A DNA stretch of 64,000 nucleotides from Alphaproteobacteria bacterium. Lineage in GTDB: Bacteria > Pseudomonadota > Alphaproteobacteria > Bin95. The position numbers and the translations under genes were made by a program. Below the pieces are notes generated by a model that saw only the letters and a program-made list of their open reading frames with translations, was not told where the DNA came from and did no database searches. Positions 1-64,000 of the stretch are shown here, piece after piece. Numbering within the stretch: the first letter of the stretch is position 1; every line of letters starts with the position of its first letter. The stretch covers positions 416,001 to 480,000 of the forward strand of contig CAXXWS020000003.1 of NCBI GenBank assembly GCA_963665325.3, in the 5' to 3' direction.

Positions 1-267
1 GTCGCCCTGCGCGGCGGCGGTGTTCTCTGGCGGTGGGTAGACCGGGCGCGGATCCATGTCCGACCCCTGAGCAGCGCCACGATAGGCGCCTATCTGGATG
101 CGGTCGGACCGGCAGCGCTCACTTCGGTCGGCGCTTACCAGTTCGAAGGGCGGGGCGCGCAGTTGTTCGAGCGGGTGACGGGCGATTTTTTCACCGTGCT
201 GGGCCTGCCGCTCCTGCCGCTCCTCGAATTTCTGCGCAGCGAAGGAGTGCCGGAATGGGCATGCTGA
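1..267 (+). CDS. maf: Maf family nucleoside triphosphate pyrophosphatase, 3' part (runs off window start)
   Basis: Frame 1 translates ...SVGAYQFEGRGAQLFERVTGDFFTVLGLPLLPLLEFLR..., the Maf C-terminal signature; stop TGA 265-267; upstream of aroE as usual. Confidence 0.88.
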   Translation, partial: VALRGGGVLWRWVDRARIHVRPLSSATIGAYLDAVGPAALTSVGAYQFEGRGAQLFERVTGDFFTVLGLPLLPLLEFLRSEGVPEWAC

Positions 268-1094
268 CCGGGGCGGCGAAGGTGGCCGGCATCATGGGCT
301 GGCCGGTCTCGCATTCGCGCTCGCCGGCTATCCACGGCCACTGGCTCGCACGCTATGGCATAGACGGCGCCTATATCCCGTTCTCCGTGCGCCCCGAAGA
401 CGGCTACGATGCCATCCGCATGCTGCCGCGGCTGGGCTTCTCCGGCACCAATGTCACCCTGCCGCACAAAGAAACCGCGCTCCGGGCGGTGGACGAAGCG
501 GACCCGGTCGCCCGGCGCATCGGCGCGGTCAACACCGTGGTTGCTCGCGAGAACGGCTCGCTGCATGGCAGCAACACTGATGCTTACGGCTTTCTGGAGC
601 ATCTCCGCGCGTCTGCGCCGGAATGGCGTCCGGGCATCGCGGTCGTGCTGGGCGCGGGGGGTTCGGCGCGGGCGGTCTCGGCAGCGCTCGTCGATGCGGG
701 GGCATCGGAGGTGCGGCTTGCCAACCGCACGGCGGAGCGCGCCGGCAGGGTCGCAGAGGAAATCGGCGGGCCGGTCGTTGCGGTGGCGTGGGACGAGCGA
801 AATACGGCGCTCGACGGGGCGGGTCTCCTGGTCAACACGACAAGTCTTGGCATGGCGGGCAGCCCGCCGCTGGAGATCGCGCTGGATGCGCTGCCGGACG
901 GCGCGGTTGTGAACGACATCGTCTATGTGCCGCTGGAAACGCCGCTGCTCGCCGCCGCGCGCCGGCGGGGCCTAGCTGCCGTGGACGGGCTCGGCATGCT
1001 GCTGCACCAGGCGCGGCCCGGCTTCTCTGCCTGGTTCGGCACCGATCCCGAAGTGGACGATGCGCTCCGCGAGAGTGTGCTGGCGGGACTATGA
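255..1094 (+). CDS. aroE: Shikimate dehydrogenase
   Basis: PVSHSRSP, NVTLPHKE, GAVNT, NTD, GAGGSARA, DIVY and GLGMLLHQA motifs; start ATG 255 (or 261). Confidence 0.95.
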   Translation: MGMLTGAAKVAGIMGWPVSHSRSPAIHGHWLARYGIDGAYIPFSVRPEDGYDAIRMLPRLGFSGTNVTLPHKETALRAVDEADPVARRIGAVNTVVARENGSLHGSNTDAYGFLEHLRASAPEWRPGIAVVLGAGGSARAVSAALVDAGASEVRLANRTAERAGRVAEEIGGPVVAVAWDERNTALDGAGLLVNTTSLGMAGSPPLEIALDALPDGAVVNDIVYVPLETPLLAAARRRGLAAVDGLGMLLHQARPGFSAWFGTDPEVDDALRESVLAGL

Positions 1095-1768
1095 GGCGCC
1101 GGCGCACACGCCCCCGCGTCATCGGCCTCACCGGCTCCATCGGCATGGGCAAGAGCACCGCGGCCGCCATGTTGCGCGAGGCGGGGCTGCCGGTTTTCGA
1201 CGCCGACGCCGAAGTGCACCGCCTGATGGCGCGGGGCGGCGCGGCGGTGGCGGCCATAGACGCGGCATTTCCGGGCACAATTTGCGGCGGCGCGGTCAAC
1301 CGGCGCGCACTCGGCGACCGGGTCTTCGCGGACACCGAAAAGCTCCGGCAGTTGGAGCGCATCGTGCACCCACTGGTCGGGCGGGCCGAACGCGCCTTCC
1401 TGCGCCGTGCCGCGCGCGAGCGCAGGCGGGCCGTCGTGCGCGATGTGCCGCTGCTTTTCGAGACGGGCGGCGAGAAACGCTGCGACTGGACCGTCGTGGT
1501 CTCGGCGCCGGCGCATATTCAAGCTGCGCGCGTGCTGGCCCGTCCGGGCGTCACCCGGGAGCTTCTCGAATCTGTGCGTGCAAAACAGACGCCCGATGCG
1601 GAAAAGCGCAAGCGGGCCGATGTCGTGATTCCGACCGGGGTCGGACGCCGCCTGACTCGCGACCGACTCAAAGCCATGCTGCGCCGGCGGCGCCAACGCC
1701 GCCATTCGAAACGTTCGCCGCGTATAGCGCGGCGGCGGATCGGCAAGTGGAGAAGGCCCAATGCGTGA
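1091..1768 (+). CDS. coaE: Dephospho-CoA kinase
   Basis: IGLTGSIGMGKST P-loop, DADA..H, LERIVHPLV, DVPLLFE; ATGA overlap with aroE. Confidence 0.95.
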   Translation: MRRRRTRPRVIGLTGSIGMGKSTAAAMLREAGLPVFDADAEVHRLMARGGAAVAAIDAAFPGTICGGAVNRRALGDRVFADTEKLRQLERIVHPLVGRAERAFLRRAARERRRAVVRDVPLLFETGGEKRCDWTVVVSAPAHIQAARVLARPGVTRELLESVRAKQTPDAEKRKRADVVIPTGVGRRLTRDRLKAMLRRRRQRRHSKRSPRIARRRIGKWRRPNA

Positions 1769-2438
1769 AATCGTCCTCGACACCGAGACCACCGGGCTCT
1801 CTCCGGAGGAGGGAGACCGCGTCGTGGAGATCGGCGCGCTGGAGCTGTTCCACCGCGTTCCGACGGGGGAGGTCTGGCACAGCTACATCAATCCCGAACG
1901 CGACATGCCGGCCGAGGCATACCGGATCCATGAGCTGTCGGCGGAGTTCCTGTCGGACAAGCCGCGTTTCGCGGAGATCGCGGAGGGGTTCCTGGAATTC
2001 ATCGCCGATGCGCCGCTGGTGATCCATAATGCGCCGTTCGACGCGGGGTTTCTCAACGCCGAATTCGCCCGCCTCGGCCTCCCGCCGCTCGCCGGGGAGC
2101 GGCTGGTCGATACGCTGCAGATGGCGCGCAAACGGTTCGCGGGCGCTCCGAACAGCCTGGATGCGCTCTGCACGCGGTTCGAGATCGACAAGTCGGAACG
2201 CACGCTGCATGGCGCACTGGTCGATTGCCGCTTGCTGGCGGAGGTCTATCTGCACCTGACCGGCGGCCGCCAGCCGGGCCTCGCATTCCAGGCCGGGGCC
2301 GGCTCTACCGCGATGGACGGGCAGCCGCAGGGCAGCGGCCCGTTCCGTCCGCCACGCCCGCATGCGCCGACACCGGAGGAACTTGCAGCTCACAAGGCGT
2401 TCCTCGCCGGCATCAAGGACCCCGTCTGGCTGGATTGA
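1761..2438 (+). CDS. dnaQ: DNA polymerase III epsilon subunit
   Basis: MREIVLDTETTG, HNAPFD, HGALVD (DEDDh exonuclease). Confidence 0.96.
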   Translation: MREIVLDTETTGLSPEEGDRVVEIGALELFHRVPTGEVWHSYINPERDMPAEAYRIHELSAEFLSDKPRFAEIAEGFLEFIADAPLVIHNAPFDAGFLNAEFARLGLPPLAGERLVDTLQMARKRFAGAPNSLDALCTRFEIDKSERTLHGALVDCRLLAEVYLHLTGGRQPGLAFQAGAGSTAMDGQPQGSGPFRPPRPHAPTPEELAAHKAFLAGIKDPVWLD

Positions 2439-2482
2439 CGAAAGGCTTGCCGCGAGGCAGCGAAAACGACTAGCTTCACCGC

Positions 2483-2578
2483 CATGGTTCACCGGCTCCG
2501 ACGACGACGCGGCTGAACCGGCCGGACACGCTCCGGCCGGCGTCGCCGTCACGTCCGTCCGGGAGCCGTCCGACCATG
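2483..2578 (+). promoter_or_regulatory. Candidate translational attenuator: uORF 2484-2516 (MVHRLRRRRG*) within a nested stem-loop covering the downstream RBS and ATG
   Basis: Nested complementary pairs 2483-2488/2573-2578, 2493-2499/2562-2568, 2500-2509/2541-2550 (one mismatch), 2518-2526/2532-2540; CGA CGA CGA codons. Confidence 0.55.
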
Positions 2579-3106
2579 TGTCCATTCCAGATTTCTCCGC
2601 TCGAATCCGCCGACCGGCCCGCTGTGGAAGCGCTGCTCGACCGGGTGTTCGGGCAAGACCGCAGGATCCGGTCCTCCTACCGCCTCCGCGCCGGTAACCG
2701 GCCGTGCCCGGGCCTTTCCTTTGCGGCGCGGATGGACGGCCGGCTTGTCGGCAGCGTGGAGCAAACGCCGGTTGCGGTCGGGGGCGCAGGCGCCCGGTCA
2801 ATGCTGCTCGGGCCGCTCGCGGTGGAACCGGAGCTTCGCGGCCGGGGGATCGGCCGCGCCCTCATGCGCCGGACGCTCGACGCCGCGCGCGCCGCCGGCG
2901 AGGCCCATATTTTCCTGATCGGCGAGCGCACCTATTACGCGGCGCTCGGCTTCGGCCCGGCGGAAGCGGTCGGCGTTTCGGTCGCAGACGAACCGGCCGA
3001 CCGCGTCCAGCACATGACCCTTGCCCCGGACACTCCCGCACCGCGAGGCGAGCTTCACCCATGGGACCGGTCGTGCGCTGGAAGCGACACAGGAGCGGCG
3101 CGATAG
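2576..3106 (+). CDS. GNAT family N-acetyltransferase (YhbS-like)
   Basis: LLGPLAVEPELRGRGIGRALM acetyl-CoA binding motif, L.G...YY..LGF. Confidence 0.88.
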   Translation: MCPFQISPLESADRPAVEALLDRVFGQDRRIRSSYRLRAGNRPCPGLSFAARMDGRLVGSVEQTPVAVGGAGARSMLLGPLAVEPELRGRGIGRALMRRTLDAARAAGEAHIFLIGERTYYAALGFGPAEAVGVSVADEPADRVQHMTLAPDTPAPRGELHPWDRSCAGSDTGAAR

Positions 3107-3125
3107 TGTATGTTTCCACGCAGCC

Positions 3126-3839
3126 ATGGCCGGAACGCCGACACGCTTCTCGCCTGAGGGCGATATCGACGCCTTCCTCGAAAAGGCGACCCGGACTGCG
3201 CGTCCTGGCGGCGGCGGGCGGCTGATCTTCGCGCTCGACGCCACCGCCAGCCGCGAGCCGACCTGGGACCGGGCGAGCCACCTTCAGGCGGAAATGTTCC
3301 AGACCGCCGCGGCGCTGGGCGGGCTGGAGGTCCAGCTCGTCTTCTATCGCGGCTTCAGGGAATGCAAGGCGAGCGGCTGGGTCCGCAATGCCAATGACCT
3401 GTTGAAACGGATGCTGCAGATCCGCTGTTACGGAGGCCTGACGCAGATCGGCCGGGTGCTGACCCACGCCGCCAAGGAGACGAACAAGCGCAAGGTCGAT
3501 GCGCTGGTATTCGTCGGTGACGCATTCGAGGAGGATATCGACCGCGTCTCGCATGAGGCCGGGAAGCTCGGCATGCTCGGTACCCCGGCGTTCCTGTTCC
3601 AGGAAGGCGGCGACCCGCTGGCGACGCGCGGCTTCAACGAGATCGCGCGGCTGACCGGCGGCGCCTGCTGCCGTTTCGACACCGGGAGCGCCGAGCAGCT
3701 GCGCGCCCTGCTGCGCGCGGTGGCGGCGTTCGCAGCCGGCGGCCGGGCCGCTCTGACATCGCTGCCCGGCAGTGCGGCGAAACAATTGGCTGGACAGATG
3801 AAGGCCCTGCCGGGCGCCCGGAGGGGTCGCCGGAAGTGA
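3126..3839 (+). CDS. VWA domain protein
   Basis: LIFALDATASR (MIDAS-like), GGLTQIGRVL, VFVGDAFEE. Confidence 0.8.
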   Translation: MAGTPTRFSPEGDIDAFLEKATRTARPGGGGRLIFALDATASREPTWDRASHLQAEMFQTAAALGGLEVQLVFYRGFRECKASGWVRNANDLLKRMLQIRCYGGLTQIGRVLTHAAKETNKRKVDALVFVGDAFEEDIDRVSHEAGKLGMLGTPAFLFQEGGDPLATRGFNEIARLTGGACCRFDTGSAEQLRALLRAVAAFAAGGRAALTSLPGSAAKQLAGQMKALPGARRGRRK

Positions 3840-4534
3840 TCGGCGTTGTCGTCCTGGTCCTGGCGCTGCTGGTGTGCCTGCCGTTGCTGGCGCGCTGGGC
3901 CGCAAATGCCGACCCGAGAGTGCTTCTGCGCGTGCTCAGGCTGGCGGCGGCCCTCGTCATGGGCGCGGCCATCGTCCTGTTGCTGGTGTTCGGCCGGGGC
4001 CTCGTTCTGGGCCTGTTGGCGCCGCTGCTGTTCGGCCTGTTCATGCAGTGGCGGCGCGCGCGCAACATGGCGAAGACCGCGCGCGGGCCGACGCCCGGCA
4101 AGGGCTCGGAGGTGCAGACCCGCTTCCTCGCCATGCGTCTCGACCACGATAGCGGGGCCATGCACGGGCGCGTCATAGACGGACCCCATGCCGGCGCGAG
4201 CCTGGACCGGCTGAACGACGGCGAACTCATGGACCTGCTGCGCTTCTACACCGGCAACGACCCCCGCTCGGCCCAGCTTCTGGAAAGCTGGCTGGACCGC
4301 GAAGGGCCGGAGAACTGGCGCGACATGGCCTCGGGCGAGGCACCGGCCGCAAGCGGGGCCGGCATGAGCCGCAGCGAAGCCTACAAGGTGCTCGGCCTCA
4401 ATCCCGGGGCGGCGGCGGCCGAAATCCGCGCGGCGCACCGCCGGCTGATGCGCGAATACCACCCGGACCGGGGCGGCTCGACATTCTTCGCCGCGCAAAT
4501 AAACCAGGCCAAGGATATATTGCTGGAGTCCTGA
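3836..4534 (+). CDS. Membrane-anchored protein with C-terminal J (DnaJ) domain
   Basis: N-terminal hydrophobic segments; EAYKVLGL...HPDRGGS...INQAKD. Confidence 0.88.
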   Translation: MIGVVVLVLALLVCLPLLARWAANADPRVLLRVLRLAAALVMGAAIVLLLVFGRGLVLGLLAPLLFGLFMQWRRARNMAKTARGPTPGKGSEVQTRFLAMRLDHDSGAMHGRVIDGPHAGASLDRLNDGELMDLLRFYTGNDPRSAQLLESWLDREGPENWRDMASGEAPAASGAGMSRSEAYKVLGLNPGAAAAEIRAAHRRLMREYHPDRGGSTFFAAQINQAKDILLES

Positions 4535-4578
4535 GGCGCAGGGCTCGCGCATGCGGGGGAATGAAGGGGCGTTCATCC

Positions 4579-5448
4579 ATGACGCAACCGGTCAAGACGG
4601 CGGTCATTCCGGCGGGAGGGCTCGGCACACGGTTCCTGCCGGCTACCAAGGCTGTGCCGAAGGAAATGCTTCCCGTGGTGGACAAGCCGCTGATCCAGTA
4701 TGCGGTCGAGGAGGCGCAGGCGGCCGGGATCGAGTCCTTCGTGTTCGTGACCACGCGCGGCAAGGCGGCCATGGAGGACCATTTCGACCTCGCTACGGAA
4801 CTGGATGAGGTGCTGGCGGCGGACGGCAAGGAGGAGTTGCGCGCGGCGGCCTCCGCTATGGTGCCGGCGGCGGGCGCGGTCGTGCATGTCCGCCAGCAGG
4901 CGCCGCTCGGCCTCGGCCATGCGGTCTGGTGCGCGCGCCATGTGGTCGGCGATGCGCCGTTCGCCGTGCTGCTGCCCGACGATCTCGTGCTCTCCGAACG
5001 GCCCTGCCTTGCCCAGCTTCTCGACGTCCACCGCGCGCATGGCGGCAATGTCGCCGCAGTCATGGACGTGCCGCGCGAGGAGACCGTCCGTTACGGCGTG
5101 CTGGACGTGGTGGAAGATGATGGGCGGCTGGCCTCGGTGCGGGGCCTGGTCGAGAAGCCGGCTCCGGCCGACGCACCCTCGACGCTCGCCATCGTGGGCC
5201 GCTATGTGCTCGACCCCTCGGTGCTCACCGCGCTCGACGATCAGGAAACCGGCGCCGGCGGCGAAATCCAGTTGACCGACGCCATGGCGCGCACGGTCGG
5301 CGATGTGCCCTTCCACGGCCTTCGCTTCGAGGGAAGGCGATACGACTGCGGCGACAAGTTGGGCTTCCTCGAAGCGAATATCGCTTGCGCGCTCGCGAGA
5401 CCCGATCTTGCGCCGGCGGCTAGGGAAATCCTGGCCCGCTTCGTCTGA
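4579..5448 (+). CDS. galU: UTP-glucose-1-phosphate uridylyltransferase
   Basis: AVIPAGGLGTRFLPATKAVPKEMLPVVDKP, VEKP, GEIQLTDAM. Confidence 0.95.
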   Translation: MTQPVKTAVIPAGGLGTRFLPATKAVPKEMLPVVDKPLIQYAVEEAQAAGIESFVFVTTRGKAAMEDHFDLATELDEVLAADGKEELRAAASAMVPAAGAVVHVRQQAPLGLGHAVWCARHVVGDAPFAVLLPDDLVLSERPCLAQLLDVHRAHGGNVAAVMDVPREETVRYGVLDVVEDDGRLASVRGLVEKPAPADAPSTLAIVGRYVLDPSVLTALDDQETGAGGEIQLTDAMARTVGDVPFHGLRFEGRRYDCGDKLGFLEANIACALARPDLAPAAREILARFV

Positions 5449-5487
5449 AGCAGCGGCCGGCACCGGGAAGGCGGCGGGGGAAAGGAC

Positions 5488-6801
5488 ATGCGCATTGCGA
5501 TGGTGGGCGCGGGCTATGTCGGCCTGGTAACGGGCTCCTGTTTCTCCGAGTTCGGCACGGATGTGGTCTGCGTGGACAAGGACGCGGACCGGATCCGGGC
5601 GCTCAGGCAAGGCGACATGCCGATCTTCGAACCGGGTCTCGACGATCTGGTGGCGCGCAATGTCGACGCGGGCCGCCTGTCCTTTACGACCGACCTCGAA
5701 GAGGCCGTCGGTGAAGCGGATGTCGTGTTCATCGCCGTCGGTACGCCGAGTCGGCGCGGCGACGGCCATGCGGACCTGAGTTTCGTCTTCGAAGCGGCGC
5801 GGGAGGTCGCGGCGGCGGTTCGGGGCTATACCGTGCTGGTGACCAAATCGACGGTGCCCGTCGGGACAGGTGCGCGCGTTGCGGAGATTGCCGGGCAATT
5901 GCGGCCGGACACCGAGATCGATGTCGTCTCCAACCCTGAATTCCTGCGCGAGGGCGCAGCGATCGAGGACTTTATGCGCCCCGACCGGGTGGTGATCGGC
6001 GCGGAGACCGACCGCGCCCGCGCCGCGATGCAGGAACTCTATCGGCCGCTCTTCCTGCGCGAGACGCCGATCCTGTTCACCGACCGCGAGACGGCGGAGC
6101 TGACCAAATACGCCGCCAATGCCTTCCTCGCGGTCAAGATCACCTTCATCAACGAGATCGCCGACCTTTGCGAGCGCGTGGGCGCGGACGTGCAGGACGT
6201 GGCGCGCGGCATGGGGCTCGACCGGCGCATTGGCGACAAGTTCCTGCATCCCGGCCCCGGCTACGGAGGCTCCTGTTTCCCGAAGGACACGCTGGCGTTG
6301 ACCCGGACGGCAAGCGATGCCGGTACGCCCGTGCGCTTGGTGGAAACGGCCGCCGCGGTCAACGAGGACCGCAAGCGCGCCATGACCGGGCGGGTAATGG
6401 AGGCGCTCGGCGGCGATGCGGCGGGCAAGACGGTCGCCGTGCTGGGCCTCGCCTTCAAGCCCAATACGGATGACATGCGCGAGGCGCCGAGCCTGGAACT
6501 GGTGCCGGCGCTGCAGGCGGCCGGGGCGGCGGTGCGCGCCTACGACCCGCAGGCGATGGCAACGGCCGGCCCGCTGCTGCCCGGCGTGACATGGTGCGCG
6601 GACGTTTACGAGGCGGCGGCCGGGGCCGATTGCGCGGTGCTGCTGACCGAATGGAACGAATTCCGCGGGGTGAACTTGGACCGGCTGCGGGCCGCGATGG
6701 CTGCGCCAGCGATAGTGGACCTCCGCAATGTGTACAAACCGGCGGAAATGGCAGCCGCAGGTTTCGCCTATCGCGGCATTGGAAAAGGGCGGACGACGTG
6801 A
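5488..6801 (+). CDS. ugd: UDP-glucose/GDP-mannose 6-dehydrogenase
   Basis: [43 protein letters not shown]. Confidence 0.93.
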
Positions 6802-8185
6802 GCGGGCACAGGTTCCATCCGAGCTTCCTGCGCGAATACGATGCGCGCGGCATTGTCGGCGCGACGCTGGACAAGGCAGATGCGCTGGCACTCGGCCGCG
6901 CGTTCGGCACCGTCCTGGCGCGGAGCGGCCGGGGCAGCGCGGCAGTCGGCTATGACGGCCGGCTGAGTTCCCCCGGCCTTGAAGCGGCGCTGGTCGAAGG
7001 GCTTTCCGCCGCCGGAATCGCCGTCACCCGCATCGGCCTCGGGCCGACGCCCATGCTCTATTTCGCGATGTACCATCTGGGCTCGACGGCGGCGTCATGG
7101 TCACCGGCTCGCACAACCCGCCGGACTACAATGGCTTCAAGATGGTGCTGGCGGGCGAGGCATTCTTCGGCGAACGCATCCGAGAGCTTGGGCCGCTCGC
7201 CGCTGCGGGCGACTTCGCCAGCGGGAGGGGTGCGGTCTCGGAGGCGGCGGTCGAGGACGCCTATGTTGCGCGGCTGGCCGAGGAAGCCGGCGAGGGACCG
7301 GGGCTTCGCGTCGGGTGGGACGCCGGCAACGGCTCGGCCGGGCGGGTCATGGCGCGCCTCGCCGCCCGGCTGCCGGGCGAGCATTTCCTGCTGAACGAGC
7401 GCATCGACGGGACCTTCCCTGCCCACCATCCGGACCCGACCGTGCCGGAGAACCTGGCCCAGCTTGTCGATCTGGTGCGCCGCGAGCGGCTCGACCTCGG
7501 CATAGCGCTCGACGGCGACGGCGACCGCATCGGCGCGGTCGATGGCGAGGGGGAAGTGCTCTGGGCGGACCAGCTTCTCATCCTGCTCGCCCGCGACCTG
7601 CTCGCGGAACGGCCGGGAGCGAGCATCATCGCCGATGTGAAGGCGAGCCAGGCGCTGTTCGACGCCGTGGCGGCGGCCGGCGGCCGGCCGGAGATGTGGA
7701 AGACCGGACATACGCTCATCAAGAGCCGCATGGTCGAGACCGGCGCGCCGCTCGCCGGCGAGATGAGCGGCCATATCTTCTTCGCCGACCGCTGGTATGG
7801 CTTCGACGACGGCCTCTATGCCGCGCTCCGCCTGCTGGGGGCGCTCGAGCGTTCGGGCGCCTCTCTGGCGGAGTTCCGTCGCGCGCTGCCGGTCTGGCTC
7901 AACACGCCCGAATTGCGCTTCCCCTGCCCGGAGGCGCGCAAATTCGAAGTTCCGGGCGAAGTCGCCGGCCGGCTGGCCGCGACCGGCGCCGAGGTCAACG
8001 CAACCGACGGCGTGCGCGTTTCCACCGGCGACGGCTGGTGGCTGCTGCGCGCCTCCAACACCCAGGATGTGCTCGTTGCGCGCTGCGAGGCGCATGCGGG
8101 GGCGGGGCAGGCCGGGCTCGACCGGCTCAAGGCCGCGCTCACCGCCGAACTCCGCGCCTCGGGTGTCGAACCCCCGGAGATCTGA
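6798..8185 (+). pseudogene. Phosphomannomutase/phosphoglucomutase (AlgC/ExoC-like), frameshifted at about 7079-7081
   Basis: N-part (REYDARG...PTPMLYF) in one frame; VTGSHNP, DGDGDR and GEMSGH in another; one extra G in CTGGGCTC restores [16 protein letters not shown]. May be a sequencing error. Confidence 0.85.
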
Positions 8186-8192
8186 CCCTGCC

Positions 8193-8540
8193 ATGCCAGC
8201 AACCCGTCCCAACCCTCTCAAGCTCAACCGCCTGCAATGCAAGACGCTCGCGCTGTTGCAGGCGCTCGCCGAACTGCCGCGCTACGCGACGCCGGGACCC
8301 GAGGAGGGTGAGACCGTAATCGATTCCATGCCGCCCGCGCACGGCGACCATTTCCATGTCGGGCCCTGGATCGTGTTGGCCCGCGACGCGACCGGGCTTG
8401 GCAATTCTTCCGTGCGGGCGGCGCTCATCCGCCGGGGGCTGGTGCGCGATGCTGCCGGCCGCACCGTGCTGACGGCCGCCGGCAAGGACTACGAAACCGG
8501 GATGGCCAAGTCTATCCTGCATGGCAGCGACCACGATTGA
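8193..8540 (+). CDS. Hypothetical protein (about 115 aa)
   Basis: MPATRPNPLKLNRLQCKTLALLQ..., fills the gap between co-oriented genes, GC3-biased. Confidence 0.65.
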   Translation: MPATRPNPLKLNRLQCKTLALLQALAELPRYATPGPEEGETVIDSMPPAHGDHFHVGPWIVLARDATGLGNSSVRAALIRRGLVRDAAGRTVLTAAGKDYETGMAKSILHGSDHD

Positions 8541-8581
8541 CACAAGGCGGCCGGGGGCGGCCGCCGGACGGGAGGGGAAAT

Positions 8582-9502
8582 ATGCGCATCGGTTTCATCG
8601 GCCTCGGCATCATGGGCGGCCCCATGGCGCTCAATATCCGCAAGGCGGGCTTCGACATGACGGTCCACGACCTGAACCGTCAGGCCGCCGGCCCGCTGGA
8701 GGCCGCCGGGGCGGCGTGGGCGGACAGCGTGCGCGCCGTCGCGGAGGCCTCCGATGTGGTGCTGACCTCGCTGCCGGGCCCGCCGGAGGTGGAGGCCGTC
8801 GCCCCGGAACTGCTGGCGGGTTTCACCGCGGGCAAGGTCTGGTTCGACCTCACGACCAACTCCCCGGTGCTGATCCGCCGCCTGCACCCGGCCTTCGCGG
8901 AAATCGGCGCGGAACTGTTCGATGCGCCGGTGAGCGGCGGCCCGCGCGGCGCGCAGTCGGGCAAGCTCGCCGTGCTGGTCGGCGGCGACAAGGCGGTGTT
9001 CGAGGCCAATCGCGCCCCGCTCGACGCGATGGGCGACCAGGTGCGCCATGTGGGTCCTTTGGGCGCGGGCGCGGTCACCAAGCTCGTCCACAACGCGTCG
9101 GCCTATGCGATGCAGGCTGCGGTCGCCGAGATGTTCACCGCGGGCGTCAAGGCCGGCGTCGAGCCGCTGGCGCTCTGGGAGGCGATCCGCCAGGGCGTGC
9201 GCGGGCGCCAGCGCGGCTTCGACAGCCTCTCGGACCATTTCCTGCCCAACGACTACGACCCGCCGGACTTCGCGCTCCGCCTCGCCCACAAGGACGTTTC
9301 GCTCGCCGCCGAGCTCGGCCGCGACATGGGCGTGCCGATGCGGCTCATCGACATGACCCGCGCCGAAATGAGCGAGGCGATGGGCCGGGGCTGGGGCGAC
9401 CGCGACTCCCGCGCCTTCCTCATCCTCCAGCAGGAACGCGCCGGTGTGCATATCGAAGTGGACAAGGCCGCCATCGACGCCGTGCTCAAGGCGGACGAGT
9501 AG
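8582..9502 (+). CDS. NAD(P)-dependent oxidoreductase, 3-hydroxyisobutyrate dehydrogenase family
   Basis: IGFIGLGIMGGPMA, DAPVSGG, KLVHN, F.LRLAHKD. Confidence 0.9.
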   Translation: MRIGFIGLGIMGGPMALNIRKAGFDMTVHDLNRQAAGPLEAAGAAWADSVRAVAEASDVVLTSLPGPPEVEAVAPELLAGFTAGKVWFDLTTNSPVLIRRLHPAFAEIGAELFDAPVSGGPRGAQSGKLAVLVGGDKAVFEANRAPLDAMGDQVRHVGPLGAGAVTKLVHNASAYAMQAAVAEMFTAGVKAGVEPLALWEAIRQGVRGRQRGFDSLSDHFLPNDYDPPDFALRLAHKDVSLAAELGRDMGVPMRLIDMTRAEMSEAMGRGWGDRDSRAFLILQQERAGVHIEVDKAAIDAVLKADE

Positions 9503-9518
9503 GGGCGGAGGCGCGACT

Positions 9519-10202
9519 GTGACGGCAGCCACCATTCCGTCCGCGCTGTTCGACTTCCTGCGCGAGCTGAAGGAGAACAACGACCGGGGCTGGTTCGAGG
9601 CGAACCGGGAGCGTTATGTCGGGCAGGTGCGCGACCCGATGCTGGACTTCATCGCCGCCTTCGGGGAGCCGCTGGCCGCGATCAGTCCGCATTTCCGCGC
9701 CGACCCGAGGGCGAACGGCGGCTCGCTGTTCCGCATCTACCGCGACACCCGCTTCTCGCGGGACAAGACGCCCTACAAGACCAATGTCGGCGCGCATTTC
9801 CGCCACGCCGCCGGCAAGGACGCCCACGCGCCCGGCTTCTACCTGCACCTGGAGCCGGGCCGCTGCTTCGCGGGCTGCGGCATCTGGCGGCCGGGCGGCG
9901 AGGCGGTGGGGCATATTCGGGACGCCATAGCCGGGCGGCCCCGGGTGTGGAGGCGCGTCACCGGCGCCTCGTTTTGCGAGACCTTCGCGCTGATGGGAGA
10001 GTCGCTCAAGCGCCCGCCGCGCGGCTACGACGCGGACCATCCGCTGATCGAGGACCTGAAGCGCAAGGACTTCATCGCTAGGGCCGAAGTTTCGGAGGCC
10101 GACGCCATCGCGCCCGATTTCCTGGATCGCTTCACCGGCATTGCACGCTCGGGAGGCCCTTTCGTCCGTTTCCTGTCCGAAGCCCTCGGCGTCCCGTTCT
10201 GA
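9519..10202 (+). CDS. DUF2461 (TIGR02453) family protein
   Basis: NNDRGWFEANR, FRIYRDTRFSRDKTPYK, LKRPPRGY..DHP. Confidence 0.9.
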   Translation: MTAATIPSALFDFLRELKENNDRGWFEANRERYVGQVRDPMLDFIAAFGEPLAAISPHFRADPRANGGSLFRIYRDTRFSRDKTPYKTNVGAHFRHAAGKDAHAPGFYLHLEPGRCFAGCGIWRPGGEAVGHIRDAIAGRPRVWRRVTGASFCETFALMGESLKRPPRGYDADHPLIEDLKRKDFIARAEVSEADAIAPDFLDRFTGIARSGGPFVRFLSEALGVPF

Positions 10203-10212
10203 ACACGAGGCC

Positions 10213-11079
10213 TCAGACAGCCGGCCGGCCACCCGCCTCCATGTCGTGGACGGCCCATGAGACCCAGGTGGTCCACCAGCCGTTGACGTCGAGGCCGGCG
10301 GCGGCTTGCAGAGCGCGGAGCGCGGCGTCGGAGCGCGGGCCCCACACGCCATCCAGGGGGCCCGGCGCGAAGCCGAGGCGGGCGAGCGCCCGCTGGCGGC
10401 CTTCCGGCAGCCAGACATCCGACCACACATCCGGCAGCGCCGGGTCGTCATAGATCTCGCGCAGCACCCGGGCGAAGGGGAATCCCACCACGTCCTGCTT
10501 CCAGGTCGGGCAGAGGTCGTGATGGCCGTGATGGTCGCGCGGGCCGATCTCCGGCCAGCGGCCCACGATCTCCCGGCCGACAGCCGCCATCATGGCGATC
10601 TGCTCCTCCGTCCAGGGCTCGACCCGGTAAACATGGCGGCCGTCGGGTGTCGCGGCCTCTATCCAGTCCGCGCCGGCCGGCACGCCGTCGCGCGCATAGC
10701 CGATATTCACCGTTTCAATGCCGATGCAGGCGCGGGCGCCCTTGGTGCGGACGGTCGAGGGCCGGCCGTCCCAGCGCAGCTTCTGTTCGACGCCCGCATG
10801 CCAGGACCGGTTCGCGAGCGAGACATAGCGCGACACGCCTTCGGCGAAGCTGCGCCCGACGGCGTAGTGGGCCGAGGCCTGCCCCTTGCGCTCCGCTTCC
10901 GCGCCGCCCAGCAACCGGTCGCAGGTTGCGAGGTCGTGTGTCGCGGTCCAGTGCCAGGTGACTCCCTTCGGCGCGCCGCCTGTTGCCTTCGTCCAGCCGC
11001 GCGAGACCGCGTGTCCCCTGCCGAGCGGGATGCGCGGGCCCGCGTCGGTGCGGAAGTCCGCCGGCAGTGCCGGGTTCAC
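10213..11079 (-). CDS. Zn-dependent N-acetylmuramoyl-L-alanine amidase with C-terminal peptidoglycan-binding domain
   Basis: HWTA, ASAHY, SWHAG, IGIE and GHHD motifs; C-terminal [24 protein letters not shown]; GTG start overlaps lysS stop. Confidence 0.85.
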
Positions 11080-12647
11080 GCGGCGTCCCGTGCGAGCGCG
11101 CTGCGAATCATCGCTTCGGTCTCGGCCAGCCCGTAGAGCGCGGCGAAGGAGCCGAAGCGCGGCCCCTGCTTGCGCCCGAGCAGGACTTCGTAGAGCGCGG
11201 AGAACCACGTCCGCAGCGGCTCGAAGCCATGCGCCTTGCCGACCGCATAGACATCTGCCTGCACGGTCTCTCCGTCCGCATCCCGCGGCAGCGCGGCCAG
11301 CCGGTCGGCAAGCTCCGCCAGCGCAGCTGCTTCCTTTGCGTCCGGATCGCGCCAGACCTTCTGCGGCGCCACGAAATCGCAGCAATAGGCAACCGCGAAG
11401 TCCGCCAGCCGGTCCAGCTGCGGCCGTCTCTCGGGCGACGCCTCCGGGTCGTAGCGCGAGATGAAGCCCCAGAGCGTGCTCTTGTCCCGCGCGTCGCTCG
11501 CCGCCGCCAGGTTGAGCAGCAGGGAGAATGAAATGCCCTCCTCCGGCTCCGGCGGGGCGCCCGCATGAATGTGCCAGGCCGGGTTCTCCAGCGACTTGTC
11601 CTCGTCTTCGCCGGGGGCGCGGGCGAGGAAGGACCGGTAATCGTCCACGGCACGCGGGATCACGTCGAAATAGAGCCGCTTGGCCGCCTTCGGCTTCTGG
11701 AACATGAAGAGCGCCAGGCTCTCCTCCGGCGCATAGGTCAGCCATTCGTCGATGGAAAGGCCGTTTCCCCTGGACTTGGAAATCTTCTCGCCGCGCTCGT
11801 CGAGGAACAGCTCGTAGATGAACCCCTCCGGCTGGCGCCCGCCGAGCGCGCGGCAGATGCGCCCCGAGAGCCGGACCGAGTCGATCAGGTCCTTGCCGGC
11901 CATTTCGTAATCGACATCCAGCGCCCGCCAGCGCATTGCCCAGTCGGCCTTCCATTGCAACTTGCACCCGCCGCCGGTGACCGGCTGTTCGACCCGCTGG
12001 CCGTTCTCGTCCGCATAGACGACGGTCCCGGCGTCCGGGTCCCGGTGCAGGATCGGTACCTGAAGCACGATGCCGGTCTTCGGGCATACCGGCAGGAAGG
12101 GGCTGTAGGTCTGCCGGCGCTCCGGGCCGAGCGTCGGCAGCACAATTTCCATCACCGCGTCGTAGGCATGCAGCACGGCGAGCAGCGCCTCGTCGAACCG
12201 GCCGGAGCGGTAGCACTCGGTCGCGCTCACGAATTCGTAGTCGAAGCCGAAACGGTCGAGGAAGGCTTGCAGCCGGGCGTTGTTGTGCGCGCCGAAGCTC
12301 TCATGCGTGCCGAAAGGGTCGGGCACGGAGGTCAGCGGCTTGCCGAGATGGGCTTCCAGCGCCTCGCGGTTCGGCACATTGTCGGGCACCCGGCGCAGGC
12401 CGTCCATGTCGTCCGAGAAGGCGAAGAGCCGCGTCGGAATGTCGGATAGTTCGGCGAAAGCCCGGCGCACCATTGCCGTTCGCGCGACCTCGCCGAACGT
12501 ACCGATATGCGGCAGGCCGGAAGGGCCGTAGCCGGTCTCGAACAGCGCATAGCCCTTGTCCGGCACGGCGTCCCCGAGGCGCGCCAGCAGCTTGCGCGCT
12601 TCCTCGAAGGGCCAGGCGCGGGCTTGGGCGGCGGCATCGCTGGACAT
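11076..12647 (-). CDS. lysS: Lysine-tRNA ligase, class I
   Basis: [43 protein letters not shown]. Confidence 0.95.
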
Positions 12648-12734
12648 GGGGGGCGGCTCCGGAATGGGGCGGGCGGAGCCTAAAGGCTCGCGCTCCCGCT
12701 GCAAAGCCGACCGGCTTGGCGCCTCTCCGGCGGC

Positions 12735-13070
12735 CGGCGGGACCCCCTGCAAAGTGTCATGGGATGTCATGTTTTGTCATGCGGCGAGGTTGGGGTCATG
12801 GCTTCCGGCCTGTCGGGGCCGCCGCCAGTGCAGTTCGGGGGGCGGTTGCGGTCATCTCGTCTCCTTGTCCGACCGGGAGCGGCGGTCCCTTTGCCGCGCG
12901 CAATCGCGCGCGGGCGGGCGCGCCCGTTAGCGCCGGCGCGGTTCGCGCGCCTGATTGCGCGCGCGAGGCAGAGGGCGCACGTCTCCCGTCGGTTGCTCAG
13001 GGGGTTTTCGAAAATGGCGCCGCCCGGCCGCGCGACGCTGGAGAAGCGGCTCCGGATGCCTCTTTCCTTG
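12735..13070. repeat. Dispersed structured intergenic element, copy 1
   Basis: Shares GGCGGGACC, phased TGTCATG repeats, about 100-nt core (12881-12995) and CGGATGCC..TTCC with 33700-34030. Confidence 0.8.
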
Positions 13071-13232
13071 GCAACAGTCTAGCACACTTTTCCCAGGCAC
13101 AAGCTCTTTTTTGCACAAAATAGGAACATTCTGGAATTTTTCGGACTTCGCAAGGCCGGCGAAAGGTGCGGAGGCCCGGGCGCATGGCGAACCCGTTTCG
13201 CTCTTTCGCGGAACCGCACTACAACCGCCGGC

Positions 13233-15974
13233 ATGGCGTCCGAGAGAAGCATCGTGCTGCCGCGCGCGCCGGCCCTGGTCGCGAGCCCGGCGCGGGCCGT
13301 CTGGCTGGAGCCGGACGGCGGGCTCGAAGCGCTGTCGCTGACCGAGGCGGCGGTGCGCGCGCGCGGCCGGCCGCCGCTTGCCGTTCACGGGCCGGCGACT
13401 TCCAGGCGGCTGGATGCCGTGGCGCGGCCGTTCCGCTCCTACGACCTGCTGGAGCTGTTCGCCTTCGTGCGCCCGGCGCAGTTCTGCCTGCCGACCCCGA
13501 ACGGGCTGGCGGATGCCGCCGGCCTGCCGCGCCCGGCGTCGCTGGAGCGCGCCGCGGAGACGCTGTTCGGCGCGGCCCGTGCCCTGCTCGCGGAGCTCGC
13601 GCGCATGGAAGACCCCGGCGGGGCGGCCGCCGATCTCGCGCTGGATGCGGCGGAATCCGGCTGGCTCTGGGGGCCGTTCGTGCTGGCGGCGCTCGGCATC
13701 GCGGACAAGCGCCCGGCAGGCGGGGCCGGCTTCGCGGTCTGGGAGCGGCTGCCGCTCTGGGCCGAATTCGCTCCGGAACCGCAGCCGTCCAACCGGCCGG
13801 TGGAGCCTGACAAGGCCCGCCGCCGGCTTGCGGACATGCTGGGCCCGGACGCCGAGGACCGGCCGGGCCAGGCGGACTATGCTTCGGCCGCCTCCGCCGC
13901 TTTCCAGCCCCGCGAGCGGGCCGGAGAGCCGCATATGGTGGTCGCCGAGGCCGGAACCGGGGTCGGCAAGACGCTCGGCTACCTGGCGCCGGCGAGCCTC
14001 TGGGCGGAGACGAACGAGGCGCCGGTCTGGATTTCGACCTTTACCCGCAACCTCCAGCACCAGATCGACGGCGAGCTCGACCGGCTGATCCCCGACCCGG
14101 CCGCCAAGCGCCGCCGGGTCGTGCTGCGCAAGGGCCGGGAGAACTATCTCTGCCTGCTGAACCTGGAGGAAACGGTGCGGGCAGCCCGGCTGACGCCGAA
14201 CGAGACGGTACCGCTTGCGCTCGCCGCGCGCTGGGCGGACGCGACCCGCGACGGCGACATGACCGGTGGGGACTTCCCCTCTTGGCTCCCGGACCTGGAA
14301 GGGGCGGCGCGCATACGCGGCCTTGCCGACCGGCGGGGCGAATGCCTCTACTCGGCCTGCTCCCATTATCAGCGCTGCTTCATAGAGCGGGGCATCAGGC
14401 GTGCGCGGCGCGCCGACCTCGTCATCGCCAACCATGCGCTCGTCATGGTGCAGGCGGCGCTGGGCGGGCTCGACGATGCCTGGCTGCCGACCCGCTATGT
14501 GTTCGACGAGGGCCACCATCTCTTCGATGCGGCCGACAGCGCCTTCTCGGCCGAGCTTTCCGGCCTGGAGACGGCGGAGCTGCGCCGCTGGCTGCTGGGG
14601 GCGGAGGGCGGCGGGTCGCGCGCGAGGGGGCTTGCGCGCCGCGCCGAAGACCTGGTGCCGGACGGGAGCGAGGCGGCTGAGGCCCTGGCCGAGGCTGGCC
14701 GCGCGGCCGGCGTCCTGCCCGCGGAGGGCTGGCTCGGCCGCCTCGCCGCCGGCGCGCCGCGCGGGGCGGCGGAACGCTTCCTCGCGGCCGTTCGCCAACA
14801 GGTGCTGGCGCGGGCGGCCGGGCGCGGCAACGAAGCCTATGGCATCGAATGCGAATGCCGCCCGCCGGTGGAGGGCCTGATCGAGGCGGCGCGGGCGCTC
14901 GGCGCGGCGCTGGAGGCGCTGCGCGCCCCGCTCGGGGTGTTGCGCCGGACATTGCTGGCGCGGCTGGCGGACGAGGCCGAGGACCTCGACAGCCGCACGC
15001 GCATCCGCATCGAGGCGCTGGCGCGCGTGCTCCACCGCCGCGCCGAGATGCAGCTTGCGGCCTGGGGCGCCATGCTGGAAGCCCTCGACGCCGAGCCGCC
15101 GGAGGCGTTCGTGGACTGGTTCGAGCTGGAGCGCGCACAGGGCCGCGAGCGCGACGTCGGCATGCTCCGGCGCTGGATCGACCCGACCGCGCCCTTCGCC
15201 GTCGAGGTGGCGGAGCCCGCCCACGGCCTGCTCGTCACTTCGGCGACACTGCGGGACAATGCCCGCGAGCCGGAGGAGGCCTGGCAGGCTGCGGAGATGC
15301 GCACCGGGGCGCAGCATCTCGCAGCCCCCGCCATACGCGCCGCCGCGCCCTCGCCCTTCGACTATCCGGCGCAGACCCGCGCGCTGGTGGTGACGGATGT
15401 GCGCAAGGATGCGGTGGACCAGGTGGCGGCGGCCTGCCGCAGCCTGTTCCTGGCGGCGGGCGGCGGCGCGCTCGGGCTGTTCACGGCGGTTGCGCGGCTG
15501 CGCGCCGTGCATGAGCGCCTGGCGGAACCGCTGGATGCGGCCGGCATCCCGCTGCTGGCCCAGCATGTGGACCGGATGGACGTCGCGACCCTGATCGAGA
15601 TCTTCCGCGCCGAGCCGGATTCGTGCCTGCTCGGCACAGATGCGGTGCGCGACGGGGTGGATGTGCCGGGCCGCGCGCTCAGGCTCATCGCGTTCGACCG
15701 CGTGCCCTGGCCCCGGCCGACCATTCTGCACAAGGCGAGGCGCGCCCATTTCGGCGGCCGGCACTATGACGACATGCTGACCCGGCTCCGGCTGCGCCAG
15801 GCGTTCGGCCGTCTCGTGCGCCGGCGCGACGACCGCGGCGTCTTCGTGCTGCTCGACCCGATGATGCCGTCGCGCCTCGCCGGCGCCTTCCCCGAAGGCG
15901 TCGCGCTGGAGCGCGTCGGGCTGGCGGAGGCTTGCGGGATTGTGTCGACCTTTCTGGAGGAGGAACAACCATGA
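13233..15974 (+). CDS. ATP-dependent DNA helicase, DinG/YoaA family
   Basis: EAGTGVGKTLGYL, KGRENYLC, ANHAL, DEGHH, TSATL, GVDVPG, QAFGRLVRR. Confidence 0.93.
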   Translation: MASERSIVLPRAPALVASPARAVWLEPDGGLEALSLTEAAVRARGRPPLAVHGPATSRRLDAVARPFRSYDLLELFAFVRPAQFCLPTPNGLADAAGLPRPASLERAAETLFGAARALLAELARMEDPGGAAADLALDAAESGWLWGPFVLAALGIADKRPAGGAGFAVWERLPLWAEFAPEPQPSNRPVEPDKARRRLADMLGPDAEDRPGQADYASAASAAFQPRERAGEPHMVVAEAGTGVGKTLGYLAPASLWAETNEAPVWISTFTRNLQHQIDGELDRLIPDPAAKRRRVVLRKGRENYLCLLNLEETVRAARLTPNETVPLALAARWADATRDGDMTGGDFPSWLPDLEGAARIRGLADRRGECLYSACSHYQRCFIERGIRRARRADLVIANHALVMVQAALGGLDDAWLPTRYVFDEGHHLFDAADSAFSAELSGLETAELRRWLLGAEGGGSRARGLARRAEDLVPDGSEAAEALAEAGRAAGVLPAEGWLGRLAAGAPRGAAERFLAAVRQQVLARAAGRGNEAYGIECECRPPVEGLIEAARALGAALEALRAPLGVLRRTLLARLADEAEDLDSRTRIRIEALARVLHRRAEMQLAAWGAMLEALDAEPPEAFVDWFELERAQGRERDVGMLRRWIDPTAPFAVEVAEPAHGLLVTSATLRDNAREPEEAWQAAEMRTGAQHLAAPAIRAAAPSPFDYPAQTRALVVTDVRKDAVDQVAAACRSLFLAAGGGALGLFTAVARLRAVHERLAEPLDAAGIPLLAQHVDRMDVATLIEIFRAEPDSCLLGTDAVRDGVDVPGRALRLIAFDRVPWPRPTILHKARRAHFGGRHYDDMLTRLRLRQAFGRLVRRRDDRGVFVLLDPMMPSRLAGAFPEGVALERVGLAEACGIVSTFLEEEQP

Positions 15975-16723
15975 CCGAATCGAACGACCGCTCGGCGCTC
16001 CGCGAGGCCGGGACGCGCCTAGCGGAAGAGCTGGAATTGCCCGTGCCGGCCGGAGCGCCGGGGCTCGACGCCTTTGCGCTGGAGGCGGGGTTCGGCTCGC
16101 TGCTGGCGGACCCGGTGCTGCCGCCCGCCGACCGGATGGTCGCGGTGCTCTGCGCGCTCGCACAGAAGGACCGGCAGGGCGATATTGCCGCGCACATCCG
16201 GCCGGCGGTGAAGGCCGGGCTGGACGCGCGGGAACTCCGCGAGATTTTCGTGCAATGCGGGCTCTATGGCGGGCTGCCGATGGCGGCGCATGCGCTGGAC
16301 ACGCTGAACGCCCAACTGGGCCACCCGGACCGGGACGAGGAGGATGCCCGCGATCTGGCGGCGCTGGAGGCGGACGGGCGCGCTACGATGCACGAATTGC
16401 ACGGCGAACGCGCCGAATCGGGCTACGCCGCGCCCGGCAATGCGGGGTCGGCCGCCCTCTACCGCATCGCGATCCTTTACGGCTACGGCGCCATCTGGCA
16501 CCGGCCCGGCCTCTCGCATCGCCGCCGCATGATCGTGGCGCTGGCGAGCATGGCCGTGCTGGGTCTGCACGACACTCTGGCGAAATTCGCCGCCTCGGCC
16601 CGCGCCATGGGCCTCACGCCCGCCGAAATCGCGGCCGCCATCGCCCAGACCGCCCCCTATGCCGGCTTCCCGCCCGCCCTCAACGCGCTCGGCCGCCTCG
16701 CCGATGTGCTGGCGGAAGAATGA
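15971..16723 (+). CDS. Carboxymuconolactone decarboxylase (CMD) family protein, tandem domains
   Basis: Two CMD-like repeats (...ELREIFVQCGLYGGLP; YGAIWHRPGL...AQTAPYAGFPPALNAL). Confidence 0.82.
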   Translation: MTESNDRSALREAGTRLAEELELPVPAGAPGLDAFALEAGFGSLLADPVLPPADRMVAVLCALAQKDRQGDIAAHIRPAVKAGLDARELREIFVQCGLYGGLPMAAHALDTLNAQLGHPDRDEEDARDLAALEADGRATMHELHGERAESGYAAPGNAGSAALYRIAILYGYGAIWHRPGLSHRRRMIVALASMAVLGLHDTLAKFAASARAMGLTPAEIAAAIAQTAPYAGFPPALNALGRLADVLAEE

Positions 16724-16776
16724 CGGCGCGGCGAAGATTTGGAGGATTGGCAGACCGGAGAGAAGGGCGCCGACAT

Positions 16777-17406
16777 ATGAAAGCGACAATCTGTATCGCC
16801 GCCGCATCGATAAGCGTCCTGCTCGCCGCCTGCGGGCCGCAAGGCAAGGTCACGCAGGGACAAACGAGCGTCGGGTCGCGGACATACCTCACGGAGTGGC
16901 AGGAAATCGAGCCCGCGAAGCTGGTCGTGAACTTCAGCGACCTAGACGGCGCCGAGATCACCTGGGCGGAGCAGAAGATCAGGGACAACCATGTCATTCA
17001 CCAACGAGTGGACTTCGACGCTCGAGGCCGCATGACCGCAGAGTATCTGAGCGGCCCCAATTCGATCTTCACCGCGCGGGTAACGGAAAGATTCAACGAT
17101 GTGTCGAAGGCTCTGGCGGACATGAAACACTTCCTGAGGGGCTACACTGTGCATGAGCGCGACCTCGAAAGCGGACGCATCCGCAGACATGGCAGCCGCG
17201 GGGGACTGGTCGCGAGTGCAACGCACAGCACGACAGGCGGAAGATGCGTGCTCGGCGTGTTGGCGTTCCTCAGCAACCACACAAAGAACAGGTCGACAGA
17301 TGAGCGTTACGACACGATCGTCCGGTTCCGGGACTGCTCGGGCAAGCGGTCGCTGTCGGAGACAGAGGACTTCCTGAACGGGCTCAGGATCGTTTCACGG
17401 ACCTAG
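16777..17406 (+). CDS. Hypothetical lipoprotein
   Basis: MKATICIAAASISVLLAAC signal with lipobox LAAC; visibly lower GC than flanks. Confidence 0.7.
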   Translation: MKATICIAAASISVLLAACGPQGKVTQGQTSVGSRTYLTEWQEIEPAKLVVNFSDLDGAEITWAEQKIRDNHVIHQRVDFDARGRMTAEYLSGPNSIFTARVTERFNDVSKALADMKHFLRGYTVHERDLESGRIRRHGSRGGLVASATHSTTGGRCVLGVLAFLSNHTKNRSTDERYDTIVRFRDCSGKRSLSETEDFLNGLRIVSRT

Positions 17407-17596
17407 AGCGGAACCCCCTCAGGCTGACACGGAAGTCCGGCCGTCCCTCGATACGCGGCTCCGCCGCTACTCGGGATGAGGGAGTTCTCAGAGTTCTGCC
17501 CTCGTCCTTTCCCTCACCCTGAGTAGCGCCCGCGCCAGCGGGCGCGTATCGAAGGGCGGCAGCCTCATGTTCCAAAACGGTCGGATACCGCTCTAG
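17403..17596. repeat. Nested REP/REPIN-like palindromic element
   Basis: Outer IR CTAGAGCGG (17403)/CCGCTCTAG (17596); inner inverted pair 17441-17483 and 17510-17559 (CCCTCA.CC.GAGTAGCG...GCGTATCGA.GG). Confidence 0.8.
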
Positions 17597-17617
17597 CACC
17601 GTCCCTCTCCGCCGCGC

Positions 17618-18850
17618 TCAGACCGGTCTCGGGCTGAATCCGAGGCTGCGGGAGCGCAGGTGCAGCATGGCAATCAGCATGAAATTCATCGCGTTGAAGG
17701 CCGCGCCCGAAAGGAAGGCCGGCGCATAGGAACCGGTCACGTCGAATATGTATCCGGCAAGCGTGCCGCCGATGGCCATGCCGGCGCCCGCGAACATGTA
17801 TTGCGCGCCGACCCGCCAGCCGATCTCGGAGGCCGGGAACCACAGCCTGAGCAGCAGCGGGTAGCAGGGCATGATGCCGGCGAAGCCGAGCCCGAACATG
17901 AGCGCGGCGACATAGAGCCCCGTCAGGCTCTCGACCATGGCGAACACGATCATCATGACGAACTGGCACATGGACCCGATCAGCAGGGTCGGCGCCGCGC
18001 CGATCCGGTCCGACAGCATGCCGTAGACGATCCGGCTGAAAAAGCCGGCGACCATGAGCACCGACAGGATTTCCGCCCCGCGCTCCTCCGCATAGCCGAG
18101 ATCGGAGGTATGGGACACCAGATGGACGATGGGCATGGCCATCGCCCCGCAACACCCGATCACGGCGATCCAGAGCGCGCCCTGCACCATTTCCGGGGGC
18201 CAATCCAGCACCTTGCCGCCGCGGGACGCCGCCAGACGGACCGGTCCCGGCGGCGGAACCGGCGGTTTCGGGCGGATCAGCCAGCAGAGCGGCAGCATGG
18301 TCACCGCTGCGAAGACGGCGTAGTAGAGATAGGTTTCCCGCCAGCCGACCGCCCGTTCGAGATGGCCGAAGACCGTCGGCCAGACGGCGCCGGCCAGCCC
18401 CTGCCCCGACGCGATGATGGCGATGGCGAGCCCGCGCCGCCTGTCGAACCAGCGGGTCGCATTGGCAACCAGCGGCGCGATCATCGCCGCCTTGCCGAGC
18501 AGGCCGATCAGGAGGCCGTTGGCGAGCCAGAGCCCCCACCGGCCCTCCGACTGGCTCGCGACGAGGCTGCCGACACAGATCATCACGGAGCCGAACAGGA
18601 TCGGCTGGAGGATGCCGCGCTTGTCCATCCACCAGCCCATCGCGACGCCGCCGATCCCGGTGCCGACCATGAGTACCGAATAGGCGAAGGAAGGCACCCA
18701 GCGCTCGCCGCCGAACTCGGCGGCAATGGGCTTGAGCGCCACGAACAGGAATGTCGGCGCGCCGAGCGCGATGCCGTTCAGGATGAGCGACGCCCAGACG
18801 ACGACCCAGCCGTAACGGACCTCGACGCTGGAAGACTGGTAGTCGGACAT
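17618..18850 (-). CDS. MFS transporter (OFA/MCT-like)
   Basis: About 12 TM segments, WFDRRRGLAIAI, GMLSDRIG. Confidence 0.9.
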   Translation of the reverse strand: MSDYQSSSVEVRYGWVVVWASLILNGIALGAPTFLFVALKPIAAEFGGERWVPSFAYSVLMVGTGIGGVAMGWWMDKRGILQPILFGSVMICVGSLVASQSEGRWGLWLANGLLIGLLGKAAMIAPLVANATRWFDRRRGLAIAIIASGQGLAGAVWPTVFGHLERAVGWRETYLYYAVFAAVTMLPLCWLIRPKPPVPPPGPVRLAASRGGKVLDWPPEMVQGALWIAVIGCCGAMAMPIVHLVSHTSDLGYAEERGAEILSVLMVAGFFSRIVYGMLSDRIGAAPTLLIGSMCQFVMMIVFAMVESLTGLYVAALMFGLGFAGIMPCYPLLLRLWFPASEIGWRVGAQYMFAGAGMAIGGTLAGYIFDVTGSYAPAFLSGAAFNAMNFMLIAMLHLRSRSLGFSPRPV

Positions 18851-18977
18851 TAGGGCTGGGCGCTCCTGCGACTCCCGGATGGGCAGGGCCGCGGCGGGGC
18901 CTGCCGGCGGTCAGTCTTTCATCGAGACCGGACGTGTCTCCGGGAGACAGGGAATAGCCGGCGGCCGGGGACCGGCA

Positions 18978-19547
18978 TCAGGCCCGGCCGGCGAAGGAGG
19001 AGAGCATGGAGGCGTCCACGCCGAGCTTGGCGATGGCGCGCGACCATTTGGACTCGAGTGCGTCGTCGAACAGGATGGCGTCGTCGGCCGGGGCGGTGAG
19101 CCAGCCATTGTCCTGGATCTCGCCCTCGAGCTGCCCCGCCGCCCAGCCGGCATAGCCGAGCGCCAACAGGCGCTTCTCCGGACCGTGGCCGACAGCGATG
19201 GCCTTCAGCACATCGATCGTCGCTGTCAGGCGGATATCCTCCGACACGGTGAGCGAGCCCTCCCGGTCGTAATCGGCAGTGTGGAGCACGAAGCCGCGCC
19301 CGGTCTCGACCGGTCCGCCGGAGAGGATCGACATGTCGGCTTCGCTGTCCTCGACCCCCAGCTGCTCCAGCAGGTCCGTAAAGGAGAGCGATTCTAACGA
19401 TTTGTTGATGACGAGACCCATTGCGCCCTCATCGCTGTGGGCGCACATATAGATGACCGTGCGCTCGAAGCGCGGGTCGCTCATGCTGGGCATGGCGATC
19501 AGGAGTTGCCCGGTCAGCCAGCCGTCTTCGGAGCGATCTTGCGTCAT
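18978..19547 (-). CDS. YqgE/AlgH family protein
   Basis: GQLLIAMP.M.DPRF, GAMGLVINK, GGPVE..RGFVLH, GYAGW.AGQLE.E. Confidence 0.93.
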   Translation of the reverse strand: MTQDRSEDGWLTGQLLIAMPSMSDPRFERTVIYMCAHSDEGAMGLVINKSLESLSFTDLLEQLGVEDSEADMSILSGGPVETGRGFVLHTADYDREGSLTVSEDIRLTATIDVLKAIAVGHGPEKRLLALGYAGWAAGQLEGEIQDNGWLTAPADDAILFDDALESKWSRAIAKLGVDASMLSSFAGRA

Positions 19548-19624
19548 GGCGTCGAGTGTAGCACAGCGTAGGCGGGTGTGAAGGCGGGTGACAGCGCGAT
19601 GACAGGCAGCGAGCGGGGCGGCCG

Positions 19625-21646
19625 ATGGGCTTGACGAGCGCTGCCCGACTGCGGTTCCTCGCCTTGGCTCTGGCGGCTCTGGCGGCGCTGGCGGTCGCTT
19701 CGGAGGCGCGCGCCGCTGCATCGCCATGGGCGCGGACGCCGGAGGCCGCCGTGCGCCTCGTGTCGGCGAGCGAGGCTGTCGGGAGCCTGGACCGTCTGCG
19801 CCTCGGACTCGAATTCGAACTGGCGCCCGGGTGGAAGACCTATTGGCGCAGCCCCGGCGACGGGGGCCTGCCGCCGGCGCTCGACTGGGCCGGAAGCGGC
19901 AATCTCGGCGAGGCCAGCCTCTACTGGCCGGCGCCGGCGCGCTTCACCATTCTCGGCATCGACAGCGTCGGCTACGAGGACCGTGTGCTCCTGCCCATGG
20001 ATGTGCGGGTTCCCGAGCCGGGTGAACCGGTGCAGGCCCGGCTCCGGGTGGACTATCTTACCTGCTCCGACATCTGCGTGCCGCAAAGCGCCGACCTCGC
20101 ACTGGCCCTGCCTGCCGGCCCGGCGCAGCCTTCGGCGGAGGCATTCGCCATCGATCGCTGGCGGGGCCGCGCGCCCCGGCCGGAACCGGTGGCCGGCCGG
20201 GCGGAGCTGGTCGGGACGGGAGACGCGGCGGTCCTCCGTGTAGCCCTGCCGGGCATCGAGGCGGAGGACATCTTCGTCGAAGCGGGGAACTTCGCCGCTT
20301 TCGGCCGGCCGTCGCCGGTCGCAGGCGGGCTCGCAGTGCCGGTGGCCTATGCGAAGGGCGGGCCGGAGGCGCTGATCGGCCGCGAGCTGGTGGCGACCGT
20401 CACGGGCGGCGGCGAGGCTGTGGAGCAACGCCTGCGGGTGGCCCCGGCCGGCGAGGCGGCGGGCTACGGCATCGCGATAATCCTGGCGCTTGCGCTTGCG
20501 GGCGGCGTCATCCTCAACCTCATGCCCTGCGTCCTGCCGGTGCTCGGCATCAAGCTCATGCATTTCGCAGGTCTCGGCGGGGCCGGCCGGGGCCGGGCGC
20601 GGGCGGAGTTCCTGGCCGTTGCCGGCGGCATCCTGTTTTCGTTCTGGCTTCTGGCCGGAGCGGCGGTTGCGGCGACCCAGGCCGGAATGGCGGTCGGCTG
20701 GGGCGTCCAGTTCCAGCAGCCGGTCTTCCTCGCGGCGATGTTGTTCCTGCTGCTCCTGTTCGCAGCCAATCTGTGGGGCTTTTTCGAGATTCCGGCGCCG
20801 CGCTTTGCGGGCGGGCTCCGGGGCGGGCCGTTCCTCACCGGCATGTTCGCGACGTTGTTGGCGACCCCCTGTTCGGCGCCCTTCGTGGGCACCGCGGTCG
20901 GTTTCGCGCTTACGCGGGGACCGTTGGAAATTGCGCTCATCTTCACGGCGCTCGGCCTCGGCCTCGCCCTGCCCTATCTCGCAGTGGCCGCCCTGCCGGG
21001 CGTGGCGGCGGCGCTGCCGAAGCCCGGCCGCTGGACGGTGTGGCTGCGCTTCGTCCTGGGGCTGGCGCTGGCGGGCACGGCGGTGTGGCTGCTGACCGTG
21101 CTGGCGGCGCAACTCGGCTGGGCGGCGGCCGCGACGGCCCTGGCGGCAGCAGCGCTGCCTGCCGCCCTCCTTGCCGCCTGGGCGAGGCGGGGCGGGCGCA
21201 TCCTTGCAGGCGGAGCTGCGCTGGCGGCCGCGGCCGGTCTTGCAGCGGTGCTGGTCCTGCCGGCCTCCATGGAGCCGGCGGCGCCGGGCGGCCGCTGGCA
21301 CGCGTTCGAGGAAGCCCGGATCGGGCCGCTGGTGTCGGAAGGCCGGACGGTTTTCGTCGATGTGACGGCCGACTGGTGCATCACCTGCAAGTTCAACAAG
21401 GCGGCCGTGCTGGACCGAGGCACGGTCGCGGCCCGTCTCACCGGGGATGTGGTGGCGATGCGCGCCGACTGGACCCGCCCGGACGCCGCCATTTCAGCCT
21501 ATCTCGCCCGCTTCGCCCGCTACGGCATCCCCTTCAACGCGGTATACGGCCCGGGCGCGCCCGCCGGGGTTCCACTGCCGGAATTGCTGACCGAAGGCGC
21601 CGTGCTGGAAGCGCTGGACGAGGCCGGTCGGAGATCGGGCGAATAG
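19625..21646 (+). CDS. dsbD: Protein-disulfide reductase, DsbD/ScsB family
   Basis: GWKTYWR.PG, C..ICVP, LNLMPCVLPVL, TPCSAPF, TADWCITCK thioredoxin domain. Confidence 0.9.
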   Translation: MGLTSAARLRFLALALAALAALAVASEARAAASPWARTPEAAVRLVSASEAVGSLDRLRLGLEFELAPGWKTYWRSPGDGGLPPALDWAGSGNLGEASLYWPAPARFTILGIDSVGYEDRVLLPMDVRVPEPGEPVQARLRVDYLTCSDICVPQSADLALALPAGPAQPSAEAFAIDRWRGRAPRPEPVAGRAELVGTGDAAVLRVALPGIEAEDIFVEAGNFAAFGRPSPVAGGLAVPVAYAKGGPEALIGRELVATVTGGGEAVEQRLRVAPAGEAAGYGIAIILALALAGGVILNLMPCVLPVLGIKLMHFAGLGGAGRGRARAEFLAVAGGILFSFWLLAGAAVAATQAGMAVGWGVQFQQPVFLAAMLFLLLLFAANLWGFFEIPAPRFAGGLRGGPFLTGMFATLLATPCSAPFVGTAVGFALTRGPLEIALIFTALGLGLALPYLAVAALPGVAAALPKPGRWTVWLRFVLGLALAGTAVWLLTVLAAQLGWAAAATALAAAALPAALLAAWARRGGRILAGGAALAAAAGLAAVLVLPASMEPAAPGGRWHAFEEARIGPLVSEGRTVFVDVTADWCITCKFNKAAVLDRGTVAARLTGDVVAMRADWTRPDAAISAYLARFARYGIPFNAVYGPGAPAGVPLPELLTEGAVLEALDEAGRRSGE

Positions 21647-21733
21647 GCAGGGGTTTCTTGCAGGGCAGCCATTGGCGTTGTAACCCTCGCGCGATCGTGC
21701 CGGAGCGTTCCTCCGGCCGGCCGGAGACGAAGG

Positions 21734-22426
21734 ATGGCAGTCAGCCGCAACGATCTGGAGACCATTCGCCAGCTTCCCCTGTTCCAGGGGCTGGCGCCGG
21801 ACGCGCTTCGATCTCTGGTCGGCGGTGCGGAGGTCCTCGCCTACTCGAAACGGACCGCGATCTTCGAGCAGGGCCAGCGGGTCACCCATTTTTTCGCTGT
21901 GCTCTCCGGGTGGGTGAAGCTGTTTCGCCTGCGCCCGGACGGAACGGAAGTGATCATCGAGGTTTTCGGCCCCGGCGAATCCTTTGCCGAAGGCGCGATC
22001 TGCATGGAGGAGGGCTATCCGGTTTCCGCCGAGCTGGTGGAGGACGGCAGGCTGCTGGCCGTGCCCGTTGCGGATTACATAGAGCGGTTGCGGGAGGATC
22101 CGGAACTGGTCGTGAGGACCTTCGCCTCGCTCGCGGTGAACCTGAAGCGCCTGGTCTCCCGGATCGAGACCGGCAGCAGCCTCAACTCTTCGCAGCGGGT
22201 GGGTGCCTTCCTGCTGCACTTCTGCCCGTCCCCGAGGCCGGACGGCGGCGCTGTCGATGTGCGCCTGCCCTATGACAAGAAGCTGATCGCAAACCGGCTC
22301 GGCATGAAACCGGAAACCTTTTCGAGAGCGCTGGCCAGCCTCAGAAAGCACGGGGTCGCCGTCCGGGGCGGCAGCGCGCGTATCGCCGACCTGGCGGATC
22401 TCCGCCGGCACGTCTCTCCCGAGTAG
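21734..22426 (+). CDS. Crp/Fnr family transcriptional regulator
   Basis: cNMP-binding domain (GPGESFAE) and HTH IANRLGMKPETFSRAL. Confidence 0.92.
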   Translation: MAVSRNDLETIRQLPLFQGLAPDALRSLVGGAEVLAYSKRTAIFEQGQRVTHFFAVLSGWVKLFRLRPDGTEVIIEVFGPGESFAEGAICMEEGYPVSAELVEDGRLLAVPVADYIERLREDPELVVRTFASLAVNLKRLVSRIETGSSLNSSQRVGAFLLHFCPSPRPDGGAVDVRLPYDKKLIANRLGMKPETFSRALASLRKHGVAVRGGSARIADLADLRRHVSPE

Positions 22427-22472
22427 CCGGAGCGCGAGTGTTGCCCGCCAATCGAAACCAGGGAGCCGCATA

Positions 22473-23702
22473 GTGGCCGCCACCATCGACTACGACGCCC
22501 TGCTGGCGCCGGACCTGCCGCCGCCCGCGCCCCGCTGGAAGGGGTTCGCGCCCTATAATTTCATCGGCGGCAATGTCGATGCGGCGAGCATGCCGGTCGA
22601 GGACATGATTACGGCGACCGCAGCTGCACTGCGCCGCGAAGGAACGACGCTTGCGACCTACGGAATGGAGAGCGGCCCGCTCGGCTACCGCCCGCTGCGC
22701 GAGTTCGTGGCGTCCAAGCTCCGGAAACGCAGCGGCCTCGCGGTCTCGCCTGACAATGTCCTCATCACCTCGGGCTCGAACCAGGGGCTGGACCTCGTCA
22801 ACCAGATTTTCCTGCGCCCGGGCGACACGGTGCTGGTCGAGCAGTTCAGCTATGGCAGCGCGCTCGCCCGTCTGCGCAAGCTCGGCGCGACGCCGGTGGG
22901 AATCCCGCTCGACGGCGACGGCATGCGCATGGACCGCCTCGCGGAAAAGCTGGCCGGGCTCGCCTCCGAGGGCGTGAAGCCGAAATTCATCTATGTCATT
23001 CCGACGATCCAGAACCCCGGCGGCAGCATCATGCCCGAGGCGCGCCGCGCGGAGCTTCTGGAACTTTCGGCGGAATACGGCGTGCCGATCTTCGAGGACG
23101 AGTGCTACGCAGACCTTCTGTGGGCGAACGAGCGCCCCCCCGCCATCGCGGCGATGGACGAGGGCAACCGGGTCATCCATTGCGGCTCGTTCTCGAAGAC
23201 GATCGCGCCGGCGCTGCGCGTCGGATACATAGTTGCGGAGCTCGCGCTGATCGCCCGGATGGTCGCCTGCAAGACAGATGGCGGCACCGGTGCGCTCGAG
23301 CAGATAATGCTGGCGGAATACTGCCGCACACGCTTCGACAACCATGTCGATCGCGTAACAGTTCTGCTCAAGGAAAAGCTCGACGCCATGACCGGGGCGC
23401 TGGAGGAGCATTTCGGCACGGCTGCCGAATTCGTGCCGCCGGAAGGGGGTATCTTCCTCTGGATTTCCTTGCCCGACGCTGTGGATGCAATGAAGCTGTC
23501 AGCCGCGTCCGCCGCCAGCGGCATCGCCATCAATCCCGGCCCGGAATGGTCCGCCGACGCCGAACCCGCCCGTTCGCGCATCCGGCTCTGTTTCGGCAAC
23601 CCGACTGTCGACGAAATCCGCGACGGCGTGAAGAAGCTGGCCGAAATCTGCCACCGGGAGTTCGGGATTCCGCTCCGGAGCGGCAATATCGAGCGGGCGT
23701 GA
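22473..23702 (+). CDS. PLP-dependent aminotransferase, class I (LysN/MocR-like)
   Basis: ITSGSNQGL, PTIQNPGG, EDECY, GSFSKTIAPALRVG. Confidence 0.9.
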   Translation: MAATIDYDALLAPDLPPPAPRWKGFAPYNFIGGNVDAASMPVEDMITATAAALRREGTTLATYGMESGPLGYRPLREFVASKLRKRSGLAVSPDNVLITSGSNQGLDLVNQIFLRPGDTVLVEQFSYGSALARLRKLGATPVGIPLDGDGMRMDRLAEKLAGLASEGVKPKFIYVIPTIQNPGGSIMPEARRAELLELSAEYGVPIFEDECYADLLWANERPPAIAAMDEGNRVIHCGSFSKTIAPALRVGYIVAELALIARMVACKTDGGTGALEQIMLAEYCRTRFDNHVDRVTVLLKEKLDAMTGALEEHFGTAAEFVPPEGGIFLWISLPDAVDAMKLSAASAASGIAINPGPEWSADAEPARSRIRLCFGNPTVDEIRDGVKKLAEICHREFGIPLRSGNIERA

Positions 23703-23748
23703 CCGGGCCGGTTGCGCGGCGGTCCGGGGCTGCCGCATGCTTTCCGGC

Positions 23749-25050
23749 ATGAGCGAAGCGCCGGAATTTCCGCCGGGCCCGGACCGCCCCCTGCCCGAGG
23801 CGACCGAGGTCGTCGTCATCGGCGGCGGCGTGGTCGGCGTCACCGCCGCGCTCACACTCGCGGAATGGGGCGTGCCGGCCGTGCTCTGCGAGAAGGGTCG
23901 GATCGCGGGCGAGCAGTCCTCCCGCAACTGGGGGTGGATCCGCGTCCAGGGGCGCGATGTGCGCGAAATTCCCCTGATGCTGGAATCGCAGGCGCTGTGG
24001 CGCCGTTTCGGGGAACGGAGCAACGTCGATTTCGGCCTCCGCCAGGGCGGTATCGCCCATCTGGCGGAAGATGAGGAAGAGCTTGCCGGACGCCAGGCCT
24101 GGCTCGCCTCCGCGCGACCCTTCCAGCTCTCCTCGCGGATGCTCACTTCCGCCGAGGCCGGCGAGCGGATCGGACAGGACGGAACGCGTTTCGCCGGTGG
24201 GCTGCTGACGCCGACCGACATGCATGCCGAGCCCGCCCTCGCGGTTCCGGCGCTCGCGCGCCTTGCCGCCGAGGCCGGCGCGGCGATCTTCGAGCGGACG
24301 GCCGTGCGCTCCCTGGAGCGTTCCGGCGGTCGAGTTACGGGGGTTGTCACCGAGCACGGGGCCGTCGCCTGCCGCGCGGTCATCCTGGCGGGCGGCGCCT
24401 GGTGCCGGCCGTTCCTGGAAAACATGGGCCATTCCCTGCCGCAACTCGCCGTGCGCGCGCAGGCGCTGCGGACCGCGCCCGCGCAGCCGATTGCGCCGGG
24501 GCCGGTCGGGACGCGTGCGGCGTCGGTGCGCCCGCGTCTGGATGGCGGCTATACCGTCGGACGCGCAGGAACGGCGCGCTTCGACCTGATCCCCGCCGCC
24601 TTCGCCCATTTCCGGGCCTTCCTGCCGCTGCTCCGGGAGAGCTGGCGGGCGACGCAGATCCGGTTCGGCCCCGAGTTCTTCGGTGCGCTCGGCCGGCGGC
24701 GCTGGCGCGCCGACCAGTTCAGTCCGATGGAACAGGCCCGCATGCTCGACCCCGCCCCGGACAGGAAGATGTCTGTCGCTCTCCTGCGCGCGGCCGGGCG
24801 GGTCTATCCGCAACTCCGGGATGTGCCGGCGGTCGAGGACTGGGGCGGGATGATCGACGTCACACCCGACGAGGTCCCGTTGATCGGGCCGGTGGCGGGC
24901 GTGGAGGGGCTGACGCTGGCGTCGGGGCTCTCCGGCCACGGTTTCGGCTTCGGGCCGGGCGCGGGCCTGCTCGCGGCCCAACTCGCCACCGGGCGCGAGC
25001 CCGCCGCCGACCCGACCCCCTTCGCAACCGACCGCTTCGACCGGCCGTGA
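23749..25050 (+). CDS. FAD-dependent oxidoreductase (DAO/DadA family)
   Basis: VVIGGGVVG, EQSSRNWGW, WGGMIDVTPD, GLSGHGFG. Confidence 0.9.
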   Translation: MSEAPEFPPGPDRPLPEATEVVVIGGGVVGVTAALTLAEWGVPAVLCEKGRIAGEQSSRNWGWIRVQGRDVREIPLMLESQALWRRFGERSNVDFGLRQGGIAHLAEDEEELAGRQAWLASARPFQLSSRMLTSAEAGERIGQDGTRFAGGLLTPTDMHAEPALAVPALARLAAEAGAAIFERTAVRSLERSGGRVTGVVTEHGAVACRAVILAGGAWCRPFLENMGHSLPQLAVRAQALRTAPAQPIAPGPVGTRAASVRPRLDGGYTVGRAGTARFDLIPAAFAHFRAFLPLLRESWRATQIRFGPEFFGALGRRRWRADQFSPMEQARMLDPAPDRKMSVALLRAAGRVYPQLRDVPAVEDWGGMIDVTPDEVPLIGPVAGVEGLTLASGLSGHGFGFGPGAGLLAAQLATGREPAADPTPFATDRFDRP

Positions 25051-25082
25051 TGGCGGGAAAACACAGAGCGGGGCCATAGCCC

Positions 25083-26297
25083 GTGACCCATACCGCCGCT
25101 GCCCGCTTCATGCTGGCGACCTGCTTCCTGGTGCTGTTGTTCAATGGCGGCGCCCGCTTCGCCATCGGCCTGCTGCTTGAGCCGATGACCGAAGACCTCG
25201 AATGGAGCCGCAGCGCCGTCTCCCTCAACGTCACCCTGTTCATGGTGCTGTCCGCCTGCGCCATGTTCCTCGTCGGCCGCCTTGTGGACCGCGCGGGCGC
25301 CGTCGTCGTGCTGGGCGCGGCCGTGCTCGTCTCGGCAGCCGGGCTCGCGTCGATGAGCTTCGTCGAGCATCCCTGGCAGGCGCTCCTGCTTTACGGCGTG
25401 GTGTTCGCGCTCGGCAGCGCCGGCACCTCGATCACGCCTATCGGGGTGCTGCTCAGTCGCTGGTATCCGCAGCGGATGGGGATGGCCAACAGCATCGCGA
25501 TCTCCGGCATGGGACTCGGCCAGTTGCTGGTCATCTCGCTGCTCGCCGCGCAGCTTGCCGTGCTCGGCTGGCGCGGATCCTTCCTCGCGCTCGGGATCGT
25601 GACGCTGACATGCGTGCTGCCGCTCATGGTGCTGGCGCGGAGCGTCCCCGGCGCCGCGCGGGCCTCCGCGCCGGGCGGCGCGTCCCGCCCGGCCGCTTCG
25701 TCCGGGGGAGGGGCGGCCACCCTCCGCGAAGCCCTGTCTTCGCGCCGCCTGCAACTGCTTCTCGTCATCTATGCAATCTGCGGCTTCCAGGACTTCCTGG
25801 TTGCCACCCATGTCGTCGCCTTTGCGGTGGATGAGGGCGTCGGTCGCCTGCTCGCCGGCAATGTCCTGGCTTTCATGGGGCTGGCTGGCGTCGGCGGCGT
25901 GTTGCTGACCGGCGTGCTCAACGACCGCTGGGGTCCGGTCCTGCCGACCGCGGTCTGTTTCGTGCTGAGGACCCTGCTTTGTGCCGTTTTGCTGGTGAGC
26001 CGGGAGCCCGCCGTCATCGCCGGCGCGGCACTGCTCTTCGGCGCGACCTTCTGGGTCACCGCACCGCTCACCGTGGTTTTCGGCCGCGAGATTGCGGCCA
26101 TGTCCCTGCTCGGTACGGTGACCGGGCTCATCACCATGGTCCACCATTCGGCGGGCGGACTCGGCGCGCTCGTCGGCGGCACGATCTTCGATGCCCATGG
26201 GTCCTACGACGCGGCGTTCGTCCTCATGCTGGTGCTGTCCGTCGCCGCCCTCGTCCTCACCTTCGCCTTGCCGGCCCCTCCACGCCGGGGACCTTGA
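25083..26297 (+). CDS. MFS transporter
   Basis: About 12 TM segments, GRLVDRAG, GVLNDRWG. Confidence 0.9.
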   Translation: MTHTAAARFMLATCFLVLLFNGGARFAIGLLLEPMTEDLEWSRSAVSLNVTLFMVLSACAMFLVGRLVDRAGAVVVLGAAVLVSAAGLASMSFVEHPWQALLLYGVVFALGSAGTSITPIGVLLSRWYPQRMGMANSIAISGMGLGQLLVISLLAAQLAVLGWRGSFLALGIVTLTCVLPLMVLARSVPGAARASAPGGASRPAASSGGGAATLREALSSRRLQLLLVIYAICGFQDFLVATHVVAFAVDEGVGRLLAGNVLAFMGLAGVGGVLLTGVLNDRWGPVLPTAVCFVLRTLLCAVLLVSREPAVIAGAALLFGATFWVTAPLTVVFGREIAAMSLLGTVTGLITMVHHSAGGLGALVGGTIFDAHGSYDAAFVLMLVLSVAALVLTFALPAPPRRGP

Positions 26298-26351
26298 CCC
26301 CGGGCCGGCGCGGGGCGTCTAATCGGGATCGAGGCTGGAAGGAGGCGGTGC

Positions 26352-27236
26352 ATGGAACCGGTGCGCTATATCGACCGTACGCGCGACGACTACATTCGGC
26401 AGGGCTATGAGCAGGCCTATGAGTGGGCGCATTTCGAGGATGTGCCGTTCGCGCGGCTCGACAAGCCGCTTTCGGAATGCCGCGTCGGGCTGATCGGCAC
26501 CAGCGAGATCGCGGTGCGCTACGACCCGGAGACGGAAGAGAACCCCGTTGTCGAAGAGGATTTCCGGGGCGTCTATTCCTTCTCCGCCGACACGCCGACG
26601 GAGAAGCTTTACAGCCGCACCGCCTCGTTCGACCGCTTCGCCACCCATCTGGACGACGTCAACGCCTATTACCCGGTGGACCGCCTGCGCGAAGCCGTGG
26701 CGGACGGTCGGGTCGCCGGCATCCCGGACCGGCTCTACGGCTGCTACAACAATTACAGCAAGCGCAAGGTGATGACCGAGGAGGCGGCGAAGGCGCTCGC
26801 TTATTGCCGCGAGGACGGCATCGACGCGCTCCTCATGGTGCCTGTCTGACCCGTCTGCCATCAGACCGTGAGTCTGATAAGCAGGCATATCGAGGCGGCA
26901 GGCATCCCGACCGTAGTGATCGGGGCTGCACGCGACATCGTCGAGCATTGCGGCGTCGCCCGCTACGTCTTCACCGACTTCCCGCTCGGCAGCCCTTGCG
27001 GCGAGCCCTGGGATACGGACCAGCAGCGCATCATCTTCCAGATGGCGCTCGACCTGCTCGAGGAGGCAAAGGGCCCGCGCACCACCCGCGAGGCGGGTTT
27101 CCGCTGGACGGGCGGCGAGGACTGGAAGCGGCTCGTGTTCACCGCCGAACAGCCCTGGCAGGACGAGGCCACCCACGCCAAATGGATGGCGCGCAAGGAG
27201 GAATACCGCCAGCTCCGCGCGGCGGGCAAGGTATGA
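26352..27236 (+). CDS. Selenoprotein, proline/glycine reductase selenoprotein B (PrdB/GrdB)-like; UGA 26847-26849 read as Sec
   Basis: Two track ORFs are in frame across one TGA, giving LMVPV-U-PVCHQTVSLISRHIEAAGIPTV (UxxC, PrdB-like context); also KPLSECRVGLIGT, D.NAYYP.DRL and FPLG.PCG motifs. Confidence 0.87.
26853..26886 (+). promoter_or_regulatory. Candidate bacterial SECIS element
   Basis: GTCTGC-C-ATCAGAC-(CGTGA)-GTCTGAT-AA-GCAGGC hairpin directly 3' of the UGA; loop G 19 nt after UGA. Confidence 0.72.
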
Positions 27237-27490
27237 CCGGCATGGCGGCCGCCCCCGCCGTCACGCTCTACACCACGCCGCTCTGCGCGCCTTGCGAGCA
27301 GATCAAGCGCTACCTGGAGTCGCGCGGCGTCGCGTTTGCCCGGCGCGACCTGATGATGGACGAGGAGGCGCAGGACCGTCTCGACGCCGCCCGCATCCGG
27401 GGCACGCCGGCCGTCGAGGTGGACGGGACGTTCCTCGTCGGCGACGGGCTGACCCGCGAGGCTCTGGACCGGCTGCTCGGGCTGGACTGA
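27233..27490 (+). CDS. Glutaredoxin/NrdH-like redoxin
   Basis: VTLYTTPLCAPCEQIKRYLESRGV...GTPAVEVDG (CxxC plus cis-Pro TP); ATGA overlap with selenoprotein stop. Confidence 0.87.
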   Translation: MTGMAAAPAVTLYTTPLCAPCEQIKRYLESRGVAFARRDLMMDEEAQDRLDAARIRGTPAVEVDGTFLVGDGLTREALDRLLGLD

Positions 27491-27497
27491 CAGCGCC

Positions 27498-28376
27498 GTG
27501 GCGGAGCCGGTCGTTCTCTATGAGGAACGGGGCCCCGTCGCCCTCGTTTCGCTCAACCGGCCCGAACGCCTCAACACGCTGACCGAGGAAATGGTCGAGG
27601 GCGTGGCGGACGCCATCGACCGCGCCTCCGCCTCACGCTCCGTGCGCGCGATCGTGCTGCGCGGCGAAGGGCGGGCGTTCACGGCGGGCTACGATCTGGA
27701 AGCAACCGGCGCCTCCCTGGAGGGCTGGTCGCAGCCCTACGATGCGCCGAGCCCGGAGCCGCGCCCCGGGGCCTGGGACCCGGTGCGGGACTACCGCAGC
27801 ATGGGGCGCAATGTCGAGCGGTTCATGAAAATCTGGGACTGCCCGAAGCCGGTGCTGGGCGCGATACACGGCTGGGCGGTCGGCGGCGCGACGGACCTCG
27901 TGCTCTGCTGCGACCTGCTCTTCATGGCCGAAGACGCCTTCATCGGCTATGCGCCGTCCAGGATTTTCGGCACGCCGACGACCATGCTCTGGGTCTATCG
28001 CCTCGGCCTCGAGCACGCCAAGCAGTTCCTGCTGAGCGGCGACGCCATCGACGCGGCGACGGCGCACCGCATCGGCCTGGTCTCTTATGTCTGCCCGCCG
28101 GAGGAGCTGGACGAGCGCATAGAGGCGCATGCAAGGCGCTTCGAGCATATTCCAGCCAACCAGCTTGCGCTCAACAAGCTGCTCATCAACCAGGCCTTCG
28201 AGAATATGGGCCTGCGCACGACGCAGCTGCTCGGCACGCTGTTCGACGGCATGACGCGCCATACCGAAGAAGCCCATCGCTGGGCCGAAAGCCTTGCCGA
28301 GCAGGGCATGCGCCGCACCGCCGCTGCCCGCGACGCCCCCTTCGGCGACTACAGCGCAAGGCCGCGCAAGGACTGA
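27498..28376 (+). CDS. Crotonase/enoyl-CoA hydratase family protein
   Basis: LNRPERLN, FTAGYDL, PKPVLGAIHGWAVGG, A.RIGLV. Confidence 0.92.
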   Translation: MAEPVVLYEERGPVALVSLNRPERLNTLTEEMVEGVADAIDRASASRSVRAIVLRGEGRAFTAGYDLEATGASLEGWSQPYDAPSPEPRPGAWDPVRDYRSMGRNVERFMKIWDCPKPVLGAIHGWAVGGATDLVLCCDLLFMAEDAFIGYAPSRIFGTPTTMLWVYRLGLEHAKQFLLSGDAIDAATAHRIGLVSYVCPPEELDERIEAHARRFEHIPANQLALNKLLINQAFENMGLRTTQLLGTLFDGMTRHTEEAHRWAESLAEQGMRRTAAARDAPFGDYSARPRKD

Positions 28377-28474
28377 GCTTCCTCGTTCCTTTCCGGGCCC
28401 GGAAGAATGTCCGCCCCGGCCGGGCACTGGGCCGGGTCGCGCATGCGCCATTCGAAGGCTGCTAAACTCCGGGC

Positions 28475-29110
28475 ATGACTGTCGACAGTTACCTGCTCTA
28501 TCTGGCGACCCTCGGTGTGTTCTTCGCGAGCCCGCCGGGTACCAGCCAGCTCCTCGTAATGGCCAACGGCGCACGCCACGGGCTGCGGCGAACGGGCTGG
28601 ACAATTGCCGGCGACCTCTCGGCGAATGCGCTGCAGATGACCGCCGCGGCGTTCGGCATCGCAGCCGCGATCGCCGCCTCGTCCGAGATATTCCGCCTCG
28701 TCAAGTGGCTGGGGGTCGCCTACCTGGCCTGGATCGGCTTGCGCCTGCTTCTGTCGAAGTCGGGCGACAGGACCGAGGCGGCCGAAGCGGCCCGTTCGCG
28801 TGCGCGGCTGTTCCGTCAGGGATTCATCACATCGAGCGCCAACCCGTTCGCGGTCATGTTTTTTGCCGCGCTCTTCCCGCAGTTCATCGATCCTGCTGCA
28901 CCGACGCTTCCCCAGCTCGCAGTTCTCGGCGGGACCTATCTGGTCGTCGATGGCCTGATCCTGCTGGCCTGGGGCCTGCTCGCCGAAAGGGCCGGAGCGC
29001 GCATCCGGGCGCAGGGCTTCAGTCTGCTCAACCGCATGTGCGGAACATTGATGGTCGGCGCCGCCATGCTTCTGGCCCTCAGGGACTTCGAACCGCAGCA
29101 GCGCCGATAA
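28475..29110 (+). CDS. LysE/RhtB family translocator
   Basis: SPPG...NG.RHG, KWLGVAYL.WIG, FRQGFITSSANP...FF.ALFPQF. Confidence 0.9.
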   Translation: MTVDSYLLYLATLGVFFASPPGTSQLLVMANGARHGLRRTGWTIAGDLSANALQMTAAAFGIAAAIAASSEIFRLVKWLGVAYLAWIGLRLLLSKSGDRTEAAEAARSRARLFRQGFITSSANPFAVMFFAALFPQFIDPAAPTLPQLAVLGGTYLVVDGLILLAWGLLAERAGARIRAQGFSLLNRMCGTLMVGAAMLLALRDFEPQQRR

Positions 29111-29192
29111 ATCCGGATGGATGTGACCCGCTGGCATCGGTGATTTACACTGGCCGACGGCGGCAAAGCCGGCCGCCACAGTGGAGGCGCCG

Positions 29193-30542
29193 ATGAAAGC
29201 CGGAGGCAAGGGTCTTTGGGGCTGGATGGCTTTCGACTGGGCCAACCAGCCTTTCCACACCGTCATCCTGACATTCGTGTTCGGCCCCTATTTCGCGTCC
29301 CGGGTTGCGGAAGATGTCGTAAGCGGCCAGGCGATATGGGGCTATACGGTCGCGGCGGGATCGGTGCTGATGGCGCTCTCGGCGCCGGTGCTGGGCGCGG
29401 TTGCCGATGCGCAGGGGCCGCGCAAGCCATGGATTCTGGCGTTCTCGCTGCCCTATGTCGTGGGCGCCGCCGGGCTGTGGCTCGCCGTGCCCGGCATGGC
29501 GGACCCGCTGCCGGTCCTGGTGCTGCTGGCCGTGGCGCTGATCGGGGCGGAGCTCACTCTGGTATTCGTCAACTCGCTGCTGCCGGAAGTCGGGCCGCAT
29601 GAGGAACTCGGGCGCATATCGGGCTCCGGCTGGGCGTTCGGCTATTGGGGCGGCCTTGTGGCGCTCGTCGTCGTGCTCGGCCTGATGACGCCGGCGCCCG
29701 GCTCGGACATGACGATCCTCGGCGTGGCGCCGATCCTCGGCCTCGACGCGGCGCTCGGCGAGGGTGCGCGCGCGACCGGGCCGTTCGCAGTGCTCTGGTA
29801 TGTCGTCTTCATGGTGCCGTTCTTCCTCTGGTCGCCGGATGTCGGCCGGCGCGCGCGCGGAACCGCCGGCGCGGTCGCCGAAGGTCTGCGCAGCCTGAAG
29901 ACGACGCTCGTCGGCCTGCCGTCGAGGCCTAGCCTGCTCGCCTATCTGCTGTCCTCCATGTTCTACCGGGACGCCATACTGGGCATCGCCACCTTCGGCG
30001 GAATCTATGCCACCGGCGTGCTCGGGTGGGGCATGTTCGAGCTCGGTCTCTTCGGCCTCGTCATCCTCATCACCGGTGCGCTCGGCGCCTGGACCGGCGG
30101 GCTGCAGGACCGGCGCCGCGGACCCAAGCCGGTGATCCTGTTCAATATCGTCGTGCTGACGGCCGCTGCGGCCGCCATCATGTCCATCGGGCCGAACGAA
30201 GTGCTGTTCATCGCCGTCGGCACAGCGGAAGCGCCGTCCGCGCTGCCGGCGATCGCCTTCTATTTCTGCGGCGCGGTCATCGGCGCCACATCCGGCTCGC
30301 TGCAGGCGGCATCGCGCACCATGCTCGTCCACCAGGCCGACCGGGAGCGGATGGCCGAGGCGTTCGGCCTCTTTGCGCTGACCGGCAAGGCCACGTCCTT
30401 CCTCGCCCCCTTCTTCGTCGCGCTGGCGACCGACCTGTCCGGCAGCCAGCGCCTGGGCGTGGTGCCGATCCTGGTCCTGCTCGCCATCGGCCTGGTGCTG
30501 ATGGCCTGGGTGCGTCCCGAGGGCGACCGGGCGCGGGCGTGA
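29193..30542 (+). CDS. MFS transporter, UMF1/Atg22-like
   Basis: WMAFDWANQPF, GRISGSGWAFGYWGG, QAASRT, FGLFALTGK. Confidence 0.88.
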   Translation: MKAGGKGLWGWMAFDWANQPFHTVILTFVFGPYFASRVAEDVVSGQAIWGYTVAAGSVLMALSAPVLGAVADAQGPRKPWILAFSLPYVVGAAGLWLAVPGMADPLPVLVLLAVALIGAELTLVFVNSLLPEVGPHEELGRISGSGWAFGYWGGLVALVVVLGLMTPAPGSDMTILGVAPILGLDAALGEGARATGPFAVLWYVVFMVPFFLWSPDVGRRARGTAGAVAEGLRSLKTTLVGLPSRPSLLAYLLSSMFYRDAILGIATFGGIYATGVLGWGMFELGLFGLVILITGALGAWTGGLQDRRRGPKPVILFNIVVLTAAAAAIMSIGPNEVLFIAVGTAEAPSALPAIAFYFCGAVIGATSGSLQAASRTMLVHQADRERMAEAFGLFALTGKATSFLAPFFVALATDLSGSQRLGVVPILVLLAIGLVLMAWVRPEGDRARA

Positions 30543-30547
30543 CGGAA

Positions 30548-30892
30548 ATGCCGGCCGTCCGCATCGACTATATCGAGCTCGCCGTGGCCGACACCGCCCG
30601 GTCGAAAGCCTTTTACGGCCGCGCCTTCGGCTGGACCTTCACCGATTTCGGCCCCGGCTACACCGAGTTCGCCGACGGGCGCATGAAGGGCGGTTTCAAC
30701 GCGCTGGAGGGCGGCGCCGTTCCGGGCGGCCCGCTCATCGTGCTCCACAGCGACGACCTTGAGGCGGCCCGGCAGCGCGTCGAGGAGGCCGGCGGCAGGA
30801 TCGTGAAGCCCGCCTACCCCTTCCCCGGCGGCCATCGTTTCCATTTCACCGACCCGGACGGCCACGAACTTGCCGTCTGGACCGAGGACTGA
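30548..30892 (+). CDS. VOC/glyoxalase family protein
   Basis: IDYIEL...SKAFYG.AFGW, FPGGHRFHFTDPDGHELAVW. Confidence 0.9.
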   Translation: MPAVRIDYIELAVADTARSKAFYGRAFGWTFTDFGPGYTEFADGRMKGGFNALEGGAVPGGPLIVLHSDDLEAARQRVEEAGGRIVKPAYPFPGGHRFHFTDPDGHELAVWTED

Positions 30893-30903
30893 CGGCGCGG
30901 CCC

Positions 30904-31893
30904 CTACCGGCCGGCAAGCAGTTTGGGATCGATCTGTAGCGTGAGCGGCTTTCCGGCGAGGAAGCGGTCCAGATTGTCGAGGAAGAGGTCGTCGTTTCGC
31001 CTGACGGTGCCGGGCGAGGCGCCGGCGCAATGCGCGCTCATCCGGACGCGCGGATGCGACCAGAAACGGCTCCATGCGGGCAACGGCTCCTCCTCGAACA
31101 CGTCCAGCACGGCATGCGCCGGGCGGCCGCGGTCGAGTGCGGCGAGCAGCGCGCGCTCGTCCACCAGCCCGCCGCGCGCGACATTCACCAGCACCGAGCC
31201 TTCTTTCATCGCGCCGAGAAACGCTGCATCGACCATGCCGCGCGTCTCCTCCGTCAGCGGCGCCGTCAGCACCACGACATCGGCTTCCGGCAGCGCGCGG
31301 GCGAGGTCCGACGGCGCGATCGTCGCATCGGCCGGTTCGTCACCGACGGGACGGCGGCGCACGCCGGTTACATGGGCGTCGAAGCCTCGCGCGCGCCGCG
31401 CCACCTCGCAGCCGATATGGCCCATGCCGACCACCAGCCAGCGCGTGTCCGACAGTTCCCGGAATTCGAGCCGGCTCCACTGCCGGCTTCGCTGCTGCGC
31501 GCGGCGGCGGGCGAGCGGGTGGAACGCCTCGATCACGCCGGCCAGCACATAGTCGGCGACCGCGGGCCCGGCGGCGTTGCTGTTGCAGATCGCGGCGCCG
31601 CCCTCCGCCAGCGCCGGGAAGATCGGCGCGTCATAGCCCGCGCCGCCGGATTGCAGCCAGCGCAAGGTGCCGGCATGGCGCAGCACGCCGAAGAAGGCGC
31701 GCACCGGCCCGCGCATATAGAGGCCGGAGGAGGCATAGGCGGCCGCAGGATTCACGGCGCGCCGGTCGATTGCGGCGCCGTCCGCGCCGTGCGCCGCCCT
31801 GTCGTCGTCCATCACGGCGATGTCGAGGCCGGGAAAGGCCTGGAGCCTGCCGGCAAGGCGCTCATAGTCGGGCCGATAGAGAAGCAGGCGCAT
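30904..31893 (-). CDS. D-2-hydroxyacid dehydrogenase
   Basis: VGMGHIG, PLTEETRG, VNVARGGLVDE, LDVFEEEPL, SAH. Confidence 0.9.
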   Translation of the reverse strand: MRLLLYRPDYERLAGRLQAFPGLDIAVMDDDRAAHGADGAAIDRRAVNPAAAYASSGLYMRGPVRAFFGVLRHAGTLRWLQSGGAGYDAPIFPALAEGGAAICNSNAAGPAVADYVLAGVIEAFHPLARRRAQQRSRQWSRLEFRELSDTRWLVVGMGHIGCEVARRARGFDAHVTGVRRRPVGDEPADATIAPSDLARALPEADVVVLTAPLTEETRGMVDAAFLGAMKEGSVLVNVARGGLVDERALLAALDRGRPAHAVLDVFEEEPLPAWSRFWSHPRVRMSAHCAGASPGTVRRNDDLFLDNLDRFLAGKPLTLQIDPKLLAGR

Positions 31894-32018
31894 CGGGGCC
31901 GTCCCTGGATTGCTGCAGGCTGCGCTTCTACGACGCCCCAGGGACGCCCTCGCCAATGAAGCTCCGGACAAGGTAGCATCCGGCCCGGATCGACTCAAAG
32001 AACGGCAGGAAACCAGCC

Positions 32019-33566
32019 ATGAACTGGCAGCCCGAACTCGACGAATTGCGCCGCCGCGAAGCCTTCGCGCTCAAGCTCGGCGGCGAGATGCGCGTCAGGC
32101 GCCAGCGCGACGGCGGGCGGCTCAATGTCCGCGAGCGGATCGCGGCGCTGGTCGATGACGGCAGTTTCCACGAGCTCGGCGCTATCGCCGGGCTGGCGAG
32201 CTATGACGGCCGCAACGACCTCGAACATCTGCTGCCGTCCAACTTCGTCTTCGGGCGCGCGCGGCTCGACGGGCGCCCCGTGGTCGTCGGCGGCGACGAT
32301 TTCACCGTGCGCGGCGGCTCGGCCGACGCCACCATCAAGGAAAAGCACATCATGTGCGAGCAGATGGCGAACCAGCTTCGCCTGCCGCTGGTGCGCATGG
32401 TGGAGGGCTCGGGCGGCGGCGGCTCGGTCAAGACCATCGAGACCGAGGGCCGCTCGAACGTACCGGGCGTCAAGGGGTGGGAATGGGTGGTCGAGAACAT
32501 GGGCACGGTGCCGCGCGTGGCGCTGGGGCTGGGCTCGGTCGCGGGTCTCGGCGCGGCGCATCTGGCAGCGGCGCATTTCTCCGTGCTGGTCAAGGAGCAG
32601 GCGGCGCTCTTCGTCGCCGGCCCGCCCGTGGTCGAGCGCCTCGGCGAGAAGCTCGACAAGCAGGAACTCGGCGGCTGGAAGATCCATGCCCGCAACGGCG
32701 CCATCGACTATGCGGCCGACAGCGAGGAGGACGCCTTCGACCTTGCGCGCCGGTTCCTCTCCTACCTGCCCTCCTCCATCGACGGCCTGGCCGAGCAGGG
32801 CCCGCAGACCGACGACCCGGACCGGCGCGAGGAATGGCTGATCGAAGCCGTGCCGCGCGACCGGCGCAAGGTCTATCGCGTGCGCCCCATCGTCGAGGCG
32901 GTAGTGGACCGGGGCAGCTTCTTCGAGTTCGGGCGGGACTGGGGCCGGTCGGTCGCCACCGGCTTCGCGCGGCTTGACGGCTGGCCCGTGGCGGTGATGG
33001 CGTCGGACCCTTATTTCTTCGGCGGCGGCTGGACGGCGGACGCCTGCCGCAAGGTGCGCCGCTTCGTGGATCTCGCCCAGACCTTCCATCTGCCGATGGT
33101 CTATCTGGTCGATTGTCCCGGCTTCCTGATCGGCTCGAAGTCCGAGCGCGAGGCGACGATCCGCTACGGCGTCGAGGCGATGTCGGCCATCTGGCAGACC
33201 ACCATCCCCTGGTGCGCGGTCATCCTGCGCAATGTCTTCGGCGTGGCGGGCGCCGCGCACCAGAACGGCGGGCGGCTCTCCTACCGCTATGCTTGGCCCT
33301 CCGGTTTCTGGGGCTCGCTGCCGCTGGAAGGCGGCATCGAGGCGGCCTACCGCGCGGACCTCGACGAGGCCGAGGACCCGGACGCCAAGCTCGCCGAGAT
33401 CGAGGAGCGGCTGGAGAAGCTGCGCTCGCCGTTCCGCTCGGCGGAGAGCTTCTGGATCGAGGAGATCGTGGACCCGCGCAACACCCGCCCGTTGCTCTGC
33501 GAATTCGCCAACCTGTCCGCCCCGCTCCGCGAAACCGGCCCCAGCTATTTCCGCATGCGGCCGTGA
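32019..33566 (+). CDS. Acyl-CoA carboxylase carboxyltransferase (beta) subunit
   Basis: RERIAALVD.GSF, DDFTVRGGS, FVAGPPVV, TGFARLDG, VDCPGF, EIVDPRNTR. Confidence 0.92.
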   Translation: MNWQPELDELRRREAFALKLGGEMRVRRQRDGGRLNVRERIAALVDDGSFHELGAIAGLASYDGRNDLEHLLPSNFVFGRARLDGRPVVVGGDDFTVRGGSADATIKEKHIMCEQMANQLRLPLVRMVEGSGGGGSVKTIETEGRSNVPGVKGWEWVVENMGTVPRVALGLGSVAGLGAAHLAAAHFSVLVKEQAALFVAGPPVVERLGEKLDKQELGGWKIHARNGAIDYAADSEEDAFDLARRFLSYLPSSIDGLAEQGPQTDDPDRREEWLIEAVPRDRRKVYRVRPIVEAVVDRGSFFEFGRDWGRSVATGFARLDGWPVAVMASDPYFFGGGWTADACRKVRRFVDLAQTFHLPMVYLVDCPGFLIGSKSEREATIRYGVEAMSAIWQTTIPWCAVILRNVFGVAGAAHQNGGRLSYRYAWPSGFWGSLPLEGGIEAAYRADLDEAEDPDAKLAEIEERLEKLRSPFRSAESFWIEEIVDPRNTRPLLCEFANLSAPLRETGPSYFRMRP

Positions 33567-33599
33567 GGCCGGCGAGTCCCGGCGGGGCAGCACCCCGCA

Positions 33600-34030
33600 G
33601 GGAATGTCATGAATTGTCATGTTTCGTCGCGATCCGCATAGGTATGGCTCTTCTCCTGCAGCCGGTTTGGGCATGACACCGTCCCGGCACACTCCCGGAT
33701 GCGGCGGGACCTCGGCGGAAATGTCATGAATTGTCATGTTTTGTTCCGAACCTGTCGCCCCGGGCAGCGAGAGGGTTCGTATCGCTCATCGGTCCTCCTC
33801 GTTCGTTCCGTTCTCCCCGCGCCAGCTTGTTGGCGGCGGGTCCCTTTTTCGCGCGCAATCGCGCGCGGGCGTGCGTGCCCGTCAGCGCCGGCGCGGTTCG
33901 CGCGCCTGATTGCGCCCGCGCGCGAGCCGGGTGCAAGACGCACGTCTCCTGTCCGTTCCGTTGAGTGTTTTTTTGCGCCAGCGCGAACCGGAAGGCGAAG
34001 AGCAGGGCCGCGGATGCCGTTTCCTTCCTG
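33600..34030. repeat. Dispersed structured intergenic element, copy 2 (with duplicated TGTCATG module)
   Basis: AATGTCATGAATTGTCATGTTT at 33603 and 33720; core 33835-33957 nearly identical to 12881-12995. Confidence 0.8.
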
Positions 34031-34129
34031 CCGCCTCATATTGGCCCGGATTGGCCTGAAGTCAACCCGCACAGGGAATTAATTCGGAAAAATACACAGT
34101 TTGTTTCTATCAAGGCCGGGTGCGCCTTG

Positions 34130-34159
34130 CCCCATATTGCCATATCGAGTAATATGGGG
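34130..34159. promoter_or_regulatory. Inverted repeat upstream of vapB, candidate autoregulatory operator
   Basis: CCCCATATTGC-N8-GTAATATGGGG in an AT-rich promoter region. Confidence 0.55.
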
Positions 34160-34188
34160 AACCGTATCCCGGAATGAGGGGATATGTA

Positions 34189-34437
34189 ATGAAGACCACA
34201 GTGGAAATATCGGACGGCCTTGCCGAGGAGGTGAAGGCCTATATTGCGCGGGAAGGCGTGACCTTTCGCTCGGTGGTCGAGCGCGGGTTGCGCGAGGTCC
34301 TGCGCGCGGGAGAGACGGAACCGGAACCGTTTGTGTTGCGGGACGCCAGCGTTCGCGGCCGGGGGTTGCAGGAAGCCTTCCGGGGCGCGGGCTGGGAACG
34401 CATCCGGGGCGCCGCCTATGAAGGGCGGGGGAGTTGA
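34189..34437 (+). CDS. VapB-like antitoxin (RHH-type)
   Basis: MKTTVEISDGL...TFRSVVERGLR; overlaps PIN toxin start. Confidence 0.8.
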   Translation: MKTTVEISDGLAEEVKAYIAREGVTFRSVVERGLREVLRAGETEPEPFVLRDASVRGRGLQEAFRGAGWERIRGAAYEGRGS

Positions 34438-34868
34438 TCGCCGTCGACACCAACATCCTGGTGTACGCACACCGGGCGGACTCGGAATGGCACGGGCCGG
34501 CGCGGTACCGCATCCGGGAGCTCGCCGAGGGGCGGGACCGGTGGGGGCTGCCCTGGCCGTGCATCCACGAATTCATCGCCATTGCGACCCACCCGGGAAT
34601 CTACAATCCGCCCTCGTCCCTGGAGGAAGCCCTGGACCAGGTGGACGCCTGGCTCGAATCCCCGGTCGCGGAATTGCTGACCGAGACCGGGACGCACTGG
34701 ACCGTCCTGAAGGACCAGCTGGTCGCCGGGCGGCTTCGGGGCCCGATGGTCCACGATGCCCGCGTGGCAGCGCTGTGCGTCGCGCATGGCGTGACGCAGC
34801 TCTGGTCCGCCGACCGCGATTTCAGCCGCTTCCCCGGCTTCGGCGCTAGGAACCCACTGCTTCGCTGA
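34434..34868 (+). CDS. vapC: VapC PIN-domain toxin
   Basis: IAVDTNILVYAH, E, VHDARVAA, SADRDFSRFPG. Confidence 0.92.
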   Translation: MIAVDTNILVYAHRADSEWHGPARYRIRELAEGRDRWGLPWPCIHEFIAIATHPGIYNPPSSLEEALDQVDAWLESPVAELLTETGTHWTVLKDQLVAGRLRGPMVHDARVAALCVAHGVTQLWSADRDFSRFPGFGARNPLLR

Positions 34869-34988
34869 CGCGGTTCCGGCTGTTTCCGTATGCAGCCGTG
34901 AGGGGCGAGACGGGCCGCTTCGTTCGACCGTGCTTGACGTCGGGGAGTCGGAAGGAGCTATGTTGGGATATTCGAAAGGAGGCTGCGG

Positions 34989-35237
34989 ATGGAGCGGATC
35001 GTGAATCTGCATATAGAGAAGCAGCCGGAAGGCGTCTGGCTGGCGACCTCCGAGGAGATACCGGGTCTTGTTGCACAGGGGCGAACGGTTACCGAGACGC
35101 TGGAAATCGCTCGCGACGTCGCCCGGAAACTTCTCGAGGCCCGATCCGAACGGCATGGCCGGCAGGAACTCGATGAAGCGGGACCGATGCCGGTCGCGGA
35201 CTGTCTCGACTATCCGCTGGTGGTCGGCGGAGTCTGA
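34989..35237 (+). CDS. HicB-like antitoxin (short, DUF1902-like)
   Basis: EGVWLATSEEIPGLVAQGRTV.E.LE.ARDV partial RNase H fold. Confidence 0.82.
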   Translation: MERIVNLHIEKQPEGVWLATSEEIPGLVAQGRTVTETLEIARDVARKLLEARSERHGRQELDEAGPMPVADCLDYPLVVGGV

Positions 35238-35465
35238 ATGGGCCGACTTGCAGGTTTCCGCTACCGCGCCGTCGTCAAACGATTGAAGTCATCCGGATTC
35301 GCATTCGACCGCCAGGCCGCCGGATCCCATGAGATCTGGTTCAGCGCTCAAGCTGACCGCTATACTACCGTTCCCAATCATTCCGGTGCGATGCCTGAAG
35401 GCACTTTGCGTGCCATCCTGCGACAGGCGGGAATTTCAGTGGACGATTTTCTGAAATCGAAATAG
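35238..35465 (+). CDS. hicA: HicA family toxin
   Basis: LKSSGF...AGSHEIW...TTVPNH..MPEGTLRAILRQAGI. Confidence 0.92.
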   Translation: MGRLAGFRYRAVVKRLKSSGFAFDRQAAGSHEIWFSAQADRYTTVPNHSGAMPEGTLRAILRQAGISVDDFLKSK

Positions 35466-35488
35466 GCGAACAGCCTTGGCTGCCCCTT

Positions 35489-36589
35489 TCAAGGCCGTCC
35501 GGAGCCGCCTTCCAGCGTGAGGACGCGGGCTGCGAGGCGGCGGAGCTGACGGGCGACGCGGCCCATGCGCGCCAGATGCGCCTGCGCGGCGAGATAGACG
35601 GATTTGGGCCGGGCCGGATAGCCGACCCAGACCTGGCCGGGCGGCACGGACTTCCAGACCGCAGCAGCACCGCCCACCACTGCATCGTCGCCGATCTCGA
35701 TATGGTCGGCGAGCATGGCCGCGCCGCCGAGCACTACTCGGTTGCCGATGCGCGTGCTGCCGGCAATGCCGGTCTTGCCGGAAATCAGGCAGTCCTCGCC
35801 GATGGCGATGTTGTGGCCGATCTGGCAGAGATTATCGATCTTGGTGCGCGCGCCAATGCGCGTCGCGCCGATATTCGAGCGGTCTATGCAGCTGTTGGCG
35901 CCTATCTCCACATCGTCGCCGATCTCGACCCGCCCTAGCGAACCGATGCGCCGCATCCGCTCGTTGACGACGCCGTGAAAGTCGCCCGAGCGCCGGGCCG
36001 CCTCGAAGGAGGCGGGCCCGCGGGTCACATAGCTGAAGCCGTCAGCGCCGATGGCCGCGCCGGCCTGCAGGATGACGCGCGCGCCGAGCAACACCCCCTC
36101 GCCGATGCGCACGCCGGCATGGAGCAGGCAGTCGGGGCCGATGCGCGCCCCCGCTCCGACCGAGGCGTGGGAGAGGATGCGCACGCCCGCGCCGATCTCC
36201 GCCCCCGGCCCCACGGAAACAAACGGCCCGAGCGAAACGTCCGGGCCCAGGACTGCGCCGGCATCGACCGCGGCCGTCGGATGCACGCCGGGCGGCGCAT
36301 GCGGGCCCGGCTCGAACAACGCCACCAGCCCGGCCAGCGCGTAGCGCGGCGCCTCCACCTCGACCCAGGCGTCGAGAGCGCCCTCGGGCGGTTCTGCCCC
36401 TTCCGGCAGCACCGCGGCGCGGACCGGCGACTCCGCCAGCATGGCCGCGTGGCGCGCCTCCATCAGGAAGATCAGGTCGCCCGCCCCGCGCGCCTCGACG
36501 GGATGGACCAGCCGTTCGACCGTAAACCCTCCATCGCCGTGCAAGCGCCCTTCGGTCGCGGCGGCGACCGCTTCGAGCGCAACGGCCAT
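35489..36589 (-). CDS. lpxD: UDP-3-O-acylglucosamine N-acyltransferase
   Basis: Hexapeptide repeats, [30 protein letters not shown]. Confidence 0.9.
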
Positions 36590-38661
36590 CAGGCGGCGCG
36601 CACCCAGACCGCCGTGTCGTGGAACACGCCGCCGCCGACCGGCGGGGCCGCGTCGGCGGAAGTGAGCGCGTTGATGCCGAGCCCTTCCTCGAACGCCTCA
36701 TGCGGCCAGATGCTCTCGACCACAACCACGCCCCGCCTCACCCCGTCGAAATGCCGGGCATGAACAACCACCGACGCCTTGTCGTTGCCGACCCGCGTGC
36801 GCCCTCCATCGGCGATGCCGAGCGCCCCGGCGTCCTTGGGATGGATCATCACGGTCGGCCGGCCCTCGCGTTGCTGCGAGGTCGGCGTCTCGGTGAAGGA
36901 GGAGTTCAGATAGCCGCGCGCCGGCGAGGTCGCCATGCGGAACGGCTTGTCGTCCGTGGCGTTTTCGATCGCGTCCCAGTGGTCGGGCAGGCTTGGCATC
37001 GACCCGGAAGTATTGTGGGCGCGCGGGGAGAATGCTCCCCAGTCCGGCTTGAAGCGGAACTTGCCGTCGGGCCATGCGAAGCCGTCGAGATAGTGGGCCT
37101 TGCGGAAATCGGGCTGGGCATCGGTCCAGCGGAGCGTCTTCAGCTCCTCGAAGCCCGGATAGCCGGAACGGCGGAGCGTGGCGTCGGCGACTTCGGCGGC
37201 CGTCATGGCGTAGCCCGGATGATCGACCCCGAGCCTCCCGGCGAGTTCGGCCGTCACCTCGTGGTTCGACCGGCATTCGCCCGGCGGCTCGACGATCTTC
37301 GGCCCAGGGATGACATAGCTGTGCCCGCCGCCCTGGTAGATGTCGTCATGCTCAAGGAACATGGTCGCCGGCAGCACGAGGTCGGCCATTTGCGCCGTCG
37401 CGGTCATGAACTGCTCATGCACGCAGGTAAACAGGTCCTCGCGCTCGAAGCCGTCGCGGACCAGAAGATGCTCCGGCGCCACCATCATCGGGTTGGTGTT
37501 CTGGATCAGCATGGCGGTCACCGGCGGTCCGCCCTGAAGGTCCGCCGGATTGCCGGTGAGCACCGGGCCGATGCGCGTCTGGTCTAGCAGGCGCACAGCC
37601 GGATCGCGCACGTCCAGCCCCTCGATCAGCGACTTGTCCCAGCCGTAAATCGCGCCGTTGTTGTGGAACGCGCCGCCGCCCTCATATTTCCAGGCTCCGG
37701 TGACGGCGGCGATGCAGGAGGCAGCGTGCATGTTCACCGCGCCGTTGCGCTGGCGCGCAAAGCCGTATCCGAGCCGGAGATAGGTGCGTTTCGTGCGCCC
37801 GATCTCGCCCGCCAGCGCCTCGATCTCGGCCGCCGGGACGCCGCAGATCGCCTCTGCCCATTCCGGCGTGCGGTCCGCCAGATGCGCCTCCAGCTCCGCC
37901 GGCGCGTCGGTCATCGCCTCCAGATAGGCGCGGTCGGCGTGGCCGTCGCGGAACAGCACATGCATGATCGCGCAGGCGAGCGCGCCGTCGGTGCCGGGGC
38001 GCACACAGACGAACCGGTCGGCCTGTTTTGCCGTCTCGTTTCGATAGACATCGACGACGACGATGCGCGCGCCGCGTTCCCTGCGGGCGCGGACGGCGTG
38101 TGTCATCACATTGACCTGGGTGTTGACCGGGTTGGTGCCCCAGATCACCAGCAGGTCGGCCTTCGCCATCTCGCGAGGATCCGAGCCGGCGAGTTTGCCG
38201 GTGCCGGCGATGAAGCCGTTCCAGGCGATAGTGGTGCAGATCGTTGCGTGGAAGCCGGAATAACCCTTGACGTGCCGCAGGCGGTTGATGCCGTCGCGCT
38301 GTACCAGGCCCATCGTGCCGGCATAGTAGTAGGGCCATACGGTTTCCGGCCCGAACTTCGCCTCGGCCTCCAGGAATTTTTCCGCGCATAGATCGAGCGC
38401 CTCGTCCCAGGAAATGCGCTCGAACTTGCCGGAGCCCTTGGGGCCGGTGCGGACCATCGGGTGGAGCAGCCGGTCGGGATGGTGGATGCGCTCGGCATAG
38501 CGCGCCACCTTTGCGCAGACCACGCCGGCGGTATAATCGTTGTCGCGGGCGCCCCGGACGCGCCCGATGCTGTGGGCGTCGAAACGCTCGACCTCGAGCG
38601 CGCAGGTAGAGGGGCAATCGTGCGGGCACGCGCTGAAATGGATGGTCGGGCTTCCGTCCAT
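36589..38661 (-). CDS. Molybdopterin oxidoreductase family protein
   Basis: CPHDCPSTC...CAK FeS motif, [27 protein letters not shown]-terminal molydopterin dinucleotide domain. Confidence 0.92.
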
Positions 38662-38720
38662 GGGGCCGCTCCTTCCGTTCGCAGCCGGCGAGTATAGCCA
38701 ACGGGAGGCAGGGGCGCGAC

Positions 38721-39650
38721 ATGGCGGAACTCCGGGAAATTGCAAGCGGACTCAGGTTCCCCGAGGGGCCGGTGGCGCTGCCCGGCGGCGACGTGCTGGT
38801 CTGCGAGATTGCGGCCGGGCGCATTACGCGCATTTCCCCGGACGGCGCTCGGACGGTCGCGGCCGAGACCGGCGGCGGCCCGAACGGCGCCGCGCTTGGC
38901 CCCGACGGCAGGCTCTGGGTCTGCAACAATGGCGGCATGGAGTGGTACGACCGCGATGACAAGCTCTTCCCGATCGGCTGCGCGAACAACTATGACGGCG
39001 GCTCGATCCAGCGCATCGACCTGGAGACGGGCGAGGTCGAGACGGTCTGGCGCGATTGCGGGGGCGAGCCGCTCAAGGGGCCGAACGACCTCGTCTTCGA
39101 CCGGACCGGCGGCCTCTGGTTCACAGACCACGGCAAGGAGCGCGGTCGCTCGCGGGATGTAACGGGCCTCTTCTACGCGCCCGCGGACGGCGGCCCGGTC
39201 CGCGAGGTCGTCTGGCCGCTCCACGGCCCGAACGGCGTCGGCCTCTCGCCGGAAGAGGACCGGGTCTATGTCGCCGAAACGGAGGCCGCGCGCCTCATCA
39301 CCTTCGACCTGGAAGCGCCGGGCGTCATCGCCGGTTCCGGCGGCAAGCGGGTGCGCGGCCATCGCGGGCGCTGCCTCCACGGTGCGCCGGGCCTGCAATA
39401 TTTCGACTCGCTCGCGGTCGAGGCCGACGGCCGCATCTGCGTCGCGACGATCCAGAATGGCGGCATCACCGTCATCTCCCCGGACGGCAGCACGGCGGAG
39501 CATGTGGCGATGCCGGACCCGGTGACGACCAATATCGCTTTCGGCGGGCCGGGCCTCGGCACCGCCTTCATCACCCTGTCCATGTCGGGCCGGCTGGTGT
39601 CCCGACCTTGGGCCCGCCCCGGCCTGCCGCTCAATTTCCTGAACCGGTAG
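38721..39650 (+). CDS. SMP-30/gluconolactonase/LRE family protein
   Basis: FPEGPV, GPNG, PNDLVFD..GGLWFTD, FDSL.V, TTNIAFGG. Confidence 0.9.
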   Translation: MAELREIASGLRFPEGPVALPGGDVLVCEIAAGRITRISPDGARTVAAETGGGPNGAALGPDGRLWVCNNGGMEWYDRDDKLFPIGCANNYDGGSIQRIDLETGEVETVWRDCGGEPLKGPNDLVFDRTGGLWFTDHGKERGRSRDVTGLFYAPADGGPVREVVWPLHGPNGVGLSPEEDRVYVAETEAARLITFDLEAPGVIAGSGGKRVRGHRGRCLHGAPGLQYFDSLAVEADGRICVATIQNGGITVISPDGSTAEHVAMPDPVTTNIAFGGPGLGTAFITLSMSGRLVSRPWARPGLPLNFLNR

Positions 39651-39707
39651 TGGGCTGCGAGATCCGGTCGAACCGCCCCAGATTCAAGGGGTGAGCCGCC
39701 GGTGGCT

Positions 39708-40940
39708 TCAGCCATATTCGATTTGGTGCTCGTAGCCGCTCTGCCGTCGATGAATTTTGCCAAATCCCCGACACCCTCCTTCAAACAGGACCGGGGCAAT
39801 CCCGCCGGATACCGAAGGCGAACGTATTAACTCGCGCTTGGCTTTAGGTTCAGCGTCTTCCAGGTACTTCACCTTCCAGCTGATGTATCTGCCACGCTCG
39901 GTCTCCTCGAAGCCGACGGGATATCTGTACCGTCTGCTTTGTCTAGCGAGTTCTTTCAAGCTGTAGTGCTTGCCATGTATTCGACAATCCCCGACGCTCA
40001 AATTCAACCAATCCCTGGTTTGTATTGAGTGTTTTTCCCAGGCCCTTAGGTCATCTTGATCGAAGATCAGTCGATACCTAATGTTGCTATTGCTTTCATT
40101 GCCAATGGCGACGTGCATACCAATCTTTACCTCTTTCATGAAATATTGCAGCTGATCGAAAGAGACAGTAAACGTAAACGGTGACGGATTTGTGTGGTCA
40201 AAAAGTATGGAGGTGGGCAGGTGTCCGGCTCCTCCGGTTACAATGCCGATCAGCTTCCCGGCCGCGTCGAGTACGGGACCGCCGCTAAAGCCGGTATATG
40301 AAATGACGAGAAGCTGCCGCCCTGCGTCCTTTAGTGTCCGGTTTTGAAATGGCCCGGTGTCGACTTTGAAGTTCACGTCAATACGGCAGTGGGCCTCTGT
40401 TAACAATCGAGCTTCAGATGCGAAGAAAATCGCGTCCGGTGTCGTGGTTTTCGCTTTATTATCTCCAACGATGAAAAAGGGTATTCCAGTCGAGCATTGA
40501 TCCTTTTGGGCCAATTTAACAGCCCTCAATTTCCTGAGACCTTCCCTTTTCTGTTTCGGAATTTCTACCAAAACGGCTGCCAAGTCACTAGAGTCGGATT
40601 TTCTAATAACTTTACCAAGAAGGGCGGATTCCGTATCATATTTTGATCGGTCTCTGACAAAAGAATCACCCTCGAATAGGGGGAAATTCACAAAAATAAT
40701 GTCACCGGAATCCACGATATGTCGCGCAGTAAGTAGTATAACCCATCCTTCGTCCTTGATTCTTTCAGCGACGACAACACCGGTTCCTTTGTGGGTTTCC
40801 ATTTTCTGTGAGTGCAACGTATGCACAATAACCGTAGACTTGTGAACGTGCTCCGGAAGTTTGTCCAATAAATCCGCAGTGGCGTGGGGCACTTGCGAAT
40901 GGACCAGAAGTGCCGTGAGGGCGAGCATCGCTACCTTCAT
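39708..40940 (-). CDS. Secreted trypsin-like serine protease (low GC, likely acquired)
   Basis: Signal peptide MKVAMLALTALLV; triad motifs LTARHIV, SDLAAV, GFSGGPVLD..GKLIGI. Confidence 0.8.
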   Translation of the reverse strand: MKVAMLALTALLVHSQVPHATADLLDKLPEHVHKSTVIVHTLHSQKMETHKGTGVVVAERIKDEGWVILLTARHIVDSGDIIFVNFPLFEGDSFVRDRSKYDTESALLGKVIRKSDSSDLAAVLVEIPKQKREGLRKLRAVKLAQKDQCSTGIPFFIVGDNKAKTTTPDAIFFASEARLLTEAHCRIDVNFKVDTGPFQNRTLKDAGRQLLVISYTGFSGGPVLDAAGKLIGIVTGGAGHLPTSILFDHTNPSPFTFTVSFDQLQYFMKEVKIGMHVAIGNESNSNIRYRLIFDQDDLRAWEKHSIQTRDWLNLSVGDCRIHGKHYSLKELARQSRRYRYPVGFEETERGRYISWKVKYLEDAEPKAKRELIRSPSVSGGIAPVLFEGGCRGFGKIHRRQSGYEHQIEYG

Positions 40941-41089
40941 CGCTCTTCCTTCCCAAGCGGTTGATGTTATCATATCACGCTGGCTGGCAGAATGCAAGCA
41001 CAGGGCGACGAAAGGGAGGCGCGATATCCGAAGGGTTCGGTCGGATCGACGCCCGGCGTCCCGACCCTCGCCCCATCATGCCCCCGTAT

Positions 41090-41183
41090 CGTCATGCCCG
41101 GACTTGTTCCGGGCATCTCCCTTGCCCGTCTCCACCGGGTCGGGCGGCCGCCAAGGATGCCGGGAACAAGTCCGGGCATGACG
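41090..41183. repeat. REPIN-like inverted repeat pair
   Basis: CGTCATGCCCGGACTTGTTCCGGGCATC ... GATGCCGGGAACAAGTCCGGGCATGACG. Confidence 0.85.
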
Positions 41184-41237
41184 GAAAGGAGGTGACGCGG
41201 GGGCTCCGCCATCGGTTCCTATCAACAGCCGTTGGTA

Positions 41238-42032
41238 TCAGGCGACCCACCAGTCCGGGCGGCTTTCGCGCAGCGTCTCGCGCGCGCGGTCGCGGGCGGC
41301 CCTGTCGTCGAAGGCGGTAAAGCAGGTCGCGCCGCTTCCGGACATGCGCGCGAACAGTACGCCATCCAGTGCCGCCAGGGCATCGAGGGTCTCGCCGACT
41401 TCCGGCGCGAGCGATATGGCGGCTTCGGTCAGGTCGTTCGCGCAATCGGCGAGTTCCGCGACTGTCTGCGGCCAGGGGCGGCTCTCGCGGAACGGGCCGC
41501 GGCGCGCGCCGAACACCGCGGGCGTCGGCAGCGCCACGCCGGAATTGGCGAGCAGCAGATACGGCACGGACCGGTCCGGCAACGGCGTCAGGCGCTCGCC
41601 GATGCCGGCCATGCCGCAGGTCGCGCCGGCGAGGCAGACCGGCACATCCGCGCCGAGGCCGGCCGCTAGGGGCTCCAGGTCCGTCTCGATGCCCCAGAGC
41701 CGCGAGAGCAGCCTGAGCGCCGCCGCGGCGTCGGCGGAGCCGCCGCCGAGCCCGGCCGCGACCGGCAGGTTCTTCTCCAGCACCAGCCGCGCCCCCTGCC
41801 CCGGCGCCAGCGCGCGCGCAGCCCGCAGCACCAGATTGTCCGCCTCGCCCGCTAGCGCCCCGGCGAACGGCCCGACCACTTCCAGGCTGAGATCGTCCGC
41901 CGGCTCGGCGCAGAGCACGTCGCCGGCCTCCGCGAAGGCGACAAGGCTTTCCAGCAGGTGCAGCCCGTCCGCGCGCCGCCCGGTGATGTGCAGGTAGAGG
42001 TTGACCTTCGCCGACGCCGGTTCGCGCAGCAC
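41238..42032 (-). CDS. ispE: 4-diphosphocytidyl-2-C-methyl-D-erythritol kinase
   Basis: AKVNLYLH, PVAAGLGGGSADAAA, LGADVP, MSGSGATCF; start codon uncertain. Confidence 0.93.
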   Translation of the reverse strand: MLREPASAKVNLYLHITGRRADGLHLLESLVAFAEAGDVLCAEPADDLSLEVVGPFAGALAGEADNLVLRAARALAPGQGARLVLEKNLPVAAGLGGGSADAAAALRLLSRLWGIETDLEPLAAGLGADVPVCLAGATCGMAGIGERLTPLPDRSVPYLLLANSGVALPTPAVFGARRGPFRESRPWPQTVAELADCANDLTEAAISLAPEVGETLDALAALDGVLFARMSGSGATCFTAFDDRAARDRARETLRESRPDWWVA

Positions 42033-42054
42033 GGGATTCAGCCGCTCCGCCGGC

Positions 42055-43701
42055 TCAATCGCAGTCGAGCCCGCAGTCGAGCCGCTTGCGCAGCCCGTCG
42101 ACGCGCTCCGGCTCGGGATCGAAGTCCAGCGCGCGCTGCCACTGGAACCGTGCTTCCAGCCGGCGGCCGACCTTCCAGTAGGCATCGCCCAGATGCTCGT
42201 TCACGACGGGTTCCAGCGGTGTCAGGGCGGCCGCCCGCTCCAGCTCCTCGACCGCTTCGGGGTAACGGCCGGTGCGGAAATACACCCAGCCCAGGCTATC
42301 GGCGATGTACCCGTCCCGCGGCCGGAGACCGACCGCCTTGGCCACCATCTCCTCGGCGCGGTCGTAGCGCTCGCCGCGGTCGATCCAGGAATAGCCGAGA
42401 TAGTTCAGCACGTAAGCCTGTTCGGGCACGAATTCGAGCGCCTTCAGGAAGTCCCGCTCCGCAAGCTCCCAGCGCTGCGTGCGCTCGAGCGCGATTCCGC
42501 GCCCGTAATAGAGCCTCCAATGCTCGACGCCGGCCAGCCCCTCGATCCGGGCGATCCCGCGGTCATAGGCGCTGAAGGCTTCCTCGAACTTCCGCTGGCC
42601 GCGCAGCAGGTGGCCGAGTTCGCCGAGCGCGAAGGGGTCGTCCGGGTGGGCTGCGGCCTCCGCTTCCAGAAGCGCGACGGCTTCGTCTAGCCGGTCCTGG
42701 GAGGCATGGACCGCGGCCCGGCCGACCTGCGCGGTCAACCGCCAGATCGAGTCCGCCGGCACCGACCGGTAGACCGCGACGGCTTCGTCGAACCTGTCCC
42801 GGTCGGCGAGAAACTCGCCGGCCAGCACCAGTGCGGCATGATGGTCCGGTTCCAGCATGACCGCGAGCCGGGCATAGATCAGGGCTATAGCGACATTGCG
42901 GCGGTGGAACGCCTCCGCGATGCCGTAAAGCACTTCGGCAACGCCTTCGGACGGCGTGGAGGCGAGCGGCTCGAGGCCGGCCGGAGCCGTAGAAGGCAGC
43001 AAGCCGCCCAGGAAGCGGTAGCGCCGCACTTGCTCCTTGGCCGCCTCCGCGTCGCCTGCGGCCGTCAGGAACGCCGCCTCGGCCAGTACGCCGCGCCTTC
43101 CGGCGCCTGTCTGGCGCAGACGCTCGAAGGCGCTGCGGGCCTCTTCCGTCCGTCCGGCGGCATGCAGGAGAAGGGCGCGGTGCAGCCTGGCCCAGCGGCC
43201 GGAGCCGCGAAGTTTTTCGGCCTCCGAAAGCATGTCTTCCACGCCGTCGGCGTCGCCCGCCGCGTGGCGCAGCCAGGCAAGGATCAGCAGCTTGACCGCC
43301 TTGGGCAGGGAATCGGCCGTCGTTCCTTCGAGCCGTTCCGCCGCCGCCGACCAGTCTGCCCGGCGCATGTCGTTCACCGCGAGACGCAGTGCGACCAGGG
43401 CGCTGTCCAGCGCCTTCTCTCCGGTGAGGCCGTCGACCGGGAGCCTTTCGTCCATTCGCCGGGCAAGAGCCAGACTCGCCTCGACATCGCCCGCGGCGGT
43501 ACGCATCCGCAACAGGCGGCCCTGCACACTGAGATTGTCCGGGTCGGCTTTCAGCGCGCGCCGGTAGAAATCGGCGGCGGCGGCGACATCGAACTGTCGC
43601 TCGGCATAGCCCGCCGCGAGCCAGTCGCTCAGGGCAGGCGCAGCGTGCGGGCGGCAGGCGGCCGAAAGCAGGAGCGCGAATGCCAGAAGGAAAGCGCGCA
43701 T
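42055..43701 (-). CDS. Tetratricopeptide repeat protein (exported)
   Basis: TPR units, VLNYLGYSW, DSLGWVYF, EHLGDAYWKVGR; usual neighbour of ispE. Confidence 0.9.
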   Translation of the reverse strand: MRAFLLAFALLLSAACRPHAAPALSDWLAAGYAERQFDVAAAADFYRRALKADPDNLSVQGRLLRMRTAAGDVEASLALARRMDERLPVDGLTGEKALDSALVALRLAVNDMRRADWSAAAERLEGTTADSLPKAVKLLILAWLRHAAGDADGVEDMLSEAEKLRGSGRWARLHRALLLHAAGRTEEARSAFERLRQTGAGRRGVLAEAAFLTAAGDAEAAKEQVRRYRFLGGLLPSTAPAGLEPLASTPSEGVAEVLYGIAEAFHRRNVAIALIYARLAVMLEPDHHAALVLAGEFLADRDRFDEAVAVYRSVPADSIWRLTAQVGRAAVHASQDRLDEAVALLEAEAAAHPDDPFALGELGHLLRGQRKFEEAFSAYDRGIARIEGLAGVEHWRLYYGRGIALERTQRWELAERDFLKALEFVPEQAYVLNYLGYSWIDRGERYDRAEEMVAKAVGLRPRDGYIADSLGWVYFRTGRYPEAVEELERAAALTPLEPVVNEHLGDAYWKVGRRLEARFQWQRALDFDPEPERVDGLRKRLDCGLDCD

Positions 43702-43711
43702 CCAACGGGTC

Positions 43712-45355
43712 TCACATGTTCGGATAATTGGGCCCGCCACCGCCTTCGGGCACCGCCCAGACGATGTTCTGGGTCGGATCCTTGATGTCGCAGGTCTTGC
43801 AGTGGACACAGTTCTGGGCATTGATCTGCAGGCGCGGCTCGCCGCTGTCCTCGACAATTTCATAAACCCCCGCCGGGCAGTAACGTTGTTCCGGCGCGTC
43901 GAACTCCGCGAGATTGACCCGGATCGGCACCTCGGCGTCCTTGAGCACCAGATGGACCGGCTGGTCTTCCTCGTGGTTAGTGCCGGAAAGATAGACCGAG
44001 GACGGCTTGTCGAAGGACACGATTCCGTCCGGCCTCGGATAGTCGATCGCCTTGCAGTCGTCCCGGCCGGCTGTGGCCGCATGATCCGCGCCATGGTGGC
44101 GGAGCGTCCAGGGAGCTCGGCCGCGCAACAGCACCTGGTCGATGCCGGCATGGAGCATGCCGGCCGCCAGGCCCCAGCGGAACGCGGGGCGGACATTGCG
44201 CGCCCGGTGGAGTTCGTCGTGCAGCCAGGACGAGCGGAAGGCTTCCGGATAGGCCGTCAGCTCGTCGCCTCCTTCCGAGCCTTCCGACAGCCGCCGGAAT
44301 GCCGCCTCGGCGGCCAGCATGCCGGTCTTCATGGCGCCGTGGCTGCCCTTGATGCGTGGCACGTTCAGGAATCCAGCCTCGCAGCCGATCAGCGCGCCGC
44401 CGGGAAACACCAGTTTCGGCAGTGCCTGCATTCCCCCCTCATTGACGGCCCGGGCCCCGTAGGCGACGCGCTGCCCGCCTTCGAAGAAGGGACGGATCTT
44501 CGGATGGGTCTTGTAGCGCTGGAATTCGTCGAAGGGGCTGAGCCATGGATTTCTATAGTCGAGCGCGATGACGAACCCGACCGCCACCTGGCCGCCGGCC
44601 AGGTGGTAGAGGAAGGAACCGCCATAGGTGCGCCGGTCCATCGGCCAGCCGGCAGTGTGGACCACGAGGCCCGGCTCGTGGATCGCGGGATCGACGTCCC
44701 AGAGTTCCTTGAGGCCGATGCCGTAGGTCTGGGGCTGGCAGTCGCGCCGGAGGTCGAAGCGGTCCATGAGCTGCTTGCCGAGCGAGCCCCGGCAGCCTTC
44801 GGCGAACAGCGTGTATCTGGCGCGCAGCTCGATGCCGGGCTCATGCGTAGCCTTGGGTTCGCCGTCGCGCCCGATGCCCATATCGCCCGTTGCCACACCG
44901 GCAACCGCGCCGTCTTCCCGGTACAGCACCTCGGCGGCGGCGAAGCCCGGATAGATCTCCACCTCCAGCGCCTCGGCCTGCTCGCCCAGCCAGCGGCAGA
45001 CATTGCCGAGGCTGACGATATGGTTGCCATGGTTGCGCAGCGACGGGGGCAGGAACGGCCCGGGCACCCGGAAGGCGCTCTTCTCGCCCAGGAGAAAGAA
45101 CCGGTCTTCGGTCACGGGGGTGTCCAGCGGGGCGCCCCGCTCCTGCCAGTCGGGCAGCAATTCGTTGAGCGCGCGCGGGTCGAGAACGGCGCCGGACAGA
45201 ATATGGGCGCCGACCTCGGATCCCTTCTCGATCACGCATACGGAAACCTCAGAATCGGCCTCGGCCGCCAGCTGTTTCAGCCGTATCGCCGCCGCCAGCC
45301 CGGCCGGGCCCCCGCCGACGATAACGACGTCGAACTCCATGCTCTCCCGTTCCAT
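43712..45355 (-). CDS. Electron transfer flavoprotein-ubiquinone oxidoreductase
   Basis: [44 protein letters not shown]. Confidence 0.96.
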
Positions 45356-45420
45356 GCCCCCGCCCTCATCAATTCGGCGCGCACTTTGCGCTAACATAGG
45401 CTACACTTTGTGGCTGCGCC

Positions 45421-46197
45421 ATGACCGAACGGGAACCATTGCTCGCGGCGTTGGAGTGGCAATTGGCGGCCGGTGTGGACGAGGTTGTCGGCTTCGAACC
45501 GGCGGACCGGTTCGCCCCGCCGCCGGAACGCAAGGCGCCGGCTGCCCCGCCCCCTGCACGCAGGGCGGCGCCGGTTGCCGCACATCCCGTGGCAGCGGTG
45601 GAGGCCTCGTCAGGGGATGTCGCACGGACAGCCGATCTGGATGCGCTTCGCGGGCTCCTGCTTGCCTTCGACGGTTGCGCATTGAAGAAGACGGCGACCA
45701 ACACGGTGTTCGGCGAAGGGCCCGCCGGCGCGCGCCTGATGATTGTCGGCGAAGCGCCGGGGGCCGACGAAGACCGGCAGGGCCGCCCTTTCGTCGGGCC
45801 GAGCGGGCGGCTGCTGGAGCGGATGCTGGCCGCAATCGGTTTCCGGCGTGAGGAGGTCTATATCGCCAACACCGTTTACTGGCGTCCGCCGGGCAACCGC
45901 ACTCCTTCGGCGGAGGAGGTGGAAGCCTGCCGGCCGTTCGTCGACCGGCAGATTGCGCTGGTGGCGCCCGAGGTGCTGATGCTGGCAGGCGGCGCGGCCG
46001 CCAAGACGCTGCTCGGGACGACGGAGGGCATCATGCGCCTGCGCGGGCGCTGGCAGCGTTTGGCCGCCGCGGACGGGCCGGTCGATGTCATGCCGACCTT
46101 TCACCCGGCCTTTCTGCTGCGCTCGCCCGCGCGCAAGCGCGAGGCCTGGCGCGACCTGTTGGCCGTCAAGGCCCGGCTGGAGACCGCCCGTTCGTGA
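45421..46197 (+). CDS. Uracil-DNA glycosylase, family 4
   Basis: GEAPGADED..G.PFVG, RPPGNRTP, TFHPAFLLR. Confidence 0.93.
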   Translation: MTEREPLLAALEWQLAAGVDEVVGFEPADRFAPPPERKAPAAPPPARRAAPVAAHPVAAVEASSGDVARTADLDALRGLLLAFDGCALKKTATNTVFGEGPAGARLMIVGEAPGADEDRQGRPFVGPSGRLLERMLAAIGFRREEVYIANTVYWRPPGNRTPSAEEVEACRPFVDRQIALVAPEVLMLAGGAAAKTLLGTTEGIMRLRGRWQRLAAADGPVDVMPTFHPAFLLRSPARKREAWRDLLAVKARLETARS

Positions 46198-47912
46198 GGG
46201 CTCTGGCGCTGGCAATGCTGACGGTCTGGAGCGGTGCCGCAGGGGCTGCCGACCTGCGGATCCTTTCCGCGGCCGATGTCGATCGTTACCAGCGCCTCTT
46301 CGTGCTGGAGGCGGAGAACCGCTGGGAGGAAGCCGACACGCTCGCGCGCGAACTGGACGACCCCCGGCTGATGGGCCATGTGCTTTACCAGCGCTACGTC
46401 GTCTCGCACGACTATGTCACGCCCTATGAGGAACTGCGGGCCTGGCTGGAGGCTTACAGCGACCATCCGGGGGCGCATCGGGTGTCGCGCCTGGCGCTCA
46501 AGCGGCGCCCGCCCGGCATGTTGCCGCCCCCTCCGGAAAAACACCCGCCGGTACGCCGGCCCACGCCGTTGTTCGTCGCAAAGCCCCTGCAGAAGCCGCA
46601 AACCGTGGTTGGCACGATCTATGCCCGGATCATCGAGCAGCACTTGAAGGAGGAGCGGCCCGACCTCGCGGGCAGCCTGTTCCGCGATGCCGCCGTCCAC
46701 CGGGCGCTGGGCCGGGATTATGCCGACAAGCTGCGCGCCGATATTGCCTTTTCCTTCTACCTTCTCGGCAAGGATGCGGCCGCCTACAGCCTCGCCTCGA
46801 GGCGCGCCGAACCCGCACAGAACCGGGTGTCTCTACTCCACTGGGTGGCGGGCCTGGCAGCGCTCAGGCTCGGCTGGCATGCCGGCGCGGCGCGGCATTT
46901 TGCTGCCCACGCGCAGTCTCCGGCAGCCTCTCCGTGGAATGCCTCTGCCGGCGCGTTCTGGGCAGCGAGAATGTATCGGCAGATCGAGCGGCCGGAGGAG
47001 GCCGAAGCATGGCTGCAGGCGGCGGCGGTCTACAAGCGGACCTTTTACGGCATGCTCTCCCGCGAAATGCTGGGCTGGCCGCACGGGCTGAATTTCGAGC
47101 CGCCGCCGCTCGACGATGCGGACCGGCTGCGAATCCACACCGAACCGGCGGCCATTCGCGCCCTGGCGCTGGCGCAGGTGGGACAGACCGTGCCCGCCGA
47201 GGCCGAGATGCGCCGCGCGCTTGCCGATGCCGATGCGGACACAACGCGCGCCCTGCTCGCTGCCGCCATATCCGCGCACCTGCCACGTGCAGCGCTGCTC
47301 GCCGGGCGCCGCCTGCTCGGCCGCGGCGACCCGCCCCGCGATCTTGCGCTCTATCCGCTGGCGCCCTGGGAACCGGAAGGCGGCTATGGGCTGGACCGGG
47401 CGCTGCTGCTCGGCTTCATGCGCCGCGAGAGCGCCTTTGACACCCGGGCTGCGAGCCACGCCGGGGCACGCGGGCTGATGCAGCTCATGCCCTCGACCGC
47501 CAATTCGGTGTCACAGAACGAGCAGTTCGCCGGCAAGACGCTCAAGCGCCTGCATGAACCGGAGCTCAATCTGACTCTCGGCCGCGACTATCTTCGTTTG
47601 CTGCTGGAGAAGGATGTCGTCGCCGGCGACCTTCTCAATCTCGCCATCGCCTACAATGCCGGGGCCGGCCGGCTGCGGCGTTGGAGTTCGACGGTGCGGG
47701 ATATGGACGACAGGCTCCTTTTCATCGAGAGCCTGCCCGCGAAGGAGACCCGGGTGTTCGTCGAGCATGTGCTCACGAATATCTGGGCTTACCGCGCGCG
47801 CCTGGGCCAGCAGCGGCCGAGCCTGGCTGCGCTGGCGGCGGGGCAGAAGCCGCTCTATAAGTCACTCGACACCCGGCAGGCGGGCGCCGACCGCAACCCG
47901 CCCAACGCATGA
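46194..47912 (+). CDS. Soluble lytic transglycosylase
   Basis: MRRESAF, GARGLMQLMPSTA, AYNAG, FIESLP.KETR. Confidence 0.92.
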   Translation: MRALALAMLTVWSGAAGAADLRILSAADVDRYQRLFVLEAENRWEEADTLARELDDPRLMGHVLYQRYVVSHDYVTPYEELRAWLEAYSDHPGAHRVSRLALKRRPPGMLPPPPEKHPPVRRPTPLFVAKPLQKPQTVVGTIYARIIEQHLKEERPDLAGSLFRDAAVHRALGRDYADKLRADIAFSFYLLGKDAAAYSLASRRAEPAQNRVSLLHWVAGLAALRLGWHAGAARHFAAHAQSPAASPWNASAGAFWAARMYRQIERPEEAEAWLQAAAVYKRTFYGMLSREMLGWPHGLNFEPPPLDDADRLRIHTEPAAIRALALAQVGQTVPAEAEMRRALADADADTTRALLAAAISAHLPRAALLAGRRLLGRGDPPRDLALYPLAPWEPEGGYGLDRALLLGFMRRESAFDTRAASHAGARGLMQLMPSTANSVSQNEQFAGKTLKRLHEPELNLTLGRDYLRLLLEKDVVAGDLLNLAIAYNAGAGRLRRWSSTVRDMDDRLLFIESLPAKETRVFVEHVLTNIWAYRARLGQQRPSLAALAAGQKPLYKSLDTRQAGADRNPPNA

Positions 47913-47943
47913 TCACGCCCTTCGCACCGGGAGCGCTCCCGTA

Positions 47944-48495
47944 ATGCCCGGCAGCATCGACGAAAGCCGCCCTTTCATTCCCGTGCGCATCGCGGTGCTC
48001 ACCGTCTCGGACACGCGCAGCGAGGCCGACGACCGCTCCGGCGACACGCTGGTCGAGCGGCTGGAGCGCGACGGGCACGTCCTGGCCGACCGCGCCATCG
48101 TTCGCGACGAGGTGGACGCCATCCGCGCGGCACTGCGGGGCTGGATCGAGGATGCGGAAGTCGACTGCGTGATCGCGACAGGCGGCACGGGCCTCACCGG
48201 CCGGGATGTGACGCCGGAAGCCTTCGAAGGCGTCTATGAGAAGCGGATCGACGGCTTCGGCGAGCTGTTCCGCTGGCAGAGCCTGCAGAAGATCGGCGCC
48301 TCCACGATCCAGTCGCGCGCCACGGCCGGCACCGCGGGCGGCACCTACCTGTTCGCCCTGCCCGGCTCGACCGGCGCCTGCAGGGATGCCTGGGACGACA
48401 TCCTCCACTGGCAGCTCGACTACCGCTTCCGCCCCTGCAATTTCGTGGAAATCATGCCCCGCCTCCAGGAGCATGTCACCGGCCGGGGCGGCTGA
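47944..48495 (+). CDS. moaB: Molybdenum cofactor biosynthesis protein B
   Basis: IAVLTVSDTR, TGGTGLTGRDVTPEA, QSRA, LPGSTGAC, PCNFVE. Confidence 0.95.
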   Translation: MPGSIDESRPFIPVRIAVLTVSDTRSEADDRSGDTLVERLERDGHVLADRAIVRDEVDAIRAALRGWIEDAEVDCVIATGGTGLTGRDVTPEAFEGVYEKRIDGFGELFRWQSLQKIGASTIQSRATAGTAGGTYLFALPGSTGACRDAWDDILHWQLDYRFRPCNFVEIMPRLQEHVTGRGG

Positions 48496-48512
48496 ACGCT
48501 TCTTTGTGGCTT

Positions 48513-48709
48513 GACCGCACCGATTTTCGGCTACACGAGGACTGGGCGGAAGAGCTGGACGACTGGGAGTGAAGCTTGGGAACTTGGTGCAGGTCGTTCT
48601 TCCGGGCGACTATGGAAAGCCTCGCCCTGCTTTGGTGATTCAATTCGACTTGTTCCAGAGTTTCGCCGCGGATTTCCTCGACGTCGAGGCCAGGAAGGAC
48701 CTGCCATGA
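48513..48709 (+). pseudogene. Remnant PemK/MazF toxin (48569-48709, 46 aa) preceded by a possible antitoxin C-terminal tail
   Basis: GTG-KLGNLVQVVLPGDYGKPRPALVIQFDLF resembles the PemK N-terminus, then diverges; upstream ...EDWAEELDDWE* overlaps by GTGA; lower GC. Confidence 0.68.
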
Positions 48710-49263
48710 CTCTTCTCGTTGCCGGCCTTGCGCTTTTTATCGGCCTGCATCTGATTCCGGGCATTGCACCCCTTCGCGCCGGCCTGGTCGCCCGGATGGG
48801 CGAGAAGCGGTATCGCGGGGCGTTCTCGGCCCTCGCGTTCGCAGGCCTCGCGCTGATCGTGTGGGGCTATTCGGCGGCTCCGTTCGAGCCCGTCTATTCG
48901 CCTCCGGACTGGGGGCGCGACGCGGCGATGTGGATGGTGCCGGCGGCGTTCGTGCTGTTTGCAGCGGCGAATATGCCGACACATATCCGATCCGTTGTCC
49001 GGCACCCCATGCTGCTCGGGCTCCTTCTCTGGGCGCTCGCCCATCTGGCGGCGAATGGCGACCTGCGTTCGCTCATGCTCTTCGGGGGTTTTGCGGGATT
49101 CTCGTTGGTGGCAGCGGCGAGCGCGGTGGCGCGCGGCAAGCGGCCCGCCGCCGACAAGGCGCCGCGCCTCGCAATGGATGCGGCGGCGCTGGTGTCGGGG
49201 CTCGCCGCCGCCGGCCTCTTCGCATATCTGCACGCTACATTGTTCGGCGCGCCGGCGCTGTAG
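48706..49263 (+). CDS. NnrU family membrane protein
   Basis: GLALFIGLHL, RHPMLLG..LWALAHL.ANGD. Confidence 0.88.
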   Translation: MTLLVAGLALFIGLHLIPGIAPLRAGLVARMGEKRYRGAFSALAFAGLALIVWGYSAAPFEPVYSPPDWGRDAAMWMVPAAFVLFAAANMPTHIRSVVRHPMLLGLLLWALAHLAANGDLRSLMLFGGFAGFSLVAAASAVARGKRPAADKAPRLAMDAAALVSGLAAAGLFAYLHATLFGAPAL

Positions 49264-49276
49264 AACCTTTTCCGGG

Positions 49277-50422
49277 CTACCGACCGGCCGGTCGGGTCTC
49301 CGGCCCGGAGACGCCGGCGCTCTCGAAGGTGGCCATCTCCGCATGGCAGGCGGCGGCGGCCTTGAGCAGCGCGAGCGCCAGCGCCGCCCCCGATCCTTCG
49401 CCGAGGCGCATGCCCAGGTCCAGCAGCGGTGCCTTGCCCCAGAGCGCCAGCAGGCGTCCGTGGGCGGGCTCGGCGGAGAGGTGGCCGGCCTGGCAATGGT
49501 CGAGGCCGGTCGGATCGAGCGCATGGAGTACCGCTGCCGCCGCCGCTGCGCCGTAGCCGTCCAGCACCACCGGCACGCGGCCCATACGCGCGGCGACGAG
49601 CGCGCCGAACATGGCGGCGGTCTCGAAGCCGCCGAGCCGCCTCAGCACCTCCAGCGGCGGTTGTCCGCCATGCAATGCTGCGCCGAGCCGCACCGTTTCG
49701 ATCTTGGCTTCGAGCCGGTCGCCCGAGACGCCCGTGCCGGGCCCGGTCCAGTCGTCCGCCCTTCCCCCATGGAGCCCAAGGGCGATGGCGGCGGCCGAAG
49801 TCGTGTTCGCGATACCCATTTCCCCGATGGCAAGCGCGTCGATCCCGGGCTCGATCGCCATCATTCCGTAAGCGACGGCGCGTGCGCATTCCTCGTCCGT
49901 CATCGCGGGTGCGAGGGTGAAATCCTCCGTCGGTACCTCTAGCGAGAGCTCATAGACGCGGAGTTCCGCATCCAGCGCGCCGCAGATGGCGTTCACCGCC
50001 GCACCGCCGGCGATGAAGTTCTGCACCATTTCAGCGGTTACGGAAGCGGGCCACGCCGAGACGCCCCGCGCGGCCACGCCGTGGTTTCCGGCGAACACGG
50101 CGACACGCGGCCGGTCGAGGCGCGGCGGATGGCGTCCCTGCCATGCGGCCAGCCACTCGGCCAGCTCCTCCAGCCGCCCGAGCGAGCCCGGCGGCTTGGT
50201 GAGTCCGGCCTCGCGGGCCCGCGCAGCCGCGCGAGCCTCCTCGTCGGGGCCAGGTAGATGGGCAAGCGTCTCCGCGATCTCGGCGAGCGAGGCAATCGGG
50301 GTGGCCTCGGCGAGCGAGGCAATCGGGGTGGCCTCGTCGGACGAGGCGATCGGGACAGCCTCGTCAAACGAGGCGATCGGGACAGCCTCGTCGGGCGAGA
50401 CAGGGGGAACGGATTCGGCCAT
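49277..50422 (-). CDS. cobT: Nicotinate-nucleotide-dimethylbenzimidazole phosphoribosyltransferase
   Basis: LTKPPGSLGRLE, FAGNHGV, GEMGIANTT, MRLGEGSGA, MATFESAGV. Confidence 0.95.
   Translation of the reverse strand: MAESVPPVSPDEAVPIASFDEAVPIASSDEATPIASLAEATPIASLAEIAETLAHLPGPDEEARAAARAREAGLTKPPGSLGRLEELAEWLAAWQGRHPPRLDRPRVAVFAGNHGVAARGVSAWPASVTAEMVQNFIAGGAAVNAICGALDAELRVYELSLEVPTEDFTLAPAMTDEECARAVAYGMMAIEPGIDALAIGEMGIANTTSAAAIALGLHGGRADDWTGPGTGVSGDRLEAKIETVRLGAALHGGQPPLEVLRRLGGFETAAMFGALVAARMGRVPVVLDGYGAAAAAAVLHALDPTGLDHCQAGHLSAEPAHGRLLALWGKAPLLDLGMRLGEGSGAALALALLKAAAACHAEMATFESAGVSGPETRPAGR
50279..50413. repeat. 27-bp tandem repeat (4 copies plus 1 degenerate) in the cobT 5' end
   Basis: Unit CTCG(G/T)C...CGAGGC.ATCGGG...GC encoding PIAS(L/S/F)(A/D)EA(T/V). 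Confidence 0.9.
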
Positions 50423-50458
50423 GCTGGCGGTCTATCGCGGATTCGCCCGAGGAAGTCC

Positions 50459-51154
50459 ATGCGCGCCCTGGACGACATGCGGCTGGCCTTCCAGTTCCTG
50501 ACCGTGCTGCCCGTCGGCCGGCCGGAACCGCGGCCGCTCGGCGAGGCGGCCTGGTGTTTCCCGCTCGTCGGCTTCGCGGTCGGCGCCTGCGTGGCGGTTG
50601 CGTTTCTGGCCGCGCGGGAGGTGGGCCTGTCGCCCGTGCTGGCGGGCTTCCTGGCGGTCGGCGCTGGAATCGCGCTCACCGGCGGGTTGCACGAGGACGG
50701 CCTTGCCGACACCGCGGACGGCATGGGCGTCCGGGACCCGCAGCGCGCCCTGGAGGTCATGCGGGACCCCCGTGCCGGCGCGTTCGGCGTGCTTGCGCTG
50801 GCGCTGACCGTGCCGATGCGGGCGCTCGCGCTTGCGGCGGCGGGGCCGGTGGCCGCAATCGCAGCGCATGTGCTCTCGCGGGGCGCGGTCGCGGGCGCGA
50901 TGGCCTGGACACCGCCTGCCCGCAGCGATGGGCTGGCGGCGGAGGCCGGCCCGACGGATGCGGCGGTCGCGCTGCTGCTCGCGGCGGGCATCGGCATAGC
51001 GCTCGGCTGGCAGTCCGTCCCGGCGGCAGCCCTCGCTGCCTTCGCCGCGGCATGGTGGGCCGCAAGGCGCTTCGGCGGCCATACCGGGGACACGCTCGGC
51101 GCCGTCCAGCAAGCAACGGAGCTCGCCGTCCTGCTGGCGCTTGCCGGCGCGTAA
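50459..51154 (+). CDS. cobS: Adenosylcobinamide-GDP ribazoletransferase (cobalamin synthase)
   Basis: [44 protein letters not shown]. Confidence 0.94.
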
Positions 51155-51187
51155 AGGCGGGCCTGCGGGCAGCGGAACGGTGGCAGT

Positions 51188-51203
51188 CGTTTCACGTGAA
51201 ACA
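51188..51203. promoter_or_regulatory. parS site
   Basis: CGTTTCACGTGAAACA, 15/16 match to TGTTTCACGTGAAACA, upstream of mnmG-rsmG-parAB. Confidence 0.92.
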
Positions 51204-51263
51204 CGGCGCCGAATTGAAGCGCCGGACTTGCCCCACGCGGCGCATCGTCCTATTGAACGGCGC

Positions 51264-53102
51264 ATGAGCGGGTACGATGTCATCGTGGTCGGCGGCGGCC
51301 ATGCGGGCTGCGAAGCGGCAGCGGCGGCGGCCCGGAGGGGCGCGCAAACGCTGCTGGTCACGCACAAGCTTGAAACCATCGGCGAGATGTCCTGCAACCC
51401 GGCCATCGGCGGGCTCGGCAAGGGCCACCTGGTGCGCGAGATCGACGCTCTGGACGGCATCATGGGCCGCGCCATCGACCGGGCGGGCATACAGTTCCGG
51501 ATGCTGAACCGCAGCAAGGGGCCGGCCGTGCAGGGGCCGCGCGCCCAGGCCGACCGCAAGCTGTACCGCCTGGCGGTCCGAGCGCTGCTTGACGACCAGC
51601 CCGACCTCGAATTGCGCGCCGGCGCTGTGGAGGATCTCGTTCTGGACCGACGGGGACGAATCGCGGGCATTGCGCTCGCAGGCGGGGACATCATCGCCGC
51701 CGGGGCGGTCGTACTTACCACCGGAACCTTCCTGCGCGGCATGATCCATATCGGCAGGGAGACCGTGCCGGCAGGGCGGGTGGGCGACGCGCCGGCGGTC
51801 GGTCTGGCGCGGACGCTGGAAGGCCTCGACCTGCCGATGGGCCGGCTCAAGACGGGCACGCCGCCGCGCCTCGACGGCCGCAGCATCGCCACGGGCCGGC
51901 TGGAAGAGCAGGCGGGGGACGACCCGCCGGTGCCATTCTCGGCCATGACCGACGGCATAGACGTGCCGCAAACGGTCTGCCACGTGACGGCAACGGTACC
52001 GGAGACTCACGCGCTGGTGAGGGCCAATCTCGGCGAGACGGCCGTCTATGCCGGGCGGATCGGGGGCGCCGGGCCGCGCTATTGCCCCTCCATCGAGGAC
52101 AAGGTGGTGCGCTTTCCCGACAGGGCAGGTCACCGGATCTTCCTGGAGCCCGAGGGGCTGGACGACCCGACAGTCTATCCGAACGGCATCTCTACGGCGC
52201 TGCCGGAGGCGGTCCAGCGTGCCATGCTGAAGACGATCCCCGGCCTCGAGGATGCGGTCATGCTGCGGCCGGGCTACGCGATCGAATACGATTTCGTGGA
52301 CCCGCGCGCGCTCCGCCCGACGCTGGAACTCCGGGCCGTGCCGGGCCTTTACCTGGCCGGACAGATCAACGGCACGACCGGCTATGAGGAGGCTGCCGCG
52401 CAGGGCCTGGCTGCCGGGCTCAACGCTGCGGGCGCCGAGACCGTGTTCGACCGGGCCGAAGCCTATATCGGCGTGTTGATCGACGACCTGGTGACGCGCG
52501 GCGCGGACGAGCCCTACCGCATGTTTACCTCCCGCGCCGAATACCGCCTGAGCCTCCGGGCCGACAATGCTGACCTGCGGCTGACCGCGCGCGGCATTGC
52601 GCTTGGCTGCGTGGGCGCTGAGCGCGCGCAGCGGTTCGAGGCGCGGCGGAGCGCACTGGCGGAAGCGGAAGTGCGTGTCCGGCAGGTCGGCGGGTCGCCC
52701 GCGGCGCTCGCGGCGCTCGGTTTCCGGGTGAATGCGGACGGACGGCGGCGGAGCGCGTTCGACCTGCTCGGATATCGCGATGTCGACTGGGCGCGGGTCG
52801 CAGCCGCGTGGCCGGAACTGGCCGATATTCCCCCGGATATTGCCGGCCAGATCTCGATCGAGGCGGTCTATGCCGCCTATCTGGGCCGACAGGCGGCTGA
52901 CATCCGAGCCTACCGGAAGGACGAAGCGCTCCGTCTCCCCGAGGCGCTGGACTATGCGGCCGTTCGCGGCCTGTCCAACGAAGCGCGCGAAAGGCTTGCC
53001 GCCGCCAGGCCCGAGACGTTGGGCGCGGCCGGGCGGATGCCGGGGATCACGCCCGCCGCCGTCACCCTGCTGCTGCGGCATGTCCAGCGCGCTTGCGCCT
53101 GA
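51264..53102 (+). CDS. mnmG: tRNA uridine 5-carboxymethylaminomethyl modification enzyme GidA
   Basis: [46 protein letters not shown]. Confidence 0.97.
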
Positions 53103-53694
53103 GGCGTTCGCGCGCATGGCCGATGTTTCACGTGAAACGACGGATCGTCTCGCCCGCCATCTGGACCTGTTGCGCCGATGGCAGACACGAATCAACCTGG
53201 TGGGCGCCGCGACCCTCTCCGACCCCTGGCGGCGCCATGTGCTCGACAGCGCGCAGCTCGCGCCCCTGATCCCCGCGGGCGCGCGGCTGGCGGATCTGGG
53301 CTCCGGCGCGGGATTCCCGGGCCTGGTCCTCGCCATCTTGCGGGGCGGCCCCGTGCACCTCATCGAGAGCGATGCCCGCAAGGCGGCTTTCCTGCGCGAA
53401 GCGGTTCGGGCGACCGGCGCCCCGGCCGAAGTGCATAACGCTCGCGCAGAAAATCTGGAACTCAGGGCGAATGTCGTCACTGCGAGGGCCTGCGCGCCGC
53501 TCGACCGGCTGCTCGGCCTTGCCTTGCCCCTGCTGGCGCCGGGTGGCATCTGCCTCTTCCTGAAGGGCGCGCGGGTCGAGGAAGAACTCGCGGCCGCCCG
53601 GCGGCGCTGGCGGATGACCGTGCGCCGGCGCCGCAGCCGCAGCGCTCCGGAGGGCGTTGTGCTGGAGCTCGGCGGACTGGCCCATGCCGGCTAA
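53080..53694 (+). CDS. rsmG: 16S rRNA m7G527 methyltransferase GidB
   Basis: [30 protein letters not shown]. Confidence 0.94.
53124..53139. promoter_or_regulatory. parS site inside the rsmG coding sequence
   Basis: TGTTTCACGTGAAACG, encoding D-V-S-R-E-T. Confidence 0.92.
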
Positions 53695-54475
53695 AGGCGT
53701 GCGCATCCACGCCGTCGTCAACCAAAAGGGCGGCGTCGCCAAGACGACCACGGCCGTCAATCTGGCGGCTGCGCTCGCCGCGACCGGCCGCCGCTCGCTG
53801 CTGGTCGACCTCGATCCCCAGGGCAATGCCAGCACCGGCCTCGGCGTCGGTCCCGACCGTCGCCGCATGGGTGCATGGGACCTCATGCTCGCCGGAGCCG
53901 GGGTCGGCGACGCTGCGCTCGGCACAGCCATTGCCGGCTTCGACCTCGTGCCGGCCACGGAGCGGCTGTTCGGCGCAGAATTGGAACTGGCTGGCGCTCC
54001 GTCGCGGGAGACGCGGTTGCGCAAGGCCTTGAGAGATGCCGACGGGCTCTACGATTACGTGCTGATCGATTGCCCCCCGTCGCTGGGCCTCCTGACGGTC
54101 AACGCGCTCACCGCCGCCAGGCGGGTCCTCGTGCCGTTGCAGGCCGAGTTCCTCGCGCTCGAAGGTCTTGTGCTTCTGAAACAGACTGTCGAGGCCGTGC
54201 GCGGCGCGCTTAATCCGAACCTCGTCTATGCGGGGATCCTGCTGACCATGTCGGACCGCCGCAACCGGCTCGCCGCAGAGGTCGAGGCGGATGTGCGCGG
54301 ACACCCCGAGTTCGGACGCCTCGTCTACGACACCGTCATCCCCCGCAATGTGCGCGTGTCGGAGGCGCCCTCGCACGGCAAGCCCGTGATTGTCTACGAT
54401 ATGATGGCCAGCGGCTCGCAAGCCTATATCCGTTTTGCGGGCGAGTTCCTGCGCCGGGAGGAAGGCGCCACATGA
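53684..54475 (+). CDS. parA: Chromosome partitioning ATPase
   Basis: NQKGGVAKTTT, DLDPQGNAS, DCPPSLG, IPRNVRVSEAPSHG. Confidence 0.95.
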   Translation: MPAKGVRIHAVVNQKGGVAKTTTAVNLAAALAATGRRSLLVDLDPQGNASTGLGVGPDRRRMGAWDLMLAGAGVGDAALGTAIAGFDLVPATERLFGAELELAGAPSRETRLRKALRDADGLYDYVLIDCPPSLGLLTVNALTAARRVLVPLQAEFLALEGLVLLKQTVEAVRGALNPNLVYAGILLTMSDRRNRLAAEVEADVRGHPEFGRLVYDTVIPRNVRVSEAPSHGKPVIVYDMMASGSQAYIRFAGEFLRREEGAT

Positions 54476-55323
54476 GCACCGACAGACCCGCCCGCCTCGG
54501 CAGCGGCCTTTCGACGCTGATCCCCGACGCGCCGGCCGCGGACCGGGCCTCGCCGGCAGGCGGGCGCGCAATCCCCGTCGACCGGCTCGTGCCGGGCCGG
54601 TTCCAGCCGCGGCGGCGCTTCGGCGAGCCGGCGCTGAACGCGCTGGCCCGGTCGATCCGCGACCACGGCGTTCTGCAGCCGCTCCTGGTGCGGCCTGTGG
54701 CGGAAGACCCCGCTCGCTACGAGATCGTCGCCGGCGAGCGCCGCTGGCTGGCCGCACGGCGCGCCGGGCTCGCGGAAGTGCCGGCCGTGGTAAGCGACCT
54801 GGACGACAGGGCGGCAATGGAGGCCGCGCTCGCCGAGAACATCCAGCGCAACGCCCTTACGCCGATCGAGGAGGCCGAAGGATACAAGCGCCTCCTGGAA
54901 GAGTTCGGCTGCACCCAGGAACGGTTGTCGACGGTCGTCGGGCGGAGCCGGCCGCATATCGCCAACACGCTGCGGCTGCTTACGCTGCCGGAGCATGTGC
55001 GCAACCTTGTCGATGACAGAACGCTTTCCGCCGGCCATGCCCGCGCCCTGCTCGCGGCTCCCGACCCGGTCCGCCTGGCGAACCGGGTGGTGGCCGAAGG
55101 GATGAGCGTGCGCCGCGTCGAACGTCTCGTCAGCGGGCAGCAGGACACACGCCGGCGACGGACGGGAGCCAAGGACGCCGATGTGCTGGCGCTCGAACAG
55201 GAACTCGCCGACTCCCTCGGGATCCGGGTGTCGGTAGCGCAAAAGGGCGATGGCGGCAGCCTCACCCTCCATTACCGCAGCCTGGACCAGCTCGACGACC
55301 TGTTGGGCCGTCTCAGGCGTTAG
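54472..55323 (+). CDS. parB: Chromosome partitioning protein
   Basis: FQPRRRF, GVLQPL, AGERRW, ENIQR..L.PIEEA, GRSR.HIAN.LRLL, LSAGHARALL. Confidence 0.95.
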   Translation: MSTDRPARLGSGLSTLIPDAPAADRASPAGGRAIPVDRLVPGRFQPRRRFGEPALNALARSIRDHGVLQPLLVRPVAEDPARYEIVAGERRWLAARRAGLAEVPAVVSDLDDRAAMEAALAENIQRNALTPIEEAEGYKRLLEEFGCTQERLSTVVGRSRPHIANTLRLLTLPEHVRNLVDDRTLSAGHARALLAAPDPVRLANRVVAEGMSVRRVERLVSGQQDTRRRRTGAKDADVLALEQELADSLGIRVSVAQKGDGGSLTLHYRSLDQLDDLLGRLRR

Positions 55324-55498
55324 CCCGCAGCTTGCGGCGCGGCCGGGCCGCCACAATCCTCGACGCGCCTCCGGAGAAAACGGACCCCTTGCGCCGGAGA
55401 GTGCGCTTGGGCCGTGAATGGTGTCATAGTGCGAGGGTCGACATTCGTTCCGGCGGCAGTGCGAGCCGGAACGAACACCAGGGAGAGAGGGTTCAACG

Positions 55499-56647
55499 AT
55501 GAGAAGAACGACAGTGTTTCTTGCTGCGCTTGCCGCGACCGCCATCGCGGGCGGTTCGGTCGGTCATGCAGGGGACGTCAAGCTCCCCGATACGCTTGTG
55601 ACCACGGCGTACAATACGGGCACGACCGGCTACAGCCAGATGATTGCGGTCGGCGGCATGCTGAAGAAGCGGTATGGCGTCAATCTTCGCGTTCTGCCCG
55701 GCAAGAACGACGTAGCGCGCCTGGCGCCGGTCAAGGCGGGCAAGGCGCAGTTCACGGCGACGGGCTCCGACAGCGTTTACGCGCAAGAGGCGGTCTTTGC
55801 GTTCGGCGGCGAGAAATGGGGACCGTCCCCCGTTCGTCTTCTCATGCTCAATCGAGGCAAGGGCTGCACGACCTTCGCCGTCGCAGAGGACACGGGCGTG
55901 AAGACGATGGCCGACCTCAAGGGCAAGCGCATCGGCTGGGTGCGGGGATCGCCGGCGCTCCAGAAAGCCGTCGAAGCATTGCTCGGGTTCGCCGACCTGA
56001 CCACCGACGATGTGCAGCTTGTGGAGGTCGGCGGCTGGGCGGCGTCGATCAACGGCATTATCGACGGCGACATCGACGCGTCGATCACCTCGTCGAGCTC
56101 GACCTTCATGAAGAAGATGGAAGCGAGCCCGCGCGGCGTCTTTCATCCGCCGCTGCCGCACTCGGACGCCGATGGTTGGGCACGCGTGCAGAAAGTCGTT
56201 CCCTGGTATGTGCAGGGCATATGCACGCACGGTCCCGGCGTTCCCGACGGGCGGCAGGAGTCGATCGCCAGCATCTATCCGATCCTGATCAGCACAACCG
56301 CGGTTTCCGACGAGGTCGCTTACAGCCTGACCAAGGCCATGGTGACGCATTTCGACGACTACAAGGATGGCGCGCCCGCCGCCGACGGTTGGGCTCTGGA
56401 CCGCCAGCTCTACAACTTCTACCTGCCGATGCATCCGGGCTCGATCGCCTATTACAAGGAGGCCGGCACCTGGAACGCCGAAGGCCAGGCGAACCAGGAG
56501 GACAAGCTGCGCCGCCAGGATGTCCTGAAGAAGGCCTGGGACGCCCATGTGGCGAGCGGGCCTGCCGATTTCGTGAAGGAGTGGCAGGCGTCCAGGGCCA
56601 TGGCGCTGAGCGACGCCGGATTCGACCCCGTCTTCACCTCCTGGTAA
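55499..56647 (+). CDS. TAXI family TRAP transporter solute-binding subunit
   Basis: Signal peptide, DLKGKRI, PMHPGSIAYYKE; adjacent fused TRAP permease. Confidence 0.87.
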   Translation: MRRTTVFLAALAATAIAGGSVGHAGDVKLPDTLVTTAYNTGTTGYSQMIAVGGMLKKRYGVNLRVLPGKNDVARLAPVKAGKAQFTATGSDSVYAQEAVFAFGGEKWGPSPVRLLMLNRGKGCTTFAVAEDTGVKTMADLKGKRIGWVRGSPALQKAVEALLGFADLTTDDVQLVEVGGWAASINGIIDGDIDASITSSSSTFMKKMEASPRGVFHPPLPHSDADGWARVQKVVPWYVQGICTHGPGVPDGRQESIASIYPILISTTAVSDEVAYSLTKAMVTHFDDYKDGAPAADGWALDRQLYNFYLPMHPGSIAYYKEAGTWNAEGQANQEDKLRRQDVLKKAWDAHVASGPADFVKEWQASRAMALSDAGFDPVFTSW

Positions 56648-56756
56648 TCCGAGCCGTTCCGGGGCGGACGGCCGGCCGGGCCCGGGCAAAAGAGCCCCGG
56701 TCCTGCCGCCGGCCGCCCCAAGCGGTTCTTGACCCGCACGGGGGGTAGCGAGAGCC

Positions 56757-58778
56757 ATGTCCGACGAGCCGGGCGCCGGGGCGCCGGCTGCAGAAGCCGG
56801 TGGCGAGGTCGAAGACTTCGAACTGTCACGCTATCGCAGTCCGGGGCGCTGGTGGGTCTCGGTCGCCTTTCTGCTGACGGCCATATCCGTGTCGCTGGCG
56901 GTCAACCAGATTTTCCGCCTGAATTTCTTCAAGAACGTCACCGGCCACGTGCTTGTCGACCAGCAATACATGTATCTGATCCTCGGATCGATGCTGGCGA
57001 TGCTGTTCATCTTCATGCCGGCCTACAAGACGGCGCCGCGCCGGACCGTTCCGCTCTACGATATCGCCGCATTCTTCGTCACGCTCGTGCTGACGACCTA
57101 TTTCACCTGGCACGGCGAAGCCATCAATGAGGAAATCTGGGCCGAGACCTTTCTGGCGCCCTGGCATGCGCCCTGGTTCGCCGTAGCCCTCTGGCTGCTG
57201 ATCCTCGAAGGAGGGCGGCGCGCCGGCGGCTGGCCGGTTTTTGCGGTCTGCCTGACGGCATCCTTCCTTCCGGTCTATCTGAACATCATCGTTCCGGATG
57301 CCGCCGTCGAGCGAACGGTGGTGGAAACGGCCTCATATCATGTCTATTCGGAGGAGAGCGTACTCGGAATCCCGATGCGCGCCTTCACGACACTGGTTTT
57401 CGGCTTCCTGCTGTTCGGAAACGCGCTGGTCTATACGGGCGGCGGCCAGTTCTTCATCAATCTCGCCTTCGCGCTTCTGGGCCATGTCCGCGGCGGTCCC
57501 GCCAAGGTGGCCATTTTCTCTTCGGGCCTCTTCGGCTCGATGTCGGGCGGGCCGATCACCAATGTGCTCACGACCGGGGCGCTGACCATCCCCGCGATGA
57601 AGCGCATCGGCGTGCGGGCGAAAACCGCGGGCGCCATCGAAGCCTGCGCGTCCACCGGCGGCACGATGATGCCGCCGATCATGGGCGCCACCGCCTTTGT
57701 CATGGCGGACTTTCTCGATGTGTCCTACCTGACCGTCGCCATCGCCGCTCTCGTGCCGTCGCTGCTCTACTATTTCGGGCTGTTCATGCAGATCGACGCC
57801 TATGCGGCGCAGAACCGGCTGGTCGGCCTCGACCGCTCGGAGCTCCCGACCCTCGGAGCCGTGTTCAGAGACGGCTGGTACTATGTGGCCGCGTTCGGCG
57901 TCCTGATCTACCTGCTCGTCTTCCTCTGGCGGGAGGCCCAGGCGCCGTTCTACGCCACCTTGCTCCTCCTCGCCGTCAACCAGTTCAACAAGAACCACAG
58001 GCTGAGCTGGGCGACCTTCAAGACATACATCTACTCGACGGGCGGCCTGCTAGCCGAACTGGCCGGGCTGCTTGCCGCGGTGGGGCTCGTCGTCGGCGCG
58101 CTGCAAGCGACGGGCATGACGGGATCGATCACCAACGACCTGGTCAATCTCGCGGGAGACACGCCGTTCGTTCTGCTCCTCATGGGGGCGGTGACGAGCT
58201 TCATCCTCGGCATGGGGATGACGGTGACGGCGGCTTACATCTTTCTGGCCATCATTCTGGCGCCGGCGCTCATCAAGATCGGCATGGACCCGATGGCGGT
58301 GCACATGTTCGTGCTCTATTGGGGGATGCTGTCCTTCATCACGCCACCGGTGGCGCTCGCCGCGTTCGCGGCGGCGTCGGTCGCCAAATGCGAACCGCTG
58401 GAGACCGGCTTCGAAGCGATGCGCATAGGAGCGGTGATCTACTTCATCCCGTTCTTCTTCGTCTTCAATCCCGCCTTGCTGCTCCAGGGCGCACCGGGCG
58501 AAACGGTGGTCGTGCTGATTACCGCGGTCTGCGGCATCCTGCTCGTGAGCGCCGGCCTTCAGGGCTACCTTGTCGGCGTCGGCGATGTCGGCCGCGGGCC
58601 GCTCGGATGGATCGCGCGCCTGTCGCTTGCGCTCGGCGGGGCCGCGCTTGCCGCTCCGGGCGGCGGGATGATCGGCGTCGGGCATACCGAGTTGACGCTG
58701 CTTGCCGTGGCCTTGGCGGCACCGGGCATATCGATCGCTCTGACGCGCGCCCGGGGTCGTCCGCGCGCGGTCATGTGA
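56757..58778 (+). CDS. TRAP transporter fused 4TM/12TM permease
   Basis: GGPAKVA, TIPAMK, EACASTGG.MMPPIMGATAF, ITPPVALAAF. Confidence 0.92.
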   Translation: MSDEPGAGAPAAEAGGEVEDFELSRYRSPGRWWVSVAFLLTAISVSLAVNQIFRLNFFKNVTGHVLVDQQYMYLILGSMLAMLFIFMPAYKTAPRRTVPLYDIAAFFVTLVLTTYFTWHGEAINEEIWAETFLAPWHAPWFAVALWLLILEGGRRAGGWPVFAVCLTASFLPVYLNIIVPDAAVERTVVETASYHVYSEESVLGIPMRAFTTLVFGFLLFGNALVYTGGGQFFINLAFALLGHVRGGPAKVAIFSSGLFGSMSGGPITNVLTTGALTIPAMKRIGVRAKTAGAIEACASTGGTMMPPIMGATAFVMADFLDVSYLTVAIAALVPSLLYYFGLFMQIDAYAAQNRLVGLDRSELPTLGAVFRDGWYYVAAFGVLIYLLVFLWREAQAPFYATLLLLAVNQFNKNHRLSWATFKTYIYSTGGLLAELAGLLAAVGLVVGALQATGMTGSITNDLVNLAGDTPFVLLLMGAVTSFILGMGMTVTAAYIFLAIILAPALIKIGMDPMAVHMFVLYWGMLSFITPPVALAAFAAASVAKCEPLETGFEAMRIGAVIYFIPFFFVFNPALLLQGAPGETVVVLITAVCGILLVSAGLQGYLVGVGDVGRGPLGWIARLSLALGGAALAAPGGGMIGVGHTELTLLAVALAAPGISIALTRARGRPRAVM

Positions 58779-58848
58779 CGTGAGCGGATAAAACCGCAGG
58801 CGGGGAAACCGCGAGGCGCCCGACCTGCCGAAGCCGCCGGGCAGAAAA

Positions 58849-59457
58849 TCAGCCGGCGATTCTCGTGCGCAGCTTCAATAGCAGCCCGTCCAGACCGCCG
58901 GCTTCGAGCACGATTGCCGAAAACTCCTCACGCTGGGCGATGACCATGCTTACCCCTTCGATCACGAGGTCGGTGATTGCATGTTTCCCGTCCGTGCTGT
59001 CCACCCTCCAGTCGAGCAGGACGGGCGCTCCCTCGGTGCGCGTCGCCGTCGTATAGACCATCGACCAGCCTTCGAAGTCCCTGACCCCGTCCACCGTGAT
59101 GTCCAGGCCCGCCAGATCCTCGAACCGGCCGGCGTAGAGGCCGGAAAGATAGTCTTCCAGCAGCCTCCTGAATTCCGCCCGTTTCGACGGAGGCGCCCGC
59201 CGCCAGTGCCGTCCCAGCACTAGCTTGCCGATCTTGTCCAGATCGAAGTCCCTGTTCAACACTTCGCGGAAGCGGGCCTTTCTTTCTTCGAGCGGCGTCG
59301 TGGGGTCCGTCAGTTGCGGGAGAACCTTTGTAGCGAGTTCCTGAATAAACCCGCCTGCGCCGCTGTCTGCCGCCGCCGATCCGGCGACCGTGAACAGGAG
59401 GAATGGCAGGAAGAGGGCAAGGCGCAGAGGACGCATGGCGATTTTCCCCGGTTTCAT
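58849..59457 (-). CDS. mlaC: Phospholipid-binding protein MlaC/Ttg2D
   Basis: FD...IGKLVLGRHWR, ITDLVIEGVSMV.AQREEF. Confidence 0.87.
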   Translation of the reverse strand: MKPGKIAMRPLRLALFLPFLLFTVAGSAAADSGAGGFIQELATKVLPQLTDPTTPLEERKARFREVLNRDFDLDKIGKLVLGRHWRRAPPSKRAEFRRLLEDYLSGLYAGRFEDLAGLDITVDGVRDFEGWSMVYTTATRTEGAPVLLDWRVDSTDGKHAITDLVIEGVSMVIAQREEFSAIVLEAGGLDGLLLKLRTRIAG

Positions 59458-60335
59458 TGGCCTGGCCGGTCGCGGCTGAAATCGGGCCGCGGCGGCGGGT
59501 AGGCATATTCGTCACCCGATTTGTCCTTGCCGCCCGACAAGTACATCTCGGTGCCGCTGTCGATCTCGAAGGCCCGGCGCTGACGGTAAAGCGTGCGGAT
59601 GAAGGCATAGTAGTCGAGCGAGTTCGCCTTGAAATCGTCGAGCGTTTCCAGGTTGCGGTAGCGGAAATCGAGGGTTGCGGCACCTGCGCGGACCAGCGGC
59701 ATATGGTCGAGATCCGCCCTGCGGAATGCGATATCGACAGGATCCGCCACGCCCTGGACGAGCAGGCCGGCGGCATCGCGAACATTCGAGGGTCCGGCAA
59801 TCGGCAATACCAGATACGGGCCGTCGCCGACGCCCCATGCGGCAAGCGTGCTCCCGAAATCCGTGCTGCGGTGGGGAAGCCCCTGTTTTTCGGCAACATC
59901 GTACAGGCCGGCGAAACCGACCATCGTGTTGATAACGAACCGCTGCGCCGTATCGCCGGATCGTTTCCACTCGCCCTGGGCGACATCGTTGACGAAAGTA
60001 AAGGGCAGCGACAGGTGGCGCACAACATTGCGGACGCCCCTCCGGACCGCGCCTGGCACCACTGCGCCATAGACGACGGCGGCGGGGCGCAGAATTATCG
60101 TATCCAGTGCTTCGTTGATCGCGAAGACCAGCCGGTTCAGCGGCTCCAGCGGATCGCTGAACACCACTTCCTGCGGTTCCTCACCGGCACTGGACGGCAG
60201 CGGCGCGGCGACGGAAAGCAGGCAGGCCAGAAAGATCGCAACCGCCAGGCTGCGCAGCCGCCAGACCGGGGCTGGGGGCTCGTCCACAACAAGGCCTCGG
60301 TCTGCGCCGGGCGTTTGCTCGAAACCCTCTCGCAT
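59454..60335 (-). CDS. mlaA: MlaA/VacJ family protein
   Basis: DPLEPLNR..FAIN, RFVINT.VG.AGL.DVA, DFG.TL..WGV.DGPYLVLP..GPS..RD. Confidence 0.92.
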   Translation of the reverse strand: MREGFEQTPGADRGLVVDEPPAPVWRLRSLAVAIFLACLLSVAAPLPSSAGEEPQEVVFSDPLEPLNRLVFAINEALDTIILRPAAVVYGAVVPGAVRRGVRNVVRHLSLPFTFVNDVAQGEWKRSGDTAQRFVINTMVGFAGLYDVAEKQGLPHRSTDFGSTLAAWGVGDGPYLVLPIAGPSNVRDAAGLLVQGVADPVDIAFRRADLDHMPLVRAGAATLDFRYRNLETLDDFKANSLDYYAFIRTLYRQRRAFEIDSGTEMYLSGGKDKSGDEYAYPPPRPDFSRDRPGQ

Positions 60336-60523
60336 CTGCGTTGTCGGACCCTCGGAGAGTATCGTTGCAAGTGGTTAGCATACAAGTTTGGGCCCGGAAA
60401 CCGCGCGGCGGGCGCGCGAAGGTGACAGGGCAGTCAGGCGACCCTATAAGAGGTTTGCATCATGCAACAGCCCGCCGACACTCATCTTCCGCCGGCCGCC
60501 TGGCGCGGCCCGGAGCGTGCCTT

Positions 60524-61402
60524 GTGACGCTGGCGGTCTCCTTCGAATTCTTTCCGCCGAAGACGCCGGCAGGCGAAGGCGGCCTCCGGCGCACCCTGGA
60601 CGCCCTGTCGCCGCTCGGCCCCCGCTTCGTGTCCGTCACCTGCGGCGCCGGCGGTGGCGGGGGGACAAGCGCACACGGGCGCACCGCGGCGGTCGCGGCC
60701 CGGACTGCCCGGGAGACGGGCCTTCCCGTTGCGGCGCATCTGACCTGCGCCGGCGCGTCGCGAGAGGAGATCGACGACACCGCGAGGGCCTACTGGCAGG
60801 CGGGCATTCGCCATATCGTCGCACTGCGCGGCGATCCGCCTTCCGGCATAGGCGGGCGCTACCAACCGCATCCCGGCGGCTATGCCTATGCCCTCGATCT
60901 GGTTGCCGGGCTCCGGCGCCTGCACGACTTCGAGATCAGCGTCTCCGCCTATCCGGAAGGCCATCCCGACGCACCCGGCACCGCGTTCGAAATCGACTAC
61001 CTGAAGCGCAAGCTGGACGCTGGCGCCGCACGCGCGATCACCCAGTTTTTCTTCCAGACCGACAGCTATCTCCGCTTCCGGGACCGATGCCGCAAGGCCG
61101 GGATCGATTGCGAGATCGTCGCCGGCATCATGCCCATAGGGAAGTTCACCCAGGCAACCCGGTTCGCCCGGCTTTGCGGCGCGCGCGTGCCGGCCTGGCT
61201 CGCCGCCCAGTTCGAGGGCCTCGACGACGACCCCGAGACCCGGCGCATGGTCGCCGCCACAGTCGCTGTCGAGCAATGCCGGCGCCTGGAGGCCGAGGGT
61301 GTCGAGAGCCTCCACTTCTATACCCTGAACCGGCCCGAACTCACACGCGCGGTCTGCCATATGCTCGGCGTGCGCCCGAAACTGCGGCAGTCGGCGGCCT
61401 GA
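60524..61402 (+). CDS. metF: 5,10-methylenetetrahydrofolate reductase
   Basis: VSFEFFPPKT, AHLTC, ALRGDPP, AYPEGHP, ITQFFF, HFYTLNR; start uncertain. Confidence 0.95.
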   Translation: MTLAVSFEFFPPKTPAGEGGLRRTLDALSPLGPRFVSVTCGAGGGGGTSAHGRTAAVAARTARETGLPVAAHLTCAGASREEIDDTARAYWQAGIRHIVALRGDPPSGIGGRYQPHPGGYAYALDLVAGLRRLHDFEISVSAYPEGHPDAPGTAFEIDYLKRKLDAGAARAITQFFFQTDSYLRFRDRCRKAGIDCEIVAGIMPIGKFTQATRFARLCGARVPAWLAAQFEGLDDDPETRRMVAATVAVEQCRRLEAEGVESLHFYTLNRPELTRAVCHMLGVRPKLRQSAA

Positions 61403-61409
61403 ACTTCAG

Positions 61410-64000
61410 CTACTTCCGGGTCAGGGAAAACTCGATGCGGCGGTTGCGTCGGAAAGCCTCTCTGGTATCGGCCGGGTCCAGCGGATGGAACTCGCCAAAT
61501 CCGGTGGCGGCAAGCCGCTCGGCGGGAACGCCGGCCTCGACCAGCAGCTTGACCACCGCAATCGCCCGCGCGACCGACAGCTCCCAATTGGTCTTATAGC
61601 GGGATCTGTCGCGAAGCCGCTGCCGGTCGGTGTGGCCGTCCACGCGCAGCACCCAGTCAAGGTCTTGGGGGATGCGGGCCGCCACATCGGTCAAGGCGCT
61701 GCCGATCCGGCGCACGCGTTCCTTGCCACTCCCGTCCAGATCCGCGGAGCCGCTCAGGAACAGCACCTCGGCCGGCAGGTAGAAGCGGTCGTCTTCGGTC
61801 CGCACCAATTGTTGGCCCGCCAGCGCCTCGCGCAGCTTGCCGACGAACTCCGAGCGGAAGCGGCGCATCTCGTCGATCTTGCGCACAAGCGCGCTGTTGA
61901 GCCGGGCATCCAGAACCAGCGTCTCGGCTCCCTCCGCCTTCGCCTCCGAAGCTTCCAGCGCCGCGTTGAGCCGCTTCACCTGCTCCCTGAGCGCCTGGAT
62001 ATTGGCGGCCAGCCGCGCGACCTGGGCTTGCGCCAGCCTCGATTCGGCCGCCGCCTTCTCGGCCTGCGTCCTCAGATACGCCAATCGGTCGACCTGTTCG
62101 GCCTTCTCTGCTTCGAGCTTCTCCCTCGCTGCGGCAAGCGCCCGGTGGAGCGCTTCCAGCCGCTCGATCTCGGCGATCTGCTCGTCGATCCGCTGGCGCA
62201 GCGAAGCAATGCGGTCCTCGCTGCCGCTTTCGATGGCGTCGAGATCGGCCAATTGGTCCCTGAGGCGGGTGTTCTCGACCGCGAGCCGAACGATACGCGC
62301 TTCCGCATCGTCATAAATGCTTCTCGGCACCGTCTCCGCAGTATCGACCTCGCCGACCCCTGCGACCGTCCGTCTCAACTGCAACTCTTCGCCTTGCCGC
62401 GACAGCTCCTCGCGGGCTTCGGCAAGGCGTCGGCGCGCCTGTTCGAGCTGCTCCCTGAGCCGGGCGGTCTCCGCCAGCGCCGCTTCCCGGCGGCCTTCCG
62501 CAAGCCGCTGTTCCGCCTCGCGTTCACCGGCTGCTGCGGCCAGCGCTGCCTCAAGCCGGGCGGTTTCGTCCCGCCGCGCATCGCGTTCGGTCTCGGCCGC
62601 GCCCAGCCGCTCCGCAAGGGAGGCCGCCCGGGCCTGCGCCGCGGCCAGCGCTTCGCGAAGCCTGACAGCCTCCGCCAGCTGCGCATCGCGCTCGGCCTCG
62701 GCGCTTTCGAGGAGCCGGGCGCGAGCGGCGGCCTGCGCCCTCGCTTCCGCCAAAGCCTTCTGTAGCGCCGCAAGCTGCTCGTTCGCCGCGTCCTCGAACT
62801 GGGCGGTCGCCGACTCCAGCTGCCTGATTTCTTCCCGCCCGGCAGCCTGGCCGGCCTCGGCCTTCTTCAGGCTTTCGGCGAGGGTGACGGCCTTCGTTTC
62901 CGCCGCCGCCAGTGCTTCGGTCAACGCGTCGATCTTCTGTTGCCGGGCAAGGCGGGCAATTTCCATATCGACGAGCTGGCTCGCTAGGGTGTCGGTTTCC
63001 TTCTTCGCCGCCGCCAGCGCAGCTTCCAGGTTGGCGATAGTCGTGCGGGCGGTTTCCGCTTCCTCGGCGCGCGTCCGCCTGAGGCCCGCGATCTCCTGAT
63101 CGCCGGCAGTCAGCCCGGCTTCGGCTTCGGCGAGGAGACCGACGAGGCCCTCCGCCCTTGCCTCGGCCGCCGCAAGCGCCTGTTCCAACGCCGCGATGCG
63201 CGATACCGCCGTCTCGGACTCCTCTTCCAGCACCCGTTTGAGGCGAGCAATTTCATCCACGCCGGTCGCTCGCCGGCTCTCCGTGTCGGCCAATTGCGCG
63301 GAGAGGGACGCAGCTTCCGTCCTCGCTTCGGAAAGCGACCGCTCCAGCGATGCCACCGTTCCGGTTTCCGCCTCCAGCGCCTGCCGCAGCCGGGCGATGT
63401 CCTCCGCCCCTGCAACTCTCCGGGTCTCGGTGTCGCCGAGCTGTGTGGAGAGGGACGCAACTTCCGTCCTCGCTTCGGCCAGCGATCGCTCCAGCGATGC
63501 CGTCCTCGCGGTTTCCGCCTCAAGCGCCTGTTTGAGCCTGGCGATTTCGTCCACCGCGGCAGCCCGCCGGCTTTCCGTGTCGCCGAGCCGGGCCGAGAGG
63601 GAGGCCGCGTTCTTCCGTTCCTCCTCCAGTGTCCGCTCCAGCGTTGCCATGTCCGAGCGCGCGGTCTCAGCCTCTGCGGTCCGAGCGGCTTCCAGACGGG
63701 CGATTTCGTCCCGTCCCGCGACCCGCCGGACCTCGGTGTCGGCGAGCTCTGCGGCAAGGCGGTCGATTTCCTCCAATGCCCCGGCCAGAGCCTGCTCCAG
63801 GGTCGCAATTCGGGTCCGCGCCGCCTCCGCTTCCCCGGCGCGCGCGGCTTCCAGCCGGGCAACTTCGTCCTGCCCTGCAAGGCGTCGGCCCTCGACATCG
63901 GCAAGCCGCGCCGCCAGACGCCCGATCTCGTCCTGTGCGCCGGCCAGAACCTGTTCGAGCGCCGCAATCCGCGCACGCGCTGACTCGGCTTCCCCGGCGC
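61410..64000 (-). CDS. Long coiled-coil protein with C-terminal OmpA/MotB peptidoglycan-binding domain (5' end beyond window)
   Basis: Frame stays open to window end; C-terminal EVLF.SGSA.L, LRVDGHTD, NWELSVARA, GFGEFHP, RRNRRIE. Confidence 0.88.
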   Translation of the reverse strand, partial: AGEAESARARIAALEQVLAGAQDEIGRLAARLADVEGRRLAGQDEVARLEAARAGEAEAARTRIATLEQALAGALEEIDRLAAELADTEVRRVAGRDEIARLEAARTAEAETARSDMATLERTLEEERKNAASLSARLGDTESRRAAAVDEIARLKQALEAETARTASLERSLAEARTEVASLSTQLGDTETRRVAGAEDIARLRQALEAETGTVASLERSLSEARTEAASLSAQLADTESRRATGVDEIARLKRVLEEESETAVSRIAALEQALAAAEARAEGLVGLLAEAEAGLTAGDQEIAGLRRTRAEEAETARTTIANLEAALAAAKKETDTLASQLVDMEIARLARQQKIDALTEALAAAETKAVTLAESLKKAEAGQAAGREEIRQLESATAQFEDAANEQLAALQKALAEARAQAAARARLLESAEAERDAQLAEAVRLREALAAAQARAASLAERLGAAETERDARRDETARLEAALAAAAGEREAEQRLAEGRREAALAETARLREQLEQARRRLAEAREELSRQGEELQLRRTVAGVGEVDTAETVPRSIYDDAEARIVRLAVENTRLRDQLADLDAIESGSEDRIASLRQRIDEQIAEIERLEALHRALAAAREKLEAEKAEQVDRLAYLRTQAEKAAAESRLAQAQVARLAANIQALREQVKRLNAALEASEAKAEGAETLVLDARLNSALVRKIDEMRRFRSEFVGKLREALAGQQLVRTEDDRFYLPAEVLFLSGSADLDGSGKERVRRIGSALTDVAARIPQDLDWVLRVDGHTDRQRLRDRSRYKTNWELSVARAIAVVKLLVEAGVPAERLAATGFGEFHPLDPADTREAFRRNRRIEFSLTRK
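63150..64000 (-). repeat. Internal 147-bp (49 aa) and 159-bp (53 aa) coding repeats
   Basis: GAGAGGGACGCA.CTTCCGTCCTCGCTTCGG at 63301 and 63448; AGEAE units 53 aa apart near the window end. Confidence 0.85.

Follow-up and report, generated by a model that had tools for sequence, protein, structure and literature searches.

An in-frame UGA joins two reading frames into one PrdB-like gene

Two adjacent open reading frames in a 64,000-nucleotide stretch of alphaproteobacterial DNA (the window), separated by a single TGA and followed by a glutaredoxin-like gene, raise the question of whether they encode one selenoprotein and, if so, what such an enzyme and its redox partner might do. An initial annotation, made from the sequence alone, had proposed a hidden PrdB/GrdB-like selenoprotein coupled to a glutaredoxin. 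The coordinates, the ORF list and the translation agree with its description: ORFs 26352-26849 and 26868-27236 lie in one frame and form a single gene, the first closing at TGA 26847-26849, and the read-through product reads ...LLMVPV-U-PVCHQTVSLISRHIEAAGIPTV, so that the peptide flanking the UGA is VPV-U-PVCHQT. A Shine-Dalgarno-like stretch, GGAAGGAGG, lies immediately upstream of the ATG at 26352.

26352..27236, + strand: PrdB-like putative selenoprotein gene, 294 codons, UGA-166 read through, true stop TGA at 27234-27236
26847..26849, + strand: predicted selenocysteine UGA (U166)
26856-26858, + strand: TGC codon of the putative resolving Cys169

The predicted active-site motif is UxxC (U166-P-V-C169). 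Among 110 related loci from several phyla, the codon at position 166 is TGA in 99 and TGC or TGT in 11, so homologues pair Sec with Cys; full-length homologues have an invariant Cys aligned to the TGA, and the reading frame of the natural Cys forms is uninterrupted. The 18-nt spacer after the TGA is kept as PVCHQT across 90 distinct Sec sequences with synonymous variation only, the Pro, Val, Cys and His codons occurring in 4, 4, 2 and 2 synonymous versions while the amino acids stay the same. The TGA is retained in RNA-library contigs, 95-99% alike, from two studies. One such contig (26802-27345) extends into the redoxin gene, and presence in RNA libraries, whose contigs may include DNA, may indicate that the gene is expressed. 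RNA contigs in three runs leave gaps across 26546-26791. Comparative sequence evidence thus supports the reading of the gene product as a true selenoprotein with a UxxC motif, belonging to the PrdB/GrdB superfamily, into which Sec is presumably inserted in vivo.

A conserved hairpin follows the UGA

Directly 3' of the UGA lies the perfect 7-bp hairpin with a G-containing loop that the initial annotation had pointed out, and it is conserved in the 90 Sec sequences.

26853..26886, + strand: bacterial SECIS-like hairpin, from its fold and covariation in relatives
26860-26866 and 26872-26878, + strand: conserved 7-bp upper stem, ATCAGAC/GTCTGAT
26867-26871, + strand: apical loop CGTGA (CGUGA), starting 18 nt past the UGA
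26853-26858 and 26881-26886, + strand: 6-bp lower stem predicted by RNAfold, less conserved than the upper stem

The RNAfold minimum free energy of -17.7 kcal/mol is unremarkable in the single sequence (z = -1.24; 18 of 200 shuffled versions are equally stable), and support for the hairpin therefore comes from comparison with relatives rather than from single-sequence energy. The 7-bp stem is paired in 98.3% of 630 cells of the 90 Sec sequences, with pair 15-31 being CG in 62 and UA in 26, and pair 18-28 being GC in 89 and AU in one. Double-sided stem changes number 27 against a shuffle mean of 8.0, a value that none of 500 shuffles reaches, and sliding the stem by 1-3 columns lowers pairing to 14-29%. 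The element is accordingly a stem-loop with covariation and a G in its apical loop, features by which bacterial SECIS elements are recognised, and the comparison supports its role as a SECIS for UGA decoding. Rfam has no model for this element, and a scan against it returned chance matches only (E above 2).

Codon choice in the Sec forms is nearly invariant (ACC in 90/90, GTG in 89/90, AGT in 85/90 and CTG in 89/90), whereas in the 11 Cys forms GTG and AGT give way to Ile codons (ATC/ATT) and AGC/TCC, and the hairpin is lost. The locus neatly illustrates how an RNA signal can constrain a protein: in the Sec forms, Val is fixed as GUG and Ser as the rare codon AGU.

As to decoding, selA, selB, selD and tRNA-Sec are all present in the genome, outside the window, which itself carries neither sel genes nor Grd/Prd partners, as had been stated. 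The genome also encodes a haem-copper oxidase, in keeping with the description of the organism as apparently respiring.

The protein is a divergent member of the PrdB/GrdB superfamily

Two profile matches bear out the proposed PrdB/GrdB-like identity: one to TIGR04483 (PrdB; 96.9 bits, E 1.2e-27, residues 33-239 on positions 20-221 of the 238-position model), which lies below the equivalog cut-off of 300, and one to PF07355 (GRDB; residues 17-163 on model positions 200-345), which at 22.1 bits is barely above the gathering cut-off of 22. Of the protein B profiles considered (TIGR01917, TIGR01918, NF040794 and NF040795), TIGR01918, the glycine/sarcosine/betaine reductase protein B subfamily, gave 33.2 bits, below its cut-off of 65.45, and the 294 residues cover only model positions about 200-420 of the ~430-residue protein B. 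Relatives are labelled PrdB or selenoprotein B family by JGI and NCBI, and a protein-cluster search with a natural Cys homologue recovered GRDB-type clusters only.

The AlphaFold model (pLDDT 91.9, pTM 0.90) has a strand at 159-163, then U166, then a helix at 167-182, which would place Sec166-Pro-Val-Cys169 at a helix start in a Rossmann-like alpha/beta domain. Outside UxxC, the invariant polar residues are R11, Y14, Y19, Y23, W25, D94, T98, D102, H170, Q171, R178, E181, D195, E198, R204 and D209. A PDB sequence search found no relative, its matches at E 0.15 or worse being attributable to chance, Foldseek with the model returned nothing from the PDB at E <= 0.001, and a wide VIA-align search gave only generic Rossmann-like matches (LacI-type, SDR) with Z up to 9.5, in the common range.

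PrdB of Clostridium sticklandii and Clostridioides difficile is homologous over residues 33-239 and has the UxxC Sec in common with the window protein, which is longer by about 30 residues at the N terminus and about 55 at the C terminus; the window system further differs in its Grx/NrdH-like partner and oxygen-respiring host, and no PrdA, PrdC or prd operon was found for it. GrdB, GrdF and GrdH (PF07355, TIGR01917/TIGR01918) share the superfamily and UxxC, but the window protein matches only the C-terminal part of their model, and GrdA and GrdE were not found.

The family itself is not new, and the initial annotation overrated its novelty: it has been catalogued in ocean metagenomes since 2005. 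In their accessible parts, the Sargasso Sea selenoproteome lists "proline reductase PrdB" third, with 42 genes (Zhang, Fomenko & Gladyshev 2005, PMC1088965), the GOS selenoproteome counts 235 Sec and 110 Cys forms of PrdB (Zhang & Gladyshev 2008, PMC2398784), and both file the family as proline reductase, giving no partner or separate function. By the features published there (PMC1088965), namely UxxC, a pfam07355 hit, Sec/Cys pairs and a hairpin with a G in its small apical loop, all of which the window gene has, it almost certainly belongs to this marine "PrdB" family; the two also agree in that Sec forms are more numerous than Cys forms and that the hosts include aerobic and marine bacteria. 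What the window locus adds to these accounts, as far as their accessible text goes, is a dedicated glutaredoxin-like partner and a search in which PrdA was not found. Judged from the same parts, the PrdB family is among the most abundant ocean-metagenome selenoproteins. The name "proline reductase" is unsupported by gene content.

A glutaredoxin-like gene is the conserved partner

27233..27490, + strand: glutaredoxin/NrdH-like redoxin gene, 85 aa, PF00462

The CAPC glutaredoxin overlaps the stop of the PrdB-like gene through ATGA, as first described, its start ATG at 27233 running into TGA 27234-27236, and its active site is C18-A-P-C21 (codons 27284-27286 and 27293-27295). It matches PF00462 with 47.9 bits (gathering cut-off 22.9; E 1.6e-12), and its nearest solved chain is the NrdH 1r7h (E 3.8e-9). 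It resembles NrdH-redoxin and YruB-type proteins in its length of about 80 residues, its CxxC and its thioredoxin-fold Pfam match, but falls below the cut-offs of both YruB-type TIGR02196 (55.6 bits against 88.55) and NrdH TIGR02194 (32.9 against 85.75), has the motif CAPC and does not lie beside ribonucleotide reductase genes.

Conservation of this neighbourhood was evident in the window-gene clade, where 69 of 75 rows carry a CxxC redoxin gene (68 directly downstream; six rows have no adjacent redoxin), against 0/27 and 0/9 rows in the sister clades (0/36 together); the tree comes from a quick search with IQ-TREE, in which the clade has an SH-aLRT of 87, and three rows duplicate one genome via two routes. 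The redoxin starts between -4 and +4 nt from the stop in 34 of 40 cases. At two Rokubacteria loci (L101 and L111), a TGA stands at the redoxin's first Cys. Fused PrdB-like/redoxin proteins were absent from the longer proteins searched, which is weak evidence. We found no earlier description of a PrdB-like/glutaredoxin pair in the literature, nor one in the operon section of a 2026 review.

A selenoprotein glutaredoxin reportedly recycles the selenoprotein MsrA in Clostridium, in work by Kim et al. from 2011. That pair is alike in devoting a Grx to a Sec-containing reductase, although the reductase families are unrelated (MsrA versus PrdB-like), and its "tandem use of selenocysteine" is mirrored by the Rokubacteria loci with predicted Sec in both proteins. 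The tight glutaredoxin coupling is a new handle on the family: a CxxC, sometimes UxxC, redoxin that appears translationally coupled gives a defined two-protein couple for reconstitution and substrate screening.

Neighbours beyond the redoxin vary

21734-22426, + strand: Crp-family regulator
22473-23702, + strand: aminotransferase
23737-25050, + strand: FAD-dependent amine/amino-acid oxidoreductase (DAO)
25083-26297, + strand: MFS transporter
27498..28376, + strand: crotonase/enoyl-CoA hydratase (ECH) family gene, 8 nt downstream (ECH_1 E 2.6e-33)
28475..29110, + strand: LysE-type exporter (PF01810 E 2.2e-29)

The four upstream genes (21734..26297), assigned by Pfam/NCBIfam, share the strand with short gaps and are not conserved beyond the genus. 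The crotonase-family gene, which scores 304.6 bits against NF006128 (cut-off 257), is a possible operon member; ECH lies downstream in 14 of 15 genus-level loci (L021-L035) and is conserved only within the genus. Across 55 clade loci, we found no conserved third gene, the most frequent neighbours being CoA-transferase III (11/55), an AMP-binding ligase (8/55) and TctC (7), with all others at 7 or fewer. Because the neighbours beyond the redoxin are variable, no substrate or pathway can be assigned from them, and a connection of the substrate with the catabolism of acyl-CoA or amino acids is a weak lead.

ECH adjoins all three paralogues in the genome, and with ~38 ECH genes genome-wide this three-fold adjacency looks non-random. 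The observation was made post hoc, however, the three ECHs share only 26-28% identity, and the link does not extend broadly beyond the order, so that it serves as a lead only.

A proposed two-gene redox module

Taken together, positions 26352-27490 probably constitute a two-gene, pyruvoyl-independent redox module of a PrdB-like Sec enzyme and its coupled redoxin; the Sec codon, the SECIS-like hairpin, the Sec machinery and the conserved redoxin support the stand-alone Sec-reductase and redoxin module proposed at the outset. In this module, SelB and tRNA-Sec would decode the UGA, directed by the hairpin about 6 nt past the codon, and the second gene would be translationally coupled, yielding a small CxxC glutaredoxin/NrdH-like redoxin. 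In D-proline reductase, Sec is the nucleophile, according to the accessible text of PMC11229817. By analogy with that enzyme, the selenolate would attack an electrophilic carbon or heteroatom of the substrate, Cys169 would resolve the adduct to form an Se-S bond, and the dedicated redoxin would reduce this bond and be recharged by thioredoxin reductase or glutathione; it is from this analogy that we infer the chemistry and which way the electrons flow. The accessible part of a review describes the glycine/sarcosine/betaine reductase systems as being reduced via the thioredoxin system. The window enzyme would act in an oxygen-respiring bacterium without a pyruvoyl subunit (PrdA/GrdE), GrdA or PrdC.

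More tentatively, the pair could act in aerobic bacteria as a reductive lyase that is self-sufficient and independent of a pyruvoyl subunit, in which the selenolate displaces a leaving group (C-N, C-S or C-halogen) next to a carboxylate or CoA-thioester and the redoxin supplies two electrons. If true, Stickland-type selenium chemistry would have been recruited into the aerobic catabolism of sponge-associated, marine and soil Proteobacteria, Rokubacteria and others, and the mislabelled, abundant ocean "PrdB" selenoproteins would gain a real function.

On a rather unlikely alternative view, the enzyme does not cleave carbon-heteroatom bonds as proline reductase does but serves in thiol/selenol redox defence or repair, reducing for example peroxides, disulfides or sulfoxides and being recycled by the glutaredoxin. 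A self-contained housekeeping pair would fit a redoxin that is the only conserved partner among varying neighbours, and the accessible text of PMC1088965 places PrdB among the thiol-dependent redox selenoproteins of the Sargasso Sea; however, the window neighbourhood has no peroxiredoxin or Msr gene, the many invariant polar residues outside UxxC suggest a specific small-molecule pocket, and C-N bond cleavage is the reaction of every characterised relative, as far as the accessible part of PMC11229817 describes them.

It is very improbable that the protein is a true B subunit of D-proline (or glycine/betaine) reductase served by a distant or divergent PrdA/GrdE-type pyruvoyl protein, even though PrdB is its top family match and the name that the databases give its relatives. 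The TIGR04483 score is far under the equivalog cut-off, the organism carries an aerobic oxidase, and the partner searches agree with the initial annotation, which had noted no Stickland partners. Neither the genome, which is 100% complete, nor any of 37 genomes of the order gave a hit to PF09338 (PrdA/GrdE) or, with eight candidates scored in the genome, to PF04723 (GrdA); both searches also drew 0/14 in control genomes and so lacked a positive control, which leaves the absence of GrdA and PrdA/GrdE likely. The best genome match to PrdC (TIGR04481) reached 39.4 bits against a cut-off of 490. Among the window neighbours none matches PF09338, and hmmscan of 111 + 18 neighbouring ORFs (14 + 55 related loci) gave no match to PF09338, PF04723 or PrdC-type families.

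That the TGA is a real stop, leaving two short products, one of 165 aa and one of 122 aa that starts at GTG 26868, or else a pseudogene or a sequencing error, is scarcely credible: gene callers do give 165-aa products and a GTG does lie 18 nt past the TGA, but the TGA recurs across phyla and in RNA-library contigs from other samples, the spacer varies only synonymously, the Cys forms are uninterrupted, the Sec machinery is present, and the SECIS loop accounts for the GTG, since Cys forms have Ile there. The expectation that standard gene callers would split the gene proved right, and an annotation fix is in order, since public catalogues contain many 165-residue fragments of the PrdB-like gene, for example P0015, at 96% identity.

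A recoded UGA joins two ORFs into one PrdB-like gene

The initial annotation had joined two in-frame ORFs across a single TGA into one selenoprotein gene, overlapped at its stop by a CAPC glutaredoxin gene, and we found the sequence to be exactly as it described:

26352-26849, + strand: first ORF of the PrdB-like gene, ending at TGA 26847-26849
26860-26866 paired with 26872-26878, + strand: 7-bp upper stem of a hairpin directly after the UGA codon
CGUGA, + strand: hairpin loop, beginning 18 nt after the UGA and containing a G
26868-27236, + strand: second ORF, in the same frame as the first, with stop TGA 27234-27236
ATG at 27233, + strand: start of the redoxin gene, overlapping stop TGA 27234-27236; 85 residues, C18-A-P-C21, PF00462 E 1.6e-12

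With TGA 26847-26849 read as selenocysteine (Sec), the ORFs yield a 294-residue protein, ...LLMVPV-U166-PVC169-HQTVSLISRHIEAAGIPTV, and full-length homologues in the protein database (291-297 residues, 47-56% identity) carry an invariant CPVCHQT at the U166 column. The nearest database entries are 165-residue fragments ending at the TGA (for example, the protein entry P0015, 96% identity, 122 member sequences), indicating that gene callers split the gene, as had been anticipated. Our comparison covered 110 related loci. The window's order, with 37 genomes, supplied 30 of them, and the other 80 were the best of 576 relatives confirmed among GTDB species representatives; three of the 110 duplicate a genome obtained from both sources (identical rows). 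Within this set the U166 column is TGA at 99 loci and TGC or TGT at 11. Variation in the four codons 3' of the TGA among 90 distinct Sec sequences is synonymous only (4 Pro, 4 Val, 2 Cys and 2 His codons, with 0 amino acid changes), so the region is translated in the frame of the PrdB-like gene. We conclude that 26352-27236 is one gene with a recoded UGA rather than two genes, and that it almost certainly encodes a genuine selenoprotein; the first value of the finding is an annotation correction.

The Sec machinery (selA/selB/selC/selD) is present in full in the window's genome (5.58 Mb, 5 contigs, 100% complete by marker genes), which encodes SelA (486.8 bits), SelB (442.2 bits; its gene adjoins selA), SelD (270.6 bits) and a tRNA-Sec with anticodon UCA, called identically by Rfam (72.6 bits) and ARAGORN. 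It also encodes haem-copper oxidase subunit I, identifying the host as an aerobic respirer, in line with the respiring alphaproteobacterium first proposed. RNA-library contigs from four runs in two studies (95-99% identity to the window) cover 26847-26849 without a listed difference, and one (26802-27345) reaches the redoxin gene, although RNA libraries can contain DNA and a two-gene contig is not proof of a single transcript. In X15 and X18, RNA-library contigs from two runs, the redoxin start at 27233 is GTG instead of ATG (A>G), still a start codon that retains the 4-nt stop overlap. Near-identical DNA comes mostly from records labelled sponge metagenomes.

A conserved SECIS follows the UGA

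The perfect 7-bp stem with a G-containing loop noted initially is confirmed, and the window hairpin also has a 6-bp lower stem (MFE -17.7 kcal/mol). Its energy alone is unremarkable (z = -1.24; 18 of 200 shuffles fold equally well), and an Rfam scan returned chance matches only, Rfam having no model for such elements; the case for the hairpin rests on comparison with relatives and not on energy. In an alignment of the 90 distinct Sec sequences (A2), 98.3% of the 630 cells of the 7-bp stem hold a standard pair; structures shifted by 1-3 columns are only 14-29% paired. Stem pair 15-31 ties the wobble base of a His codon to the opening base of an Ile/Val codon five codons on; it reads C-G 62 times and U-A 26 times, and 2 sequences leave it unpaired. 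At pair 18-28, 89 sequences have G-C and one, from locus L089, has A-U (CAA...UUG). Double-sided stem changes were counted in 27 cells, whereas shuffles average 8.0 and 0 of 500 are as high; the shuffle count is not a probability because the sequences are related and coding.

Codon usage at the hairpin in Sec and Cys forms
Thr codon: Sec forms ACC 90/90; Cys forms ACC 7/11
Residue after Thr: Sec forms Val GUG 89/90; Cys forms Ile (ATC/ATT) 11/11
Ser codon: Sec forms AGU 85/90 (plus 4 GGU, 1 AGC); Cys forms AGC 10, TCC 1
Leu codon: Sec forms CUG 89/90; Cys forms CUG 10, UUG 1

In the Cys forms neither the two uppermost stem pairs nor the G-rich loop is retained, and this codon contrast is more telling than the shuffle statistics. 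We conclude that a conserved SECIS lies at the PrdB-like UGA, and the second value of the finding is a clean case in which a SECIS restricts codon choice and one residue.

The protein is a distinct branch of a catalogued family

The top family match is PrdB TIGR04483 (E 1.2e-27; 96.9 bits, cut-off 300). With the selenoprotein B subfamily model the score is 33.2 bits (cut-off 65.45), and the proposed alignment to Pfam GRDB was obtained just over threshold (22.1 vs 22), through C-terminal model positions 200-345 only. The scores below the PrdB and selenoprotein B cut-offs indicate that the protein forms its own branch in the PrdB/GrdB superfamily and is an equivalog of neither enzyme. An AlphaFold model (41 sequences) is confident (pLDDT 91.9, pTM 0.90) and puts U166 in an alpha/beta domain, after strand 159-163 and before helix 167-182. 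Many invariant polar residues around the UPVC motif suggest a specific small-molecule site. No related solved structure was found by sequence or by Foldseek, and VIA-align gave generic Rossmann-like matches only (Z up to 9.5).

Marine surveys describe a UxxC selenoprotein "proline reductase PrdB", with 42 genes the third most abundant family in the Sargasso Sea (PMC1088965) and counting 235 Sec homologues in GOS beside 110 with Cys (PMC2398784). The window gene almost certainly belongs to this already catalogued family, and relatives are already named "selenoprotein B family" in public annotation, so the selenoprotein itself is not new as a kind. The initial interpretation is supported overall, the read-through gene and its redoxin pairing being real, but it is less novel than first rated. 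The pairing of one PrdB-like subfamily with a dedicated glutaredoxin-like protein was not found in the literature searched (partial coverage, main texts), and the operon section of a 2026 review lists grdA-grdB, prdB-prdC and others, this pair not among them (PMC13188914).

The redoxin is co-inherited with the PrdB-like gene

The redoxin has a glutaredoxin fold, falls short of both the NrdH and the YruB cut-off and has NrdH 1r7h as its closest solved relative. For a quick IQ-TREE phylogeny of 112 rows (the 110 loci and the two other paralogues of the window's genome, leaving out a second, partial copy in locus L115), clades were defined from the tree and not from redoxin presence, and a redoxin neighbour was a phmmer homologue of the window's redoxin at E < 1e-5. 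The window gene falls within a clade of 75 rows (SH-aLRT 87; best 80 of 576 relatives included), of which 69 have a redoxin homologue, in 68 rows immediately 3' of the enzyme gene with the same orientation and in one (L035) ~0.9 kb downstream. None occurs in the 27 rows of one sister clade (SH-aLRT 91), which holds the second paralogue of the window's genome, or in the 9 rows of the other (SH-aLRT 100; marine Alphaproteobacteria).

The redoxin starts -4 to +4 nt from the upstream stop in 34 of 40 genes with an assignable ATG, and of the 66 active sites located by a motif search, 53 read CAPC. A Cys-type redoxin follows all 11 Cys-form enzymes. At two Rokubacteria loci (L101 5882-6118 and L111 5882-6127), directly after a Sec-form PrdB-like gene, TGA takes the place of the redoxin's first Cys codon (U-R-P-C); both members of the pair would be selenoproteins, forming a predicted two-selenoprotein operon. 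The Grx-linked clade spans Alpha-, Beta- and Gammaproteobacteria, Myxococcota-type MAGs, SAR324, Hydrogenedentota, Acidimicrobiales and Rokubacteria, and 20 of the 37 order genomes have a Grx-linked orthologue of at least 73% identity. We conclude that the redoxin, whether CxxC or UxxC, is translationally coupled to and co-inherited with the PrdB-like gene.

Second, stop-split PrdB-like copies lie right after the redoxin in a Hydrogenedentota MAG (L088 1419-2273) and close by on the opposite strand in L075 (7224-8051, minus strand). A Cys-form module is found in a cultured pathogen genus (Bordetella bronchiseptica chromosome, L071 5001-6118), with pertussis-toxin subunit genes lying upstream in the opposite orientation, at a distance of a few hundred bases, and no apparent functional link.

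A two-protein couple, probably without Stickland partners

Canonical prdA adjoins the prdB-type gene. The claimed absence of Stickland partners held next to the gene, where hmmscan of the window neighbours, of 111 ORFs at 14 loci and of 18 cluster representatives from 55 loci detected no GrdA, PrdA/GrdE or PrdC-type family. The top PrdC match in the window's genome reaches 39 bits vs a cut-off of 490. GrdA (PF04723) had 0 matches in this genome and PrdA/GrdE (PF09338) had 0 there and in the 37 order genomes, each by a search positive in 0 of 14 control genomes; GrdA and PrdA/GrdE are likely absent genome-wide.

In D-proline reductase, the substrate is described as being held on the PrdA pyruvoyl group while the PrdB Sec attacks its alpha-carbon, with regeneration of the enzyme through PrdC (PMC11229817). 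By analogy, U166 would be the nucleophile, C169 would resolve the adduct to a selenenylsulfide and the dedicated redoxin would reduce it; with no pyruvoyl subunit available, the substrate would have to be activated differently. The redoxin is probably the direct electron donor of the enzyme, and any particular substrate class is, at best, an improbable assignment. The third value of the finding is a defined two-protein couple with which to probe what this selenoprotein family, abundant in the environment, does.

Gene neighbourhood and paralogues

The window pair lies in a same-strand array with short gaps, kept within the genus only:

1, Crp-family regulator
2, aminotransferase
3, FAD-dependent amine/amino-acid oxidoreductase
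4, MFS transporter
5, PrdB-like selenoprotein
6, redoxin
7, crotonase-family protein
8, LysE exporter
9, second MFS transporter

No consistent third gene accompanies the pair across 55 clade loci, whose neighbours include CoA-transferase family III (11), AMP-binding ligase (8), TctC (7) and, 5-6 each, rhodanese, luciferase-like, SDR, ECH and acyl-CoA dehydrogenase genes, a faint hint of an acyl-CoA flavour. About 5 kb before the module, and in the same orientation, is a gene for a DsbD-like thiol:disulfide interchange protein (DsbD_N plus thioredoxin-like domain; 19625-21643).

Two further PrdB-like genes with an in-frame TGA occur in the window's genome (G000). One (G000:C4:88154-88933; L133 4981-6051) encodes UPVCHQT, has 44% identity and no redoxin, and is flanked by glyoxalase-fold, ECH and copper amine oxidase genes; the other (G000:C1:281568-282164; L134 about 5434-6690) encodes about 418-430 residues with UPNC and adjoins Zn-ADH, ECH, hydrolase and acyl-CoA ligase genes. 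A crotonase-family gene lies at most two genes from each of the three paralogues, in a genome with only ~38 such genes. An ECH-family match with one in-frame TGA (G000:C1:2363760-2364485, minus strand; 100.3 bits) may be a pseudogene or one more candidate for recoding.
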